From the NCBI GenBank assembly GCA_016196545.1, contig JACPXM010000048.1, positions 19,690-83,689 of the forward strand: a DNA stretch of 64,000 nucleotides, in the 5' to 3' direction. Each line of letters begins with the position of its first letter. The first letter of the stretch is position 1. Shown piece after piece: positions 1 to 64,000 of this stretch. This stretch comes from Candidatus Omnitrophota bacterium (GTDB lineage Bacteria > Omnitrophota > Omnitrophia > Omnitrophales > Aquincolibacteriaceae). The notes below the pieces were generated by a model. It did not search any database and was not told where the DNA came from. It worked only from the letters and a program-made list of their open reading frames with translations. A program made the position numbers and the translations under genes.

Positions 1-27
1 CAGGAATCAAGAAGCAGGATAAACTGA

Positions 28-62
28 TTTTTTCTTGTTTCCCGTTTCTTGTTTCCTGTTTC
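28..62 (-). repeat. Tandem heptanucleotide repeat, 5 units (GAAACRR on minus strand; YYGTTTC on plus). The last unit overlaps the rseP stop codon
   Basis: Read directly: ttttttc ttgtttc ccgtttc ttgtttc ctgtttc. Confidence 0.8.
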
Positions 63-1176
63 ATGGCTTAATAAAAATATCTTTTACCTTTTCAAAAACA
101 TTGAGGTTCGCAAGATCGTTATAAATAATCACCCCCATGAGCATCAAAAGGAGCGCAAAACCTACTTGCGTTGCCCGCTCTTGAACTTCGAGGCTCACCC
201 GTTTTCGGCGAATTGCTTCGATCAGAAGAAAGAGCAAATGGCCGCCGTCAAGGGCCGGCACGGGAAGCAGATTAAAAACCGCAAGCGAAATACTCAGATT
301 TGCGGCGAGCTGTAGCACATAGGAAATCCCAAGCTGTGCCGCGGTGCCCGCCATTGTGATAATACCAATGGGGCCCTGCATATTTTTGACAGACAGTCTT
401 CCCGTGGCAAGATAAAAAAGGGCTTTATGGGTTAAAACCGTAAGCATCACACTTGTTTGCCAAGCCTTGGCTAAGGATTCCATCAAACCGAAGCGCTCAT
501 ATTCTTGGGCCTGAGGATGAGGTGTTACGCCGAGCCGCTTGACTCTCGCCTGTTCCCCAAAAAGATCGCTCAGCACTTCCAATCGAGGTGTGATTCGGAG
601 GGAAAGGATGGCCGCTACTCCTTCCGACTTACGCTCAACAAGAATTTCAATTTCTCCTTCCGGAGCCGCGTCAAGTGCTTGGGTCATCTGAGTCCAAGTA
701 CTCACGTCCTGACCTTGAATTTGAACAATGCGGTCTCCCATCAGAAAACCGCTTGTTTTTGCAGGGTAGCCTTCCACAAACCCGTTGATGACGGTTCCCG
801 GAACCGGACGACCCATCATAAAAATGGCTGCAAAAAGTAAAAAGGCTAAAATATAATTCATCCCAACACCGGCAACTACGATAAAAATCCTTGCCAAAAG
901 AGGAGCCGCAAGATAATCCCCGGGCTTGGGGCCTTCCGGTCCGGTTTCTGAAACCGATTCCCCAGCGGGCTTCACAAACCCTCCAAGCGGAAAAAGGGAA
1001 ACCGCGTAGCGTGTTTCTTTACCCTGCCAATGAAAGATCTCGGGACCAAATCCGATGGAAAATTTTTCCACTTTGACGTGCGTTAAGCGGCATGCAATAA
1101 AATGGCCGAACTCATGAATAATAATTAAAATCCCCAAAACGAGAATGGCAGGGATTAAAGAAAAAAAGAAACTCAT
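61..1176 (-). CDS. rseP: RIP site-2 zinc metalloprotease RseP (M50) with PDZ domain
   Basis: N-terminus MSFFFSLIPAILVLGILIIIHEFGHF carries the HExxH motif in TM1. A central PDZ-like segment and C-terminal LNLLPxPxLDGG are present. Start moved to ATG 1176, which forms an ATGA overlap with the dxr stop. Confidence 0.9.
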   Translation of the reverse strand: MSFFFSLIPAILVLGILIIIHEFGHFIACRLTHVKVEKFSIGFGPEIFHWQGKETRYAVSLFPLGGFVKPAGESVSETGPEGPKPGDYLAAPLLARIFIVVAGVGMNYILAFLLFAAIFMMGRPVPGTVINGFVEGYPAKTSGFLMGDRIVQIQGQDVSTWTQMTQALDAAPEGEIEILVERKSEGVAAILSLRITPRLEVLSDLFGEQARVKRLGVTPHPQAQEYERFGLMESLAKAWQTSVMLTVLTHKALFYLATGRLSVKNMQGPIGIITMAGTAAQLGISYVLQLAANLSISLAVFNLLPVPALDGGHLLFLLIEAIRRKRVSLEVQERATQVGFALLLMLMGVIIYNDLANLNVFEKVKDIFIKP

Positions 1177-2336
1177 AGACTCACCCTCGCTAAATCTGCA
1201 AATCGAAGGGCTTCTTCTCTTGCCCATTCATCTGCTTCTAAAATGTTTGAAAGGGTCGGTGACGAAATCAGCCGGTGCAACGACATAACTTTTTCAACGA
1301 CACGTGGAATATCCGTAAATGTTATTTTCCCTTTGAGGAATAATTCTGCAGCAACTTCATTAGCCGCATTCAAAACCGCGGGCAGGGTCCCGTCCGCATG
1401 CGCGGCCTCAAAGCCGAGCCTCAGGCAGGGGAAATGCTCCAAATCCGGAGCAAAAAACGTAAACTTTTCAAGGGCGGCCAAATCCAGCCGCGGGCATCCA
1501 TTGCTCAAACGTCCCGGATAGGACATCGCATATTGAATCGGCAATTTCATATCGGTGACGGAGAGATGTGCTAGATGGGAACCATCCACAAATTCAATGA
1601 GGGCATGCACAATGGCCTCCGGATGAATTAAAACTTCAAGGCGCTCGGGAGGGATACCGAAAAGATTGGAGGCCTCAATCACTTCAAGGCCTTTATTCAT
1701 CAGCGTGGCCGAATCGATGGTGATTTTGGGGCCCATTTTCCATTTGGGGTGGCGCAGCGCTTGCTCGGGAGTAATGGTTTCAAAATCGCCCGCCCATTTA
1801 AAAAAAGGTCCTCCTGAGGAAGTAAGAATTAATTTTTGAATAGTCCCTTTCTCCTTGCCTTCAAGCAATTGCCACAAACCGGAATGCTCACTGTCAATCG
1901 GAAGCACCTGCGCACCCTGCTTTGCAGCCTCTTCCATCACAAGTTTTCCGGCCATGACCAGAGGTTCTTTATTGGCCACCGCCACATTTTTTCCAGCCCG
2001 AATCGCGCAAAAAAGGGGCAGAATGCCCCGGGCACCCACCATAGCCGAAATCACGAGGTCCAAGTCGGGAATTTGAACCGCTTCACAAATCCCTTTTTCG
2101 CCCTCTAAAACTTGAAGACCAAGCGGGGCGACCTCCCGGCGAAGCTGAGAGGCAAGAGAGGCGTCGTAAATTGCCACATAGTCGGGACGGAATTCATGGG
2201 CTTGCTCGGCAAGCCTTTTGATATTCTTGCGCGCGGCCAACACCCGGACTTTAAATTGGCCGGGATGCATGCGGGCAATCACCAGCGCGTTTTCTCCAAT
2301 GGAACCTGTAGAACCCAAAACTGCAATCGACTTCAA
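1173..2336 (-). CDS. dxr: 1-deoxy-D-xylulose-5-phosphate reductoisomerase
   Basis: LGSTGSIG NADPH motif and full-length Dxr-like sequence. Start placed at TTG 2336, which has AAAGGAG 5 nt upstream. The ORF-track GTG at 2360 lies inside a palindrome. Confidence 0.9.
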   Translation of the reverse strand: MKSIAVLGSTGSIGENALVIARMHPGQFKVRVLAARKNIKRLAEQAHEFRPDYVAIYDASLASQLRREVAPLGLQVLEGEKGICEAVQIPDLDLVISAMVGARGILPLFCAIRAGKNVAVANKEPLVMAGKLVMEEAAKQGAQVLPIDSEHSGLWQLLEGKEKGTIQKLILTSSGGPFFKWAGDFETITPEQALRHPKWKMGPKITIDSATLMNKGLEVIEASNLFGIPPERLEVLIHPEAIVHALIEFVDGSHLAHLSVTDMKLPIQYAMSYPGRLSNGCPRLDLAALEKFTFFAPDLEHFPCLRLGFEAAHADGTLPAVLNAANEVAAELFLKGKITFTDIPRVVEKVMSLHRLISSPTLSNILEADEWAREEALRFADLARVSL

Positions 2337-2348
2337 ACTCTCTCCTTT

Positions 2349-2379
2349 AACCTCCTGCACACCGGGTGTGCAGGAGGTT
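2349..2379. repeat. Perfect 14-bp-stem palindrome (aacctcctgcacac cgg gtgtgcaggaggtt) in the cdsA-dxr spacer
   Basis: Arms 2349-2362 and 2366-2379 are exact reverse complements. The core cacaccgggtgtg recurs at 48078-48114. Confidence 0.85.
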
Positions 2380-2381
2380 CC

Positions 2382-3173
2382 CTAGATGCTTGGAAAAGCG
2401 ATGATGTAATAATAAACAAAAGGGAGCGTTAAAAGCAAACTATCTAAAATGTCCAAAATTCCGCCCAGCCCGGGAATGGCGCCCGAATCTTTAATCCCGA
2501 CATTGCGTTTAATCAAACTTTCCGCCAAATCACCCAATTGCGAGAGAATGCCCAAAATAGCCCCAAGCAGGAAAAGATGTAAAAAAGGGACATGCGGAAG
2601 AAAAATTTTTGAAAGAAGCGACAAGGCAATGGTTGTGGCAAAACAGCCAATAGAACCCTCTACGGTTTTATTCGGACTAATCGATTCAATCAGTTTATGC
2701 CTTCCATAGCGGCCGCCGACGAAATAGGCGCCCGCATCCCCGCCTTTCACAAGCAAAATAGAATAGAATACCCATGCCGGACCATGTTCCAAATTTTTAA
2801 TCTTCACGATGTGGGAAAAAAACCAGGCGACATAAACAAGGCCGAGGAGTGTGACCGCAGTTCCTAAAAGGGCGTGGGGGCGGTAGCGGGGATGCACATG
2901 CGAGCCAAAGATCACAAGACAGGCCGAGGCCAAGACCACGGAATCCGCTTTAAAGTAAAGGGAAATCGGGATGAGGAATGCAAAAAGGAGTCCCAGGACA
3001 ATATTGACTTTAAGGCCGCTTTTTTCCGACATTTTTAAAAATTCATACACGGCGGACAGACAAAAGGCCTCGACGACGAGCACAAAAAACCAGTCCGGGG
3101 CGTAAAAGATCGCAAAGAGGGAAAGCGATATAAACAGGGTTGAAAAAATGAGGCGTTTGACCAGTGAGGACAT
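2382..3173 (-). CDS. cdsA: Phosphatidate cytidylyltransferase
   Basis: Polytopic membrane protein with CdsA-like C-terminal region (KRxxGxKDSGxxxPGHGGxxD-type: KRNVGIKDSGAIPGLGGILD). Start moved to ATG 3173, 4 nt after the uppS stop. Confidence 0.85.
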   Translation of the reverse strand: MSSLVKRLIFSTLFISLSLFAIFYAPDWFFVLVVEAFCLSAVYEFLKMSEKSGLKVNIVLGLLFAFLIPISLYFKADSVVLASACLVIFGSHVHPRYRPHALLGTAVTLLGLVYVAWFFSHIVKIKNLEHGPAWVFYSILLVKGGDAGAYFVGGRYGRHKLIESISPNKTVEGSIGCFATTIALSLLSKIFLPHVPFLHLFLLGAILGILSQLGDLAESLIKRNVGIKDSGAIPGLGGILDILDSLLLTLPFVYYYIIAFPSI

Positions 3174-3177
3174 TCCC

Positions 3178-3897
3178 TTAGAGGACCGGGCTTGTTCTTC
3201 CAAAACGGCGCTCCCTTTTTTGATAATCTTCCAAGGCTTTGAGGAATTCTGATTCAGTAAATTCCGGCCAAAATTTTTCCGAGATGTAAAGTTCCGCATA
3301 AGAAATTTGCCACAACAGAAAATTACTGATGCGAAATTCTCCGCTGGTGCGAATCAACAGGTCCGGGTCGGGAAGATTCGCAGTATAAAGATGCCCGGCA
3401 ATAGTTTCTTCCGAGATTTCCTCCAGCTTGATTTTCCCGGCCCTTACCCCTTCGGCAATCCTGCGGCAGGCCTCTGTGATTTCATAACGGGAGGAATAGC
3501 TGAAAGCAAAGGTCACATGCACTCCCGTATTGGCGCGTGTGTTTTCCATTCCCTGCGCAATTTTTTCTTGTATCATTTCTGGCAAATCGCTCAGATTTCC
3601 AATCGCGTTAAAGATCACATTATTTTCCTTCATTTCGCGGAGTTTTTGGTCCAGGTACAGGGAGAGAAGCCCCATGAGAAAGGAGACCTCCTCCTTCGGC
3701 CGCTGCCAATTCTCCCTTGAAAAGGCATAAAGGGTTAAATATTTGACGCTGTATTTTTTCGCGGCGCGAATGACCTCTTCAACACGTTTGACCCCTTCTT
3801 GATGTCCTTGGACACGCGAAAGGCCTCTCGCCTGGGCCCAGCGGCCATTTCCATCCATAATAATCGCGATATGACGCGGTACATTAGTGTTTTTCAT
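3178..3897 (-). CDS. uppS: Undecaprenyl diphosphate synthase (cis-prenyltransferase)
   Basis: HIAIIMDGNGRWA and RTSGExRxSNFLLWQ motifs. Confidence 0.92.
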   Translation of the reverse strand: MKNTNVPRHIAIIMDGNGRWAQARGLSRVQGHQEGVKRVEEVIRAAKKYSVKYLTLYAFSRENWQRPKEEVSFLMGLLSLYLDQKLREMKENNVIFNAIGNLSDLPEMIQEKIAQGMENTRANTGVHVTFAFSYSSRYEITEACRRIAEGVRAGKIKLEEISEETIAGHLYTANLPDPDLLIRTSGEFRISNFLLWQISYAELYISEKFWPEFTESEFLKALEDYQKRERRFGRTSPVL

Positions 3898-6754
<2,857 letters not shown>

Positions 6755-6758
<4 letters not shown>

Positions 6759-7852
6759 TTCGCTCCTTTAACTTTCATTTCATTCAATGTCTCTTCCAAA
6801 AGTACAAGTCCTTCTTCCAAATCCTTCTTTGTAATCGCCCCCATATGGGCGATACGAATAATTTTTCCCTTCATTTCGCCCTGTCCCCCGGCAATCGACA
6901 CCCCTTTTTGGTCGCGCATGATTTTTACGATTTCCTCACCGTTGATTCCGGCTGGAACCGAGGCAGCGCTGACGGTCGCCGACGGGGCCTTGGAAAAAAG
7001 CTCAAGGCCAAGGGATTTGAGTTTCGCACGTGTAAATTCACCCAGCAACTGACAGCGTTTAAAAACGCTCTCCAGCCCTTCCGCTTCAATCATTTCAAGG
7101 GCTTTATTCAATCCGATCACAAGTGTCAGTGCCGAGGTAAACGGAGTATCCCAGTCCGGCATTCCTTTTTCATAAAGCGCAAGATTCAAATAAAATTTCG
7201 GAAGCCTTGCAGCTTTCATCCGAGCCTGGGCCTTTTCACTCACACTGATAAAAGCAAGTCCGGGCGGAAGCATCAGCGCCTTCTGAGAAGCTGTGACCAC
7301 AAGGTCCACACCCCAGGCATCGGTTTCAAGTCGGTCCGCGCCCAAACCTGAAATGGCATCGACAATTAAGAGGGCGCTACTTTGTTGAACAACTTTTGCA
7401 ATTTCTTTAACATCATGAAGAGCCGCTGTTGAGGTTTCGCAAAGCTGGGAACAAACGGCACGAATCAAAGGATTTTTTTTAAGGGCCGCTTTCACCTCTT
7501 CAGGCTCCACGACATCCCCATAAGGGGCCTTCAAGACGGTTACCTTTAGTCCGTAGGCCTTGGCTAAATGAGTGAACCGCTCGCCGAATTTTCCCGCCTC
7601 CAGCACAAGGACTTCATCCCCCGCGGAATGAAAATTCACCAGGGAGGCCTCCATAGCTGAGGTGCCGGAGCCGGTAATCGTGTAGACCGGACCTTGCGTC
7701 ATAAAAACTCTTTTAAGCCGGCCTGTGGCCTGTTCAAAAATTTTTCGGTATTGCGGCGTGCGGTGATGAATGACAGGCTCCGCCATCACCCGGCGAACGG
7801 CTTCCGGGACAGGCGTAGGCCCAGGAGTTAAGAGAATATTACGTGAAGGCAC
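6755..7852 (-). CDS. Class V aminotransferase (AGXT/SerC-like), probable phosphoserine aminotransferase given coupling to serA
   Basis: LLTPGPTPVP N-terminus and SQKALMLPPGL PLP-lysine motif. GTG start 4 nt after the clpP stop; ATGA overlap with serA. Confidence 0.8.
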
Positions 7853-7856
7853 GGAA

Positions 7857-8465
7857 TTATTTTTTAGAACTAAGTTCGGACCGATTCGTAATCACTTCAT
7901 CTACAATCCCGTAAGTCTTGGCTTCCGAGGCGGCCATGAAATAGTCGCGGTCCGTGTCTTTTTCAATGCGTTCCAGAGGCTGGTTTGTGTGTTGGGCCAG
8001 AATTTTATTGAGCTGTTCGCGCATCTTTAAAATTTCCTTGGCCTGAATGTGAATATCCGAGGCCGATCCCTGGGCCCCGCCCCACGGCTGATGAATCATC
8101 ACGCGGGCATTGGGAAGCGCGTAGCGTTTGCCCTTGGTGCCCGCCGCCAGGAGCAGCGCGCCCATGCTGGCCGCCTGTCCCACACAATAAGTCGCCACAT
8201 TACATTTTACAAACTGCATCGTGTCATAAATCGCAAGGCCTGCGGTAACGGAGCCCCCCGGCGAGTGAATGTAAATATTGATGTCCTTTTCCTGGTCCTC
8301 CATTTGGAGAAAAAGGATTTGGGCAATAATCAAATTCGCAATCGTATCGTCAATTGGAGTGCCGATAAAGACAATGCGGTCTTTTAAAAGGCGAGAATAA
8401 ATATCATAGGCGCGCTCACCTCTGCCGGTTTGTTCAATCACCATGGGAACTAAATAGCCGCTCAT
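7857..8465 (-). CDS. clpP: ATP-dependent Clp protease proteolytic subunit
   Basis: Full-length ClpP similarity ([14 protein letters not shown] active-site Ser region, MIHQP). Confidence 0.93.
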
Positions 8466-8481
8466 AAAACCTCCTGTAATT

Positions 8482-9768
8482 TTAGCCTGTTACTTTGGCG
8501 TTTTTTTTGATAAATGCAATGGCCTTTTCATTACGAATTCGGTCGCGAAGTCCCTCCATTTGGTCTTCGTGAGACTCATAATACTTTTGAAGTACTTCAG
8601 CGGGCTGGCGTATTTGCGATGCCAGTTCTTCATACTTTTTCTTTAAATCTTCGGCGGCAGCCTGAAAATTTTCTTTCAACGCAATTTCGTCCAGCAAAAA
8701 AGCTAGGTGGACTTGCCTTCGAGCCTCTTCGCTAAACTCCTCATGAAGTTTTTCCCGCTCTTCTTTAGAAATTTCCCCGGTTTTGCCATGACGCGCGCGG
8801 CTGTGCTGCAGAAAATCCTGGACAAGATGATCAATCCTACGGGCCACCAAACCCTCAGGAAGATCAATTTTATTACGCTTTAGAAGCTCTTCCAGGAGCG
8901 ATTTTTCAAACGCAGCCTCCGCTTCTTTTTCTTTTTGAGCTTGAAGGTCTCTTTCGATTTTTTCCTTTAACTCCGCGAAGGTCTTAAACTCACCGGCCTC
9001 CTTGGCCATTTCATCATCGAGGACAGGAAGTATTTTGGATTTTATTTCTTTAACGGTGATTTTAAAAATCGCATCTTTCCCTGCGACTTCCTTGGGCTGG
9101 GCGCTTTCGGGAAGTTTCACTTTAACTTCTCGCTCCTTGCCGATTTCAGCCCCTACCAATTGCGCGGAAAATCCAGCGATGAATTCTTTTTCCCTCAGCT
9201 CAAACCATTCATCGCTTCTTTTTTCAATCTCTTTGCCTTCGGAAACACAAATATAATCCGCAATGACCACGTCGCCCATCCCCGCGGGACGGCCCTCTAC
9301 CGCTTGAAACTGAACTAAGGATTCCTGAATTCGCTTCAGGGCCTCGTCGACTTCCCCAGCTTTGAGCTCTGTTATCGCTTTTGCAGCCGAAAGGCCGGTC
9401 ACCTGAGAAAGTTTTATTTTGGGACGTATTTCAAGCCGGGCCTTGTAAGAAAGCCGGGTGTCTTTAAAATCCACGTCCTCAAGAGTCGGAAAACTAATAG
9501 GATTCAGCGATTTTTCCTGAATGGCCTTGCGATAGGATTCTTCCAAAAGACGTTTTAAAACGGATTCTCGGGCCTCGTTTTGATAATGCATCGCAAGGAC
9601 GTTGCGGGGCGCTTTTCCAGGACGAAAACCGGGTACCTTGGCCTGCGGGCCAATCGATTTATAAAATTCGTCGAATTCCCTGCGAATTTCATTCTCATCG
9701 ACTTCCACATTCAGAATTTTTTCGCAGGCCTTTCCGTCTTTAATCGAAACTTTCATTGTGATTGTCAT
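8482..9768 (-). CDS. tig: Trigger factor
   Basis: 428 aa with GFRPGKAP ribosome-binding signature. The start could instead be ATG 9756. Confidence 0.9.
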
Positions 9769-9846
9769 AATCCCTTCGAATAGGCTTTGAATTCAGCGAA
9801 TGGAGGCAATCGGCGCTTCGTCCGATTCCCTCTCATTTTCAAATTT

Positions 9847-9917
9847 AGCGAGTGGAGGGAATCGAACCCTCGTAACTGCCTTGGCAAGGCAGCGCATTAC
9901 CACTATGCTACACTCGC
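9847..9917 (-). tRNA. tRNA-Gly (anticodon GCC)
   Basis: Manual cloverleaf: GCGAGTG/CACTCGC acceptor, anticodon loop TTGCCAA, T-loop GGTTCGATTCC. No encoded CCA. Confidence 0.9.
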
Positions 9918-9955
9918 ATAAGGCCAAAACCCTCTGTAACTATTGGAAACTGCGT

Positions 9956-9984
9956 ATTTTAGAAAACGAGAGAGGCTTTGTCAA
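9956..9984 (-). promoter_or_regulatory. Sigma70-type promoter for tRNA-Gly: TTGACA-N17-TAAAAT
   Basis: Minus strand reads TTGACA (9984-9979), an exactly 17-nt spacer, then TAAAAT (9961-9956), about 38 nt upstream of the tRNA 5' end. Confidence 0.65.
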
Positions 9985-10002
9985 TGAGTGCCTGAACGCA
10001 AA

Positions 10003-10047
10003 CTCTACCGGTTCCAGGTTGCCGACGGCAACCTGGAACCGGTAGAG
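10003..10047 (-). terminator. Perfect 21-bp-stem hairpin (3-nt loop) directly 3' of tRNA-Leu, followed on the minus strand by TTTGCGTT
   Basis: ctctaccggttccaggttgcc gac ggcaacctggaaccggtagag. Lies between the tRNA-Leu 3' end and the tRNA-Gly promoter. Confidence 0.6.
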
Positions 10048-10054
10048 TTAAAAA

Positions 10055-10136
10055 TGCGGCTAGAGGGAGTTGAACCCCCACCCCTTACGGGACTAGATCC
10101 TAAGTCTAGCGCGTCTGCCAGTTTCGCCATAGCCGC
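10055..10136 (-). tRNA. tRNA-Leu (anticodon TAG), long variable arm
   Basis: Manual cloverleaf: GCGGCTA/TAGCCGC acceptor, anticodon loop CTTAGGA, variable arm TCCCGTAAGGGGT. Confidence 0.9.
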
Positions 10137-10194
10137 ATGGATAGATTAAATAGGCGAAAAAGAAAAGCTTTTTTCGCATATTTAGCTTGAAGAT

Positions 10195-10267
10195 TGCGCC
10201 GAGCAGGGATCGAACCTGCGACCCAGTGATTAAGAGTCACTTGCTCTACCAGCTGAGCTATCGGCGC
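10195..10267 (-). tRNA. tRNA-Lys (anticodon CTT)
   Basis: Manual cloverleaf: GCGCCGA/TCGGCGC acceptor, anticodon loop CTCTTAA, T-loop GGTTCGATCC. Confidence 0.9.
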
Positions 10268-10284
10268 ATGAAATAAAACACGGA

Positions 10285-10313
10285 ATTGTACTCGAAGCCC
10301 CGAACAATGACAA
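10285..10313 (-). promoter_or_regulatory. Sigma70-type promoter for tRNA-Lys(CTT): TTGTCA-N17-TACAAT
   Basis: Minus strand reads TTGTCA (10313-10308), a 17-nt spacer, then TACAAT (10290-10285). It is followed by the TCCGTG discriminator-like motif also seen upstream of two other tRNAs. Confidence 0.6.
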
Positions 10314-10340
10314 GTTACAGAGAAGCTAAAAAATTTTCCC

Positions 10341-11180
10341 TTAAGCTTGGTACATTTCCCTGATTCCGCGTGTCATTTGACGGTAGGTATTGCGATTCGT
10401 GGAAAACGTTTTATTCGCAAGAGGAAGGTGCAAGAAAACCGCTTGAATCATCTGCATCCGCTCTTCGGTAATGGGCCGGGATTGATAATAATCAAAAAAA
10501 TAGGGCGCGACCTGTTGATTGGCATGCAAAAATTTAGACATCACATCAATAAGCCCTTGAGGGTCCTGCCCCGCCTCGACCATATAATGGAGAGCGCGTT
10601 CATCGGCACTAAGCAACCTCTCCTCGGCTGATAGCTGGCGGGATTCCACAAGAGAACTGGCCATAGCCAGTCCCACCACGGCAAGCACGCCAATTTCGCC
10701 TAAAGCGCCTACCGCAGGAGCTGCCTTTTGTAAGGCCTCAAGAACCTTATAACTTCTAGAGAGCCGCGGGTCCGCATATTGAAGTTCCCCGATTTCATGA
10801 GCAAGAACCGCCGCAAGTTCGGATTCATTGTCTAGAAAATTGACGAGCCCCGTCGTCAAATAAATAAATCCGCCCGGCGCGGAGGTGGCATAAATTTTTT
10901 CATTGAAAAGGAGGGTAAATCGATAAGGAAGGTCTTTTCTTTTGGCAAAAGCAGCGAGCGAGGCACCGATGTGGTTGATGTAGGCCACAACCTCAGGTTC
11001 CGTATAAGGGTAGAACTGGGATAAAATCTGGGCGTGAATCTGCTCTCCGATTTTGACTTCTTCGCTGGCGTAGTCCTGAACCGAGGCCGTCGGCTTTCCG
11101 GCTTTGGGGGCCGTGGCGCAGCCCGAAACCAGACAAGTTACAAGAGTCATTAAAATTAGGCTGTAGCGAAATTTAATCAT
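10341..11180 (-). CDS. M48-family peptidase-like lipoprotein (BepA/YfgC-like) with variant HEIGE motif
   Basis: Lipobox LVSGC. PGGFIYLTTGL...SELAAVLAHEIGELQ matches the M48 core, but the second His of HExxH is Glu. Start placed at ATG 11180. Confidence 0.7.
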   Translation of the reverse strand: MIKFRYSLILMTLVTCLVSGCATAPKAGKPTASVQDYASEEVKIGEQIHAQILSQFYPYTEPEVVAYINHIGASLAAFAKRKDLPYRFTLLFNEKIYATSAPGGFIYLTTGLVNFLDNESELAAVLAHEIGELQYADPRLSRSYKVLEALQKAAPAVGALGEIGVLAVVGLAMASSLVESRQLSAEERLLSADERALHYMVEAGQDPQGLIDVMSKFLHANQQVAPYFFDYYQSRPITEERMQMIQAVFLHLPLANKTFSTNRNTYRQMTRGIREMYQA

Positions 11181-11192
11181 AAAAAATTGCAC

Positions 11193-11568
11193 CCGCCATG
11201 AGGGGTGACGAAAGTTGAACGATGTGCTCAGAATGAACTATAAACCCTATGCCCGGAATCAACATGCTTGGTTTTCTTTTCCCTAGTTCCTCAAATTTCA
11301 AAGTATGCCTGACGGGGTTTGTCCAATCGTAACCAATTTTACGAACGACCTAAAGCAGTCCTCTTGGCCGCTTTTCCACCTACAATTTAATCCACAGTCT
11401 ATTGGAACTTTTCGGTCAAGGCAACCTCTTTGAACTTCGTGTGGATAAGGTCTCTGACTCTACACTTTCCACTTCGAACTTATCGCTCCCGTAGCGTCTC
11501 AAAATTCCCTCTGCCGTTTGAGAGCGGCAAGAGTTCCCGATACAAAGAATCAAAACTCTTGTTTTCAT
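11193..11568 (-). pseudogene. arsC: Arsenate reductase (LMW-PTP/thioredoxin-coupled type), decayed by frameshifts and stops
   Basis: ATG 11568 opens [35 protein letters not shown] with the CX5R(S) P-loop. The frame stops after 50 codons, and weak ArsC-like remnants (PHEV..., LVTIG...) continue in other frames. Confidence 0.65.
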
Positions 11569-11915
11569 AGCTTCTTTAACATCCCCGAAAATAAAATCGC
11601 TAGCAAGCCGCCCATAAATTGACTAGGCCAATAAACGAAGACAGCTGAGGCTGGAATTCTTTTTGCCACAACAAAGGAGAGCGTTACAGCGGGGTTAAAA
11701 TGCGCACCTGAGACATGGCCGACAGCAAATATCATCATTACAATTGTCAGTCCCCAAGCAAATGGAATAATAAACACCGGGAACGTTTGAGGGAATCTTT
11801 CAGCCAGGAGAATACTTCCTGCCCCGACGAAGATCATCGTAAAAGTACCGATGACCTCCGCCAGGACTTTTTGTGTTAGCAGCAACATTTGCAGCACCGA
11901 CATTCTTTGCAACAT
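11565..11915 (-). CDS. MIP/aquaporin-family ORF, N-terminal half only (TM1-3 and a single NPA box); likely truncated aquaglyceroporin of the ars locus
   Basis: [16 protein letters not shown]...[15 protein letters not shown]...YWPSQFMGG aligns to the first repeat of MIP channels. The ORF ends after TM3 in an ATGA overlap with the arsC remnant. Possible starts are ATG 11915, 11903 or 11888. Confidence 0.6.
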
Positions 11916-11944
11916 TCTTTTATCTTTTTAATAAGTTTCTTCAT
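11876..11944 (-). CDS. Candidate micro-ORF, 22 codons, 9 Cys: [22 protein letters not shown]
   Basis: ATG 11944 is preceded by AGGGAGGTGA (GGAGG 7 nt upstream); TAA at 11878-11876. It overlaps the possible MIP ORF starts in another frame and lies downstream of the duplicated arsR-type promoter box. Confidence 0.35.
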   Translation of the reverse strand: MKKLIKKIKECCKECRCCKCCC

Positions 11945-11961
11945 TTCATCACCTCCCTTTG

Positions 11962-11982
11962 TATCTGCTTATCCAAATATAG
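11962..11982 (-). promoter_or_regulatory. Copy 2 of a 21-bp box (tatctgcttatccaaatatag) spanning the spacer of a weaker promoter-like unit (CTAACT...TACAAA) upstream of the micro-ORF/MIP ORF
   Basis: 19/21 identical to 12360-12380 and in the same orientation relative to the downstream gene. Confidence 0.5.
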
Positions 11983-11998
11983 TTAGCTAAAATAAAAC

Positions 11999-12349
11999 CT
12001 ACTTACAACAGGCTACTAAGCAATTTCTATTTTTGTTAAGAGCCTTCAGGTCTTTTCCAAGTTCGTTAGATTCTGAACGACAACAGGACACCGCTTTCAG
12101 CAATACTTCATAGAGCTTGGCGGTTTGACGTGATAGACGGTAATGCATCCATAGACCTTCTTTTCTTCCCTGCACCAATCCTGCCCGTCTTAAATAGGCT
12201 AGATGCCTTGAGATTTTAGACTGAGGCTCTTTTAAAACCTGCATGAGATCGCAAACACAAAGCTCCCCTTCGTTCAAAAGGTTTAATATTCTCAGGCGCG
12301 TCTCATCCGCTAAGGCATTGAATAAGTTCTTGGAATCTTTCAATTTCAT
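11999..12349 (-). CDS. arsR: ArsR/SmtB-family metalloregulator
   Basis: Canonical ELCVCDL metal-binding/HTH region and SRHLAYLRRAGL recognition helix, with a Cys-rich C-terminus (CC...CLVACCK). Start placed at ATG 12349, immediately downstream of a -10 box. Confidence 0.85.
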   Translation of the reverse strand: MKLKDSKNLFNALADETRLRILNLLNEGELCVCDLMQVLKEPQSKISRHLAYLRRAGLVQGRKEGLWMHYRLSRQTAKLYEVLLKAVSCCRSESNELGKDLKALNKNRNCLVACCK

Positions 12350-12355
12350 AGCTAA

Positions 12356-12384
12356 AGTATATCTGCTTATCCACATGTAGTCAA
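12356..12384 (-). promoter_or_regulatory. Sigma70-type promoter of arsR: TTGACT-N17-TATACT, only 6 nt before ATG 12349 (leaderless or near-leaderless mRNA); contains box copy 1 (12360-12380)
   Basis: Minus strand reads TTGACT (12384-12379), a 17-nt spacer, TATACT (12361-12356), then ttagct and ATG. Confidence 0.6.
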
Positions 12385-12395
12385 GCCTTTAAAAA

Positions 12396-12469
12396 TGCGC
12401 CCGACAGGAGTTGAACCTGTAACCCTTTGCTCCGAAGGCAAATGCTCTATCCAATTGAGCTACGGGCGC
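12396..12469 (-). tRNA. tRNA-Arg (anticodon TCG)
   Basis: Manual cloverleaf: GCGCCCG/CGGGCGC acceptor, anticodon loop CTTCGGA, T-loop GGTTCAACTCC. Confidence 0.9.
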
Positions 12470-12565
12470 ACGGAATATTGTTGCAACTTAAAAGTCGGCC
12501 CGCCACATGCCAACATTAGCAAGCCCGCCTGTGCCGGCAGTCCCGCGTTGCGGGACGGGCGCACG
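12470..12565 (-). repeat. Conserved tRNA-upstream module, copy 1 (ATATTCCGT abutting tRNA +1; hairpin GTCCCGC-AAC-GCGGGAC about 71-87 nt upstream)
   Basis: Alignable with 39662-39757. It shares ACGGAATAT, GCCAC and CAGTCCCGC...GGGACGGGC blocks at the same distances from the tRNA 5' end. Confidence 0.6.
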
Positions 12566-12658
12566 AAATGATATTTGCGGCAACAAGGTTTGACGGCCAT
12601 AATAATAAATTTTCAAAACCCATCATTGCCCGCCGTCCTTTAGGACGCAATTTCCGCG

Positions 12659-13624
12659 CTAGTCGACGTTCTCAAACACTACTGCAAGCGCACCGAGATC
12701 CCCAATACGGTCTTTTAATACCGAATGCTGGATTTTCACAACCTTGAAGGCCGTCGGCCAGCTGGCCTTTTTAACACTCTGCATCATTGCTTTCCAAAAA
12801 ATAGGGGGTGAAGATTTCCAGACCCCTCCTCCCAGCACAATCATACCTGGATTGATTAAATGCAAAAGATTTGAAATCCCAATTCCCAAATGAAACCCGG
12901 CTTCGCGGAAAATTTCGAGCGCAAGCCCATCGCCTTTTTTCGCCGCAAGACCGACTTCTTTAGCGCTAAAGGGCTTCCCATTGGGAACAAATGAAGGGAT
13001 CTTTGATTTTTTTCCCTTGCGAATGGCCTCCCGCGCCGCTTCGGCAATCGCGGTGCCTGAGGCGTAGGCCTCGAGGCAACCGTATTTTCCGCATTTGCAG
13101 CGCCTGCCCTGCGCAACAATCTTCATATGTCCGACTTCCCCAGCCGTATAACTTTCACCCTCGATAAGTTTCCCATTCGCGATAAGGCCACCTCCGATGC
13201 CGGTGGAAATAGTAAGGTAGACAAAATGCCTTTCCCTTTTCCCGTCGCCAAACATTTGTTCTCCAAGGGCCGCAGCATTCGCATCATTCATCATAAAAAC
13301 AGGAATGTGACAATGCTGTTTCACAATTCGCCGAAGCGGAATACCTGTCCAGCCCGTCATATGCGGAGATTTGGGGACAATGCCTCTTTTGGAATTAACA
13401 GGACCTGGAATTCCGATGCCTATCCCTGTGATTTGCGACCATTTAAGCGTTGATTCTTCCCGGACCAGATAATCAAGGTGTTGGAGAATATCCCTGACGG
13501 ATTGCTCGGCAAGAACCCCTTTTTGGGTGGGAAGCGTCTGGCAGGCCAAAATTTTCCCGCGGCGGTTGCCGAGTACAATGGAAATCTTTGTGCCCCCAAT
13601 ATCAATGCCAATGGCGTATTTCAT
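12659..13624 (-). CDS. glk: ROK-family sugar kinase (probable glucokinase)
   Basis: IGIDIGGTK ATP-binding N-terminus and the CxCGxxGCxE zinc motif (CKCGKYGCLEAYASG). Confidence 0.85.
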   Translation of the reverse strand: MKYAIGIDIGGTKISIVLGNRRGKILACQTLPTQKGVLAEQSVRDILQHLDYLVREESTLKWSQITGIGIGIPGPVNSKRGIVPKSPHMTGWTGIPLRRIVKQHCHIPVFMMNDANAAALGEQMFGDGKRERHFVYLTISTGIGGGLIANGKLIEGESYTAGEVGHMKIVAQGRRCKCGKYGCLEAYASGTAIAEAAREAIRKGKKSKIPSFVPNGKPFSAKEVGLAAKKGDGLALEIFREAGFHLGIGISNLLHLINPGMIVLGGGVWKSSPPIFWKAMMQSVKKASWPTAFKVVKIQHSVLKDRIGDLGALAVVFENVD

Positions 13625-13673
13625 CAGAGAACAGAGAACAGAAGACAGAATTCAGAAAACACAGAACAAAAAA
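13625..13673 (+). repeat. Tandem heptanucleotide repeat, 7 units (CAGARAA on plus; UUYUCUG in the glk 5' leader), abutting the glk ATG
   Basis: Read directly: cagagaa cagagaa cagaaga cagaatt cagaaaa cacagaa caaaaaa. Confidence 0.8.
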
Positions 13674-13826
13674 AACTGATGAAAGCTATTGTACGGAAGG
13701 AATCAACCATTAGGGAAATCTTAACCATCCTCGCGCTCTTCGCTAGAACCGAAGGTATCGTTTCTATGCCAAACAAATGCTTGTTCGTAATTTCTTTTCG
13801 AAAATCTGTCTCGCTCTTCTGAAAAA

Positions 13827-13898
13827 TGGCCGGGGACGGGATTGAACCGCCGACGCAGGGATTTTCAGTCCCTCGCTCTACCACTGAGCTACCCGGCC
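13827..13898 (-). tRNA. tRNA-Phe (anticodon GAA)
   Basis: Manual cloverleaf: GGCCGGG/CCCGGCC acceptor, anticodon loop CTGAAAA, T-loop GGTTCAATCC. Confidence 0.9.
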
Positions 13899-13922
13899 AT
13901 GTCAGAAGGAATTGAAGGGTTG

Positions 13923-13950
13923 ATTATAAAGAAGGTGTAAAGAAAGTCAA
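13923..13950 (-). promoter_or_regulatory. Sigma70-type promoter for tRNA-Phe: TTGACT-N16-TATAAT
   Basis: Minus strand reads TTGACT (13950-13945), a 16-nt spacer, then TATAAT (13928-13923), about 24 nt upstream of the tRNA 5' end. Confidence 0.65.
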
Positions 13951-13972
13951 AACCTTAGTATGGCGGGACTTT

Positions 13973-14476
13973 TTAACGGGCGCGGCGAAAAAAAGTATCA
14001 AGACTCCAAGGGGTACGCTTACGAAGATAAAGCTTTATGCAGATGAGAAAGTTTAAGAAATCCATTGCAAAAACCTGTCGGGGACTTAAATGAATGGGGC
14101 TATTGGCGCCAAAACAGCCGCAGTCTCCACCGCCTTCCAGCAAAACATTGCTGGATCCAAGGATCAGTAAAAAACCCAGTGTTACGGTACCGAGCACGGC
14201 CGCTGAGACCGTTTCCCAATACCCCAAAATAAGAAAAGTTCCGAACACGAGTTCGATCCAGGGCAGGATCAGAGCAATTGCCCCCACCCTCTCATAGGGA
14301 ATGACTTGATATTGAGCAATGACACCGCGGAAATTTTCGACCGGCTCAAGCAATTTGGAGAGGCCGGCATAAAAAAAAATGAGTCCCACCCAGATCCTGG
14401 CAAAAGTCCAGACAATCCGATAGGGGCGAGGGCCCCTCGGGATTCGGGATAAAGAGGGTTCGTTTACGGATTCCAT
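13973..14476 (-). CDS. MauE/DoxX-family integral membrane protein
   Basis: Four predicted TM segments, FYAGLSKLL DoxX/MauE-like helix and a CGCFG motif. 13-nt overlap with the upstream dsbA-like gene. Confidence 0.6.
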   Translation of the reverse strand: MESVNEPSLSRIPRGPRPYRIVWTFARIWVGLIFFYAGLSKLLEPVENFRGVIAQYQVIPYERVGAIALILPWIELVFGTFLILGYWETVSAAVLGTVTLGFLLILGSSNVLLEGGGDCGCFGANSPIHLSPRQVFAMDFLNFLICIKLYLRKRTPWSLDTFFRRAR

Positions 14477-15159
14477 TCGGGCGGATTTTGTGCGTTCACG
14501 GTTTGGGAAGGGGGCGCCTCGGATGCCTCCATGCCGAGAAATTTTTTAAGGATGAGAGGGCCTTTGGCCTGTAGTTCAATGGGACCTACCAAACGCTCCC
14601 CGTTAATAAACAAAGTCGGTGTGGAACTGACTTGGAGTTTTTGGCCAACAGCTTTTTCCTCCAAAATCCTTCGTTTCACCTTTTCACTGGAAAGACACTG
14701 AACAAAATCATCCAATTGAAGCCCCATTTCACCGGCGTCTCGCAAAAAGGTTTCGGCAGGATTCATGAGCTTCGACCAACTGCTTTGATTTTGATAAAGC
14801 ACGTCGTGGTATTCCCAGAATTTTCCCTGCTCATGGGCACATTCCGCGGCTTGATGAGCCATTGCGGCCCAACGGTGCGAGGGAAGGGGGAAATGATGGA
14901 ACACAATGCGGATTTTTTCCGGATATTCCGCGAGGAGCTTTGTGAGGACCGGCTGGGCGTCACGACATGCCGGGCATTGAAAATCGCTATATTCAATGAT
15001 TTCAACAGGAGCTTCCGCGGGCCCTTTGATTTTTTCTCCCGCACTTAAAACCGTTGAAGGCTTAAGGTTTGAAGGAGGCATTTTTTTCTTTAAAAAAAAG
15101 ACGCCGGTCGCTAAAATGAAAATAATAATAAGGCCTGTGAAAAGATAACGTGAATTCAT
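14464..15159 (-). CDS. DsbA-family thiol:disulfide oxidoreductase with N-terminal membrane anchor
   Basis: Thioredoxin-fold CPAC active site (EYSDFQCPACRD) and N-terminal TM helix. ATGA overlap with malQ. Confidence 0.8.
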   Translation of the reverse strand: MNSRYLFTGLIIIFILATGVFFLKKKMPPSNLKPSTVLSAGEKIKGPAEAPVEIIEYSDFQCPACRDAQPVLTKLLAEYPEKIRIVFHHFPLPSHRWAAMAHQAAECAHEQGKFWEYHDVLYQNQSSWSKLMNPAETFLRDAGEMGLQLDDFVQCLSSEKVKRRILEEKAVGQKLQVSSTPTLFINGERLVGPIELQAKGPLILKKFLGMEASEAPPSQTVNAQNPPEWNP

Positions 15160-17006
15160 AAACGCCCCGTTGTTTGATTGATTTCCCTAATTTTTAAATT
15201 GACCGCTAAATCCATCATCTCTTCCAACGCAACCGGAAAGGCCAGGGTCCAATTGTTCGGGGAAAGAATCCCGGGGAAGTTAATGCGATAATCCCACGCA
15301 TCCGGAGAAAAATTTTCGTCCATAGAAAACCAATCTTGAAGCAAATGAACGGAGAAAATGGACTGCGATTCACAGGCCCGGAGCAGCGCCTTTTTAGCAA
15401 ATTCCGGCGTCACATCGTCGGGACTTGATTCCATTCCTATAAAATTTAAATATTTTTCCTTTTCCCCGTAAGAGGCATGGTAAAGGTCTAAGAGATCATT
15501 TACCGATTGCATCGATCGCCCGATTTTCTCGCAAAAAATATCTTCATTTGCAATTTCCTTTCGCCACAGAAGACGTCCGTGGGCTGAATTTTCTAAATCA
15601 AAAAGCGCGGGAAAAAGTTTTTCGCAATTAAGCCCGTGCTCTTGAAATTTTCTTTTCATCATTTCTCCGTCAACAGTTCCCGCTTCAAAGCGCCACCACC
15701 CCTTAAGGGAAGTCGAGTCATGTGTTCCGAGCATGGAAACGGCGGCGGCCCGGTAGCCCTCCGAGCTCAAAAAATCATAAGTTTTTCCCCAGTCTTTCAT
15801 CCAGCGCTGAATTTCCATTCCGGGAATTCCGAATTCACGGAGCACACGCGACGAACATTCCGGAATAACCCCGAGGTCTTCTGCTGAGGCCAGCATGCTC
15901 GTATTTTCGACCAGAATCGAAAATAACTTGCGCCCATGGGCCTCCCAAAGTTCCTCCCCGGGGGGATCAAAATGTCCCTTCAGGCCTCCGTTTTCAAGAG
16001 ATTCCTCCACAGGAATTGTCCACAAACGGAATACTCCGACGGCATGATCGATGCGGATTAAATCATAAAAGTTTTCATAAAACCTAAGTTTTTCCTTAAT
16101 ATAGCGGAAGCCGTCCCGTTCCAGTGCCTGCCACTCGTAAGGGGGCATGCCCCATCTTTGCCCCTTGGCCATATAGGCGTCGGGGGGGGCGCCGGCCGCA
16201 AGATTTAGCTTAAAATAATTTGTATTCGCCCATACATCCGCACTGTCCCGTGAAACCAGAAACGGCATGTCCCCTAGGAAGTATTGATGCTGGGCGGCGG
16301 CATATCGCCTCGCATCCTCTAATTGCAGGGCAAGCTGCCACTGTAGCCACTGGTGAAATCGCAAAGACTGTTCGTATTGATCCTGAAGAATGCGCAGGGC
16401 CTTGGGATCCCGATTTTTAAATTCTGAAGGCCAGCTTTCCCAGCTCGATTCCTTGTGAATTTCTTTAAGGACCTTAAAAAGTGCATAATCAAGAATCCAG
16501 AAGGAGTTTTGTTTTACAAAAGATGAAAAGTCACCAATGTCATCCTTCGTCCGGTCCATCCGTGGGCCGTCCTCAGGATGACATAGGAAATTGGTACGAA
16601 AAATCTCAAAAAAAAGTTTCATTTTTTCTTTTTTAATTTTGTAATTGACGCGAAACCCTCCTAGGGGGAATTGCTTTCGAAGCCCCGAGATTTTCTGCCT
16701 AAAGGGGCGGAGGTCAACTCCCTGGAGCCTTTCGGGAGACAGGTACATGGGTTCCACTGCAAAACTGCTCGCAGCATCATAAGGTGTAAAATTAAATCCG
16801 ACATCATTGAGCGGAAGCAATTGAATCAGGCTGAAGCCAACCTTGGTGCACCAATCGACCAAAAGTTTCAAATCCGGAATTTCCCCGATGCCGACACTTT
16901 GTTGGGAATGCAGGGAAAATAGCGGGATAGCCATTCCGGATCGACGTTTTATCCCAAGACGTTGCCATTGACGGGCTGATCTCGTTGAAACTAAAAACTC
17001 GTACAC
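15156..17006 (-). CDS. malQ: 4-alpha-glucanotransferase (amylomaltase, GH77)
   Basis: GH77 signatures RIDHAVG, AEDLGVIP and LGTHDS. GTG start. Confidence 0.88.
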   Translation of the reverse strand: MYEFLVSTRSARQWQRLGIKRRSGMAIPLFSLHSQQSVGIGEIPDLKLLVDWCTKVGFSLIQLLPLNDVGFNFTPYDAASSFAVEPMYLSPERLQGVDLRPFRQKISGLRKQFPLGGFRVNYKIKKEKMKLFFEIFRTNFLCHPEDGPRMDRTKDDIGDFSSFVKQNSFWILDYALFKVLKEIHKESSWESWPSEFKNRDPKALRILQDQYEQSLRFHQWLQWQLALQLEDARRYAAAQHQYFLGDMPFLVSRDSADVWANTNYFKLNLAAGAPPDAYMAKGQRWGMPPYEWQALERDGFRYIKEKLRFYENFYDLIRIDHAVGVFRLWTIPVEESLENGGLKGHFDPPGEELWEAHGRKLFSILVENTSMLASAEDLGVIPECSSRVLREFGIPGMEIQRWMKDWGKTYDFLSSEGYRAAAVSMLGTHDSTSLKGWWRFEAGTVDGEMMKRKFQEHGLNCEKLFPALFDLENSAHGRLLWRKEIANEDIFCEKIGRSMQSVNDLLDLYHASYGEKEKYLNFIGMESSPDDVTPEFAKKALLRACESQSIFSVHLLQDWFSMDENFSPDAWDYRINFPGILSPNNWTLAFPVALEEMMDLAVNLKIREINQTTGRL

Positions 17007-17055
17007 GGAACCCTCTCTAGACCTCGGGGTTTAACCCTTGGGTTAAGGCAGTGAA

Positions 17056-18369
17056 TTACACAAGATAATTTTGGAATAAGACGGCGAAACCAAGAAAGGA
17101 AAATATTCCCATGACATCCGTGATGGTGGTCAAAATGATATTGGAACACTGGGCAGGATCAAGTCCAACGGATTTCATGGCAATCGGAATGAGCGCTCCG
17201 GCCAGCCCTGCCACCGCCATATTCACAATCATAGAAAACGTCAGGACAAGCCCCAAATAAGGATTTCCGTGCCAGGCCCAAGTTACCGCACCCGTCACAA
17301 CCCCGATAATGATTCCGTTCATGAGCCCCAGCCCCGTTTCCTTGGCAAGAAGCTTAAAAACCTTTTTCTGAGGAATTTCCCGCATCACAAGACCTCGCAT
17401 GACAACGGCCAGGGACTGGGCTCCGGCATTTCCCCCCTGCCCTGCAACCACCGGTAAGAAAACCGCGAGAATCGTAATCCGGGCGATCAAACTTTCAAAT
17501 AAGGCAACGGTCGCAGCCGCCAAAAAGGCCGTCGCCAGATTGATATGAAGCCAGGGAAGGCGCATACGCATGGAAAATCCGAGGGGCGAAAAAACCCTTT
17601 CATCACCTCCAGCCCCGAACATTTTCTGCAAATCTTCCGTGGCCTCTTCCTGAACATCTTGAATCATTTGTTCTGCGCGAATCACTCCCAAAAAGCGGTT
17701 CTGAGCGTCCACCACGGGCACGGCAAAAAAACGCCTTTTGCTGAGTTCCCTCGCAATTTGTTCCCGGTCCGTAAAGGCCTGAATAGAAAAAATGTCGCGT
17801 CGCATCACAGACTCAAGCCTTGCCTCGGCAGGGGCCATCAGCATGTCCCGCATATTCATCACCCCCACCAAATGGTTTTCTCGGTCCAACACATAGGCGT
17901 AGGAGGCCGGTGTTTTCTGGCGTGCCGATTGCCGGATTTTTGAAATCGCTTCCCGGACCGTAATGTCCGTGCGAAACGTCATTGCATCGGTGGACATGAT
18001 GCGGCCTGCACTGTCTTCAGGATAATTTAAAAAATCCCGAACTTCCCGTTTTGCCTTTTCGGTAAGCTGATTTAAGAATTCCTCTTTTTTATCCTCTGGA
18101 AGCCTTAAAAAAACCGAGGCGCCGAGGGCTGGCTCCAAATGACCGGCAATGAGAGCAGACAAAGCGGACGGCATGTTTTTCAAAAGCGAAGCTGCAAATT
18201 CTACCTGTAAATGAGGCATGGCCTGGGCCGCAAGAGAGGCCGGAATGGAAGAAAGCACCTCGACAGCCTCCTGGGTAGGCAGGGATTCCAGACTGTGAGC
18301 CGCCCGAGGCAGATCGGTTTCAAAATAACTACGGACGATGGGAAGTAATGAATTTTTTCGTGGACTCAT
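17056..18369 (-). CDS. mgtE: Magnesium transporter MgtE
   Basis: N-domain, tandem CBS and C-terminal 5-TM MgtE domain (GNAGxQS: GQGGNAGAQS). Confidence 0.9.
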   Translation of the reverse strand: MSPRKNSLLPIVRSYFETDLPRAAHSLESLPTQEAVEVLSSIPASLAAQAMPHLQVEFAASLLKNMPSALSALIAGHLEPALGASVFLRLPEDKKEEFLNQLTEKAKREVRDFLNYPEDSAGRIMSTDAMTFRTDITVREAISKIRQSARQKTPASYAYVLDRENHLVGVMNMRDMLMAPAEARLESVMRRDIFSIQAFTDREQIARELSKRRFFAVPVVDAQNRFLGVIRAEQMIQDVQEEATEDLQKMFGAGGDERVFSPLGFSMRMRLPWLHINLATAFLAAATVALFESLIARITILAVFLPVVAGQGGNAGAQSLAVVMRGLVMREIPQKKVFKLLAKETGLGLMNGIIIGVVTGAVTWAWHGNPYLGLVLTFSMIVNMAVAGLAGALIPIAMKSVGLDPAQCSNIILTTITDVMGIFSFLGFAVLFQNYLV

Positions 18370-18392
18370 AAGGCAATAATTTTCTGATTAAC

Positions 18393-19445
18393 TTAACAAA
18401 AGGGAAAACGAAGAGGGCCGCTTTGTTTGATTTTGAGACGTTTCTTAAGTCTCTCCACCAACTGCCTTTCCGCTTTTCGCCATTTTCTCTCGGAAACCTG
18501 ACGTCCCATGCAAAAGCTTCCTCCCGCAACCGTATCGTGACCGCCGGCCTCTCCCCGGCGGTCAGAGACACTCCGTAAAATCTCGCCAGCATTTGCGTTC
18601 ACTCGGGAAGCCCTTAGCGAAACATGCCCTCGGCCCTTAAAACGGCCGGTGACCAGAACCCAATTCGCACCTTGATAGGTTAAAAGAAAATCGGCGATTT
18701 GAGACACAAGATCGGGATTTTCTACAAAGCGTAAATGCGACACCACTAAATCCGAAAAAAGGTGGGCACGGTGTACCCCGCGCGCGAGGGTCTGAAAAAA
18801 CTTCTTAGAGCGACTTGGATTCTGAATTCGGGCAAGTGCTTTAAGATCGGAATGATGAAGGATGTCCAAATAAGTCTGAAGGACATCGGGCCGGTCGGCC
18901 CGATAAAGGTTCAGGGTGTCCGATAAAATGCCATAAACCAAGGCCGTGGCCACAGGGGAGGGAACCGGAATCTTTTTAAGCAAAAGGGCCTGCGCCAAAA
19001 GAACGCTCGTCGCTCCGCATTCGGTGTCTACGATCGAAAGACCCGCCCTCAGTTTTTTGACGGAGGTATGCTGGTCAATCACAATCGTTGGATTCACATC
19101 GGAGGGAAGAGAGTTATTTTGAAATCCGGGCTGAGTATCCAAAAGGGCAACATGCTTGAAGCGCTTAAAATCAGAGGGTTTTAATTTATGCACCGGCAAT
19201 TTTAGGATTTTTACCATTTGACGATTTTCCATACGCCCGATAATGCCACCGTAAACAATGTGAGAATCCACCCCAAAACCTTGTTGGGCGAGGTATTGAA
19301 GCGCGCAGGCGCTGGCCAGGGTGTCGGGGTCTGGGTAATCGTGCGTTAAAATCAAAAGCGGAGAAATTTTCTTTTTATTTCGGGAAAGAAACCGCAGAAT
19401 TTTTTGGGCATTCCTGCGGTATTTAGGCGACAATCGGAGCGGCAT
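18393..19445 (-). CDS. DHH/DHHA1-family phosphoesterase (NrnA/DhhP-like)
   Basis: Motif I THDYPDPDTLAS, motif III as IDQH (variant of DHH) and a DHHA1 GGH motif (GEAGGHDTVAGG). 23-nt overlap with the upstream GH57 gene. Confidence 0.7.
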   Translation of the reverse strand: MPLRLSPKYRRNAQKILRFLSRNKKKISPLLILTHDYPDPDTLASACALQYLAQQGFGVDSHIVYGGIIGRMENRQMVKILKLPVHKLKPSDFKRFKHVALLDTQPGFQNNSLPSDVNPTIVIDQHTSVKKLRAGLSIVDTECGATSVLLAQALLLKKIPVPSPVATALVYGILSDTLNLYRADRPDVLQTYLDILHHSDLKALARIQNPSRSKKFFQTLARGVHRAHLFSDLVVSHLRFVENPDLVSQIADFLLTYQGANWVLVTGRFKGRGHVSLRASRVNANAGEILRSVSDRRGEAGGHDTVAGGSFCMGRQVSERKWRKAERQLVERLKKRLKIKQSGPLRFPFC

Positions 19446-21924
19446 GCGGATACCTTTCTTTCCCGATTAAGGGATTAAACCCCATAGCGGCAAGAAAACG
19501 CGGCCCTAAATCCTTCTTGCGAAGGACGCTGGGCCAACGATCAGGCTGGCTATTCCATTCCTGAATACGGGCAAATAATTCGTTTTGCGCCTCCCTGATA
19601 TCAATGCGCCAATGGAGCTTCTCGGCCAGCCGGATAAAGTAAAGGGCTTGTTCCATACGCCTCTGGGAAGGCGAGTGACAGAATGCATGAATCAATTGAA
19701 AAAGGCGCTCCGACAAAAGTCGGATTGCATCTTCATAGCTCAAATGAATTTCCAGGGATTTGGCTTGAGCGAGTATACGAAACACCCTTAAGGCCTTCCG
19801 AAAATGATATCCTTTCATTAAATCCTTGAATGCTTCCATAAACTGGGGCCCCAGAGAATGTTCTGCCGCAAAACGCATCTCCCGAGGCAGCGGCAAATGC
19901 ACGGAGCGGTAAATTTCACTTAGGGATTCGTTGATTTGATAAATTTCTTGATACACTCCATGGATGCCCCGTACCACCTCCTGATGAAGCGCCGTCAATA
20001 AGTCCACCCTTTCTTGAAAGGGAATATCGGCCAAAGTAAAGAAAGAATTTCCAAATATTTTTTTAACTTCTCCCAAAAGGGGAGACAAAGAGAGTCGGAC
20101 CTTCCATTGGCGGTGGAGCCTGTGGAGCCCAGGATAAGATTCTTCAGAACTAACGGATTTGACAAACGCCTTAAAATCGGCACCCGATTTCATCACCCAG
20201 AAAATCTGATGTCGCTCCTCCCCCGTTCTAAGGTTACGGATTTTTAAACGGCCGCTTGAAAAGACATGCCTTTCCTTGCGTTCTTCATGAAATTGAAGGG
20301 GTTCCAGTTCATACCCATAGAGCCGCTGATTCAATTTTTGAAATTTTTTCCCGGGGACGAGAAGTCCCATCCCATAGGCAGCGGTAAGGTGAGAAAAACG
20401 ATAAAGCCGGGGCTTGACCATCCTTTCACAAATTACACGGCCGTTGCGCAGTTCCTTGATATTGCTTTTCGCATGAGACATGCGCTCCAAAAATGCAGGT
20501 TCACAATCTTCGCCGGTAAGTTCCTTCAAAAGGGCAATGGCCTCAAGGGCGTAAAAAAGAACTTGGGAGGCCTCAATCCCGGAAATCTCATCAAAAAACC
20601 AGCCGCAACTTGTAAACATAAAAAGGGAAAGGCGCTGGGATTCGAGCCACTTGAGGCAAAGAATTTTTTCCTCTTTTTTTAGTTCCCTTGAGGCATGCGT
20701 TTTGAAGAATATTTTTTTTGTTTTTTCCGTGCCCTCAAAAAGAATTTCAATAGAATCGTTTCGTGCCTTCCAGACATCCTTAAAGTACGCGCCGGCACAG
20801 AGTTCGTAGCGACTCGCCATTTTATCTCTCAGCCATTCAAGCGTCTGCCGAAGCGGTTTTCGCCACTCCTGCGTCCATTCCGCCGGCCCCCCACTGCGGC
20901 AACCACAATTTTCCGCCCACCGCTTGACGCCGTGCCGACAGCTCCAAGAACTTCCCTTCCCGTCTTCCCCTAAATGGATTTTGACTTCATACTCCGGTGG
21001 GTTCTCACTCAAAAATTCTCCGTAATTTACAATTCGCAAATGGCGGCGGGGGGCCTCGACGCTTAAAAGATAGGCGAGCGTCCTGTCACCGAAAGCCTTA
21101 TGGTGGCCGAAGGTTTCACCGTCTGTGGCTACATGAATCAAAAGCGCTTGCCCCGTGGACGCACCTTTCGCCAGTTCAATGCGGTCGGCAAAAGCCCGGG
21201 CGTCAAAGGCAAGGCTTCCAAACCCCAAATCCCCTGCCAACGGCCCGTCATAGAAAAAAAGGTCAATGAATTTTTGAGGGTCCTTGGGAGAAAAAAATCG
21301 GTAGGCATGGCGGGGGTCAATGGATCCGTCGGAAACGTCTTTCCAGACCCCGCCTTTGAGGGGGCGGACACGGGCCGCCTGCTGCGGCGCCAAGATCGTA
21401 AATTTTATTTCGTGTTCCATTAAAATCTCAAGGGTTTCTTCATCGCAAGCCGTTTCAGAAAGCCACATCCCTTCCGGCTTTCGCTCGAAATGGAATTCAA
21501 AATCGCGAATGCCCCAAATCACCTGCGTTTTTTTATCCCGCAAATTTGCGAGGGGCATAATCACGTGATTATAAATTTGGGCAATGGCATTACCATGTCC
21601 CTTGTGGCGCTTCACGCTTTTCCGGTCGGCCGCGAGAATCGCCCGGTAGGTACGCGGATGGTTACTCTGGAGCCAGGAAAAAAGCGTGGGGCCGAAATTA
21701 AAACTCATTTGCTCAAAATTATTCACAATATTAATGATTTTTCCGTGCTCATCTAACACCCTCGCCATGAAATTGGGCCGGTAGCTTTCATGATGAATCC
21801 GCTCATTCCAATCATGAAAGGGGGCCGCCGCGGCTTGTTTTTCAATGACTCCAATGCCTGGATTTTCGCGGGGAGGCTGATAAAAATGGCCGTGAATCGT
21901 AAGGCATACATTTTGAGTCGTCAC
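19423..21924 (-). CDS. Glycoside hydrolase family 57 protein with long C-terminal extension (DUF3536-like)
   Basis: N-terminal HGHFYQPPRENP GH57 signature, 833 aa, GTG start. Confidence 0.8.
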   Translation of the reverse strand: MTTQNVCLTIHGHFYQPPRENPGIGVIEKQAAAAPFHDWNERIHHESYRPNFMARVLDEHGKIINIVNNFEQMSFNFGPTLFSWLQSNHPRTYRAILAADRKSVKRHKGHGNAIAQIYNHVIMPLANLRDKKTQVIWGIRDFEFHFERKPEGMWLSETACDEETLEILMEHEIKFTILAPQQAARVRPLKGGVWKDVSDGSIDPRHAYRFFSPKDPQKFIDLFFYDGPLAGDLGFGSLAFDARAFADRIELAKGASTGQALLIHVATDGETFGHHKAFGDRTLAYLLSVEAPRRHLRIVNYGEFLSENPPEYEVKIHLGEDGKGSSWSCRHGVKRWAENCGCRSGGPAEWTQEWRKPLRQTLEWLRDKMASRYELCAGAYFKDVWKARNDSIEILFEGTEKTKKIFFKTHASRELKKEEKILCLKWLESQRLSLFMFTSCGWFFDEISGIEASQVLFYALEAIALLKELTGEDCEPAFLERMSHAKSNIKELRNGRVICERMVKPRLYRFSHLTAAYGMGLLVPGKKFQKLNQRLYGYELEPLQFHEERKERHVFSSGRLKIRNLRTGEERHQIFWVMKSGADFKAFVKSVSSEESYPGLHRLHRQWKVRLSLSPLLGEVKKIFGNSFFTLADIPFQERVDLLTALHQEVVRGIHGVYQEIYQINESLSEIYRSVHLPLPREMRFAAEHSLGPQFMEAFKDLMKGYHFRKALRVFRILAQAKSLEIHLSYEDAIRLLSERLFQLIHAFCHSPSQRRMEQALYFIRLAEKLHWRIDIREAQNELFARIQEWNSQPDRWPSVLRKKDLGPRFLAAMGFNPLIGKERYPHAAPIVA

Positions 21925-21927
21925 GGT

Positions 21928-23580
21928 TTATTCCCTCTGCGTGAGTGTCTTAAGGCCTTCGGCAATCAATAAAAGGCCGAGCCCGAATAAAAAAAGTGCA
22001 ATCATCGCAATCAGGTCAAAGGTGGGTGCCGCATGAAAGAAACCCGCGGCCACGGGCCGGAGCAATAAAAAAAGCGACCAAAGCGTCATCGTCATCATGA
22101 ACATCATGGGCACGGCACAAATCCACCAGGGTTTTTTGATCTTTTTAAACCAGAGCGTCAAAATCATCAAGGTCAGCGCAGCAAGCAATTGATTCGATGT
22201 TCCAAAAATTGTCCAGAAAAGCCTCCAAGCCGGAATGAGTTGGCCGCTTGAATCTCGCATTTGAAGGCTCACGCAAAAAAAGGGCAGTGACAAGCTGAGC
22301 AAAGTGGCGCTCATACGCCCGGCGCTTCCCTTCCAACCCGTAAGTTCTTGAAAAATATAGCGGCAAAGCCGGGTGGCAACATCGAGAGTATCATAAATGA
22401 ACGTCGTAAAGGCAAGAAGGACAAATGCCCGGGCAAATTCACGCGGAATTCCGAAATGGGCCACCAGGCGGCCGAGTCCTTCCGCATAAATACGGTCGGG
22501 GGATTGTCCGGTCAGGGTATCCGTTTTAGCTAGAATCATCACCGTAGACAAAGCGAGAAATGCCACGAGTCCTTCCAAAAGCATTCCACCGTATCCGACG
22601 GCATGGCAGTCAGGTTCGCGATCGATTTGCTTGGACGTAGTGCCAGAGCAAACAATACCATGAAAACCGGAGCAGGCGCCGCAGGCTACCGTCACAAAAA
22701 GAAGCGGAAATAGAGGCAGGCCCTTCTCATTGTGAAATCCCAGGAACGCGGGATAGAGCACCTTTTCGCCTCCCAGCAAAAGCCCGATGACTCCCGCCGC
22801 AAGTGTCCCATAAAGAAAAAAACCGCCCAAATATCCGCGCGGCTGAAGCAACATCCAAACGGGAATAATTGAGGCAATGAAACAATAACCCAAAAGCAAC
22901 ACATTCCAAAGCTGACGCTCAGTGAAAGGCCCCGGACTCAGGCGCAGCGGAAAGGAGGGTCCCAGCCAAATTGCAACGACCACCAGAAAAATAAATAAAG
23001 GCGTGGCCACGGAAAGCGACATTTTTAATTTTTGAAGCGAAAAACCCATCAAGAGCCCGATAAAAAGATAAAGGATGGAAGAACTTGCCACGGCCCCACC
23101 TAGCTCCGCGTCGGTGAAGGAGGCAGCGGTTAAATCGGTAAAGGCCGTGATGACATAAATTAAAGACATCCACACAAAGAGCATAAAAAAAATGTGGCCG
23201 CGCGGCCCCAAATAAATACGGACCATTTCAACAACCGACGAGGCGCGGTGGCGTACGGAACCTAGAAGCGAGAAAAAATCATGCACCGCGCCAAAAAAAA
23301 TCGCGCCTGTGACAATCCATAAAAGAACCGGTGCCCAACCAAACCAGACGCCCGCGAGAATAGGCCCAACAATGGGTCCTGCGGCCGCAATCGCGGAAAA
23401 ATGTTGCCCTAAAAGAAATCCCTTGGGCGTAGGGATATAATCAACGCCGTCCTTAAGCTCATGGGCGGGAGTTTTGACGGAGGGATTTAATTTTAGAAGG
23501 CGCGACAAAAACCGTCCGTAGGAAAAATAGGCTGCAAGAAAAATCAGACAAACCGCTATTGCGATGGGATAAAGGCTCAT
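21928..23580 (-). CDS. cstA: Carbon starvation protein CstA (peptide/pyruvate transporter family)
   Basis: 550-aa polytopic protein with CstA-like N-terminal region (HFSAIAAAGPIVGPILA). Confidence 0.85.
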   Translation of the reverse strand: MSLYPIAIAVCLIFLAAYFSYGRFLSRLLKLNPSVKTPAHELKDGVDYIPTPKGFLLGQHFSAIAAAGPIVGPILAGVWFGWAPVLLWIVTGAIFFGAVHDFFSLLGSVRHRASSVVEMVRIYLGPRGHIFFMLFVWMSLIYVITAFTDLTAASFTDAELGGAVASSSILYLFIGLLMGFSLQKLKMSLSVATPLFIFLVVVAIWLGPSFPLRLSPGPFTERQLWNVLLLGYCFIASIIPVWMLLQPRGYLGGFFLYGTLAAGVIGLLLGGEKVLYPAFLGFHNEKGLPLFPLLFVTVACGACSGFHGIVCSGTTSKQIDREPDCHAVGYGGMLLEGLVAFLALSTVMILAKTDTLTGQSPDRIYAEGLGRLVAHFGIPREFARAFVLLAFTTFIYDTLDVATRLCRYIFQELTGWKGSAGRMSATLLSLSLPFFCVSLQMRDSSGQLIPAWRLFWTIFGTSNQLLAALTLMILTLWFKKIKKPWWICAVPMMFMMTMTLWSLFLLLRPVAAGFFHAAPTFDLIAMIALFLFGLGLLLIAEGLKTLTQRE

Positions 23581-23589
23581 GAAAACCAG

Positions 23590-23631
23590 AAGGTACCAGG
23601 TTCCTTTTCGTGAAAAGGAACCTGGTACCTT
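23590..23631 (-). terminator. Perfect 19-bp-stem hairpin filling most of the 57-nt hppA-cstA spacer; attenuator/terminator or mRNA-stability element
   Basis: aaggtaccaggttcctttt cgtg aaaaggaacctggtacctt, starting 6 nt after the hppA stop. Followed on minus by CTGGTTTTC and then the cstA ATG. Near-identical element at 29461-29500. Confidence 0.45.
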
Positions 23632-23637
23632 TTGAAG

Positions 23638-25875
23638 TTACGCTTTTTTTAGAATTTCTAGTTCTTCCGCTGTCGGTTTGGGATTATGCAGGATTAGAAA
23701 CAAGAGAAAAACAGTCGCAAACAAAGCCATCACAAAGGCCGTGGGAGAATCTTGAAAGCGAACCACCATGGGGATCGCAAGCAATGCCACCATATTCATG
23801 ACTTTGATTAAAGGGTTCAGCGCCGGCCCTGCCGTATCTTTGAGAGGATCCCCTACCGTATCCCCCGTCACAGAAGCTTTGTGGGCATCAGAACCCTTAC
23901 CCCCGTAGAGTCCGTCTTCAATTAATTTTTTTGCATTGTCCCAGGCGCCACCCGCATTCGCCATAAAGACAGCCAGAAGCTGACCGGAAAGAATCATGCC
24001 TGCGAGAAATCCTCCAAGTGCCTCCTTCTTCAAAATAATCCCCACGAGAAGGGGCGTCAAAATGGCCAGAAGCCCGGGACGAATGAGCTCTCGCTGGGCC
24101 GCAGCCGTGCAAATGGAAACCACACGCGCATAATCAGGAAGCTTTTTACCTTCCCAAATTTCCTTGTCTTTTAGCTGCTCACGCACTTCATGGACAATTA
24201 AAAAAGCGGCGCGCCCCACAGCCTTGATCGTCAGCGAGCTGAATAAAAATGGGATTGCGCCTCCGATCAAAAGGCCGATAAATACCTTGTGATCGGCCAC
24301 CGAAAGCGAGGAGGCAATTTCAGCATAGGTTTGGTGGGTGATATGACTGATATCGGTGATATAAGCGTTAAAAAGCGATATCGCGGCCACGACGGCGGAT
24401 CCGATTGCAATGCCTTTGGTAATCGCTTTGGTGGTATTTCCCACCGCGTCAAGATTCGCGAGAATCTGGCGAGCCTCTTTGGGCAAATGGGCCATTTCAC
24501 CGATGCCGTTGGCATTGTCCGAAACGGGACCAAAAACGTCCATAGAAATATTGTTGCCGGTAAGCGTCAACATGCCGATTCCGCACATGGAAACACCGTA
24601 GGCAATAAACGTTGGATTCGTCCCCTGATAAATCAATGCAGAAACCAGAATTGAAACCGCAATGACCATAATCGCCCAAACGCTGCTTTCAAGCCCCACG
24701 GCAAATCCGGAAATAATATTGGTCGCATGTCCGGTCTGACAGGACTGTGCCACGGCCTGAACGGGTGGCTTTTTGGTATCCGTGAAATATTCCGTCACGC
24801 GATTAATCGTGACGGCAAGGAATATTCCGCAAAGGGTGGTCCAGACCGGACGCATATCAAGGCCTGCGATGCCCAGATTCATCCAATAAGGTGCATTTGC
24901 GGCTTCAGGAAAGCGCAAGTACTTAAATCCCACAATCATGAAACCCACAATCGATATCATCGCAGAAGAAATAAAACCCACATTGATTGCGCGCATCGCG
25001 TCGCGGACTTCCTCCTTGGTGCGTACCGCATAAGTTCCGATGATAGAGCTGATCACCCCAATCGCCCGCACAAGCAGAGGGAAAATAACGCCTTTATGCC
25101 CGTAGGAGGCCCAGCCAAGAATCATGGCCGAGACAATGGTCACTTCATAAGATTCAAAAATATCAGCCGCCATCCCAGCGCAGTCGCCCACATTATCCCC
25201 CACATTGTCGGCAATCGTCGCGGCGTTGCGCGGATCGTCTTCCGGAATATTTTTTTCGATTTTGCCTACAAGATCGGCGCCCACATCGGCAGCCTTGGTA
25301 AAAATCCCACCACCCACGCGCATAAAAAGCGCTAAGAGCGTACCGCCGAAGCCAAAGCCCAACAGAACTTCATAAGCCTTCTCGCCATAAATCATAAAAA
25401 TCAAGGTACCTCCAAAAAGGCCCAGGCCATCTGTAAGCATGCCGGTAATAGTTCCCGTCCGGTAGGCGATTTTTAAGGCGTCAGAAAAACTTTTTCGATT
25501 TGCGGCCGCGGCAACCCGAACATTACCGCGCACCGCCAGATTCATACCCACAAAACCCACGGTCGCGGAAAAAATGGAGCCCATCAAAAAGGCGCAGGCA
25601 CGGCCAATAGCCACATTCTGCGAACCGGCTGTGAAATAAAGGGCAGCGGTCAAAAGCAGGATAAGGAAGGCAATGGTTTTAAACTGACGGTAAAGATAGG
25701 CGTTGGCCCCAACGCGAATCGAAGCGCTGATTTCTTTCATCTTCGGCGTTCCCTGATCTTCGGAGAGCACCTGCACCATCAAAAAAAACGCGTAAACCAG
25801 TCCCACAATGGCAGTGGCCAAGACAAGCCAGAGGGCAATCACTTCCCCCTGCGAAAATTGCTGAAGTACAGCCAT
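23638..25875 (-). CDS. hppA: Membrane-bound ion-translocating pyrophosphatase
   Basis: 745-aa, full-length M-PPase similarity (GGGIFTKAADVGADLVGK, DNVGDNVGD motifs). AAGGAGG SD. Confidence 0.92.
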   Translation of the reverse strand: MAVLQQFSQGEVIALWLVLATAIVGLVYAFFLMVQVLSEDQGTPKMKEISASIRVGANAYLYRQFKTIAFLILLLTAALYFTAGSQNVAIGRACAFLMGSIFSATVGFVGMNLAVRGNVRVAAAANRKSFSDALKIAYRTGTITGMLTDGLGLFGGTLIFMIYGEKAYEVLLGFGFGGTLLALFMRVGGGIFTKAADVGADLVGKIEKNIPEDDPRNAATIADNVGDNVGDCAGMAADIFESYEVTIVSAMILGWASYGHKGVIFPLLVRAIGVISSIIGTYAVRTKEEVRDAMRAINVGFISSAMISIVGFMIVGFKYLRFPEAANAPYWMNLGIAGLDMRPVWTTLCGIFLAVTINRVTEYFTDTKKPPVQAVAQSCQTGHATNIISGFAVGLESSVWAIMVIAVSILVSALIYQGTNPTFIAYGVSMCGIGMLTLTGNNISMDVFGPVSDNANGIGEMAHLPKEARQILANLDAVGNTTKAITKGIAIGSAVVAAISLFNAYITDISHITHQTYAEIASSLSVADHKVFIGLLIGGAIPFLFSSLTIKAVGRAAFLIVHEVREQLKDKEIWEGKKLPDYARVVSICTAAAQRELIRPGLLAILTPLLVGIILKKEALGGFLAGMILSGQLLAVFMANAGGAWDNAKKLIEDGLYGGKGSDAHKASVTGDTVGDPLKDTAGPALNPLIKVMNMVALLAIPMVVRFQDSPTAFVMALFATVFLLFLILHNPKPTAEELEILKKA

Positions 25876-25916
25876 GAAACCTCCTTATTGCCCTAATTAA
25901 ATCGGCTTTAACCGGG

Positions 25917-26846
25917 TCATTCTTTACCCGCCTGTTTTTGGGAAGGCCAAATGTAGGACGCAATGACAGAAAGGGCCAGAACGGTCGCGATAATCCCAAG
26001 TGAGGTCTCGACCGGAATATGAAAATAATTGGATCCCAGCATTTTGATACCGATGAAAACCAAAATCACCGCCAAACCGTAATGCAAATGGTGAAAAAGC
26101 TCCATGATGCCCGAGAGCGCAAAATAAAGTGCTCGAAGCCCTAAAATGGCAAAGATATTGGAAGTATAGACAATGAAGGGATCCGTCGTCACGCCTAAAA
26201 TTGCGGGGATGGAATCAATGGCAAACACGACATCCGTCGACTCCACCACAAGTAAAACCACAAAAAGGGGTGTCGCAAACAACTTTCCACCTTGACGGAT
26301 AAAGAATTTATTCTCTTCATAATGATGCGTCACTGGCATCAACTTTTTAAATAATCTCAAGACCTGATTTCTTTCAGGATTGATCTCTTTGTCTTTTTCC
26401 AGGGCTAATTTAATACCGGTCAAGATGAGAAAGGCTCCAAAAATATAAATCACCCAGTTAAAACGATGGATCAGCACCACCCCTGCCCCGATAAAAAAGG
26501 CCCGCATGATCACCGCTCCCAAGATCCCCCAGAAAAGCACGTTGTGCTGGTAGCGACGCGGAACCTTAAAATAAGAAAAAATCAGGAGAAAAATAAAAAG
26601 GTTATCCACGCTGAGGGATTTTTCCAAAAGATAACCCGTGAGGAATTTGATCGCTGCATCGGGACCCCGGTCAAAAAATACCCAGACATTAAAAAGAAGG
26701 GCCAAGGAAATCCAGGCCGCACTCTCCAAAAGCGCCTCTTTGATCTTCGCCTCGTGGCTTTTGCGGTGAAAGATCCCAAGGTCCAGAGCCAAAGAAAGAA
26801 GCACAAAAGATCCAAAAAAAAGCCAGCCGGTTATTTCATGAGTCAT
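25917..26846 (-). CDS. TerC-family integral membrane protein
   Basis: TerC-like repeats (EKSLSVDNLFIF; ESTDVVFAIDSIPAI). Confidence 0.85.
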   Translation of the reverse strand: MTHEITGWLFFGSFVLLSLALDLGIFHRKSHEAKIKEALLESAAWISLALLFNVWVFFDRGPDAAIKFLTGYLLEKSLSVDNLFIFLLIFSYFKVPRRYQHNVLFWGILGAVIMRAFFIGAGVVLIHRFNWVIYIFGAFLILTGIKLALEKDKEINPERNQVLRLFKKLMPVTHHYEENKFFIRQGGKLFATPLFVVLLVVESTDVVFAIDSIPAILGVTTDPFIVYTSNIFAILGLRALYFALSGIMELFHHLHYGLAVILVFIGIKMLGSNYFHIPVETSLGIIATVLALSVIASYIWPSQKQAGKE

Positions 26847-27375
26847 TTTTCTTTTTCCGATACTTGTCCCAGAGCTGGCGAATATCCCCTTCGGCCTGGC
26901 GAATCATCTGATTGGCGGTAAAAACCAGAATGGAAAACTGCCACACGTCTTCGGGCCCAAGAACAAGGCCGGACGAAGTATTTTCCCGGCATTCGAGTTC
27001 ACGGCGGTAAAATTGAATCGCATCTCCAAGCCCGCCTTCGCGAAGGTCCAGGGATTCGACCTTGTTATTGTATTTCAAGGAAGGAAATTTTACGCCGCGG
27101 ACGAAAAGAAAATTCGTAAGCATGTCCAAATCAAAGGTGCTGACTTTTTCCGATTCAAATCCCTCAAATTGAGGCATGTCATTGGGAAGAACAATCGTGG
27201 GCTTATCCACCATGACCTCGCCTTTGCGTACCACCGTGTCCCCGCGGTTCAAGGAGGATTCCGCCAGAAAGATATAAGGAAGGTGCGTGGAACCAAAAAC
27301 CGAAAGAGGAAGAACGCGGGGGCGAATAATTTCCGTTTTCTTTAATGCCTTTTCCCACAAATCTTGAATATCCAC
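26836..27375 (-). CDS. Hypothetical protein (179 aa), no family recognised
   Basis: The GTG start directly abuts the mscS stop, and the 3' end overlaps the terC start by 11 nt, so it looks translationally coupled. No motif recognised. Confidence 0.55.
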   Translation of the reverse strand: MDIQDLWEKALKKTEIIRPRVLPLSVFGSTHLPYIFLAESSLNRGDTVVRKGEVMVDKPTIVLPNDMPQFEGFESEKVSTFDLDMLTNFLFVRGVKFPSLKYNNKVESLDLREGGLGDAIQFYRRELECRENTSSGLVLGPEDVWQFSILVFTANQMIRQAEGDIRQLWDKYRKKKNDS

Positions 27376-28422
27376 CTAGACTTCCACCCTCTTCTGATAT
27401 TCGACCGTCGTGGGATAAGCGAATTCAATTCCCTCCCGTTCAAAGGCTTCTTTAATTCTGTAATTGATTTCCTGTTGAATATCCATGTACCGATTATAAT
27501 CCGCGCTCAACACAAAATAAACCACTTCAAAATTCAGGCTGTAATCGCCGTAGGAGGCAAAGTGGGCCCGGTCAAAATAGACTTCCTTGTTGGCCTCAAT
27601 AATCTGGCGAAGCAATCCCGGGATTTTCTTCAGGGTTTCGTTGGAAGTTTCATAAACCACACCGATTTTAAAGAGGATGCGGCGCTGCTGCATGCGTTTA
27701 TAATTTCGGATTTTCCCGCTCGTCAAATGCGAATTTGAAATCACTATCTGTTCGCCTCCGAGGGAGCGTAGGCGTGTGGATTTAATGCCGATATGCTCAA
27801 TCGTTCCCATGTAATCCTCCACAATGATAAAATCTCCTTCCTCAAAGGGACGGTCAAAAAAGATGACAAAATAATTAAAAAGGTCCCCCAAAATATTCTG
27901 GGCCGCAAGGGCCACGGCAATGCCACCAATCCCAAGGCCGGCAATAATGGCAGAGACATTGAAACCAAGATTATCGAGGATGAGGACGACTCCCAAGCTC
28001 CAAACCACAATTTTTAAAATTGAAAGTATGCTGGTAGAAATCACCCGTGAAGGTTGGCCATCCTTGCGTTTGGAGAGTACTTCTCGGGCTGCGTAAAGCG
28101 CCACGGCCACGACGAGCCGCGTTGCTTGTACAATCACGATGACGACGAGAGCTTTGTGCAGGAGATCCGCCGCGTTCGGATTTAATTCGAGCGCTCTTGT
28201 GGAAAAATAAAATGCGGCCACATAAAGAAGAGGCCACAGTGCCTTATCCACAAGTTGAACTAGAAAGTCGTCGATTTTAGAAACAGTTTTCTCGGCATAG
28301 GCCTTAAGCCGCTTTAATAAAATAGCGTTCAATATCCCCAGGCTAAACACCAGTCCGATAAAAATCGCCGCGGCCAAAAGATAGTTCAAAACTGAATTAC
28401 CCAAAATTTGAGTTTCCAGCAT
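27376..28422 (-). CDS. Small-conductance mechanosensitive channel (MscS family)
   Basis: TM3/beta-domain signature (IIAGLGIGGIAVALAAQNILGDLF...GTIEHIGIKSTRLRS). Confidence 0.88.
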   Translation of the reverse strand: MLETQILGNSVLNYLLAAAIFIGLVFSLGILNAILLKRLKAYAEKTVSKIDDFLVQLVDKALWPLLYVAAFYFSTRALELNPNAADLLHKALVVIVIVQATRLVVAVALYAAREVLSKRKDGQPSRVISTSILSILKIVVWSLGVVLILDNLGFNVSAIIAGLGIGGIAVALAAQNILGDLFNYFVIFFDRPFEEGDFIIVEDYMGTIEHIGIKSTRLRSLGGEQIVISNSHLTSGKIRNYKRMQQRRILFKIGVVYETSNETLKKIPGLLRQIIEANKEVYFDRAHFASYGDYSLNFEVVYFVLSADYNRYMDIQQEINYRIKEAFEREGIEFAYPTTVEYQKRVEV

Positions 28423-28566
28423 TTCTTAGACTTATCCTTTCCTGTGGACAGCATCCCCCTTGGCGTAGGCTTTAAAAGCCAAGATCAAGGGGTTTTTATG
28501 CGAAGAAAGACACTTCCAAGATAGCAAGAAATCTGCCTTCCCGCAACCTGAAAAATTCGCCCATTT

Positions 28567-29517
28567 CTACGAAAAAAATTGCGAGGATTTGATTTTCTTA
28601 AGGGCCAGAGGAAGAGAATCTAAAAGATCGGAGGCAACGAGACTGGCCTCGCCCATTTTTTTCGCGGCAAGGTCGCCGGCAAGACCATGAAGATAGACAC
28701 CGAGCGAGGCGGCCTCGAATAAGGAAAGCTTTTGTCCGATTAATGCGGCGATGACTCCGGTCAAGACATCGCCCGTTCCACCACTCGCCATGCCAGGATT
28801 TCCCGATTTATTAACATAAGTTTTTTTATCCGGGGCCGCGACAACAGTGTGATGTCCTTTTAAAACCAAAACGATTTTAAAGCGATGGGCAATAATTTCA
28901 GCCGCTTTTTTTCGAAACAAATCACTCCTCACCCTGCCCTCTCCCCTGTGGGGGAGAGGGTAAAGATGAGGGGGCAAAACCAACCCAAACGTTCTGACAA
29001 ATTCTCCGGGATGAGGAGTCAGGACGGCCCTTCCAGAAATTTCCTTTAAGAAATCGGTGTGACCTTTTAAGGCGTTTAAACCGTCGGCATCCACTACAAC
29101 GGGGATTTTGTTTTTTTTAAGGAGCAAACGAATCAGTTTTTGGGTTTCGGGATTTTGCGAAAGCCCGGGGCCAAGCGCCAACACATCCTGAGTTTTTAGG
29201 AATTTTTCAATGGCGGGCAAAGCTTTGAAGGCAAGTGTTCCCTCACCCGTGGAGGCAAAAGGCCTGACCATAACCTCCGCTTCGCGGCGGGCAACAATGG
29301 AATAAACCTTTTCCGGAACTCCGACTGTGACAAGCCCAGCGCCGGCGCGGAGCGCACCCATTCCTGCTAAGTGGGCCGCTCCCGTGAGGCCGCACGAGCC
29401 CGCGAGAATAAAGACGCGGCCAAAATCCCCTTTGTGAGAGGTGGGAGAACGATGTAAAAAAGGTACCCTGTTCCTTTTCTTAAAAAGGAACAGGGCACCT
29501 TTAGCTTTTTTCTTCAA
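28567..29517 (-). CDS. nnrD: NAD(P)H-hydrate dehydratase (YjeF C-terminal/carbohydrate kinase-like)
   Basis: HKGDFGRVFILAGS, LTPHPGEF and GNPGMASGGTGDVLTG motifs. The only start found is TTG 29517 (17-nt overlap with pdxJ), so codons 6-19 are encoded by a terminator-like hairpin. Confidence 0.8.
   Translation of the reverse strand: MKKKAKGALFLFKKRNRVPFLHRSPTSHKGDFGRVFILAGSCGLTGAAHLAGMGALRAGAGLVTVGVPEKVYSIVARREAEVMVRPFASTGEGTLAFKALPAIEKFLKTQDVLALGPGLSQNPETQKLIRLLLKKNKIPVVVDADGLNALKGHTDFLKEISGRAVLTPHPGEFVRTFGLVLPPHLYPLPHRGEGRVRSDLFRKKAAEIIAHRFKIVLVLKGHHTVVAAPDKKTYVNKSGNPGMASGGTGDVLTGVIAALIGQKLSLFEAASLGVYLHGLAGDLAAKKMGEASLVASDLLDSLPLALKKIKSSQFFS
28928..28975. repeat. GC-rich palindromic element (core ccctctcccc tgtg ggggagaggg, outer cctca/tgagg) inserted in-frame in nnrD
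   Basis: Core arms 28937-28946 and 28951-28960 are exact reverse complements. Translates as PLPHRGEGRVRS inside an extra ~12-15 aa relative to the usual LTPHPGE...LKG spacing. Confidence 0.7.
29461..29500 (-). terminator. 18-bp-stem hairpin starting at the nucleotide after the pdxJ stop, followed on minus by TTTTTTA (intrinsic-terminator architecture) but lying inside the nnrD 5' coding region
   Basis: aggtaccctgttcctttt ctta aaaaggaacagggcacct. The single A/C mismatch becomes a G-U pair in the minus-strand RNA. The plus strand has an A-run before and a T-run after. Confidence 0.6.
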
Positions 29518-30223
29518 TCTTTTCCCTCATTTCCAGAACGGCCTGGCGAAGACCGACAAAAACCGCACGGCAGATAATCGAATAGCCGATATTAAACTCT
29601 GAAATTTCGGAGATTTTTTTCAAGGGTTTAATATTTTTATAATTAATCCCATGCCCCGCATGCACTTTTAAACCCAGTGAGGCGGCCTCGCGCGAGGCCT
29701 GACGAATACGCTCAAGCTCCTTTTTCTTACGGCTTCCCGTGGCGTCCGCGTAAGAACCCGTATGAATTTCAATCGCCGGAACACGCAGTGTTGCAGCCGT
29801 TTCAACTTGTTTTAAATCGGGATCGATAAATAAACTGACTTCAACTTTTTTCGATCGAAATTCTGGAATAATTTCTTTAAGCTTATGAAATTTTAGGGTG
29901 GCATCCAGCCCGCCTTCGGTGGTGAGTTCCTGACGTTTTTCAGGGACAATACAGACTTTTTCAGGCCTCACCTTGAGGGCAATTCGGATAATATCCCAAT
30001 GAAGCGCCATTTCAAGATTCAGCGGCACACGCAAAATCCGCTTTAAATCGGAGAGGTCATGATCCTGAATGTGTCGCCGGTCCTCACGCAAATGCACCGT
30101 AATGCCTTCTGCCCCGCCCTGCACAGCCTCGCACGCAGCCTGGCAGAGATTCGGAATTTCACCTCCCCGGGCCTGGCGCAACGTAGCCACGTGATCAATA
30201 TTCACACCCAGCTTTTTCTGCAT
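29501..30223 (-). CDS. pdxJ: Pyridoxine 5'-phosphate synthase
   Basis: LGVNIDHVATLRQARG N-terminus, HLREDRRHI and EIHTG motifs. Confidence 0.92.
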   Translation of the reverse strand: MQKKLGVNIDHVATLRQARGGEIPNLCQAACEAVQGGAEGITVHLREDRRHIQDHDLSDLKRILRVPLNLEMALHWDIIRIALKVRPEKVCIVPEKRQELTTEGGLDATLKFHKLKEIIPEFRSKKVEVSLFIDPDLKQVETAATLRVPAIEIHTGSYADATGSRKKKELERIRQASREAASLGLKVHAGHGINYKNIKPLKKISEISEFNIGYSIICRAVFVGLRQAVLEMREKIEEKS

Positions 30224-30225
30224 GA

Positions 30226-31155
30226 TTACTTTTTAAGATGGACCTGAATACTAAGAGGAGTGTTTTCCTTTAGGGAAACTTCTTCGGGAAGCCTTAGAGA
30301 TACCGGAACATCATGCTCGCCGGAGGGAAGGGACGTTAAATCCACATAGGCCAAAATATCATTAAGAATCAATGTGTCGAGCTTCCGTTTGGGACCCTTT
30401 AAGGAAAAAGAAATTTTATTTGGCTCAAGGACCGCTCTGCCTCCATCCCCCGAATTGTTTAAGACGCGCACCGGAACAGCCTCAAAGATTTTTTCCGCCA
30501 ATTCTTCCCGAATGGGAATATAGGTATCCACAAGGGCCTCGCTTAAGGCTTTGACATGGGGAGGAAGATCAAGGGCTACGGTGCGTCGAAAAGGGCGAAT
30601 TCTTCCCACCAAGTCAATTCGCTCCGTAGCAATGGCATCCAGTTTTTCAATTTTTCCCTTCGGCCCTTCCACGAGAATCGCATTGGGATCGATTTGAATT
30701 TCGGAATCAATCACTTTGTATCCAATGGCCGGTTCGCCCACAAACACGGGTTTCACGGAAAGCTTTTGCACAATCAGCTCATCCAGGGTAACCGTCACCA
30801 CCTCCGGTTCAATCCGTCCGATGCGCACTTGCGGGCTTGGAACATTGATGTCGCGTGCCTCCAAACGGAAGGAATAATCCCCAGGTTTTTTAACCTCTTC
30901 ACCGATCTCATGAACCGCGAAAATTTTTTCAGAGGCAAGGTCCGAGAGCGAAGCCCTCGGCGCCAAAAACGCAACTTGAATCGAGTGCACGGAGGTCTTT
31001 AAAATGCTCATCTGTGAACTTTTGATTTTGATTTCAAGGGGTACCTGGCGCGTGACTTCGATGTCTTCCTCGCCGGCGGCGTAATACCAGAGGCCAATGG
31101 CAAGCGCCAGCGAAATCAGCTTGAGTCCCCAGTCTTTCGTAAGCCACTGCATCAT
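30226..31155 (-). CDS. cdaR: YbbR-domain protein, CdaA regulator
   Basis: N-terminal TM helix plus repeated YbbR-like beta domains. ATGA-type overlap with cdaA, the conserved cdaA-cdaR arrangement. Confidence 0.75.
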   Translation of the reverse strand: MMQWLTKDWGLKLISLALAIGLWYYAAGEEDIEVTRQVPLEIKIKSSQMSILKTSVHSIQVAFLAPRASLSDLASEKIFAVHEIGEEVKKPGDYSFRLEARDINVPSPQVRIGRIEPEVVTVTLDELIVQKLSVKPVFVGEPAIGYKVIDSEIQIDPNAILVEGPKGKIEKLDAIATERIDLVGRIRPFRRTVALDLPPHVKALSEALVDTYIPIREELAEKIFEAVPVRVLNNSGDGGRAVLEPNKISFSLKGPKRKLDTLILNDILAYVDLTSLPSGEHDVPVSLRLPEEVSLKENTPLSIQVHLKK

Positions 31156-31967
31156 TTTTGATTTTTCTCCCGGAAAAGTTTCCAGTTTTTTTCGATAAAT
31201 TCCCTTATCGTGGCTTTGGTTTCGGCGGGTTTAAAAAGACTCGCCAGCACCCTCTTCAACCCTTCGCTGTCAAGTGCTCGCGTTAATTTTCCATAAACGG
31301 CTACAGAAATATTCCCGGTTTCCTCAGAAACCACGACACACACGGCGTCCGTTTCTTCGGTCAGGCCGAGTGCAGCCCGGTGGCGCGTTCCCAGGGATTT
31401 GTCAAGGTCCGGATTCTGGCTCAAAGGAAAAAGAGAGCCGCAGGACGCGATTCGGTCGGATTGCACAATGACTCCCCCGTCATGCGTCGGAGTGTTTGGG
31501 AAAAAAATCGACATCAAGAGCTCGGCGCTGACTTTCGCATCGATTCCAATACCACTTTCAATATAGTTTTTTAGACCCACGTCTCTTTCAATCGCAATGA
31601 GGGCCCCAATTCGGGAGCGTGAAATTTGCTCGCAGGCCTGTACCAACTCGTCTACAGTTCCACCTTTTTTGAGAATTCCTCCGGCCAGCGTGTTCTGCCC
31701 GATTCTTGCCAGGGCACGGCGAAGCTCGGGCTGAAAAATAATCAGAATAGCCAAAACTCCAACCGCGAATAGTTTGGTCAACACCCAGTTAATCGTGCTG
31801 AGATCAAAGATTTTAGCGATATTAAAAATGACCGCAAGAATAATCAGGCCCATCAGGACCTGAATCGCACGCGTGCCTTGAAAGTAACGGATAACATAAT
31901 AAATGAGAAAATAAATAAAGACGATTTCAAGAAGGGGGCGCCAAATGACAAACAGAAGATCAATCAC
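31152..31967 (-). CDS. cdaA: Diadenylate cyclase (c-di-AMP synthase), membrane-anchored
   Basis: Three N-terminal TM helices plus a DAC domain (HDGGVIV, GTRHRAALG). GTG start. Confidence 0.9.
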   Translation of the reverse strand: MIDLLFVIWRPLLEIVFIYFLIYYVIRYFQGTRAIQVLMGLIILAVIFNIAKIFDLSTINWVLTKLFAVGVLAILIIFQPELRRALARIGQNTLAGGILKKGGTVDELVQACEQISRSRIGALIAIERDVGLKNYIESGIGIDAKVSAELLMSIFFPNTPTHDGGVIVQSDRIASCGSLFPLSQNPDLDKSLGTRHRAALGLTEETDAVCVVVSEETGNISVAVYGKLTRALDSEGLKRVLASLFKPAETKATIREFIEKNWKLFREKNQK

Positions 31968-31968
31968 G

Positions 31969-32184
31969 CTATTTTTTCCCGAAAAGGGTGAACACCACGG
32001 TTAGAATAAAACTTAAAATTAAACACGTCATCAGAGGAAAATAAAAGGTGAAACTTCCCTTCCGAAAATAAATGTCCCCCGGCAACCGGCCCAGGCCCGG
32101 GATTTTCCCGAAAATCGCGGCGATGACACCAATCGCAATCAACATGATCCCAAAAAAGATAAGGGTTTTAGAAAAATCATTCAT
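31969..32184 (-). CDS. DUF2905-family small membrane protein
   Basis: 71 aa, two TM helices, PGDIYFRKGSFTFYFPL motif typical of DUF2905. Confidence 0.7.
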   Translation of the reverse strand: MNDFSKTLIFFGIMLIAIGVIAAIFGKIPGLGRLPGDIYFRKGSFTFYFPLMTCLILSFILTVVFTLFGKK

Positions 32185-32186
32185 CC

Positions 32187-33206
32187 CTAAAATAAATCGG
32201 CTGTTTTAACGGGAGGCTTGCGTTTAAAATGCTCGTAAGAACGCCGCGTCGCCATACGACCGGAAGCGGTACGCTTCAAAAAACCTCTTTGAATCAAATA
32301 GGGTTCATAAATTTCTTCGAGAGTCTCCGATTCCTCTCCTACCCCCACGGCCAGGCTTGCAATCCCCACGGGCCCGCCCTCGCATTCATTCATAATATAT
32401 TCCAGAATTTTTTTATCCATAGCATCCAAACCTTCCGAGTCCACTTCAAGCTTCCCCAAGGCATGATTGGCTACTTCTTGATCAATTTTTCCCTGGGCTT
32501 TAATTTCGGCAAAATCACGCACTCTCCTAAGAAGGCGGTTTGCCACCCTCGGCGTCCCGCGCGCGCGGCGAGAAATTTCATGGGCACCTTCTGACTCCAT
32601 TTCCACTTTTAAAATGTTTGCGGAACGTCGAATAATTTTCCTCAAATCCTCCTCAAAATAATAATCAAGGTGCTCGACAATGCCAAAACGAGAACGAAGC
32701 GGCGCAGTCAGGAGCCCGCTGCGCGTCGTAGCACCGATTAACGTAAAGGGGGGAATATTAATTTTAACCGAGCGCGCATTCGGACCTTTATCGATCATAA
32801 TATCAATGGAAAAATCTTCCATGGCGGGGTAAAGATATTCTTCCACAACATGTGAAATGCGATGGATCTCATCGATAAAAAGAACGTCTCCTTCCTTGAG
32901 ATTCGTCAGAAGGCCCGCCAAATCTCCGGGCCGCTCCAAAACAGGGCCGGAAGTGGAACGAATATTAGCACTCATGGTTTTGGCAATAATGTGTGCGAGT
33001 GTGGTTTTCCCCAGGCCAGGAGGGCCGAAGAGAAGAACGTGATCCAACGGCTCTTTTCTTTTAAGGGCCGCCTGGGTATAAATGGCTAGATTTTCTTTAA
33101 GTTTTGCCTGGCCGATAAATTCCGAAAAAGTTTGAGGCCGTAAGGCAGCCTCCCACAAAGCATCTTCTTCGTGTTGGATTTGATCGACGAGACGCTCTTC
33201 CGTCAT
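32187..33206 (-). CDS. ruvB: Holliday junction branch-migration helicase RuvB
   Basis: Walker [10 protein letters not shown], Walker B DEIH, full-length RuvB similarity. ATGA overlap with the upstream PilZ ORF. Confidence 0.93.
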
Positions 33207-33649
33207 TGAGCAGTGGACATCACGGGAAGGCGGCGTTCGGCCACTTCAGAGCGATCGACCAATGCTTTGGCGCCTTGCAAAGTCGAAAGCTTGTGAATAA
33301 AATTTTTTAGAACTTCCTGGTCCCCGCGAGAAATTTCCAGAAATGCCGCGGAGATATAATAAATATCTCTGGATTTTCCCTGAACTGCGCGAACAACGCG
33401 CCCAAGCGCCTTGACCTGACAATCAACGGGCGGAATCCAAAGCAACACCTGGAGGAGAGACCCTTCCGGATAAAATTTTTCGGTCCAGAACTTCATTCCC
33501 CCGGGGCTTAGGTCTTTAAGATTGGAAATCCTCCAGTCCTCTTCAGAGCCGGCAAAACGATGCTTCATAAGATAAGGCGCTTTGACACGTCTTTCTCTTC
33601 GTTCATTAAAAACTCGGTAATGCTTTTCCTTCACGGTAAATGGAAACAT
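33203..33649 (-). CDS. PilZ-domain protein
   Basis: RRERR (RxxxR) followed about 27 aa later by DLSPGG (DxSxxG). AAGGAGG SD 7 nt upstream of the ATG. Confidence 0.6.
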
Positions 33650-33692
33650 GCTTGCTCCTCCTTAGAAATTCTGCCCTCCGGGCAGTTCGTCT

Positions 33693-34295
33693 TTAAACAA
33701 ATTTCAAGGAAACCCGGATGAGCTCTTCAACCGAATACTTTTTATCCGGATTTTCGCCAATCGCCCTTTCAACGGCTTCCTTGGCATTTTGACGCCGGTA
33801 TCCCAACTCCACCAAGGCCCTCAGTGAATCCTCATGCACGCGGGCTTCGGTTGCGGATTTTGAAAAAATCGACCCAGCCGTCCTTCTTTCTTCCACCACA
33901 ATCTTTTCTTTCAGTTCCACAATCATGCGCTCTGCGGTCTTTTTCCCAATTCCTGAAATCGCAGTTAAGACAGGAAGGGCCCCTTCGACAATCGCCTGTT
34001 TAAGTTCATTTAAAGGAATGCCCGACATCACGACCATCGCCATTTTCGGGCCAATACCCGAGACCCCCAGCAAAAGCCGGAAAAAATCGCGCTCCTCTTC
34101 GGTAAAAAATCCATAAAGCGAGTGCGCATCCTCACGGATCACAAGGTGTGCCAAAACTTTCACCGGCGTGCCAACCGAGGGAAGCGCCTCGAATGTGGAG
34201 ACCGGAATATGGAGTGCATATCCCACCCCTTGAACCTCCAACACGATCGCCGAGGGTGATTTTTCGATTAATTTTCCTGTAAGGTATTGGTACAT
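33693..34295 (-). CDS. ruvA: Holliday junction DNA-binding protein RuvA
   Basis: MYQYLTGKL...VGYAL OB-fold N-terminus and HhH motifs (GVSGIGPKMA; ISGIGKKTAERM). Confidence 0.92.
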   Translation of the reverse strand: MYQYLTGKLIEKSPSAIVLEVQGVGYALHIPVSTFEALPSVGTPVKVLAHLVIREDAHSLYGFFTEEERDFFRLLLGVSGIGPKMAMVVMSGIPLNELKQAIVEGALPVLTAISGIGKKTAERMIVELKEKIVVEERRTAGSIFSKSATEARVHEDSLRALVELGYRRQNAKEAVERAIGENPDKKYSVEELIRVSLKFV

Positions 34296-34768
34296 AGATT
34301 AAAACGTTTTGAATGCAAATGGCAAATGGCTACGGCAAGCGCATCGGCCTCATCCGGACTGGGAAGTGCTTTCAGACCCAAAAGCGTTTTGACCATATGT
34401 TGCATTTGGTCTTTGGTCGCCCGGCCGTTTCCGGTAACGGCTTGCTTGACTCTGGCCGGGGCGTATTCTACCACAGGAATTCCGAGTTCGGAAGCCGCAA
34501 GCATGGCTGAGGCCCGGGCTTCTCCGATTTTAACCATGGCCCGCAAATCTTTCCCAAAAAAAACATTTTCAAGGGACAATACTTCCGGCTTGAATTCAGA
34601 GATTAAATCTTTTAAGCGGCGGTAAATCTGGAGAAGCCTTTCGGCAAGCGTTCTCCTTGAAGGCGAACAGATCACCGTGCTTGTGACTAACACATAAGCG
34701 CTGTCGTGAGAGTCAAGAATTCCAGCCCCCGTGCGCAGAGTACCTGGATCTACGCCGAGGACACGCAT
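34268..34768 (-). CDS. ruvC: Crossover junction endodeoxyribonuclease RuvC
   Basis: MRVLGVDPG start with catalytic Asp; C-terminal DEADALAVAICH motif. Confidence 0.92.
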   Translation of the reverse strand: MRVLGVDPGTLRTGAGILDSHDSAYVLVTSTVICSPSRRTLAERLLQIYRRLKDLISEFKPEVLSLENVFFGKDLRAMVKIGEARASAMLAASELGIPVVEYAPARVKQAVTGNGRATKDQMQHMVKTLLGLKALPSPDEADALAVAICHLHSKRFNLCTNTLQEN

Positions 34769-35515
34769 TCAGCTAATCTCCTTCATCACCTCGTCCGGGA
34801 TTTCACAGTTGACGGAGACGTGTTGAACATCCTCGTGGGCCTCTAAGGCATCCGTTAATTTTAGAAGATGGCGCGCATTGTCGGCGGAAATTTCTACCTG
34901 ATTTTTGGCTATCATCATCACCTGCGCTGACTCCATAGGAATTTTTGCCTTCTCAAGGGATTGACGAATCGCTTCAAAGTCATGGGGGTCTGAAGTGATT
35001 TCAAATTGATCTCCCGAAGGACTCATGTCCTCAGCACCGCTGGCGAGTATGATTTCCATAAGCGCATCCTCGGAAATTTTTTGTTTGGAAACCCCAATAA
35101 ATCCTTTTTTTTCAAACATCCAGGCCACGGAGCCCGCACCCTCCATCGCCCCGTTATTTTTGGAAAAAATGTTCCGGATTTCAGAAGCTGTTCTATTTTT
35201 ATTATCTGTCAAACAATGAACAAGAATCGCGACGCCTTGGGGTCCAAAACCTTCATATTGAACTTCTTCATAGGTAACTCCTTCAAGCTCGCCCGTTCCC
35301 TTTTTAAGTGCGCGTTCAATGTTGTCGCTCGGCATGTTGGCTGTCTTTGCAGTTTGAATGGCGGTTCTAAGGCGGGGATTAGTATTCGGATCCCCTCCGC
35401 CATTTTTTGCGGCCACCGTGATTTCACGAATAATTTTGGTAAAAATTTGACCCCGTTTGGCATCCGCTGCGGCTTTTTTATGCTTAATCGATGCCCATTT
35501 AGAATGTCCCGACAT
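34769..35515 (-). CDS. yebC: YebC/PmpR-family DNA-binding regulator
   Basis: MSGHSKWASIKHKKAAADAKRG N-terminus. Start moved to ATG 35515; the ORF-track extension overlaps folP. Confidence 0.9.
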   Translation of the reverse strand: MSGHSKWASIKHKKAAADAKRGQIFTKIIREITVAAKNGGGDPNTNPRLRTAIQTAKTANMPSDNIERALKKGTGELEGVTYEEVQYEGFGPQGVAILVHCLTDNKNRTASEIRNIFSKNNGAMEGAGSVAWMFEKKGFIGVSKQKISEDALMEIILASGAEDMSPSGDQFEITSDPHDFEAIRQSLEKAKIPMESAQVMMIAKNQVEISADNARHLLKLTDALEAHEDVQHVSVNCEIPDEVMKEIS

Positions 35516-36350
35516 AATTTTCTCCTCGAAGGGCCTCCGCCACTTGAATGGCATCGCGCATGGCCCCAACCTCATGAACCCGCAAAATTGAGACCCCTTT
35601 AAAAACTGCAGCCGTGGCACACGCGGCAGTTGCAAATTCACGATCTTGAACGGGTCGGCCCGTGATATCCCCCAAGAATCTCTTGCGGGAAGGACCCATC
35701 AAGATTGGCCGTTTAAAAACCAGAAATCTTTCAAGCTCCCGTAAAATTTGCAAATTGTGTTGGGTGGTTTTAGAAAATCCCAGGCCCGGATCCAACACAA
35801 TGTGATCGCGAGAAATTCCCTGAGCCAACGCCCTTTCCAGGCTTTCTTTCAGTTCGGCAAATACTTCTGCGCTCACATCTTCATACTGGGCAAGTTCCAT
35901 CATGGTACGGGCATTTCCCCGGCGGTGCATTAAAATTAAACCCGCCTTGAATTGATGAACCGTCTCAGCCAGGGCCGGTCCCGACTGACGAAGGCCGCTC
36001 ACATCATTAATAATGTGGGCCCCTTCCAAAAGACACGAGGCCGCAACAGGGGCCTTCGTGGTGTCAATCGAAATCGGAATATTAAAACGCCGGAGAATTT
36101 CCTTCAATACCGGTAGGAGGCGCGCGAGTTCTTCTTCAGCCGAAATTTCCTCAGCCCCGGGACGGCTGGACTCAGCGCCCAGATCCAGAATATCCGCGCC
36201 CTCTTCGATGAGCTGCGCCGCACGCTCCACGGCCTTTTGGGGTTCCCGATAAGCTCCGCCCTCGGAAAAGGAATCAGGTGTTAAATTTAAAATCCCCATG
36301 ATCAGCGTACGGTTGATTGAAAGAATGCGGTCGCGAATTTTCCAAATCAT
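35499..36350 (-). CDS. folP: Dihydropteroate synthase
   Basis: IMGILNLTPDSFSEGG and GADILDLGAESSRPG motifs. Confidence 0.92.
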   Translation of the reverse strand: MIWKIRDRILSINRTLIMGILNLTPDSFSEGGAYREPQKAVERAAQLIEEGADILDLGAESSRPGAEEISAEEELARLLPVLKEILRRFNIPISIDTTKAPVAASCLLEGAHIINDVSGLRQSGPALAETVHQFKAGLILMHRRGNARTMMELAQYEDVSAEVFAELKESLERALAQGISRDHIVLDPGLGFSKTTQHNLQILRELERFLVFKRPILMGPSRKRFLGDITGRPVQDREFATAACATAAVFKGVSILRVHEVGAMRDAIQVAEALRGENYVGTF

Positions 36351-36359
36351 GGATAAAAT

Positions 36360-38291
36360 TTATGAAGGAGAGGTCGAAGGAGTCCCGGGGGACTGAATTC
36401 CATTCAATCCTGCGATTTCCTTGATTTCCTCGGCATCCAGCACTTCTTTTTCCAAGAGCCGTACCGAAACTTTCTGAAGTTTTTCTTTATGAGAAGTCAA
36501 AAGCTCATGCGCTCGCTTGTAACAAGAATCCACAATTCGGCGCACCTCCTCATCAATCAAAATGGCGGTGCTTTCCGAATAATCTTTTTCCCGCATCAAA
36601 TCTCGCCCCAAAAAAACCTGCCGGTCTTTTTTCCCAAAGGTGAGATTGCCTAGTTTTTTGCTCATACCAAATTCACAAACCATGCGCTGGGCATATCCGG
36701 TGGCCACTTCCAAATCATTGTGTGCCCCCGTTGTGATCGATTTAAAAACGATTTCTTCAGCCACGCGGCCGCCGAAAAGGACTGTGATTTTATCGTAAAG
36801 TTCCTTTTCAGAAACCAAATAACGGTCTTCGAGCGGCAAATGAAGGGTATAGCCCAGGGCCTGCGTTCCGCGAGGAATAATAGACACCTTATGAAGATGA
36901 TCGGTCGCCTCCATCAAAAGCAAAGTCAAAAGGGCATGTCCGGATTCATGCACCGCGACAATTTCTTTTTCTTTTTTAGAAATGACGCGGCTTTTTCTTT
37001 CCGGCCCCGCCATTACCCTTTCGATGGATTCTTCAAGTTCGGATTGAGTCACCGCCTCTTTGGCGCGCCGCGCAGCTAAAAGGGCAGCTTCGTTCACAAG
37101 ATTAGCGAGGTCCGCTCCCGAAAATCCCGGCGTCTGGCGGGCAAGTTTCACAAGGTCTGCTCCGGGCCCCACCTTGATTTCACGGATATGCACTTTTAAA
37201 ATTTCTTCGCGCCCTTTGATATCCGGCCGGTCGATCACCACTTGGCGGTCAAATCTTCCCGGACGAAGCAATGCGGGATCCAAAACATCAGGCCGGTTTG
37301 TCGCGCCGATTAAAATCACGCCCGCCTGAGTATCGAAACCATCCATTTCCACAAGAAGCGCGTTAAGTGTTTGTTCGCGTTCATCATGACCTCCGCCAAT
37401 ACCGGCAAAGCGCTGACGACCCACGGCATCAATTTCATCGATAAAAATAATCGCACCGCGGCCGCTTGTTTTGGCTGCGCGTTTGCCCTGTTCAAAAAGA
37501 TCGCGAACACGAGCCGCGCCCACCCCGACAAACATTTCAACAAAATCCGAACCGCTGATCGAATAAAAAGGAACATTGGCCTCACCGGCCACCGCCTTGG
37601 CAAGAAGGGTTTTCCCCGTGCCCGGAGGCCCCATCAAAAGCACTCCTTTGGGAATACGACCCCCCAGTTTTTGAAACCGCTGTGGGTCCTTTAGAAATTC
37701 GATGATTTCTTGAAGCTCCTCTTTGGCCTCTTCCACCCCGGCAACATCCTTGAACGTAATACGATTTTTATCCTGACCCGAAAGCTTGGCGCGGGATTTT
37801 CCAAAGGAGAAAAGTTTTCCGCCTCCTTGCGAAACTCCCCGATAGACAAAAAACCAAAAAAAGGTGATCAAAAGAAGAACGGGGAGAACCGAATAAATAA
37901 GATTGCGCCAAAAAACCTGGGGTGGGTTAATGGTAAAGTCTTTAACATTGCTCCTGAGAAGGGGTAAAAGTTCCGGATCATGCAACGGAACATTGACATG
38001 AAAATTGCTGCCATTTTTTAAAATTCCACGGACAACATCCTCGACAAGTTCGCATTTAACAATTTCGTTAGTCTCAGGATTCCTTTGAAGCTTCTGAAAG
38101 AATTCAGAATAGGAAAATACCGTAATGTCCCATACCGGCGATACAAAAACTTGAAGAAGAATAAAGACGCCGAGCGGAATTAAAAAAAAGGCGAGCATCT
38201 TTTTCTTTTCAGGGTCGCCTCCCGGAAGCCCTGAACCGGAACTTGGCCGGTAGGGGGCCCTGGGTGGAAATTTTCTCGTAGGTTCACTCAT
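36360..38291 (-). CDS. ftsH: ATP-dependent zinc metalloprotease FtsH (full-length, with periplasmic domain)
   Basis: Walker [17 protein letters not shown] zinc site. 643 aa with two TM helices flanking a ~90-aa loop. Confidence 0.93.
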
Positions 38292-38404
38292 AAGTATTCT
38301 CTTTTTCCCAATTAGGATACGTAAAGAAAAGGTAGTTTATCATCCCCACTCTAAGATAGCAAATTGATTGACCAAAACAAAAGGGAATAAAACCTTAAAT
38401 CAGG

Positions 38405-39403
38405 TCATTTTTTATAAAGCACGATACGAGAAGGAGTTAAAAAGAGATCCACGTCCTTTTTAAGGGAATGGCGGTAACGCTTGAGCGTGAGGGCCTTGCG
38501 TAACTCATTCCAGGTACGATAGTTCAGTCCACTTTGGACATCTACCTTTTGAAGTGCTTTATTTAAAAGACGGTATTGGAGCGCTGGACCGAAATTGAGG
38601 AAAATCTGTCGGTCTAAATAAATCCTGCCTCCGGCATTTTTTTTAAAGACCTTTTTCCAGGCATCCGATTGAAACCCTTCGAGGATTTCTTGTTCTTCTC
38701 CAAGGATGTGGGGAACCCTTGCCAGCGCGTGAACCACTCTCGGATTAAAATCATGCTCCAAAAGAGGGATGAGTTGGGAGCGGATTCTGTTTCTTAAAAA
38801 TCGATTTGACCGATTCGTTGCATCGATTCGGAAAGAAAAATGATGTTCCTTGAGAAAACATAAGATTTCTTTTTTTGAAAAAGAAAGCATGGGACGAATG
38901 ACTTTTACACGGCCTCGCAGCGCCACAACGGGACGAATTCCGCACAGCCCAGCAAGCCCCGTTCCTTGCACGATACGCATCAAAATTGTTTCTGCCTGGT
39001 CCTCGAGGGTATGTGCCGTGACCAGCTTATCCACGCGTTGAGTTTTCGCCTGATTCAAAAAATAGTCATAGCGCGCTTTACGGGCAGCTTCTTCGAGAGA
39101 GAGTTTATTTTTTTTAAAATTCTTTTTTTGCCGCGCCGAAAATTGTCCGACGGTGCAAGGAATATGAAAGTTCGCGCACAGTTTTTCAACCCAGCGGGCG
39201 TCTTTTTGGGAATCTTTCCCTCGCCAGCCGTGATCATAATGAAGAACCCCTATTTTGAGTTTCCAAGAAGGGACGAGGAATCGGAAAAGATGCAGAAGCG
39301 CCGTAGAATCCGGACCGCCGGAGCAGGCAATAAGAATTTTATCGCCTGGGAAAATTAATCGGGATTGGTTGAGGAGGATTTCGAATTGGGATAAAAGATT
39401 CAT
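38405..39403 (-). CDS. tilS: tRNA(Ile)-lysidine synthase
   Basis: PP-loop SGGPDS and tilS-ftsH synteny. Confidence 0.88.
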   Translation of the reverse strand: MNLLSQFEILLNQSRLIFPGDKILIACSGGPDSTALLHLFRFLVPSWKLKIGVLHYDHGWRGKDSQKDARWVEKLCANFHIPCTVGQFSARQKKNFKKNKLSLEEAARKARYDYFLNQAKTQRVDKLVTAHTLEDQAETILMRIVQGTGLAGLCGIRPVVALRGRVKVIRPMLSFSKKEILCFLKEHHFSFRIDATNRSNRFLRNRIRSQLIPLLEHDFNPRVVHALARVPHILGEEQEILEGFQSDAWKKVFKKNAGGRIYLDRQIFLNFGPALQYRLLNKALQKVDVQSGLNYRTWNELRKALTLKRYRHSLKKDVDLFLTPSRIVLYKK

Positions 39404-39431
39404 AATGAATGGTGCCTTGCGCGAAACCGAA

Positions 39432-39504
39432 TGGCGGGGGGGAGAATCGAACTCCCGACGCGAGGCTTATGAGTCCTCTGCTCTACCAACTGAGCTACCC
39501 CGCC
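39432..39504 (-). tRNA. tRNA with CAT anticodon (elongator Met or lysidine-dependent Ile2; not initiator-like)
   Basis: Manual cloverleaf: GGCGGGG/CCCCGCC acceptor with G1-C72, anticodon loop CTCATAA, one A31-G39 mismatch, and no GGG/CCC initiator stem. Confidence 0.8.
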
Positions 39505-39587
39505 AAAAAAGTGTGTGCCCGGATGCCCTCACGCACTTGCGCGAGGACTGCTCGTGAGAAACTTGAGGTTTCTCTACGAGCAACACA

Positions 39588-39661
39588 TGAGCCCGGATGG
39601 ATTCGAACCATCGACACCGTCCTTAAAAGGGACGTGCTCTACCAGGCTGAGCTACGGGCTC
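39588..39661 (-). tRNA. tRNA-Lys (anticodon TTT)
   Basis: Manual cloverleaf: GAGCCCG/CGGGCTC acceptor, anticodon loop CTTTTAA, T-loop GGTTCGAATCC. Confidence 0.9.
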
Positions 39662-39757
39662 ACGGAATATCGAATTCAAAATGCCGTTTTACTGCCACCC
39701 ATCTTTAATTTGCAGATCCGCTATTACCAGCAGTCCCGCAACGGGACGGGCTCATAA
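39662..39757 (-). repeat. Conserved tRNA-upstream module, copy 2 (ATATTCCGT abutting tRNA +1; hairpin GTCCCG-TTG-CGGGAC about 72-86 nt upstream)
   Basis: Alignable with 12470-12565 (see copy 1). Confidence 0.6.
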
Positions 39758-39836
39758 AAAGGGCTAAATAGGCAAAATCAGCACAAGAGGCAATAGCGCG
39801 TATATTTTGTATCAAAAGCGGTAGGCCTATTAGGCT

Positions 39837-40409
39837 TTAGATTGCGTGAATTTCGTTTTCCTTGTGTTTCAGGGCCTCGTCCGTCTGGGCGATAAAACCG
39901 TCTGTGATTTTCTGGATTTCTTTTTGAGTGGCGTGGGAAACGTCCTCAGGAATGGTCTTGGCCTTTTCAAGTTTCTTCACCTGCTCGATACCTTCATGAC
40001 GCGAATTGCGAATCGAAACGCGCCCTTCTTCGGCCACTTTGCGTACCAGGCGCGTCAACTCCTCACGCCTTTCCTCCGTAAGTGGAGGGATTTGCATGCG
40101 AACAATCTTTCCATCATTGATCGGCGTAAGTCCAAGCCCGGATTTTTGAATGGCCTTTTCAATTTCGTTAATGACCGTGATATCCCAAGGTTGAATTGCA
40201 ATCGTTTTCGGATCGGGCGTGGAAATGCTGGCCAGCCCCCGAAGCGGTGTCGGCGTATTGTAATAATCCACCTGAATACCTTCCACCAACGCAATGGAAG
40301 CGCGTCCCGTCCGGATATTCTGGAATTCCTTTTTTGTGGCTTCTAGGGACTTTGACATTTTTCGCTTTATGTCTTCGGTCACTTTTTTCACATCAAGTGT
40401 TTCAACCAT
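39837..40409 (-). CDS. frr: Ribosome recycling factor
   Basis: Full-length Frr similarity (RTGRASIALVEGIQVDYY; PPLTEERR). Confidence 0.93.
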   Translation of the reverse strand: MVETLDVKKVTEDIKRKMSKSLEATKKEFQNIRTGRASIALVEGIQVDYYNTPTPLRGLASISTPDPKTIAIQPWDITVINEIEKAIQKSGLGLTPINDGKIVRMQIPPLTEERREELTRLVRKVAEEGRVSIRNSRHEGIEQVKKLEKAKTIPEDVSHATQKEIQKITDGFIAQTDEALKHKENEIHAI

Positions 40410-40422
40410 AGATTCCCCCCTC

Positions 40423-41139
40423 TTAAAAAATCATCGTCCCGATTTTATCGCCTCCCATGACGCGGCGGATATTGCCTTCTTTGGTCAAATTAAAGACAAT
40501 CACGGGCAGCTTGTTATCCATGCAAAGCGAGATGGCGGTGGAATCCATCACCTCTAGTTTTTTTCGAAGCACGTCAATGTAGCGAAGACGCTGATATTTT
40601 TTCGCGTCTTTGTATTTCATGGGATCCTTGGTGTAGACCCCATCCACTTTCGTTGCTTTCAAAATGACCTCCGCCCCGATTTCAATCGCCCGCAACGCGG
40701 CAGCGGTATCGGTTGTAAAATAGGGATTACCCGTTCCGGCTGCGAAAATAACGACGCGTTTTTTTTCCAAATGACGCATGGCACGGCGGCGGATATAAGG
40801 TTCGGCGAGTTCCTTAATTTCAAGTGCCGAAAGAATGCGGGTAATGACACTGACTTTTTCCAGGGCGTCCTGAAGCACCATGGAATTCATGACGGTGGCC
40901 AGCATCCCAATATAATCCGCCGTGGAGCGGTCCATGCCCGCCTTGGAGGCTTGAATACCCCGGAAAATGTTGCCTCCTCCAATGACAATCGCGACATCAA
41001 TTCCTAACTCAAGGATTTCTTTGACTTGAAGGGCGATAGAATGGGCTACTTTGGGGTCAACGCCATATCCCAGCTCTCCCTGAAGGGCTTCTCCAGAGAG
41101 CTTCAGCAAGACACGGTTGTACACGGTTTTTTTGGCCAT
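40423..41139 (-). CDS. pyrH: UMP kinase
   Basis: [12 protein letters not shown]-terminus and GGGNIFRG motif. Confidence 0.93.
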
Positions 41140-41168
41140 CTTAGCGCTATCTGGGTTTCGGAAGGACG

Positions 41169-41774
41169 CTAGTTGCCGCCAAGTTCAAAACGGATGAACC
41201 GGCGAATCACGATATTCTCGCCGATTCGCGCGATGGTTTCCGTCAAATAATCCTGAACCGTACGGGAATCATCTTTAATAAATTTTTGATTCAGCAAACA
41301 AATTTCTTCAAATCGCTTTGCCAGCTTTCCTTCAATGATCTTTTCCTGAACTTGCGCGGGTTTCCCCTGAACTTCCTTCAGATAATTAGCTTTCTCATTT
41401 TCAAGATCGAGCGCCGGGATCTGCTCGACTGAAACGTAAAGTGGATGCGCCGCAGCAATCTGCATGGCCATATCACGGGCAAATGCCTGAAATTGCTCAT
41501 TCTTTGCCACAAAATCGGTTTCACAATTGATTTCAACCATCACACCAAGCTTTCCGCCGCCGTGAATGTAGGAAATCACCTGCCCCTCTTTGACCTCACG
41601 TGTGGATTTTTTCTTAGCGATGTCAAGGCCTTTGCGGCGCAGGATGTCCTGAGCCTGCTTTAAATCCCCTTTCGCTTCCGCGAGGGCATTGCGGCAATCC
41701 ATCATTCCGGCCCCCGTAAGCTCGCGAAGTTTTAATAGGATTTCTTTTTGGTCCGTAGGTGCCGACATAGTCAT
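41169..41774 (-). CDS. tsf: Elongation factor Ts (short form, ~200 aa)
   Basis: [19 protein letters not shown]-like N-terminus. rpsB-tsf synteny. Confidence 0.9.
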
Positions 41775-41778
41775 TGTG

Positions 41779-42726
41779 TCACTTAACTTTTCCCCCTTCT
41801 TTACGGGGATTGCGTTTGGGCTTCACTTTGGTAATGGGCTTGATTTCATTCAGAGAAACTTCCTTGGTCCCAAAACGAGAGGCCAGTTGTTCCTCGATCG
41901 GATCTTCCACTGTTTCCGGAACGACCTCGGCCGATAAAATATCTCCGGTTTCAGAAGCTGCTTCCGGCGGAGCTATTGCCGAGGGTATTTCTGTCTCAGC
42001 TTCTTCGGAGCTTGGCTCCTCTGAGGGGGCAGTGGTTTGAAGATAAAGCGAGCGGCCTTCTTTAATCGCTCCCGAAATTAAATCACAAAAAAGTTTCACG
42101 GAGCGGATCGCATCATCATTGCCTGGGATGGGATAATCCACAACATCGGGATTGCCATTTGTATCCAGCACCGCCACCACCGGAATACCAAGTGTAACGG
42201 CTTCGTGAATCGCAATTTCCTCTTTTTTAGAATCAATCACAAATAATGCGGAGGGAAGGCTTTTCATATTTTTCACACCGCGCAAATTTTTTAGGAGTTT
42301 TTCCCGCTCTTTTTTGAGCATCATCACTTCTTTTTTCGTTACAAACTGAAAATTGCCCTCGCGCTCCATTTCATCGATGGACTCCAGTTTCTTTACCGAT
42401 TTGCGCACGGTTTCAAAATTCGTCAGCATGCCACCAAGCCATCGCTGGTCCACATAGGGCATTCCGCAAGAATCAGCCGCCAGACGAATGGGTTCCTGGG
42501 CCTGACGCTTGGTGCCTACAAAAAGTACTTCTTTGCCCTGTAAGGTGGTTTGCTTTAGAAAATTGAGTGCTGTTTCCATGCAGCTTAATGTGATTTCGAG
42601 ATTGATGATGTAGATGCCATTGCGCGCCCCGAAAATGTATTTTTTCATCTTGGGGTTCCAACGCTGGGTCTGATGCCCGAAGTGGACACCGGCTTCGAGA
42701 AGCTGTTTGATCGTGACTTGTGACAA
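41779..42726 (-). CDS. rpsB: 30S ribosomal protein S2 with ~85-aa acidic/Pro-rich then Lys-rich C-terminal extension
   Basis: LLEAGVHFGHQTQRWNPKM N-terminus. TTG start with AAGGAGG 10 nt upstream. Confidence 0.92.
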   Translation of the reverse strand: MSQVTIKQLLEAGVHFGHQTQRWNPKMKKYIFGARNGIYIINLEITLSCMETALNFLKQTTLQGKEVLFVGTKRQAQEPIRLAADSCGMPYVDQRWLGGMLTNFETVRKSVKKLESIDEMEREGNFQFVTKKEVMMLKKEREKLLKNLRGVKNMKSLPSALFVIDSKKEEIAIHEAVTLGIPVVAVLDTNGNPDVVDYPIPGNDDAIRSVKLFCDLISGAIKEGRSLYLQTTAPSEEPSSEEAETEIPSAIAPPEAASETGDILSAEVVPETVEDPIEEQLASRFGTKEVSLNEIKPITKVKPKRNPRKEGGKVK

Positions 42727-42872
42727 GAGAAAGTTTCCTCCTTATGTAGGACCACCCATAGAATCCGCGAATTAACGGAAGGAAGTATTTATGGATAATC
42801 TGGCGATTAAAATCGACGCATTCTACTGAAATTCGCCCTTATCGGCAAGTGCTTTTTCTAAAAGCTGCCCCG

Positions 42873-43337
42873 CTAGGGCTGAACGGCGTCTAAAACCTCT
42901 TCGCAATGGCCGTCTACCTTGACCTTAGCAAAGATTTTCGCAACTTTTCCCTGCTTATCAATAATAACAGTGGTACGCTCAATTCCCATAAATGTCTTTC
43001 CATACATGGATTTTTCCTTCCAAACCCCGTACATCTTGACGACCTCTTTAGTCGTATCGCTCAATAAGGGAAACGACAAATGGTATTTGTCGCGAAACTT
43101 CTTATGGCTTTCTACGGAATCTGCGCTGAGTCCCAAAATAACCGCGTTCTTTTTTGCGAAAATCTTGGCCTCATCGCGAAAACTGCAGGCCTCTTGGGTG
43201 CAGCCTGGTGTGTCGTCTTTGGGATAGAAATAAAGCACGACGTTTTGCCCCCGATAGTCTGAGAGTTTAACGTCTCTTCCTTCAGTAGAGGCAAGTGTAA
43301 AATCCGGAGCAAGATCTCCTTTCTTAATTTGCGGCAT
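42873..43337 (-). CDS. bcp: Thiol peroxidase Bcp/PrxQ (peroxiredoxin)
   Basis: [15 protein letters not shown] active site. Start moved to ATG 43337 ([13 protein letters not shown]). Confidence 0.88.
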
Positions 43338-43360
43338 AGTATTTTTTTTTAGGGCCGTTT

Positions 43361-44752
43361 TCACTTTACCTTCGGTTGTGTCAAATTTTCCGGGGAAAGA
43401 ATTTTTTCGATTTGGGACTTGTTTAAAAACCCTTTTTCCAGCACAACTTGACGAAGTGTTTTTCCCGTTCGCACCGATTCTTTGACGCATTCTGCGGCTT
43501 TACTATACCCAAGGGTGGGGTTCAGCGCCGCGGCAATCCCGTAGCTGGTTTCCGCATACTCACGGCATCTTTCGGGATTTGCGGTAATTCCTTGAATGCA
43601 AAGCGCGGCCAAAACGCGCGTCACATTTTTTAAAATTTCAAGCGACTGAAGTAGGTTATGGATAAGGACCGGCCGCATCACATTCAGTTCCAACTGCCCC
43701 CCGCTCGTGGCAGCCGCAATGGCCGCGTCATTTCCAATCACTTGATAGGCAACTTGGGCACTCACCTCAAGCATCACCGGATTGACTTTTCCGGGCATAA
43801 TGGAAGAACCGGGCTGTCGTGCCGGCAAATTGATTTCCGAAAATCCGGTTTTTGGACCTGAGTTTAAAAGGCGCAGGTCATTGGTTACTTGAAGAAGGGA
43901 AAGCGCGTAGACCCGAAGGGCGCCGGATAACGCGGCAATGTCCGCATCCGACTGCATGACTTCAAACATATTCTTTGCACTTTGAAGCGAAAAGCCGGTC
44001 AAAGAACGCAAATTTGCGATCACATGTCTGCGGTATTCAAGCGATGTATTGAGGCCTGTTCCTACCGCAGAACCGCCAATCCCAAGCTCCCGCAAAAATT
44101 CTGCAACAAGCTCCGCACGCTTTCTTCCCTTTTCCAGCTGGCGGGCCCAGCCGCTGAATTCCTGTCCCAGCGTAATCGGTGCCGCGTCCTGCATATGCGT
44201 ACGACCGGCCTTAACAATTTTTAAAAACTCGCGGGCCTTCTTTTGTAATGACAATTCCAAAATTTTGGAAGACTCGCAAAATGCCTTGAAGAGTTTAAGT
44301 GCCGAAAGCCGCATCGCGGTCGGAATCACATCGTTCGTGGATTGCCCCATATTGACATGATCATGGGAATGAAGGAATTCGTAGTCCCCGCGCTTTTTGC
44401 CCAAAAGCTCCAGCGCACGGTTGGTGATAACTTCATTAAAATTCATGTGTGCAGAAACACCCGCTCCGGATTGAAGGGCATCGGTAACAAATTGATCCTG
44501 AAGTTTTCCGGAAAGGATTTCATCACAGACGCGGATAATGGCCTTGGCCCGGCGCGTATCTAAACGTTTGAGGGATAAATTCGCATGGGCGCAGGCCTTT
44601 TTAAGGACCGCCATGGCCCAAAAAAAATCCGGGTGAAAGCGAAGGCCGGAGATGGGGAAATTTTCAAGGGCGCGGGCGGTTTCCGAGCCGTAATAAACGG
44701 AGGCGGGCACGGCCTTGGAGCCAAGAGAATCTTTTTCAATACGTGTCTTCAT
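43361..44752 (-). CDS. aspA: Aspartate ammonia-lyase (fumarase/aspartase family)
   Basis: [11 protein letters not shown] signature and TRIEKDSLG...RALENF N-terminus typical of aspartase. Start moved to ATG 44752. Confidence 0.8.
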
Positions 44753-44780
44753 GAAATCATCCGGAAGATTAATCGAAAGT

Positions 44781-45653
44781 TTACTGAAAGCTTTCAAGCA
44801 GCTTATTGAAATCCGGTGTTCCTTTGGCCTGGGAGCGTTCCTGAGTTGTTTTTATCCGTTCGCTAAAACTGGTGCGCTGATTTTTGTAGATCACGCCAAT
44901 CGGAATGGTTTCTTTTTCCAGTGCAAGTTTCATGGCTGCGAGTCTGTCTGTCGGATCATGCGAGGCATCCACAAATCGTATGCGCTGGGACACCGGTTTA
45001 TAAGTGTCATGAAACGTGGTGCAGGGGCTGATGACCTCAAGCAAAGCAAACCCTTTATGATCGACCCCCTGCGTGATAAGTTCCGTCAATTCCTTGGGTT
45101 TTCCCGAATAACCGCGCGCGACAAAGGAAATATCATAGGCAATGGCCATCGCAATGGGATTGAGCGGATCATCCAGCTGACCAAAGGGTGTCGTGCCTTT
45201 TACCATTTCCACAGGCGCCGTGGCCGAACCCTGGCCTTTGGTAAGACCATAGACTTCATTGTCCATAACAATGTAACAAACGTCAATATTGCGCCGCGCC
45301 GCGTGAGGAATATGCCCGGCGCCGATGGAATAAGCATCTCCGTCTCCCCCCACGGCAATGACCTCAAGATTCGGATTAGCCGTTTTCACACCCGTCGCTA
45401 CCGGAAGCACGCGCCCATGCACCGTATGAAATCCATAGGCATTGACATAAGCCGGAAGCCTCGAAGAGCAGCCGATGCCGGAGACGATCACAATATTTTC
45501 TGGAGAAAGCTGCTTGGTTGCGAGCATCCGATAAATGCAGGTGAGCACCCCAAAATCTCCGCATCCGGGGCACCAAACGGGATGCACGTCGGTTTTAAAG
45601 GGGGCGATATTAATTGCGCCGCCAGGAGGCTGGGGTATTGTTTCCGAAGCCAT
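44781..45653 (-). CDS. korB: 2-oxoglutarate/2-oxoacid:ferredoxin oxidoreductase beta (TPP-binding) subunit
   Basis: WCPGCGDFG motif and GDGD TPP-binding region. Start moved to ATG 45653, 10 nt after the korA stop. Confidence 0.85.
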   Translation of the reverse strand: MASETIPQPPGGAINIAPFKTDVHPVWCPGCGDFGVLTCIYRMLATKQLSPENIVIVSGIGCSSRLPAYVNAYGFHTVHGRVLPVATGVKTANPNLEVIAVGGDGDAYSIGAGHIPHAARRNIDVCYIVMDNEVYGLTKGQGSATAPVEMVKGTTPFGQLDDPLNPIAMAIAYDISFVARGYSGKPKELTELITQGVDHKGFALLEVISPCTTFHDTYKPVSQRIRFVDASHDPTDRLAAMKLALEKETIPIGVIYKNQRTSFSERIKTTQERSQAKGTPDFNKLLESFQ

Positions 45654-45663
45654 AGAAAATCTC

Positions 45664-47400
45664 CTATACATGATGCACGATTTGCTCGTGCACCTCTTCA
45701 ATTTTTTTCAAAATTTCATCCGGAGTGAAAGGAAGTCCCGCCAATTTGTTAAAGCAAACAACGTCCACTCCAAAGCGCGCACGGATTTCACGCGCGAATT
45801 GACCCGTGAAATTAAGTTCGGGGACAATAACCTTTTTGCAAGAACGGATAAAAACTCCGATTTCGGGGAGCATCGGATTGAGAAGCCTTGGGTGAAAGGC
45901 CGCGACTTTAATCCCGCGATCATTCGCCTTCGACAGGGCTTCGCGAATCACGCCTTCGGAGGACCCCCATCCGATAATGCCGATTTCCTGATCATTGACG
46001 CCGTGACGCCTGTAAATATCCGGACTTTTTAAGACAAGCTGAAGTTTTTTAAAACGCTTTTCGGTCATGCGCCAGTGATTTTCTGGCTCGTAGCTGAGCT
46101 CACAGCCTTCGTCGTGCTCAATCCCGGTAGCGGTAAAGACACCACCCTTTTCGCCCGGTACGGCCATGGGTGAAACGCCTGATTCGGTCAACCGAAAGCG
46201 TTTGTAATTTTCACAGTCACTCGCGGTGGGTTTGGTCCTTTCTTCAATCACAAGTTTGGAAGGATCGGGACGGCGAATGGTCGCCGTGCGCTGGGCCAAA
46301 TACTGATCGGAAAGTACAATCACCGGAACCTGACAGCGCACTGCAAAATTAAAGGCGCGAATAATTCCGTAGAAGGCGTCTTCCACGCTTGAAAGAGCCA
46401 TCACAATTCGCGGGGCCTCCCCGTGACCCGCGTAGAAGGCGTGATTCAAATCACTTTGTTCCGTTTTCGTCGGCATGCCGGTGCTTGGCCCTGCGCGCTG
46501 GCAATCGACAATCACCGCGGGAAGCTCCGCCATGCCTGCCAAGCCGATCAGCTCGGCCATCAAAGAAATACCGGGGCCGGAGCTGGCCGTCATGGCCTTC
46601 GCACCCGTGTAAGCCGCACCTAAGACCATGGAAAGCGCCGCAATTTCATCTTCCGCCTGCACGACGGCACCGCCTTGCTTGGGAAGTTCACGCGCTAAAA
46701 GCTCCATAATATCCGTGGCAGGCGTGATGGGATAACCTGCATAAAATTTACAGCCTGCGGCAATCGCTCCGAGGGCCAGGGCCTGGTTGCCCGACAAAAT
46801 AACGCGCTGCTCCTGAACCGGAACCTTCTCCACGAAATACAAATCCTTTTTCGGGATATTCTGCTCGACATATTGATATCCCTTTTTAAGGGCCTGGAAA
46901 TTTAAATTTAAAATAGCTTCGCCTTTTTTCCCAAGTTTTTGTTTGATGATAGTTTCAAGGATGGGATAATCAATTCCAAAAAGCTTGGAGAGAACGCCCA
47001 AGAAAATAATGTTTTTAGTCAGGTAGTTCCGCAGTTCCAAACGGGCCAAATCTGAGGCGGGAACACCATAGGCGTGAGTAGGCAGCGTACCGGAGGGCGT
47101 GCATGAAGAAGAGTCGTAAATCACCACCCCGCCCTCTTTACGCACGTCTTTGATGCTCCGGTCATACGCTTCTTGATTGAAACAGACCTGAACATCCACC
47201 GAGCTCCCCTGAGAGAGAAGGATTTCCGTGCTTGTTCTTAGCTGATACATCGCATAGCCGCCCTTGATTTCAGCAGGATAACTGCGAAAGGTATAAATTT
47301 CGTTTCCCATGCGTGCGCAGGCCAGCGTCAAAATCTCCCCGCAGCTAATCACGCCCTCTCCGCCTTCCCCGCCAACTCGAAACACTACGTCTTTCATCAT
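45664..47400 (-). CDS. korA: 2-oxoglutarate/2-oxoacid:ferredoxin oxidoreductase alpha subunit
   Basis: GGEGGEGV N-terminus, 578-aa fused gamma/alpha-type subunit. Start ATG 47400 with GAGGGAG SD. Confidence 0.85.
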   Translation of the reverse strand: MMKDVVFRVGGEGGEGVISCGEILTLACARMGNEIYTFRSYPAEIKGGYAMYQLRTSTEILLSQGSSVDVQVCFNQEAYDRSIKDVRKEGGVVIYDSSSCTPSGTLPTHAYGVPASDLARLELRNYLTKNIIFLGVLSKLFGIDYPILETIIKQKLGKKGEAILNLNFQALKKGYQYVEQNIPKKDLYFVEKVPVQEQRVILSGNQALALGAIAAGCKFYAGYPITPATDIMELLARELPKQGGAVVQAEDEIAALSMVLGAAYTGAKAMTASSGPGISLMAELIGLAGMAELPAVIVDCQRAGPSTGMPTKTEQSDLNHAFYAGHGEAPRIVMALSSVEDAFYGIIRAFNFAVRCQVPVIVLSDQYLAQRTATIRRPDPSKLVIEERTKPTASDCENYKRFRLTESGVSPMAVPGEKGGVFTATGIEHDEGCELSYEPENHWRMTEKRFKKLQLVLKSPDIYRRHGVNDQEIGIIGWGSSEGVIREALSKANDRGIKVAAFHPRLLNPMLPEIGVFIRSCKKVIVPELNFTGQFAREIRARFGVDVVCFNKLAGLPFTPDEILKKIEEVHEQIVHHV

Positions 47401-47458
47401 AAATGCTCCCTCATTTATTATTCTGAATCCCACCGCGGCCGATCTTCCGATTTTCGGA

Positions 47459-47899
47459 TTAACCCGAGGATTCTTTTTCTTCGGAATCCAAAATTAAAGG
47501 CTGTCTTTGACTGTAGCCGCGGCCGATGTCATGCCAATGCGTAATCTCCGCTTCTCCTAATTTCCAGCAAAGATAAACCATGCGCTCTTGATAAATCATA
47601 CAAAAATCAATGAGCCCGATTTCCACATCCTTCAAATAACATCCGAGATCGTGAATTTTATCCAAAATCTCATAAAAGGCCGTCACCCTTTGATTGTATT
47701 CCTCTACCTTTTTCGCGATTTCGGGGGATAATCCTTCCTCCGGTTTTTTCGTCACCAACTCCAAGGCATCAATTTCAACTTCAAACGCAGCCAATTGTTT
47801 TTGCCTTGCATGCAGATCATGAAGCCATTCGGTTAGCTTCGGTATAAGCCGGTTTGCTTCTTCCACCGTGAAGAGTTTTACCTGTTCCATTTCGCTCAT
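47459..47899 (-). CDS. DUF2203-family protein
   Basis: FTVEEANRLIPKL N-terminus and GLIDF...LCWKLGE...HWH C-terminal pattern as I recall for DUF2203. Function unknown. Confidence 0.55.
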   Translation of the reverse strand: MSEMEQVKLFTVEEANRLIPKLTEWLHDLHARQKQLAAFEVEIDALELVTKKPEEGLSPEIAKKVEEYNQRVTAFYEILDKIHDLGCYLKDVEIGLIDFCMIYQERMVYLCWKLGEAEITHWHDIGRGYSQRQPLILDSEEKESSG

Positions 47900-48013
47900 T
47901 TTAGGATACCCACCTTATGTTTCGGCCCTTCTGGGTTTTAATTAACATCTTTATTAGTAAAGAGTTGTATCTTTTTTAATAAAATTACAGACCAACCCCT
48001 CCCTGACAATGAA

Positions 48014-48022
48014 ATTATATCA
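48014..48022 (-). promoter_or_regulatory. Extended -10 promoter element TGATATAAT upstream of DUF2203-korAB
   Basis: Minus strand reads tatGaTATAAT, about 115 nt upstream of ATG 47899. The -35 is weak (AAGACT). Confidence 0.45.
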
Positions 48023-48069
48023 TAAAGGGAATTGGGAGTCTTGTTTCTTGATAAGCTGTAACCGTCACC

Positions 48070-48122
48070 ACCATCCCCACACCCGGTGTGTAAAAGCATT
48101 TCACACCGGGTGTGGGGATGGT
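48070..48122. repeat. Nested palindrome: 21-bp arms (accatccccacacccggtgtg / cacaccgggtgtggggatggt) with 11-nt loop; each arm contains its own CACAC-NNN-GTGTG palindrome
   Basis: Arms 48070-48090 and 48102-48122 are exact reverse complements. The 13-mer core is shared with 2358-2370. Confidence 0.85.
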
Positions 48123-48137
48123 AGGGGGGGGTGGGGG
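48114..48137 (+). other. G-rich tract with G-quadruplex potential (GGGG..GGGGGGGG.GGGGG)
   Basis: Runs of 4, 8 and 5 G on the plus strand, partly overlapping the right arm of the palindrome. Confidence 0.5.
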
Positions 48138-48147
48138 TGGAAATCCT

Positions 48148-48203
48148 GAAAATAAGAAAGGCAATGGGGCAGCCCAGAATCTTCACCGTTCTCCCCCATT
48201 GCC
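48148..48203 (-). terminator. Putative intrinsic terminator of hup: GGCAATGGGG...CCCCATTGCC stem (large loop) followed on minus by TTTCTTATTTTC
   Basis: 10-bp arms at 48160-48169 and 48194-48203, with the T-rich run 48148-48159 read on the minus strand. Begins 22 nt after the hup stop. Confidence 0.55.
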
Positions 48204-48224
48204 CTTTCTCGTTCCTCTTAAAAA

Positions 48225-48497
48225 CTACTTCAAAAGCTTCTTCAGCTCCGTCCCTGCCGAGAAGGCGGGGACTTTACGGGCCTTAATTTGAATCGTCTCT
48301 CCCGTTTTTGGGTTACGGCCCGTACGGGCCTTGCGGTTTTTCACCAAAAAGCTTCCGAAACCGATGAGAGACACCTTTTGACCTTTTTTTAAAGAGCCCT
48401 TAATGGATTCAAAAGTGGCATTAATCACTTCCCAAGATTTGGCCTTGGAAAGCTTTGTCCGTTTGGCAATTTCACTCGCCAATTGTGCTTTGTTCAT
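48225..48497 (-). CDS. hup: HU-family nucleoid-associated DNA-binding protein
   Basis: MNKAQLASEIA...GFGSF...RKARTGRNPKTGE...F.AG pattern. Start ATG 48497 with GGAGGTGA SD. Confidence 0.92.
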   Translation of the reverse strand: MNKAQLASEIAKRTKLSKAKSWEVINATFESIKGSLKKGQKVSLIGFGSFLVKNRKARTGRNPKTGETIQIKARKVPAFSAGTELKKLLK

Positions 48498-48517
48498 GAT
48501 TTCACCTCCTTTCCTAA

Positions 48518-49531
48518 TTAATATTGTTTCCATTCTTCACGCGCATCGCGATGAAGCAAATCCTGCACGGCCTGTTTTGCATCTTTATCTTTAAATAGAA
48601 TAAGATAAACTTCATTGAGGATCGGAAGTGTTAAGCCCACTTTTTGGCAAAGTTCATGAACGCTTTCCGCGGAATCCACACCCTCCGCGACCATTTGCAT
48701 CCCGCTTAAAATTTCGCCGATTTTTTTCCCCTGCCCTAATTCATAGCCCACCCGGAGATTCCGGCCGTGCTTGGAAAAACAAGTTGTGACCAAATCCCCC
48801 AAACCGGAGAGACCAAAAAAAGTATTGGGATTGGCACCCATGCGGATGCCGATTCTCGTCATTTCAAAAAGACCGCGTGAAATCAGTCCCGATTTTGTGT
48901 TGTCTCCGAACTCGAGCCCGTCGCAAACTCCGGCCGCAATGGCAATCACATTCTTCAAGGCCCCGCCGAGTTCTACGCCCACAACATCGGATTGAACATA
49001 AATGCGGAAAAAGGTATCCATAAAGGCCTGCTGGACCTTGATCGCGTGGACCTCGTTTTTGGAAGCCGCCACAACCAGGGTGGGAATATTGCGCGCAACT
49101 TCTTCGGCGTGGGAAGGCCCGGACAAAACCACCACCGGACAATGAGCCCCTAAGGCGGAATGAATAATTTCACTGGGCCGCAAGCAGGTTTTCTTTTCTA
49201 TTCCTTTGGCAACGGAAACCAAAATTTTCCCCGAAAGGTCGAGGTCTCGCATTTTGTGAAGAATATTGCGCAAAAATTGGGTCGGAATCGCCAGGACAAT
49301 GATTTGTCCGAATTGAACAGCTTCTTTTAAATCCGTGGTGATGCGAATAGAAGTCGAGAGGGGGACTCCTGGAAGAAATTTGACATTTTCCCGTTTCGCT
49401 TCGATGATTTTTGCGTAATCCGGGAAGGCTGACCACAAAACGGTATCATTTTTGCGCCGTGCATTAACCACCGCAAGCGCAGTCCCCCAGCCGCCGTCCC
49501 CTAATACGGTCACGCGAAATTTTTCAGTCAT
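48518..49531 (-). CDS. gpsA: NAD(P)H-dependent glycerol-3-phosphate dehydrogenase
   Basis: VLGDGGWGTALA Rossmann motif, full-length GpsA similarity. Start placed at ATG 49531. Confidence 0.9.
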   Translation of the reverse strand: MTEKFRVTVLGDGGWGTALAVVNARRKNDTVLWSAFPDYAKIIEAKRENVKFLPGVPLSTSIRITTDLKEAVQFGQIIVLAIPTQFLRNILHKMRDLDLSGKILVSVAKGIEKKTCLRPSEIIHSALGAHCPVVVLSGPSHAEEVARNIPTLVVAASKNEVHAIKVQQAFMDTFFRIYVQSDVVGVELGGALKNVIAIAAGVCDGLEFGDNTKSGLISRGLFEMTRIGIRMGANPNTFFGLSGLGDLVTTCFSKHGRNLRVGYELGQGKKIGEILSGMQMVAEGVDSAESVHELCQKVGLTLPILNEVYLILFKDKDAKQAVQDLLHRDAREEWKQY

Positions 49532-49653
49532 GTCTTCCACCACTTTAACGGGTTAAGAAACACCAACTCGCGAAAATCCTTGAAGGACAAGGGTTATTGG
49601 GGCTCGTACTCTAACATGGAAATAAAATACGGTCAAAAGAAAATTCGAAGAAA

Positions 49654-50070
49654 TTATTTTTTGAGCAACGAAAAGACGGTAACGACTTCCCGAATCTCGT
49701 TGGGAATACGAACGGGTCTCATCGTACGGTCGACAAACACATGGACGGAAAATCCAGAGGCAGCCAGACGTGCTTCGGGATTTAAAAAAACTTGATATTC
49801 AAATCGCAGAGAGCTTTTCCGAAGTTCTGCAACGCTTGTTCGGACAAATATTTGATCGTCATAAGAAGTCGGAGAAAAATATTTGGCCTGCGTCTCCACC
49901 ACGGGAAGAAAAAATCCTTTTTTTTCGCATTCGGTGTAGGGATGACCAAGTGCGCGAAAATATTCCGTGCGCGCGGCCTCAAACCAAACAAAATAATTAG
50001 CATAATAGCTGATTCCCATTTTGTCGGTATCGGCGTAACGAATCCGATAGAAATAATCAAAATGATTCAA
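49654..50070 (-). CDS. Acyl-CoA thioesterase, 4HBT/YbgC family
   Basis: RIRYADTDKMGISYYANYFVWFEAARTEYF hot-dog fold N-terminus. TTG start overlapping the upstream stop (TTGA). Confidence 0.8.
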   Translation of the reverse strand: MNHFDYFYRIRYADTDKMGISYYANYFVWFEAARTEYFRALGHPYTECEKKGFFLPVVETQAKYFSPTSYDDQIFVRTSVAELRKSSLRFEYQVFLNPEARLAASGFSVHVFVDRTMRPVRIPNEIREVVTVFSLLKK

Positions 50071-50471
50071 AAGCCCGCCTGACGTTTAAAAAGTATCAAA
50101 ATAAGCAACGCCGCGCCGGCGCCTCCCAAATCTGCCATAAAATCCCAGAATTCCGGGGCCCTTCCAGGCGCGTAGAACTGAACCGCTTCCGTCACCAGAC
50201 CCATAATCAAGGCATACAAAAAAGCATAAAACATCACGGCCGTGCGCAATCTTACGCTTTTCGCTCTGCGAAATGCGTTGAGAGCAAGCCAAACCAAAAG
50301 AAAAAATTCGAGACCATGCAGGATCTTGTCATTGAAGCGAAAAAGGATTCGCGGAAGTCTCGCCGGACTTTCAATAGCGCCCTGAATCATTAACGCGCTG
50401 TAGACCCAAAACGGGAGCCATCCCCAAAGGTACCGCTCTCTAAAATCAGAAACTTTCTTTAAGCTGATCAA
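50067..50471 (-). CDS. VanZ-like family membrane protein (start uncertain)
   Basis: [12 protein letters not shown] VanZ motif and 4 TM helices. There is no internal ATG, so TTG 50471 is proposed; the ORF-track start at 50606 lies deep inside dnaJ. Confidence 0.55.
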
Positions 50472-51573
50472 AAAATCCCTTTGGCTTAACCTGAATTTTT
50501 TCCTGCCGTTGACGCGCCAAATCCTGCAGGAGCTTTTTTTCGGTGTCCGAAAGCTTGGACGGAACTTCGATCTCAATCCGGATGAATTGGTTACCGCGAA
50601 CCCCACTATGCCCTAAAATTGGAAGTCCAAATTCTTTTAATTTGAATATTTTTCCGGAAGGGGTGCCCGCGGGAACCTTTAAGGAAGTTTCATCTTCAAT
50701 CGTGGGAACAGCGACTTCCCCCCCGAGAGCTGCGACGGTAAACGGAATCAGAATTTCACAATAGAGATCTGCGTCACGGCGTTCAAAAATCGGATGATTC
50801 TTCACAATCACGTGAAGGTATAAATCACCCCGCGGGCCTCCCAGTTCGCCCGCTTCGCCCTCGCCGGTGATTTTTAGTCGCGCATCCGATTCCATTCCCG
50901 GAGGAATTTTGATGCTTAGTTTGCGAGTCTTCTGAATACGTCCTGAGCCACGGCAGGTGGTACAGGGCTTTTCAATTTTCTCACCCTCGCCGTGACAGCG
51001 AGGGCATGTCCTGCGCAACGTAAAAAAACCTTGAGAAACCCGGATTTCGCCGCGGCCCGCGCATTCCTGGCAAACGGTTTTCTTAGATCCCTTAGCAGCA
51101 CCGCTTCCCTGACACTCATTACAAGTTTCTCGGCGCGGAATTTCAAGCGGCATCTCCTTGCCTTTTAAAACTTCTTGAAGTTCGATTTCAACGGAAAACT
51201 CTAAATCGCGGCCGCGCCGGGCGCGCGTTCGGCCGCCACTGCCTCCTCGGCCTCCCCCGCCGAAAAAATCATCAAACAGATCCCCAAAAATATCATTAAA
51301 GACACGGAAGTTGTCCTCATAGCCTTCAAAACCTTGAAAACCGCGCCCTCCCAAACTGTGCCCGAATTGATTGTATTGGGCTCTTTTATCAGCGTCGCTT
51401 AAAACCGCGTAGGCTTCGGCTGCTTCTTTGAATTTTTCTTCTGCAGATTTGTTGCCATGATTACGGTCCGGATGATATTGGAGGGCAAGCTTGCGATAAG
51501 ATTTTTTTATGTCATCTGCCGAAGCGTTTCGTGAAACACCCAGCACTTCATAATAGTCGCGTTTGGAAACCAT
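50446..51573 (-). CDS. dnaJ: Molecular chaperone DnaJ
   Basis: J-domain (YYEVLGV...HPD), G/F region and four CxxCxGxG zinc-finger repeats. Confidence 0.93.
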
Positions 51574-51589
51574 AAGGGCGGCGGGAAGA

Positions 51590-52180
51590 TTAGGTAATCT
51601 CTTCCTCTTTTTCCTCTTCGTCGGATGGCGTTGGAGGGGCAGAGCCCGATTGACCTACTCTCACCTTGGCCGCGCGAATTAAGCGATCGTGCAAAAAATA
51701 GCCGGCTTCCACCTCTTCCACCACTTTATCTTCTTTTCCCGGCGCCTCAACATAACCGATGGCTTCATGCTTGTGAGGATCAAATTTTTGATCTATCGCC
51801 TCCACCCGGCGCACTCCCTCCCGGCAAAGCAAATTCAGCATTTGCTTGTAGACCATTTGGATGCCCGAGACGAGCGATTTAAGCTGATATTCCTTAGCCT
51901 CATCGGCGTGAGCCAACGCACGGTCAAAATTGTCCAAAACAGGAAGCAGAGACCGGATCAAAGATTCCTGGCCAAATTTGATGAATTCTTCTTTTTCACG
52001 CACCAATCTTTTCTTCGCGTTTTCAAAATCTGCCGCGCTCCGAAGCAGTTTTTCCCGCAATCCCTCCAGCTCGGTTAAACGGGCCTGCATTGCTTCATAT
52101 TCTTTTCGCGGAATCTCGAGGGACTCCTGTGGCCCCTTGCTAGAATCTGGGGTGTTTTTTTTTGAGGGATCGTTTGTCAT
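51590..52180 (-). CDS. grpE: Nucleotide exchange factor GrpE
   Basis: Coiled-coil N-terminus, [12 protein letters not shown] motif, FDPHKHEA C-terminal motif. Confidence 0.92.
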
Positions 52181-52956
52181 ACGGAGTCGAGATTGAGGGA
52201 ATCAAAAAAACCTTCAATAGCCTGCGACATGGCTTTCACAAGTGGAAGGAGACGTCCGTAAGGCATGCGTGTGGGACCAATTAAGGCAATCACACCTTTG
52301 CTTTTATTTTCGACATGAAAGTCGGCCGAAACTACCGAGCAGTGCTGAAGTTCGCAACTTTCATTTTCAAGCCCTATCGTTACAGACAATCCCCGTCGGC
52401 ATTGATTTTCAATCCATGGAAAAAGCCGGAATCGGTTTTCAAAAAGCTGGAAGAGAGGACGCGCACTGGCCGGCTCATGAAATTCCGGCTTGTCCAACAT
52501 TTGGCCCGTTCCCTTAATAAAAATTTTATAATGGCCCGGTAGGCCCGGACTGCTGTTGGGGATGGCAAATAACGCGACTTCATCGGCGAGCTCTGACAAA
52601 ATCTCGGAAGCCTTCTCTGCAAAATTTTCCCTTTCCCGCTTTTCCTCAGAAAGTTTATTCGAAATATGAAGTATCGTTTTCTGAGAAACGGGTTCAGGGG
52701 TTAATCCGCGATCTACGTAATAACGGTAGCCGCGATCGGTCGGAATGCGCCCGGCCGAGGGATGGGGATGGGTCAAATAGCCCCGTTCCTCCAGCATCCC
52801 CATTTCATGCCGTACCGTAGCCGGCGAGTAATAATCCCGATAAATTTCGCGGTAGCGATTGGTAATGAACCGGGAGCCTACGGGTTGGCCGGTATGAATA
52901 TGTGTATCGACAACCCGATTGAGTATGGATTCTTGTCTCGAAGATAAAGGTTGCAT
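52177..52956 (-). CDS. hrcA: Heat-inducible transcription repressor HrcA (short, 259 aa)
   Basis: N-terminal wHTH (ILNRVVDTHIHTGQPVGSR) and C-terminal GVIALIGPTRMPYGR motif. The middle region is shorter than the usual ~340-aa proteins. Confidence 0.85.
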   Translation of the reverse strand: MQPLSSRQESILNRVVDTHIHTGQPVGSRFITNRYREIYRDYYSPATVRHEMGMLEERGYLTHPHPSAGRIPTDRGYRYYVDRGLTPEPVSQKTILHISNKLSEEKRERENFAEKASEILSELADEVALFAIPNSSPGLPGHYKIFIKGTGQMLDKPEFHEPASARPLFQLFENRFRLFPWIENQCRRGLSVTIGLENESCELQHCSVVSADFHVENKSKGVIALIGPTRMPYGRLLPLVKAMSQAIEGFFDSLNLDSV

Positions 52957-53005
52957 AAGCTTGGCATCTTATCAAATAAGGGGGGGTTCTTTCAACTACT
53001 GAGAA

Positions 53006-54388
53006 CTAAATTCTGGGAAGAGACAAAAGTCCCTGCAGGTCGATTTTTTTACGGCGGAACAGCTCCAAGTCATCCCGGCCAATAATCCAAGCTGAGGACT
53101 CCTTAGAAAGATTAAGGTTCAAAGACGTATAATTGCCGTAATCGTAACTGCGTAAAACATCAACGAATTCCCGAGATGCAAGCGTTAGCAAATAGAGCAT
53201 GTCCTCATGATAGATCAGGGGGCCCAAAGACTCAGCTGAATGATCTCTTAGAAGGGCATCCACATTTAAAGAAAAAAATGAATCCCCTGCCTCTTCATAG
53301 AAACTGAACTCAAGCTTGACTTCATGAAACGTATTTTGAATCCGTTCATCCATCGAGACAATCGCGGAAGCACGCCGCGTCAACTGTTCGGCAAGAAAAT
53401 TCCCCAGTTTGATAACCTCCAAAGGAAATTCTTCTTCCCATTTTTCGGAGTTTTCCTCGATTTGGAGACCCTTGGGGAAATCGATTTGCTGCAGGAAACC
53501 TTCCTCAGAAAGATATTGAAAGGGAATAATCCTTAAAATCCGTGCTTGATTTTCCTGAATGGCCAGCATGAAAAGATATTTTAAAGGTTCAGCAACGGCT
53601 GCGTTGGAAGAGGCATCCCCCGCATTAGGATCTTCCCCTTTCGCTTTCGGCTGCACCTTCGCAAAGACGAGCACTTCATTTTTTTGAATCGGGGCCGAAC
53701 GCATTTCCAAGATCTCCCAATGAAGACCCGCTGTCACCTCATGGGCCCGTATGGAATTAAAAAAAAGAGTTTGAATGGCGGCAGGAGGCAAATCCTTGCT
53801 GAAATACTTTTCCTGAATCTGGGAAAGCGTCATGCTTTCCAAATCCACAAAAAATTGCCGCACCGGCTTGTGGAACAAAACGGCGCGGTTTAATCGCAGT
53901 TCGTGCATCATACGTTTGCGGTATTCTCCCCTTGAAATATCAGAGACTTTGACGCGCTTGATGTCATCGACAAAACCTTTGATAATCAGTTGCATGCCGG
54001 TATCTTCCATGTCCGTAGCCTGTAAAATATAGAATTTAAAGGACCTGTCCGTACTCAAGATCACGCGCGTAATGGAGAAAATAACGTCTTCGATTTTTTC
54101 GAGGGCCTCGGGGGAAGGTTCAAAAAGTGTTTCCATATTTTTAATTTGGCCCGAGGAAAAGGCCTCTTTTAAATCCGCGGCAAAAAGCTTCTTAAGCGGC
54201 AAATAGACCCCGATCGTATCCCCTGCAATTTTTACATCCACACCCGTGATACCGTATTCTTTCTCACACATCTCGACAAGCGATTCTTTCACACGCGACG
54301 CCGGATAAGATGTCTTTTGCAAACACCCCTCCATCCCCAACGCGCCGGCTATCAGAATCGCTGTGATCGAAAGCCATCGTAGCTTCAT
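53006..54388 (-). CDS. Hypothetical exported protein (461 aa), N-terminal signal/anchor with Cys22
   Basis: Start moved to ATG 54388 (MKLRWLSITAILIAGALGMEGC), 7 nt after the ftsH-paralog stop. No family recognised. Confidence 0.6.
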   Translation of the reverse strand: MKLRWLSITAILIAGALGMEGCLQKTSYPASRVKESLVEMCEKEYGITGVDVKIAGDTIGVYLPLKKLFAADLKEAFSSGQIKNMETLFEPSPEALEKIEDVIFSITRVILSTDRSFKFYILQATDMEDTGMQLIIKGFVDDIKRVKVSDISRGEYRKRMMHELRLNRAVLFHKPVRQFFVDLESMTLSQIQEKYFSKDLPPAAIQTLFFNSIRAHEVTAGLHWEILEMRSAPIQKNEVLVFAKVQPKAKGEDPNAGDASSNAAVAEPLKYLFMLAIQENQARILRIIPFQYLSEEGFLQQIDFPKGLQIEENSEKWEEEFPLEVIKLGNFLAEQLTRRASAIVSMDERIQNTFHEVKLEFSFYEEAGDSFFSLNVDALLRDHSAESLGPLIYHEDMLYLLTLASREFVDVLRSYDYGNYTSLNLNLSKESSAWIIGRDDLELFRRKKIDLQGLLSLPRI

Positions 54389-54395
54389 TTGATTT

Positions 54396-56063
54396 CTATT
54401 TATCCCCCACCGTATTCGGCGCAGACTCCGTGGTCGTTTCAGGTTTGATTGAAAACCGCCGCGGATTGGCCTTCCCGTATTCAGAAAAAATAGCTTCGAT
54501 CTCATCATAATCGAGTTCTTGCTTGGTGAGAAGCTCATGCGCAAACCGCTCAAATAAATCCCGCTCTTTGGTCAATAATTCCTCAACCGCATTCATGCAG
54601 TCCTTAAGAACTCTGTCCGTATCTTGGTTTAAACGGGTTTTTACTTCTTCAGAAATTTCAGATTCTGGAATCATCGTGTAATCCCCCACAAGGCCCGAGG
54701 GGCCCATGCCCAGTTTCCAAACCATGTTGTGGGCAATAGCCATCGCAGTACTGAAATCAGAGGAAACTCCACTTGTCGTGGTGTTGTATTTAATTTTTTC
54801 TGCAACATAACCCGCAAGGGCGGATTTAATATTGGCCGTCAACATTTCGCGGTCATGACTGTAAATTTCCTCGGTGGGATTGTGATGCACCACGCCTAAC
54901 GTTGATTTGCGAGGAATGATTGAAGCCTTAAACACATCATCCGTGGGATGCAAAAGGTAAACCACCATTAAGTGCCCCGTTTCGTGATAAGCCGTCATTT
55001 CCTTTTCCCGATCGCGCATATTAATTTTTCGCTTCACGCCCAATTCAATGCGCTCCATGGCCTCCGAAACATCTTTAAGGGTAACGATGTCCCTTCCGTT
55101 ACGGGTGGCGATGAGGGCGGATTCTTTGACGATATTTTCAATCTCTGCCGGAGTTTTCCCGATCGCTTTTCTCGCCAGTCTACCGATATCCACCGTAGCA
55201 TCGTGCTTCACTTTATTAAAATAATAGCGGAAAATTTGCTCACGGCCTTCAAGACCCGGTTTTGTGATATAAACTTTGCGGTCAAAACGGCCGGGACGTA
55301 ACAGGGCAGGATCAAGGCTATCTTCGGGAGCATTGGTCGCGCCAATAATAATGATATTATCTCCCGCGCTCGTTAAGCCGTCCATCTCCACAAGGATTTG
55401 GTTTTGGGTAGAATTAGTTTCCGAATTCCCAAATTGATTGAAGGTACGGTTTTTACCCATCGCATCCAATTCGTCGATGAAAATCACACAGCCGCCAAAA
55501 CCATAGGCCAGTGCACGGGCCTTTTTAAAAAGCGTCCGCACCCGGGAGGCTCCCACACCCACAAAGATTTCCACAAATTCACTGGCGGCCATTGAAAGGA
55601 AGGGAAGCCCCGCTTCCGTGGCAATCGCCTTAGCCAAATAAGTTTTACCGCATCCGGGAGGCCCAATCATTAATATACCGCGCAAAATTTTCCCGCCGAT
55701 TTTTTTGATACGGGTGTGGTCTTTGATGAGGCGAACCACTTCCCAGCATTCTTCCTTGGCTTCATCAATCCCCATAACATCGGAAAAACGAATGTTGACT
55801 TCCTTGGCGTTTACACTCTTTTTGTCGACCTTGGCAAATCCGCCGCGCATCAGGCCCATATAGAGATAAGCGAAAATCACGGCATTCATTCCGGCCATCA
55901 AAAGCGAAAGCGGGAGCTGGGCAAGAGTAATATTGCGATAATAACTTTCCAGCGACATCATTCCCCAAATGGACAGAATGATGAGAAGAATCACACCGAA
56001 GATCACAAAAATCTTAGTTCGGTGATTCAGAAAATGCATTTTCCAACGCCGATAATAATTCAT
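54396..56063 (-). CDS. FtsH-like AAA+ zinc metalloprotease paralog lacking a periplasmic domain
   Basis: Walker A GPPGCGKT, Walker B IIFIDELD, SRH (LLRPGRFDR), HETGH zinc site. The two N-terminal TM helices are joined by only a short loop. Confidence 0.85.
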   Translation of the reverse strand: MNYYRRWKMHFLNHRTKIFVIFGVILLIILSIWGMMSLESYYRNITLAQLPLSLLMAGMNAVIFAYLYMGLMRGGFAKVDKKSVNAKEVNIRFSDVMGIDEAKEECWEVVRLIKDHTRIKKIGGKILRGILMIGPPGCGKTYLAKAIATEAGLPFLSMAASEFVEIFVGVGASRVRTLFKKARALAYGFGGCVIFIDELDAMGKNRTFNQFGNSETNSTQNQILVEMDGLTSAGDNIIIIGATNAPEDSLDPALLRPGRFDRKVYITKPGLEGREQIFRYYFNKVKHDATVDIGRLARKAIGKTPAEIENIVKESALIATRNGRDIVTLKDVSEAMERIELGVKRKINMRDREKEMTAYHETGHLMVVYLLHPTDDVFKASIIPRKSTLGVVHHNPTEEIYSHDREMLTANIKSALAGYVAEKIKYNTTTSGVSSDFSTAMAIAHNMVWKLGMGPSGLVGDYTMIPESEISEEVKTRLNQDTDRVLKDCMNAVEELLTKERDLFERFAHELLTKQELDYDEIEAIFSEYGKANPRRFSIKPETTTESAPNTVGDK

Positions 56064-56156
56064 AGATTCCCTTTCTTTGATACGACCTATCTCCAGACTG
56101 CTAAAGAAGATAAATTTGACCCAATCCCCTAAAAATTTAAAGGTTCTCTGAAGAGA

Positions 56157-56582
56157 TCAGTTCAACTGGGTTTCGTCCAAATTCCCATCTTCCTTTACCC
56201 CTTTTTCATCCCCTTCTTCCTCAAATTCCTCCTCGAAAATATCGTCTTCCCAGAACTCAAGACTCTCCTCTTCCTCATCGAATGAAATTAATTCCAGTTC
56301 TTCGTCTTTCCAAACGGCCTCTTCTTGAGAAGACTCTGAGGCTTTGACTTCTTTCTGGCCAACGGCAGATTCGGTAAAAAAATCCTCTCCCGAGTAATGC
56401 TTATGGCTCGGGGAGGGAGCGCTTTTCACTCCCCCTTTAATTTCTTCCATTTTTTCTCTCATGGAAATGGGGTCGGTTTGAGTCTTTACGACAGGGTCAT
56501 CTTTCTTTAAAACCGCTGAAAGATGCAGGCAACCGCAGAAGAGAACCATTAGACCAATCTGAGTATGACGTCCCCCATTCAT
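56157..56582 (-). CDS. Hypothetical small exported protein with highly acidic C-terminal half
   Basis: Hydrophobic N-terminus (IGLMVLFCGCLHLSAV), then an E/D-rich tail (EEELELISFDEEEESLEFWEDDIFEEEFEEEGDE). No family recognised. Confidence 0.5.
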   Translation of the reverse strand: MNGGRHTQIGLMVLFCGCLHLSAVLKKDDPVVKTQTDPISMREKMEEIKGGVKSAPSPSHKHYSGEDFFTESAVGQKEVKASESSQEEAVWKDEELELISFDEEEESLEFWEDDIFEEEFEEEGDEKGVKEDGNLDETQLN

Positions 56583-56699
56583 AGGTCAACTCCGAACACA
56601 ACAAGAATACACTCTTGAAAATAAAAGATCAAATCAAGGTGGGGGGATAACCTTGCCCGCGATAGAAACGAAATAACTTACATAAATATCCCCGAAGAA

Positions 56700-59500
56700 T
56701 CAAGATCGATGTTTCGAGATTTCTTCAATATTCTGTAAATATTTACCAGTAAATGAATTAGCTATATATTGAATACCTTCCCGGGGTCCCTCATAGACTA
56801 AATTTCCGCCTTGTTCGCCACCTTCCGGGCCAAGATCGATTAAATAATCCGCAAGACGAATCACTTCCATATTATGTTCGATTAAAATGAGGGAATGGCC
56901 CCGTTCCAGCAACTCATTTAACGCGTTCATAAGATGCTGAATGTCATGATAATGCAACCCTGTTGTGGGTTCGTCAAAAAGATATAGGATATGTTGCGCG
57001 TTTCGCGAAGACATTTCCGAAGCAAGTTTGAGGCGTTGGGCCTCGCCCCCGGAAAGTGTTGTTGCAGACTGGCCAAGACGAAGGTATCCCAATCCAACCC
57101 GTTTCAAGACCTTCAGTTTTTCCAAAAGCGCATGTTCCCCCTCAAAGAAATGAAGGGCTTCTTCTACCGTCATCGCCAGGACTTCATCGATATTTTTCCC
57201 GGCTTGACGCACTTCCAAAACCTCGGCTTTGAAGCGCTTTCCCTGACAGGCTTCGCAAGGGATAAAAACATCGGCCAGAAAATGCATTTCCACTTTAATA
57301 CGGCCGTCTCCTTTGCAGACAGCGCAACGGCCCCCTTCGACATTAAATGAAAAATGCCGAGGTTCAAAACCATGACGTTTGGCGGAAGGAGTGGAGGCAA
57401 AGATGCGGCGAATGTCATCATAGGCTTTCATATAAGTTGCGGGATTCGAACGCGGAGTTCTTCCGATAGGAGACTGGTCAATCAAAATCATTTCATCAAG
57501 GGCATCAAAACCCTGAATCGATCGAACTTTCCCCAGCTCCTGAACCGGCCGGCCGCGATAACGCTGATAATGATGGTAAAGGATATCGTAGAGAAAGGTA
57601 CTTTTCCCTGAGCCAGAAACACCGGTCATCACCACAAACTGATGAAGTGGAATTTTAACATTGATTTCTTTCAAATTGTGCTGACTCGCTCCTTCAACCT
57701 CAATAAATCGGGTTTTTTTGGCCCTGGTTTCATGGGACGGTCTCTCGACTTTCATGCGTCCGCTTAAATAATCTCCGGTGAGCGTGCCGGATACTTGAGC
57801 CAGTTGCGAAACCGGCCCTTGAAAAATTATTTTTCCTCCGGCCTCCCCGCCTCCTGGCCCGAGATCGATCACTTCATCGGCGGCTTCAATCATGGTCCTA
57901 TCGTGTTCCACCACCACAACGGTATTGCCCAAATCCCGAAGCTCATGCAAAAGACGGATCAAAAGGCGGTTGTCGCGCTCGTGAAGCCCGATACTGGGCT
58001 CGTCCAAAACATAAAGAGTGTCCACAAGGGATGAGCCCAGTGAAGTGGCTAGATGAATCCGCTGAACCTCACCGCCTGAAAGCGTTCGTGAAAGTCGGGC
58101 CAGACTTAAATAACCTAATCCCACCTCGTTTAAAAACCGCAGGCGGCGCTTGATTTCAAGATAAATAGGCTCCACTTTTTCCTTTTCTGCCGCTAAGAGC
58201 GGTAGTTCTTCAAAGAAATTTTGAAGCCCTTGAAGGCTCATGGATTGAAGCTTAAAAATATTTTTTTGATGGACCCTGACCCAGAGCGCTTCCTGCTTCA
58301 AACGGGTTTCCCGGCAAACCTCACAGGGAATAAAGGTCCGGTATTTGCTCAAAAAAACCCGTACATGCATTTTATAGGTCTTTTTTTCCAGATAGCGGAA
58401 AAAATCCTGAACGCTGAAATAATCGCCTTCCTTCCAGCGTTCGCCCACTGGCCTATCCCCAAAAAGGATAAGCCCTTTTGCCTTTCGGACAAATCCTTCC
58501 ACGGTTTTTCGAGGGGTATTTCATTTTTTTGACAGAATTTTAAAAGGTGTTTGAATTCCCACTCCGCGCTGGGCTTAGTCCAGGGTTCCACCGCACCCCG
58601 GGAAATCGACTTTGTGACATCGGGAATAACGAGATTCCAGTCCACGGTAATCACCCGGCCAAATCCCTGGCAAACCGCGCAGGCCCCGAGAGGGCTATTA
58701 AAGGAGAAAAGATTGGGCGTGGGTTCCTTAAAAATTTTTCCGCATCGGAAACAATGAATATCATAAAAAAACCGTAACGCATGACCTCCGATGACCGCCT
58801 CCATTTTTCCCTTCCCTAATTTGAAGGCAAGCTCCAGCGACTCCAAGAGTCTTTGTTCGACCTGGGAATGAAGGCTTAAGCGGTCCACCACTACGGCCAA
58901 GTCTTCCTTGAGTAAAGACTCGCGCTTCACGGCTTCCAAGGGCACGATTTTCCCTTTCCTAAAAAATTCCGTGAAACCCTGCCTTGCAAGTTCTGGGAGA
59001 AACTCTTTAAGGTAATTCTTTGTCTTTCCCGCCAAGGGGATCCGGAAGAACAAAATCGCTTCACGCCCGCCGAAACGTTCCATGAGAAGGGTTTTCACCC
59101 TTTCCGGATCGCTCGCCCGCGCCTCCTCCTGGCAGTCCGGGCAAATGGTTTTTCCGATTCGTGAAAAAAAGACTCGCAGATAATCATTGATTTCGGTTTG
59201 TGTCCCAACCGTGGAACGGGCATTGGTAATTACATTTTTTGCCTCGATCGCAATAGCCGGGGGAATGCCGGAAATTGCCTCGACATCCGGTTTTTCCATG
59301 CGCTCCAAAAACTGTCGCGCATAGGCTGAAAGGGATTCCACATAACGGCGCTGGCCCTCCGCGTAAAGCGTATCAAAAGCAAGGGAGGACTTTCCGGATC
59401 CTGAGACACCTGTAATCACATAGAATTTGCGATGCGGAAGGATTAAATCAAAATTTTTTAAATTATGGGTTTTGACACCGCGAAGGATAATGGCATCCAT
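56700..59500 (-). pseudogene. uvrA: Excinuclease ABC subunit A, full length (~933 aa) but split by a single frameshift at an A4G3 run
   Basis: The N-terminal ORF (58349-59500) has GVSGSGKSSLAFDTLYAEGQRRYVESLSAYARQF. The C-terminal ORF (56700-58502) has both ABC signature/Walker regions and zinc modules. The frames join as ...WKDLSERQK/GLILFGDRP at 58473-58480. Confidence 0.85.
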
Positions 59501-59568
59501 GCAACTATGATGTCATTGGGAAAGAAGCGAAGCAATCTGTTTTTCTGTTCTTCGGAGAGTCGGAGAGA

Positions 59569-59958
59569 TTATAATTCTCTGGAGATAAATTCAGAAACAC
59601 GCATGAGCAATTTATCCGCTCCAGGCGTAATGCGATTTCGGGGAGCCAACTCCACGGTGGTCATACTACGGTCCACCCGCTTGATAATCAAAGTAACAAG
59701 CCGCATGTCCGAATCATCCAACCTGCCATAATTGACATTACGGATATTGATATAGCCTTTTTCCTTGACCGTGTCTTCAAGCTCCCATCCTTCAACATTG
59801 TCCACTGCCTCCACGGTCCTTAAATAAACGAGGTCGTAAGAAAGCGGGTAAACCAAAACCTCGTCATGATAAGGAATAATTTTTTTTCCCCAATGCAAGC
59901 ACCCCGAAAGGAGAACGGCCATTATGAGTATTCCAAAACCTTTAATTATAGGATTCAT
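59569..59958 (-). CDS. Hypothetical lipoprotein (129 aa)
   Basis: Canonical lipobox LLSGC after a hydrophobic signal. No family recognised. Confidence 0.6.
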   Translation of the reverse strand: MNPIIKGFGILIMAVLLSGCLHWGKKIIPYHDEVLVYPLSYDLVYLRTVEAVDNVEGWELEDTVKEKGYINIRNVNYGRLDDSDMRLVTLIIKRVDRSMTTVELAPRNRITPGADKLLMRVSEFISREL

Positions 59959-59979
59959 TGTAAGGAGTCTCCCGCCTTG

Positions 59980-62900
59980 TTAGAATTTACCCGTTAAACG
60001 GACAAAGGGGCCATGGCTGTTGTAATTATTGGCCCTCCGTAAATCATCGTCAAAATCCGTAAAATTATAACCCACCCCCAAACGGACATAATCGTAAAAT
60101 TCCCGGTCAATTTCAACAAGTGGCCCATGCCGGAGGCTGTCGGCAATCTCGCGCTGCCAAAGGGCTCGGTATTCAAGGGCCACATCCCATTTCCGAGTCA
60201 CATGAAAATTAAAGCGGTGAGCCCACAGGAAATTACTCACACCCACTTCATCGGAAACAGCTGTTGAGAAAATGCCGCGCTTATACGCTAGTTTTTCGAC
60301 CACTTGGAGGAATTTATAAAGGTCATAGGCAAAATCAACACTCCAGATATGGGCCGTCTCATCCGTCGGAATAGCCTCGTAAAGGTCGGTAGAAAATTGA
60401 AGGTCATTGGCAATGTCTTTGACAAAGGTATAGCGCGCCAGAGCATTAAAGCGGTCATGCTCCATGGGCCGAAAGGCAAAACCGGTACTGAGCTGGGCGA
60501 AGGAGGCGGGAGTTCCTTCAGGATCCAGAAATCGGGACTTTCCAAAATCAAATTTCCCCAGAAAACTTAAATCCTGATTCACCTGAAACTCCACGGAATC
60601 CCTCGTAACCCATTGCCAGGCCTCGGGGGCATCCTGATCCCTTCGGAATTCCCAGAAGGTGCGCGCCCTGAGTTTTTTGCCCTCGGCATAAGCCAAAGCG
60701 CCGGACCAGGCGTTGAATGTATTTGCACGCAGAAACGATTGACTTGCCTGGTCATCCAAAAGCCGCGTGCGGCTGTTATCCAAATGACGGCGCTCGAATT
60801 TAAGATCATAATCCCACCGATCCGTCATTTTCCCTTCATAACCCAAAATATCCGCGTAGCCGTCCTCGGAAAGATAACTGGAGTATTCACGTTCGGAATA
60901 AACCCGCGACTTTTCAGTCAGTGAAAAGGAATTTCCAACGGTTGTGGAAACGGTTTTATTTCCAATGCCTCGGTCAAAGGTTCTGAGATTCACATAAGAG
61001 CGTGCTCCGTTTTGATGGAATTTTTCAAATCCAAAATACGTAGAATCGCCGTTGTTTCCCAGCATTTGTTCCAGGTAGGCAAACAAATCCTTCACGATTT
61101 CATAGCGGACGCCGCCGCCCCATTGATGATTGGAAATGCCGCCAAAGCTATATTGGGTTTTAAAATAAGGCAGCAATCTTTCATTGAAATGATAACCGAG
61201 CTTTCCCCCTACGGCATGATCATAAGAGATTTCACTGAAAGGACTGGGCAGAAGATTTTCAATGGGAAGCTCGCTGTCTTGATTCAAATACTCGGCTTCG
61301 GCCAGCCATTGGCCGTCATCATAGGTCGCCTGCGCGGTATGAGAGCGCATCCTCTCGAGAGGAGCAAACACCTGTTTTTCCTGAAGCGGCCTAAGTTGAC
61401 TTGCGAGCTCTCTTGTATCGTGGCGATAGCGAAGACTGAAATCGTCGGTGAATTTATATTTGGCGGCCATTCCATATTTGCGAAGACCTTCCTGGCTTAA
61501 GGAATGATGGGTAGAAAATCCCGGTTCTGTAATTCCCCAATAAGCAGAGGTTTCAAGATTTTTAACGGGCTTGGACTCTCCTTTGATCCAATAAGCCGAT
61601 TCACGCAGGCGGCGGCTTCGCTGGAGACCCACATCGCGAAAACTGAGACCTCCGTTATACGAAACTGACTGCAAGGTTTGCTGGCGTTGGGTTTCTGCAT
61701 ATTCGGCACTTATTTTCGTATTGCGGCCGATTTTGACCGTGGCATCTACGCCACGCAAATCATAATCCACGTTTTGTCGCTTTTCTTCGATGGCGGTAGC
61801 GCCGATACGCACATGATCTCCCAAATGCGTGTAGCCGCGAAGGCCGCGATTATCGGTTTCAAAGGCGCTCGGATCCGCTTCAAATTCATAATCCGCAATT
61901 AGGTAGACGGGACTGCCGTCCAGCATGTCGCGGGAAATAATCGTATCGGAGGCCGCCACGGAGGAAAGCGGACGGGAGAGAAGAATTCTTCCTTCGTCGT
62001 AATCAATTTCATAATCCTGGCCCTCTCTGAGGTCATAACTTTCTAAGGCAATATCCTGAATTTTATCGCGGATTTCGACTCTCAACTTTTCACTTCCCTC
62101 AATCAAGCGCCGGTTGCGCAAATAGTAAAGGGAACCTCCGGTGGCGGCAAACTCATTGTGATCGGCCCGGTGATTCGCCTTCGAAGAAAATACTTTAAAA
62201 CCTCTTTTCGGATCCCCGTAGGCCGTGGAGGATAATGTTTCATAGTGAAGTTTTAATCCGGAAAGCGTGCGGTTGTAAGTGGAAAGTTCGGTATCGTTAA
62301 ATTCGGTTTTAAAGCTTCCCCATTTCACAAAAGAACGGTCCATTTCCACAACCAGATAAAAACGGTCCCGGGAATCCTGCGCTTCATAGTCGCGCGAGGA
62401 GGCATCGCCATAAACCGGGTAATAGTCTTCCGGGTCCAAATTTGTAAAAAGCGCCGAGCGGGCATCGGAGGTATCGTAATGGGACTTCACGAGAAATTTC
62501 CCCTTGAGCTTTCCTTTTAAATAATAGGAAAGTCTTCCCTCTTGATAAAATCCGTTGCGGAAGACGTCGCCATTGCCCGCACTTTCAATATCACCGTCTT
62601 GAAAATTCACGCCCAGCTGTTCTTCCCCGAGCGCCACCATAAAAAACGTACTGTCCTTCACGTTCACGGTTTCCCGATAACTGACAACGTCGCCTTCGGG
62701 ACTGGCGGAGGTCACTTGAAATTCTTTTTCCCCGGGTGTGGCATAAAACTCGGTTTGAAAACGGCCGCTTTCGGCGTCCACGCTGACACGGCGCCCATTG
62801 ATAGAAACTTCATGACCGGGACGGGTGATGCCTTGAATGCGCACCGTGGGTTTGGCAATAAGCGGAATGCTCTGTTTGCCGTCTTTAAAAAGATTGAAAT

Positions 62901-64000
62901 CGCCAATGGGCGGTATTTCGATTTGCTGATTTTGTTTGGCCAGGGAATCCGCTTTGGAAACAATGCGGAAAAAGGAGAGGGGGGTCCAGTCTTCACGACC
63001 AGCCTTATCCTCGACACGGAATTGATAGGAATAAAGGCCCGGTTTCACAAAAAGCCCGGATTCGTCATGACCTTCCCATGGGACTTCGGCAGGCGGGGAG
63101 CCCACCCCAAAACCGGTCCAGATTTCGTGGCCTAATTCGTCACGAATTTCAAGCCTCCAAATTTTGACATAATCGGGATAGTTGATCGTAAATTCGAAGG
63201 TCGGCCGAGTTTCAAATACGCCGACACCCGCCTTTAAAAGCGTCGGTTCCATTTTTACCCCTAAATCCGGACGCGAGGTATCAAGGCCCTGGGTTATCAC
63301 GACGTTCAAATCCTTTTGAAAACTTTCCGGAAGTTTCGACGGCGGCAGAAGGACCGCAAAGTCCACTTTATTTAAAATGCCGGGAGTTGTTTTAAAAAGA
63401 TAACTTTCTTCCGTAATAAATTGAGTCCCCTCCGGAAGCGAGTGGCCGTCAATTTTTATGATATGACGTCCGGATTTGATACCCGGCACATGAAATTTTC
63501 CATGCTCATCGGTCACGATGACAATACCTTCTTCGGTGGCGAGGCGAATCCAGGGAACTCCCTTTTCTCCCCGGTCTTGAACGCCATTTTGATTTTCATC
63601 ATGAAAGACCTTTCCGATTAAAGTGCCGTGATCCAATAAAGGGTCTTCTTTAACACGAAGCCTCACATGACCCGACTCGGAGAGATTCCCTCCGTTATTG
63701 ACAAAGACCTCAATTTCATATTCCTTGCCTACGGTGACGGCGGAAGTCACAAGCGTTTGGAACACAATCTCAAAACGCGCGCTGGGACTTAGAGTTCCGA
63801 TCGTTACAATAAGCGACCCTTCCCGGAATCCAGCTTGGCCCCCATTAACACGCACCGTGTCGTTCACAAGATTGAGTCCCTTGGGGATCGTGGCCACCAA
63901 ATCCACATTATTAAAGGCCGTAAGCGAGCTATTAAAGAAACTTGCAGAAACCGTGACAATATCGCCGGCCTTCACCTCAGATTTGGAGGCAGCGACATGA
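59980..64000 (-). CDS. Large outer-membrane protein, partial (5' end beyond the window): DUF11/CARDB-like and SdrD-B/Cna-B-like domains followed by a very large putative beta-barrel region ending ...RLTGKF
   Basis: The frame stays open to position 64000. GKVFHDENQNGVQDRGEKGV...TDEHGKFHV matches the SdrD B-like repeat. The C-terminal ~850 aa is rich in alternating aromatic/polar strands and ends in Phe. Confidence 0.7.
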   Translation of the reverse strand, partial: HVAASKSEVKAGDIVTVSASFFNSSLTAFNNVDLVATIPKGLNLVNDTVRVNGGQAGFREGSLIVTIGTLSPSARFEIVFQTLVTSAVTVGKEYEIEVFVNNGGNLSESGHVRLRVKEDPLLDHGTLIGKVFHDENQNGVQDRGEKGVPWIRLATEEGIVIVTDEHGKFHVPGIKSGRHIIKIDGHSLPEGTQFITEESYLFKTTPGILNKVDFAVLLPPSKLPESFQKDLNVVITQGLDTSRPDLGVKMEPTLLKAGVGVFETRPTFEFTINYPDYVKIWRLEIRDELGHEIWTGFGVGSPPAEVPWEGHDESGLFVKPGLYSYQFRVEDKAGREDWTPLSFFRIVSKADSLAKQNQQIEIPPIGDFNLFKDGKQSIPLIAKPTVRIQGITRPGHEVSINGRRVSVDAESGRFQTEFYATPGEKEFQVTSASPEGDVVSYRETVNVKDSTFFMVALGEEQLGVNFQDGDIESAGNGDVFRNGFYQEGRLSYYLKGKLKGKFLVKSHYDTSDARSALFTNLDPEDYYPVYGDASSRDYEAQDSRDRFYLVVEMDRSFVKWGSFKTEFNDTELSTYNRTLSGLKLHYETLSSTAYGDPKRGFKVFSSKANHRADHNEFAATGGSLYYLRNRRLIEGSEKLRVEIRDKIQDIALESYDLREGQDYEIDYDEGRILLSRPLSSVAASDTIISRDMLDGSPVYLIADYEFEADPSAFETDNRGLRGYTHLGDHVRIGATAIEEKRQNVDYDLRGVDATVKIGRNTKISAEYAETQRQQTLQSVSYNGGLSFRDVGLQRSRRLRESAYWIKGESKPVKNLETSAYWGITEPGFSTHHSLSQEGLRKYGMAAKYKFTDDFSLRYRHDTRELASQLRPLQEKQVFAPLERMRSHTAQATYDDGQWLAEAEYLNQDSELPIENLLPSPFSEISYDHAVGGKLGYHFNERLLPYFKTQYSFGGISNHQWGGGVRYEIVKDLFAYLEQMLGNNGDSTYFGFEKFHQNGARSYVNLRTFDRGIGNKTVSTTVGNSFSLTEKSRVYSEREYSSYLSEDGYADILGYEGKMTDRWDYDLKFERRHLDNSRTRLLDDQASQSFLRANTFNAWSGALAYAEGKKLRARTFWEFRRDQDAPEAWQWVTRDSVEFQVNQDLSFLGKFDFGKSRFLDPEGTPASFAQLSTGFAFRPMEHDRFNALARYTFVKDIANDLQFSTDLYEAIPTDETAHIWSVDFAYDLYKFLQVVEKLAYKRGIFSTAVSDEVGVSNFLWAHRFNFHVTRKWDVALEYRALWQREIADSLRHGPLVEIDREFYDYVRLGVGYNFTDFDDDLRRANNYNSHGPFVRLTGKF

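Follow-up and report, generated by a model that had tools for sequence, protein, structure and literature searches.

Gene content and signals of the locus

In the 64-kb stretch of Omnitrophota DNA analysed here (the window), an arsR gene, a micro-ORF, a channel gene of the MIP family and the remnant of an arsC gene follow one another on the minus strand (Table 1). The ArsR protein carries an ELCVCD motif and C-terminal Cys pairs (CCRSE...CLVACCK), and the Cys-rich end that had been pointed out in a preliminary description of this DNA is indeed present (...SCCRSE...NCLVACCK). We found 2560 ArsR homologues, nearly all of 116 aa and from Omnitrophota. The -10 hexamer of the arsR promoter P1 ends only 6 nt from the arsR ATG (12349), so the arsR mRNA is presumably leaderless or nearly leaderless. 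A 20-bp palindrome-like operator, with the consensus ATATCTG-N6-CAGATAT among relatives, is predicted in two copies at the locus. The palindrome of the first copy, O1, also precedes arsR in related loci L100 and L105, and in relatives the same palindrome stands ahead of their micro-ORFs. The second copy, O2, is the repeat of the arsR promoter box that had been noted before the micro-ORF; degenerate hexamers resembling those of P1, CTAACT (11981-11986) and TACAAA (11958-11963), lie on either side of it, and it may be a promoter of its own or only another repressor site. A weaker third match lies at 59728..59747 (3 mismatches), and the number of operator matches in the window is not above chance, as 13 of 100 shuffles also reach three. 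No terminator was found between arsR and the micro-ORF in the window, and arsA is absent from this locus and from the loci of relatives.

The micro-ORF starts 54 nt after arsR, and its coordinates, codons and translation agree with the preliminary description, except that eight cysteines (three TGT and five TGC) are encoded and not nine. The N-terminal half of the peptide is Lys-rich and amphipathic, while all eight Cys fall within the C-terminal 12 residues, with Cys-codon runs of two, two and three (CC, CC, CCC). Cys makes up 36% of the micro-ORF as compared to 0.96% of codons in the long ORFs of the window, an enrichment of about 38-fold. Its Shine-Dalgarno (SD) sequence had been ranked among the best in the window; this holds, because the 8-mer GGAGGTGA occurs only four times in the 64 kb with both strands counted. 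A signal peptide or lipoprotein identity was rejected, as the peptide has no hydrophobic stretch.

The micro-ORF stop had also been placed past the MIP start, and we confirmed a 13-nt overlap, ATGTTGCTGCTAA, in which the MIP ATG occupies 11888..11886 and the micro-ORF TAA 11878..11876. This is the geometry of translational coupling, and the two genes are probably coupled. The embedded GGTG, which may act as an SD for the MIP gene, is retained in loci L167 and L176 (AGGTG) through a synonymous CGG/AGG change. The terminal Cys and Arg codons of the micro-ORF also carry the downstream start and the SD-like GGTG, and part of their conservation could stem from these signals.

The channel protein corresponds to aquaporin repeat 1 only, with TM1-3 and one NPA motif, and aligns with residues 6-100 of the 234 residues of AqpZ. 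It is 66% identical over its full length to a 120-aa protein of locus L082, and its counterparts in relatives measure 103-121 aa. No description of half-size aquaporins was found in the literature. The arsC remnant encodes residues 1-35 and then residues 121-139 in another frame, corresponding to an internal deletion of about 255 nt, whereas arsC is intact in L082 and L167. Both features, the aquaporin-like ORF being only half a MIP and arsC being broken, had been missed earlier. We rejected the view that the MIP gene is a truncated pseudogene in a dead locus, because the half-size MIP is the conserved form among relatives and only arsC is broken.

Table 1. Features of the arsR locus, with positions in the window
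Feature	Positions	Strand	Remarks
arsR promoter P1, TTGACT-17-TATACT	12356..12384	-	10/12 consensus matches
Operator copy O1, ACATGTGGATAAGCAGATAT on the minus strand	12359..12378		predicted; in P1 spacer; 2 mismatches to consensus
arsR, 116 aa, ArsR/SmtB family	11999..12349	-	Pfam HTH_5, 7.8e-19
Operator copy O2, ATATTTGGATAAGCAGATAC on the minus strand	11961..11980		predicted; just 5' of the micro-ORF SD
Shine-Dalgarno GGGAGGTGA	11949..11957	-	4 nt before the micro-ORF ATG; near-perfect
Micro-ORF	11876..11944	-	22 codons, ATG start, TAA stop; between arsR and the MIP channel gene
GGTG	11895..11898	-	in Cys-Arg-Cys codons, 6 nt 5' of the MIP ATG; weak embedded putative SD
Stop/start overlap ATGTTGCTGCTAA, 13 nt	11876..11888	-	micro-ORF stop and half-MIP start
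Half-size MIP, 107 aa from ATG 11888	11565..11888	-	Pfam MIP positions 6-105 of 222
arsC (LMWPc type) deletion pseudogene	11405..11568	-	tblastn with L082 ArsC; Pfam LMWPc positions 1-40 of 144
Terminator-like hairpin and T-run	11190..11212	-	closes the locus

Counterparts in related Omnitrophota loci

Similar tiny genes with Cys pairs were found at the equivalent position in about 30 related loci of uncultivated Omnitrophota, all placed just 3' of arsR and 9-34 codons long. They comprise 21 distinct sequences downstream of Omnitrophota-type arsR, of which five form a Lys-rich class like that of the window, with counterparts at L167 (MKKRIEKIKKCCCKACRCCKCC), L176 (MKKVIEKLKKCCCEACRCCKCC), L082 (MKKRIKKLKKCCCKTCRCSRRACCPC) and L166 (MKKTMEKIKKCCCEACGCCPPQVRRIRPLADKCS). 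A short class of 9-20 codons, e.g., MDCCGGGCC and MDGCCGSGCCK, occupies about 16 more loci. The start codon is ATG, or GTG in L082, and lies 4-6 nt past the SD; of the 20 micro-ORFs tabulated, most have GG(A/G)GGTGA placed 4-6 nt ahead of the ATG, with weaker SD variants in L166 (GGAGGCGA), L019 (GGAGGCAG) and L106 (AGGGATGTGA). Over 2 Mb of related loci, every ORF of 6-40 aa that has an SD before it and a Cys share above 30% lies downstream of arsR, and such an ORF was found in none of about 105 arsR loci of Planctomycetota and Elusimicrobiota.

Across these loci the downstream gene encodes a half-MIP, ArsC, ACR3 or ArsP_1. Each of the 11 distinct MIP-linked micro-ORFs has a stop/start overlap, while about half of the micro-ORFs are uncoupled, being either ACR3-linked or standing alone; in L099/L100, L105 and L104 what comes after the micro-ORF is a strong hairpin and no arsenic transporter. 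Many close relatives have no micro-ORF, with arsR fused directly to the MIP start, and the micro-ORF is therefore dispensable. The 3' end of arsR in such compact loci shares nucleotides with the MIP start and almost matches the micro-ORF 3' sequence (GGT TGT TGC AAA TGA TG in L084 and GGA TGT TGC AAA TGA TG in L089).

Coding-type conservation of the micro-ORF

A search for conserved counterparts 3' of arsR with synonymous-biased conservation had been put forward as a check on the micro-ORF, and its outcome is positive: the 21 sequences have an excess of third-position changes. Differences at codon positions 1, 2 and 3 number 68, 83 and 343 in the short class and 28, 16 and 56 in the Lys-rich class, with synonymous changes at Cys, Gly, Asp, Lys and Arg (CGG/AGG) codons. 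The Cys pairs and their Gly, Asp and Lys spacers persist while ArsR identity falls from 88-89% (the closest relatives fetched) to 56%. Among the non-Cys residues of the short class only 1 of 93 is hydrophobic, as compared to an expected 32-36%, and G, D, K and S account for most of the others. In the Lys-rich class, the half that bears the cysteines is otherwise built from just K, R, E, A, T, S and P, and the N-terminal motif MKKxI(E/K)K(I/L)KK is kept in the Lys-rich members, L166 having one Met for Ile.

Judged from this comparison, the micro-ORF is a real, never-annotated gene and not a chance ORF, since similar Cys-pair genes hold the same spot in about 30 related loci. We regard it as highly improbable that it is a chance ORF in a 5' UTR, an N-terminal extension of the MIP protein in another frame or a nucleotide-level element. 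It is true that gene callers never called the micro-ORF and that they extend the MIP ORF across it in another frame, to 116 aa here and to 120-121 aa in relatives. Against this, all 21 sequences keep the Cys frame open and in phase with the SD, their variation has a three-base periodicity, the Cys enrichment over the genome average is 38-fold, and no Rfam family matches. The suggestion that the region is only the 5' UTR of the MIP gene would leave the coding-type conservation unexplained. The N-terminal-extension reading is excluded because L166 and L167 have stop codons in the frame that it requires; ACR3-linked micro-ORFs, moreover, have no MIP gene to extend.

Database searches and a family of CC..CC proteins

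The preliminary description recognized no described family for such a peptide, which is borne out by every collection consulted. Pfam and NCBIfam profiles gave no match to the window peptide or to three relatives, even at E <= 10, with neither the Pfam profile Metallothio_Pro nor that of ArsD matching the micro-peptide; Rfam searches of the window region and nine related loci returned only tRNAs and noise. None of six micro-peptides has an exact entry in a collection of 15 billion proteins, and no Cys-rich small ORF of ars operons was found described in the literature. A RiPP precursor was rejected, as there are no maturase genes in any locus examined.

A separate family of small proteins in Omnitrophota has a comparable layout. 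These proteins are 45-64 aa long, with a Lys-rich helix, two invariant CC pairs and 4-6 Cys each, and all 284 matches are annotated as "hypothetical". In every context fetched, the gene of about 50 codons lies directly 5' of a permease gene for ArsP_1, its stop and the permease start overlapping by 13 nt. The invariant positions in the family alignment (A4) are F15, D24, C36, C37, S50, C51 and C52. Like the micro-ORF class of the window, the family combines a Lys-rich N-terminal helix (LIEKLDKK versus VIEKLKK or RIEKIKK in that class) with two CC clusters, follows arsR in L003, L004 and L172, and overlaps a transporter gene by 13 nt (ATGCTGCAGCTAA versus ATGTTGCTGCTAA); L003 and L004 nest inside the ArsR clade that bears the Lys-rich micro-ORFs. 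Unlike the micro-ORF, its partner is ArsP_1 rather than a half-MIP, and its members are twice as long. Homology between the two is not demonstrable, the HMM scores of the five-member class being no better than those of 500 shuffles each, and we treat the likeness as analogy only.

RNA structure around the micro-ORFs

The predicted RNA fold around the window micro-ORF is not significant (z = +0.62), the other MIP-linked loci likewise have no significant RNA structure, and no duplex sequestering a ribosome binding site was found in the window. Ten non-overlapping micro-ORFs were tested for hairpins, and every one is followed by a strong hairpin 7-18 nt after its stop; a U-tract accompanies five of the ten, with an ACR3 start just about 30 nt beyond. 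A hairpin and U-tract before ACR3 looks like an attenuator. However, antiterminator pairing in the ACR3-linked loci is no better than in shuffles (z from -1.2 to +0.8). Classical attenuation was rejected, because the MIP-linked loci have no significant fold and the hairpin loci have no antiterminator alternative. Stalling on rare codons was rejected as well, since the use of TGT and TGC in 19 micro-ORF sequences (32 and 62) resembles that of the genome (68 and 90).

Discussion

We tentatively propose, with somewhat less than even confidence, that the micro-ORF encodes an ArsR-controlled, metallothionein-like As(III)-binding peptide that is co-translated with the channel. The micro-ORF, which we take for a real, translated micro-gene, stands after arsR and behind a second predicted ArsR operator, without a terminator between them. 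Its near-perfect SD would load ribosomes for the synthesis of a 22-residue peptide that joins a cationic amphipathic N-terminal half to a cluster of vicinal Cys. Ribosomes terminating on the stop that overlaps the half-MIP start may then reinitiate, which would tie channel synthesis to peptide synthesis, and the weak GGTG in the Cys-Arg-Cys codons may aid reinitiation. The peptide itself would be the functional product, a thiol ligand comparable to metallothioneins and phytochelatins that could hold As(III) on three or four thiolates. It would capture As(III) upon ArsR derepression, and may buffer it and/or deliver it, at the face of the membrane, to the channel or pump. The peptides of 9-20 residues in other Omnitrophota, with the pattern CC-(G/D/x)2-4-CC, could be minimal versions of the same device.

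The preliminary description had offered two functions, a ligand of As(III) or other metals and a leader rich in Cys codons. Several lines of evidence favour a peptide product. Conservation acts at the codon level in the 21 distinct micro-ORFs, the Lys-rich N-terminal motif is conserved, and the non-Cys composition is metallothionein-like, of which a pure sensor of Cys codons would have no need. The existence of longer Lys-rich variants, the shared layout of the CC..CC proteins, the micro-ORFs that have no arsenic transporter after them, and the lack of attenuator features or an antiterminator point the same way. So does chemistry: ArsR and ArsD hold As(III) with three thiolates, the affinity of CCxxCC motifs for arsenicals is high, and SmtB, a repressor of the ArsR/SmtB family, controls the metallothionein SmtA. 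Other considerations count against it. In the cytoplasm, a peptide of 9-22 residues does not usually last long, and when an ORF this small immediately precedes an inducible resistance gene, it is far more often a cis-regulatory leader. The hairpins, some with a U-tract, after the non-overlapping micro-ORFs, the share of conservation owed to the overlapping start and GGTG, the non-demonstrable homology to the CC..CC family and the dispensability in many close relatives weigh in the same direction.

The micro-peptide has the composition of a metallothionein, with a high Cys share, small or charged residues and no hydrophobic core, and the adjacent repressor gene with a predicted operator 5' of the micro-ORF is the setting of SmtA and BmtA. 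Like SmtA it is a small Cys-rich product without a hydrophobic core, encoded beside an ArsR/SmtB-family gene and operator, and the micro-ORF family shares the texture of metallothioneins (CKC, CCxCC and an MD... start). SmtA-type proteins, in contrast, have about 55 residues as compared to 9-34, and are encoded in Zn/Cd or Cu operons, whereas the micro-ORFs belong to arsenic operons; the micro-ORF also differs from SmtA in escaping the Metallothio_Pro profile, in its coupling geometry with a channel gene and in that its metal binding is putative. Very small metallothioneins do exist, such as the 25-residue Cu-metallothionein of Neurospora and mycobacterial MymT. ArsD resembles the proposed peptide as an ars-operon product whose vicinal Cys pairs bind As(III) and pass it to efflux, but at about 120 aa it is a folded protein, partnered by the ArsA ATPase, and these loci have no arsA. 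The engineered tetracysteine tag CCPGCC, which binds biarsenical dyes, i.e., trivalent arsenic, with high affinity, likewise has two vicinal Cys pairs and a short flexible spacer; it is a synthetic motif within proteins, while the natural micro-ORFs have spacers of 1-5 residues and are putative binders.

The micro-ORF might instead be a cis-acting regulatory leader (uORF), in which pausing or arrest on the Cys-rich ORF alters transporter expression; we consider this rather unlikely, although it is the main rival of the peptide reading. As(III) could cross-link the tetracysteine chain while it is still in the exit tunnel, or thiol stress induced by As(III) could limit Cys-tRNA, and the halted ribosome would prevent the hairpin or terminator at ACR3 loci and occupy or expose the overlapping start at MIP loci. 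Leaders typically combine a short length, here 9-34 codons, with a very strong SD and a place just before an inducible resistance transporter, arrest peptides likewise being short conserved uORFs directly 5' of a resistance gene. The hairpin found at 7-18 nt in all ten tested cases (five with a U-tract) fits this reading, the ACR3 starts are too near the hairpin for a separate promoter, and conserved non-Cys residues are equally expected of arrest peptides. Ligand-sensing nascent peptides are known in ErmCL, CatA86L and TnaC. These and CutF share with the micro-ORF a short uORF in an inducible operon and a conserved peptide, which in CutF includes metal-ligand residues. CutF is a precedent for a metal-sensing nascent protein that controls its downstream gene, but it is exported and has a Pro-rich stalling motif and a stem-loop shielding the ribosome binding site, none of which are seen here (PMC9973294). 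The tandem Cys codons recall the polycysteine sORF attenuators of mycobacteria, unannotated short ORFs that form the first cistron of an operon and control the downstream genes by pausing on consecutive Cys codons, two of which suffice (10.1101/834739). The mycobacterial sORFs, however, are leaderless and precede cysteine-metabolism genes, with a duplex that sequesters the ribosome binding site (10.1101/834739), whereas most tabulated micro-ORFs have a strong SD 4-6 nt upstream and arsenic transporters follow.

The same difference bears on the leader reading as a whole, above all on its Cys-tRNA-sensing form: the micro-ORF has the tandem codons in a short ORF of trpL and polycysteine leaders, but the genes downstream are for arsenic transporters or a reductase and not for making or importing cysteine. 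The MIP-linked loci, the window included, have no significant structure to remodel, no antiterminator pairing beats shuffled controls, and the expected sign is opposite at the two kinds of loci, since a stalled ribosome would block the MIP start but promote read-through into ACR3. In L099/L100 and L105 there is no arsenic gene for a leader to control, the CC..CC proteins of the same layout are too long and too conserved to be sensors of Cys codons, and ArsR already supplies As(III)-dependent control. A specific form, in which the Cys-pair micro-ORFs are metalloid-sensing arrest peptides, appears improbable to us: As(III) would enter the tunnel, bridge the vicinal thiols of the 9-22-residue nascent chain and block release at the stop, so that the ribosome would report arsenite and set both terminator read-through at ACR3 and reinitiation at the half-MIP. 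It is also quite improbable that the micro-ORF is a ribosome-delivery ORF left from the tail of arsR, which loads ribosomes for an SD-poor transporter gene and whose Cys are inherited (...GCCK*) and unselected. The likeness of the arsR and micro-ORF 3' ends at the MIP start in compact loci, the copying of the arsR operator in O2, the overlap of every MIP-linked micro-ORF with the MIP start and the frequent loss of the micro-ORF would agree with such an origin. Yet the Cys pairs and spacers persist despite synonymous changes, which a drifting inherited tail would not keep, the first Cys pair falls outside any overlap, and the uncoupled half of the micro-ORFs deliver ribosomes to no overlapping start.

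These results indicate that a recurrent operon component across a phylum escapes current gene callers, and its coupled partner, a conserved half-size aquaporin, is itself unusual. Should the micro-ORF be a leader, it would be the first uORF that responds to a metalloid, and arrest peptides would add a second, translational layer of arsenic sensing atop ArsR. If the peptide is the product, as we tentatively prefer, the micro-ORFs would be a new component of ars operons and would encode thiol ligands smaller than any other gene-encoded ones known from arsenic-resistance systems. Such peptides would be ribosomally made, ArsR-inducible counterparts of phytochelatins and metallothioneins and natural relatives of the tetracysteine tag, and may offer very short As(III)-binding sequences for biosensors or sequestration.

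Organization of the ars locus

On the minus strand from 12470 to 11190, the locus is ordered tRNA-Arg, promoter, arsR, a Cys-rich micro-ORF, an aquaporin-like (MIP) ORF, an arsC remnant, and a terminator-like hairpin. Re-examination of the window sequence bore out the preliminary description of this locus in all but the cysteine count of the micro-ORF, which is eight and not nine. A 20-bp putative ArsR operator occupies the arsR promoter spacer, a layout also present upstream of arsR in two related loci, L100 and L105; the arsR mRNA is probably leaderless, since the −10 hexamer lies only 6 nt from the arsR ATG. The 54-nt gap between arsR and the micro-ORF contains a second putative operator copy (O2). 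O2 is only a possible promoter; because its −10-like hexamer directly abuts the conserved Shine–Dalgarno (SD) sequence, a transcript containing the SD would probably begin further upstream, through read-through from arsR, and a role of O2 as a second repressor site is conceivable. The SD is as strong as first claimed, with GGAGGTGA occurring just four times in the whole 64 kb. The micro-ORF overlaps the MIP ORF by 13 nt (ATGTTGCTGCTAA).

tRNA genes bracket the small ars locus and an M48 peptidase gene, with tRNA-Arg(tcg) upstream and tRNA-Lys, tRNA-Leu, and tRNA-Gly downstream. The same arsR module seems to move around, as its neighbourhoods differ widely among relatives.

Features of the window and of related loci (L-numbers; coordinates within each locus)
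Feature	Locus	Position	Strand	Remarks
arsR promoter	window	12349..12384	−	sigma-70-type, TTGACT-17-TATACT
arsR	window	between promoter and micro-ORF	−	116 aa; Pfam HTH_5 at 7.8e-19
O2, putative	window	11961-11980
Micro-ORF SD	window	11949-11957	−	GGGAGGTGA
Micro-ORF	window	11944..11876	−	22 codons, 8 cysteines; Lys-rich class
Half-MIP start	window	ATG 11888	−	within final micro-ORF codons
Half-MIP gene	window	11565..11888	−
Half-MIP inverted repeat, equivalent	window	~11836-11865
arsC remnant	window	11405..11568	−	LMWPc type
Bracketing tRNA genes	window	9847..10268 and 12395..12470	−
Half-MIP gene	L082	4433-4795
Half-MIP gene	L084	4188-4508
Half-MIP gene	L166	593-958
Half-MIP gene	L167	1001-1336
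Half-MIP gene	L176	2958-3293
Half-MIP inverted repeat	L167	1039-1075
Half-MIP inverted repeat	L009	4455-4490
Half-MIP inverted repeat	L082	4501-4530
Junctions compared (arsR-MIP and micro-ORF-MIP)	L084 vs L089	4188-4195 vs 3422-3432
45-64-aa family member	L004	4419-4580
45-64-aa family member	L169	3501-3650
45-64-aa family member	L172	3501-3653
45-64-aa family member	L174	3501-3653
Lys-rich micro-ORF	L167			MKKRIEKIKKCCCKACRCCKCC
Lys-rich micro-ORF	L176			MKKVIEKLKKCCCEACRCCKCC
Lys-rich micro-ORF	L082			MKKRIKKLKKCCCKTCRCSRRACCPC; GTG start
Lys-rich micro-ORF	L166			MKKTMEKIKKCCCEACGCCPPQVRRIRPLADKCS

Distribution and coding potential of the micro-ORFs

The window ArsR has 2560 homologues, the nearest being 60–91% identical and nearly all 116 aa long; those with a source name are Candidatus Omnitrophota. 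We compared 80 loci from genomes, 80 from metagenomes, and the contigs of the closest ArsR homologues, all from uncultivated bacteria, and scanned the 250 nt 3' of each arsR for ORFs with at least four Cys. Such ORFs were confined to Omnitrophota-type loci (ArsR HMM score at least 159), where about 29 of about 58 loci carry one, and were found within 250 nt downstream in 0 of about 105 Planctomycetota or Elusimicrobiota arsR loci. The micro-ORFs split into two classes, a Lys-rich class that belongs to the window's own ArsR clade and a short class that is scattered over other clades (e.g., MDCCGGGCC, MDGCCGSGCCK, MGGCCGGCCK, MDRCCGGGCKC, MDCCDKGCC, MGCCEGFPGCC, MDDKKKKGCCGCCSC, and MNDCKCGQSCKCCDDTAGCC). 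Most are preceded by GG(A/G)GGTGA, spaced 4–6 nt from the ATG, with weaker SD variants in L166, L019, and L106. Loci with and without a micro-ORF are interspersed in the ArsR tree, which points to an old element that has been lost repeatedly.

The counterparts sought 3' of arsR in relatives thus exist, and their codons differ mainly at third positions. Pairwise differences at codon positions 1/2/3 number 68/83/343 among members of the short class and 28/16/56 among the Lys-rich ones, and the short class has 257 synonymous versus 128 non-synonymous changes. Synonymous variation is seen at Cys (TGT/TGC), Gly (all four), Asp, Lys, and Arg (CGG/AGG) codons. Cys accounts for 36% of the window micro-ORF codons versus 0.96% in the window's long ORFs; among 1105 SD-preceded ORFs of 6–40 aa in 2 Mb, more than 30% Cys occurs only in the micro-ORFs after arsR. 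Because the loci share ancestry, the p-values for this ORF count and for residue composition overstate independence. The competing frame, in which gene callers lengthen the MIP ORF, is interrupted by stop codons in L166 and L167. This sequence evidence indicates that the micro-ORF is coding, and that it is no gene at all is very improbable. As had been supposed, the peptides match no described family: Pfam and NCBIfam scans of the peptides and Rfam scans of the loci gave no match, none of the peptides looked up is present in a 15-billion-protein collection, and neither annotation nor paper was found.

The half-size MIP gene and its junctions

The MIP ORF spans only Pfam positions 6–105 of 222 and aligns to AqpZ residues 6–100 of 234. 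Truncation of the window gene was ruled out, as relatives encode the same half-MIP of 103–121 aa. The window protein also matches the 120-aa L082 protein from end to end, at 66% identity, and half size is thus the normal state. A full-size MIP (243 aa) occurs in one locus only, L015. The half-MIPs comprise TM1–3 and a single NPA, and their Lys+Arg residues are split evenly, 3 versus 3, between the membrane faces. This balance is consistent with an antiparallel homodimer of dual topology that would reconstitute the aquaporin fold; a literature search for such "semi-aquaporins" turned up nothing. Near the 5' end of the half-MIP coding sequence, the codons for AEMIGTFAMIF repeatedly contain a stable, hairpin-like inverted repeat, GAGAUGAUCGG...CGAUGAUCUUC, which may merely reflect repeated Met-Ile codons.

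Relatives carry a full arsC (123–149 aa) after the half-MIP, usually with an ATGA overlap and in L166 and L176 instead after a gap of ~47 nt. The window arsC is a pseudogene with an internal deletion of ~255 nt that fuses residues 1–35 out of frame to residues 121–139; arsR, the micro-ORF, and the half-MIP are intact. Selection on the window micro-ORF may be relaxed with arsC being lost, yet its reading frame, SD, and half-MIP all persist.

Wherever the half-MIP is next, the micro-ORF stop overlaps its start (11 distinct cases), with ATGA, TAATG, or ATGnTAA junctions and overlaps of 7–13 nt, and no significant RNA structure was found across the micro-ORF (window z = +0.62). Where ACR3 or another gene is next, a spacer carries a strong hairpin beginning 7–18 nt after the micro-ORF stop; five of these hairpins bear a U-tract, with the ACR3 start just ~30 nt beyond. 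A gene unrelated to arsenic comes next in L099/L100 (PEMT/ICMT-like protein, 450 nt away), L105 (unknown secreted protein), and L104 (FAD oxidoreductase).

The last micro-ORF Cys codons hold the MIP start, Cys-Arg-Cys codons give (A/C)GGTG 6 nt 5' of it, and Gly codons of the short class often read GGAGG before it; part of the conservation appears doubly determined, by the overlapping MIP start and SD-like signals. In compact loci the arsR 3' end (GGT TGT TGC AAA TGA TG) is itself joined to the MIP start and is near-identical to the micro-ORF 3' end. This likeness of the two junctions suggests that recombination between repeated TGTTGCAAATG stretches removed, or introduced, the micro-ORF together with the operator copy.

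An analogous family upstream of ArsP_1

Two related loci, L003 and L004, carry a 52–53-aa Lys/Glu-rich ORF with two CC pairs in the position that follows arsR, and both loci are nested in the ArsR clade with Lys-rich micro-ORFs. A full HMMER search and a profile search returned 284 proteins of 45–64 aa, those with named sources being Omnitrophota "hypothetical proteins", with invariant residues F15, D24, C36, C37, S50, C51, and C52; nor could these proteins be traced to any described family, annotation, or paper. In every fetched context the gene lies directly 5' of an ArsP_1 (PF03773) permease gene, which it overlaps by 13 nt (ATGCTGCAG(C/T)TAA); the orders are ArsR-[50 aa]-ArsP-ArsC and ACR3-ArsC-[49 aa]-ArsP, and one context lacks arsR. 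The protein looks like an unrecognised partner of the permease. Its helix motif LIEKLDKK resembles VIEKLKK and RIEKIKK of the Lys-rich micro-ORFs, but profile comparison with the window class gave no significant match; we therefore treat the family as an analogue, with homology unproven.

Possible functions of the micro-ORF

Three thiolates bind As(III) in ArsR and ArsD, CCxxCC motifs bind arsenicals, the metallothionein SmtA is controlled by SmtB, and fungal metallothioneins of 25 residues exist. We tentatively favour, at somewhat less than even confidence, a metallothionein-like micro-peptide that would bind As(III) and be coupled in its translation to the channel gene. This product is favoured because the non-Cys residues are constrained (1 of 93 hydrophobic in the short class versus 32–36% expected, the others mainly G, D, K, and S; in Lys-rich members, solely K, R, E, A, T, S, and P within the Cys-rich half) and the Lys-rich N-terminus is conserved, because the ~50-aa analogue is plainly a protein, because some micro-ORFs precede a hairpin and no arsenic gene, and because alternative antiterminator pairing never rose above shuffled controls in the hairpin loci.

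A cis-regulatory leader is the next most likely reading, at well under even probability. The size, position, and SD strength of the micro-ORF all fit, some ACR3 loci are ordered hairpin, U-tract, transporter, the tandem Cys codons recall mycobacterial polycysteine sORFs (10.1101/834739), and CutF is a precedent for a metal-sensing nascent protein (PMC9973294). A leader sensing Cys-tRNA specifically is countered by downstream genes that are not cysteine genes and by the lack of an RNA structure to switch in the window. That the micro-ORF is a relic of the arsR tail, kept for ribosome delivery, is suggested by the near-identical arsR-MIP junctions of compact loci and micro-ORF-MIP junctions of others but leaves the persistence of Cys pairs in uncoupled loci unexplained, and is improbable; other roles take the remaining probability. 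Elements of this kind are already known, be it as Cys-rich metal ligands under repressor control or as uORFs rich in Cys; what is new is the form, with its 9–34 codons, its place in arsenic operons, and its coupling to a half-aquaporin, ACR3, or ArsP.
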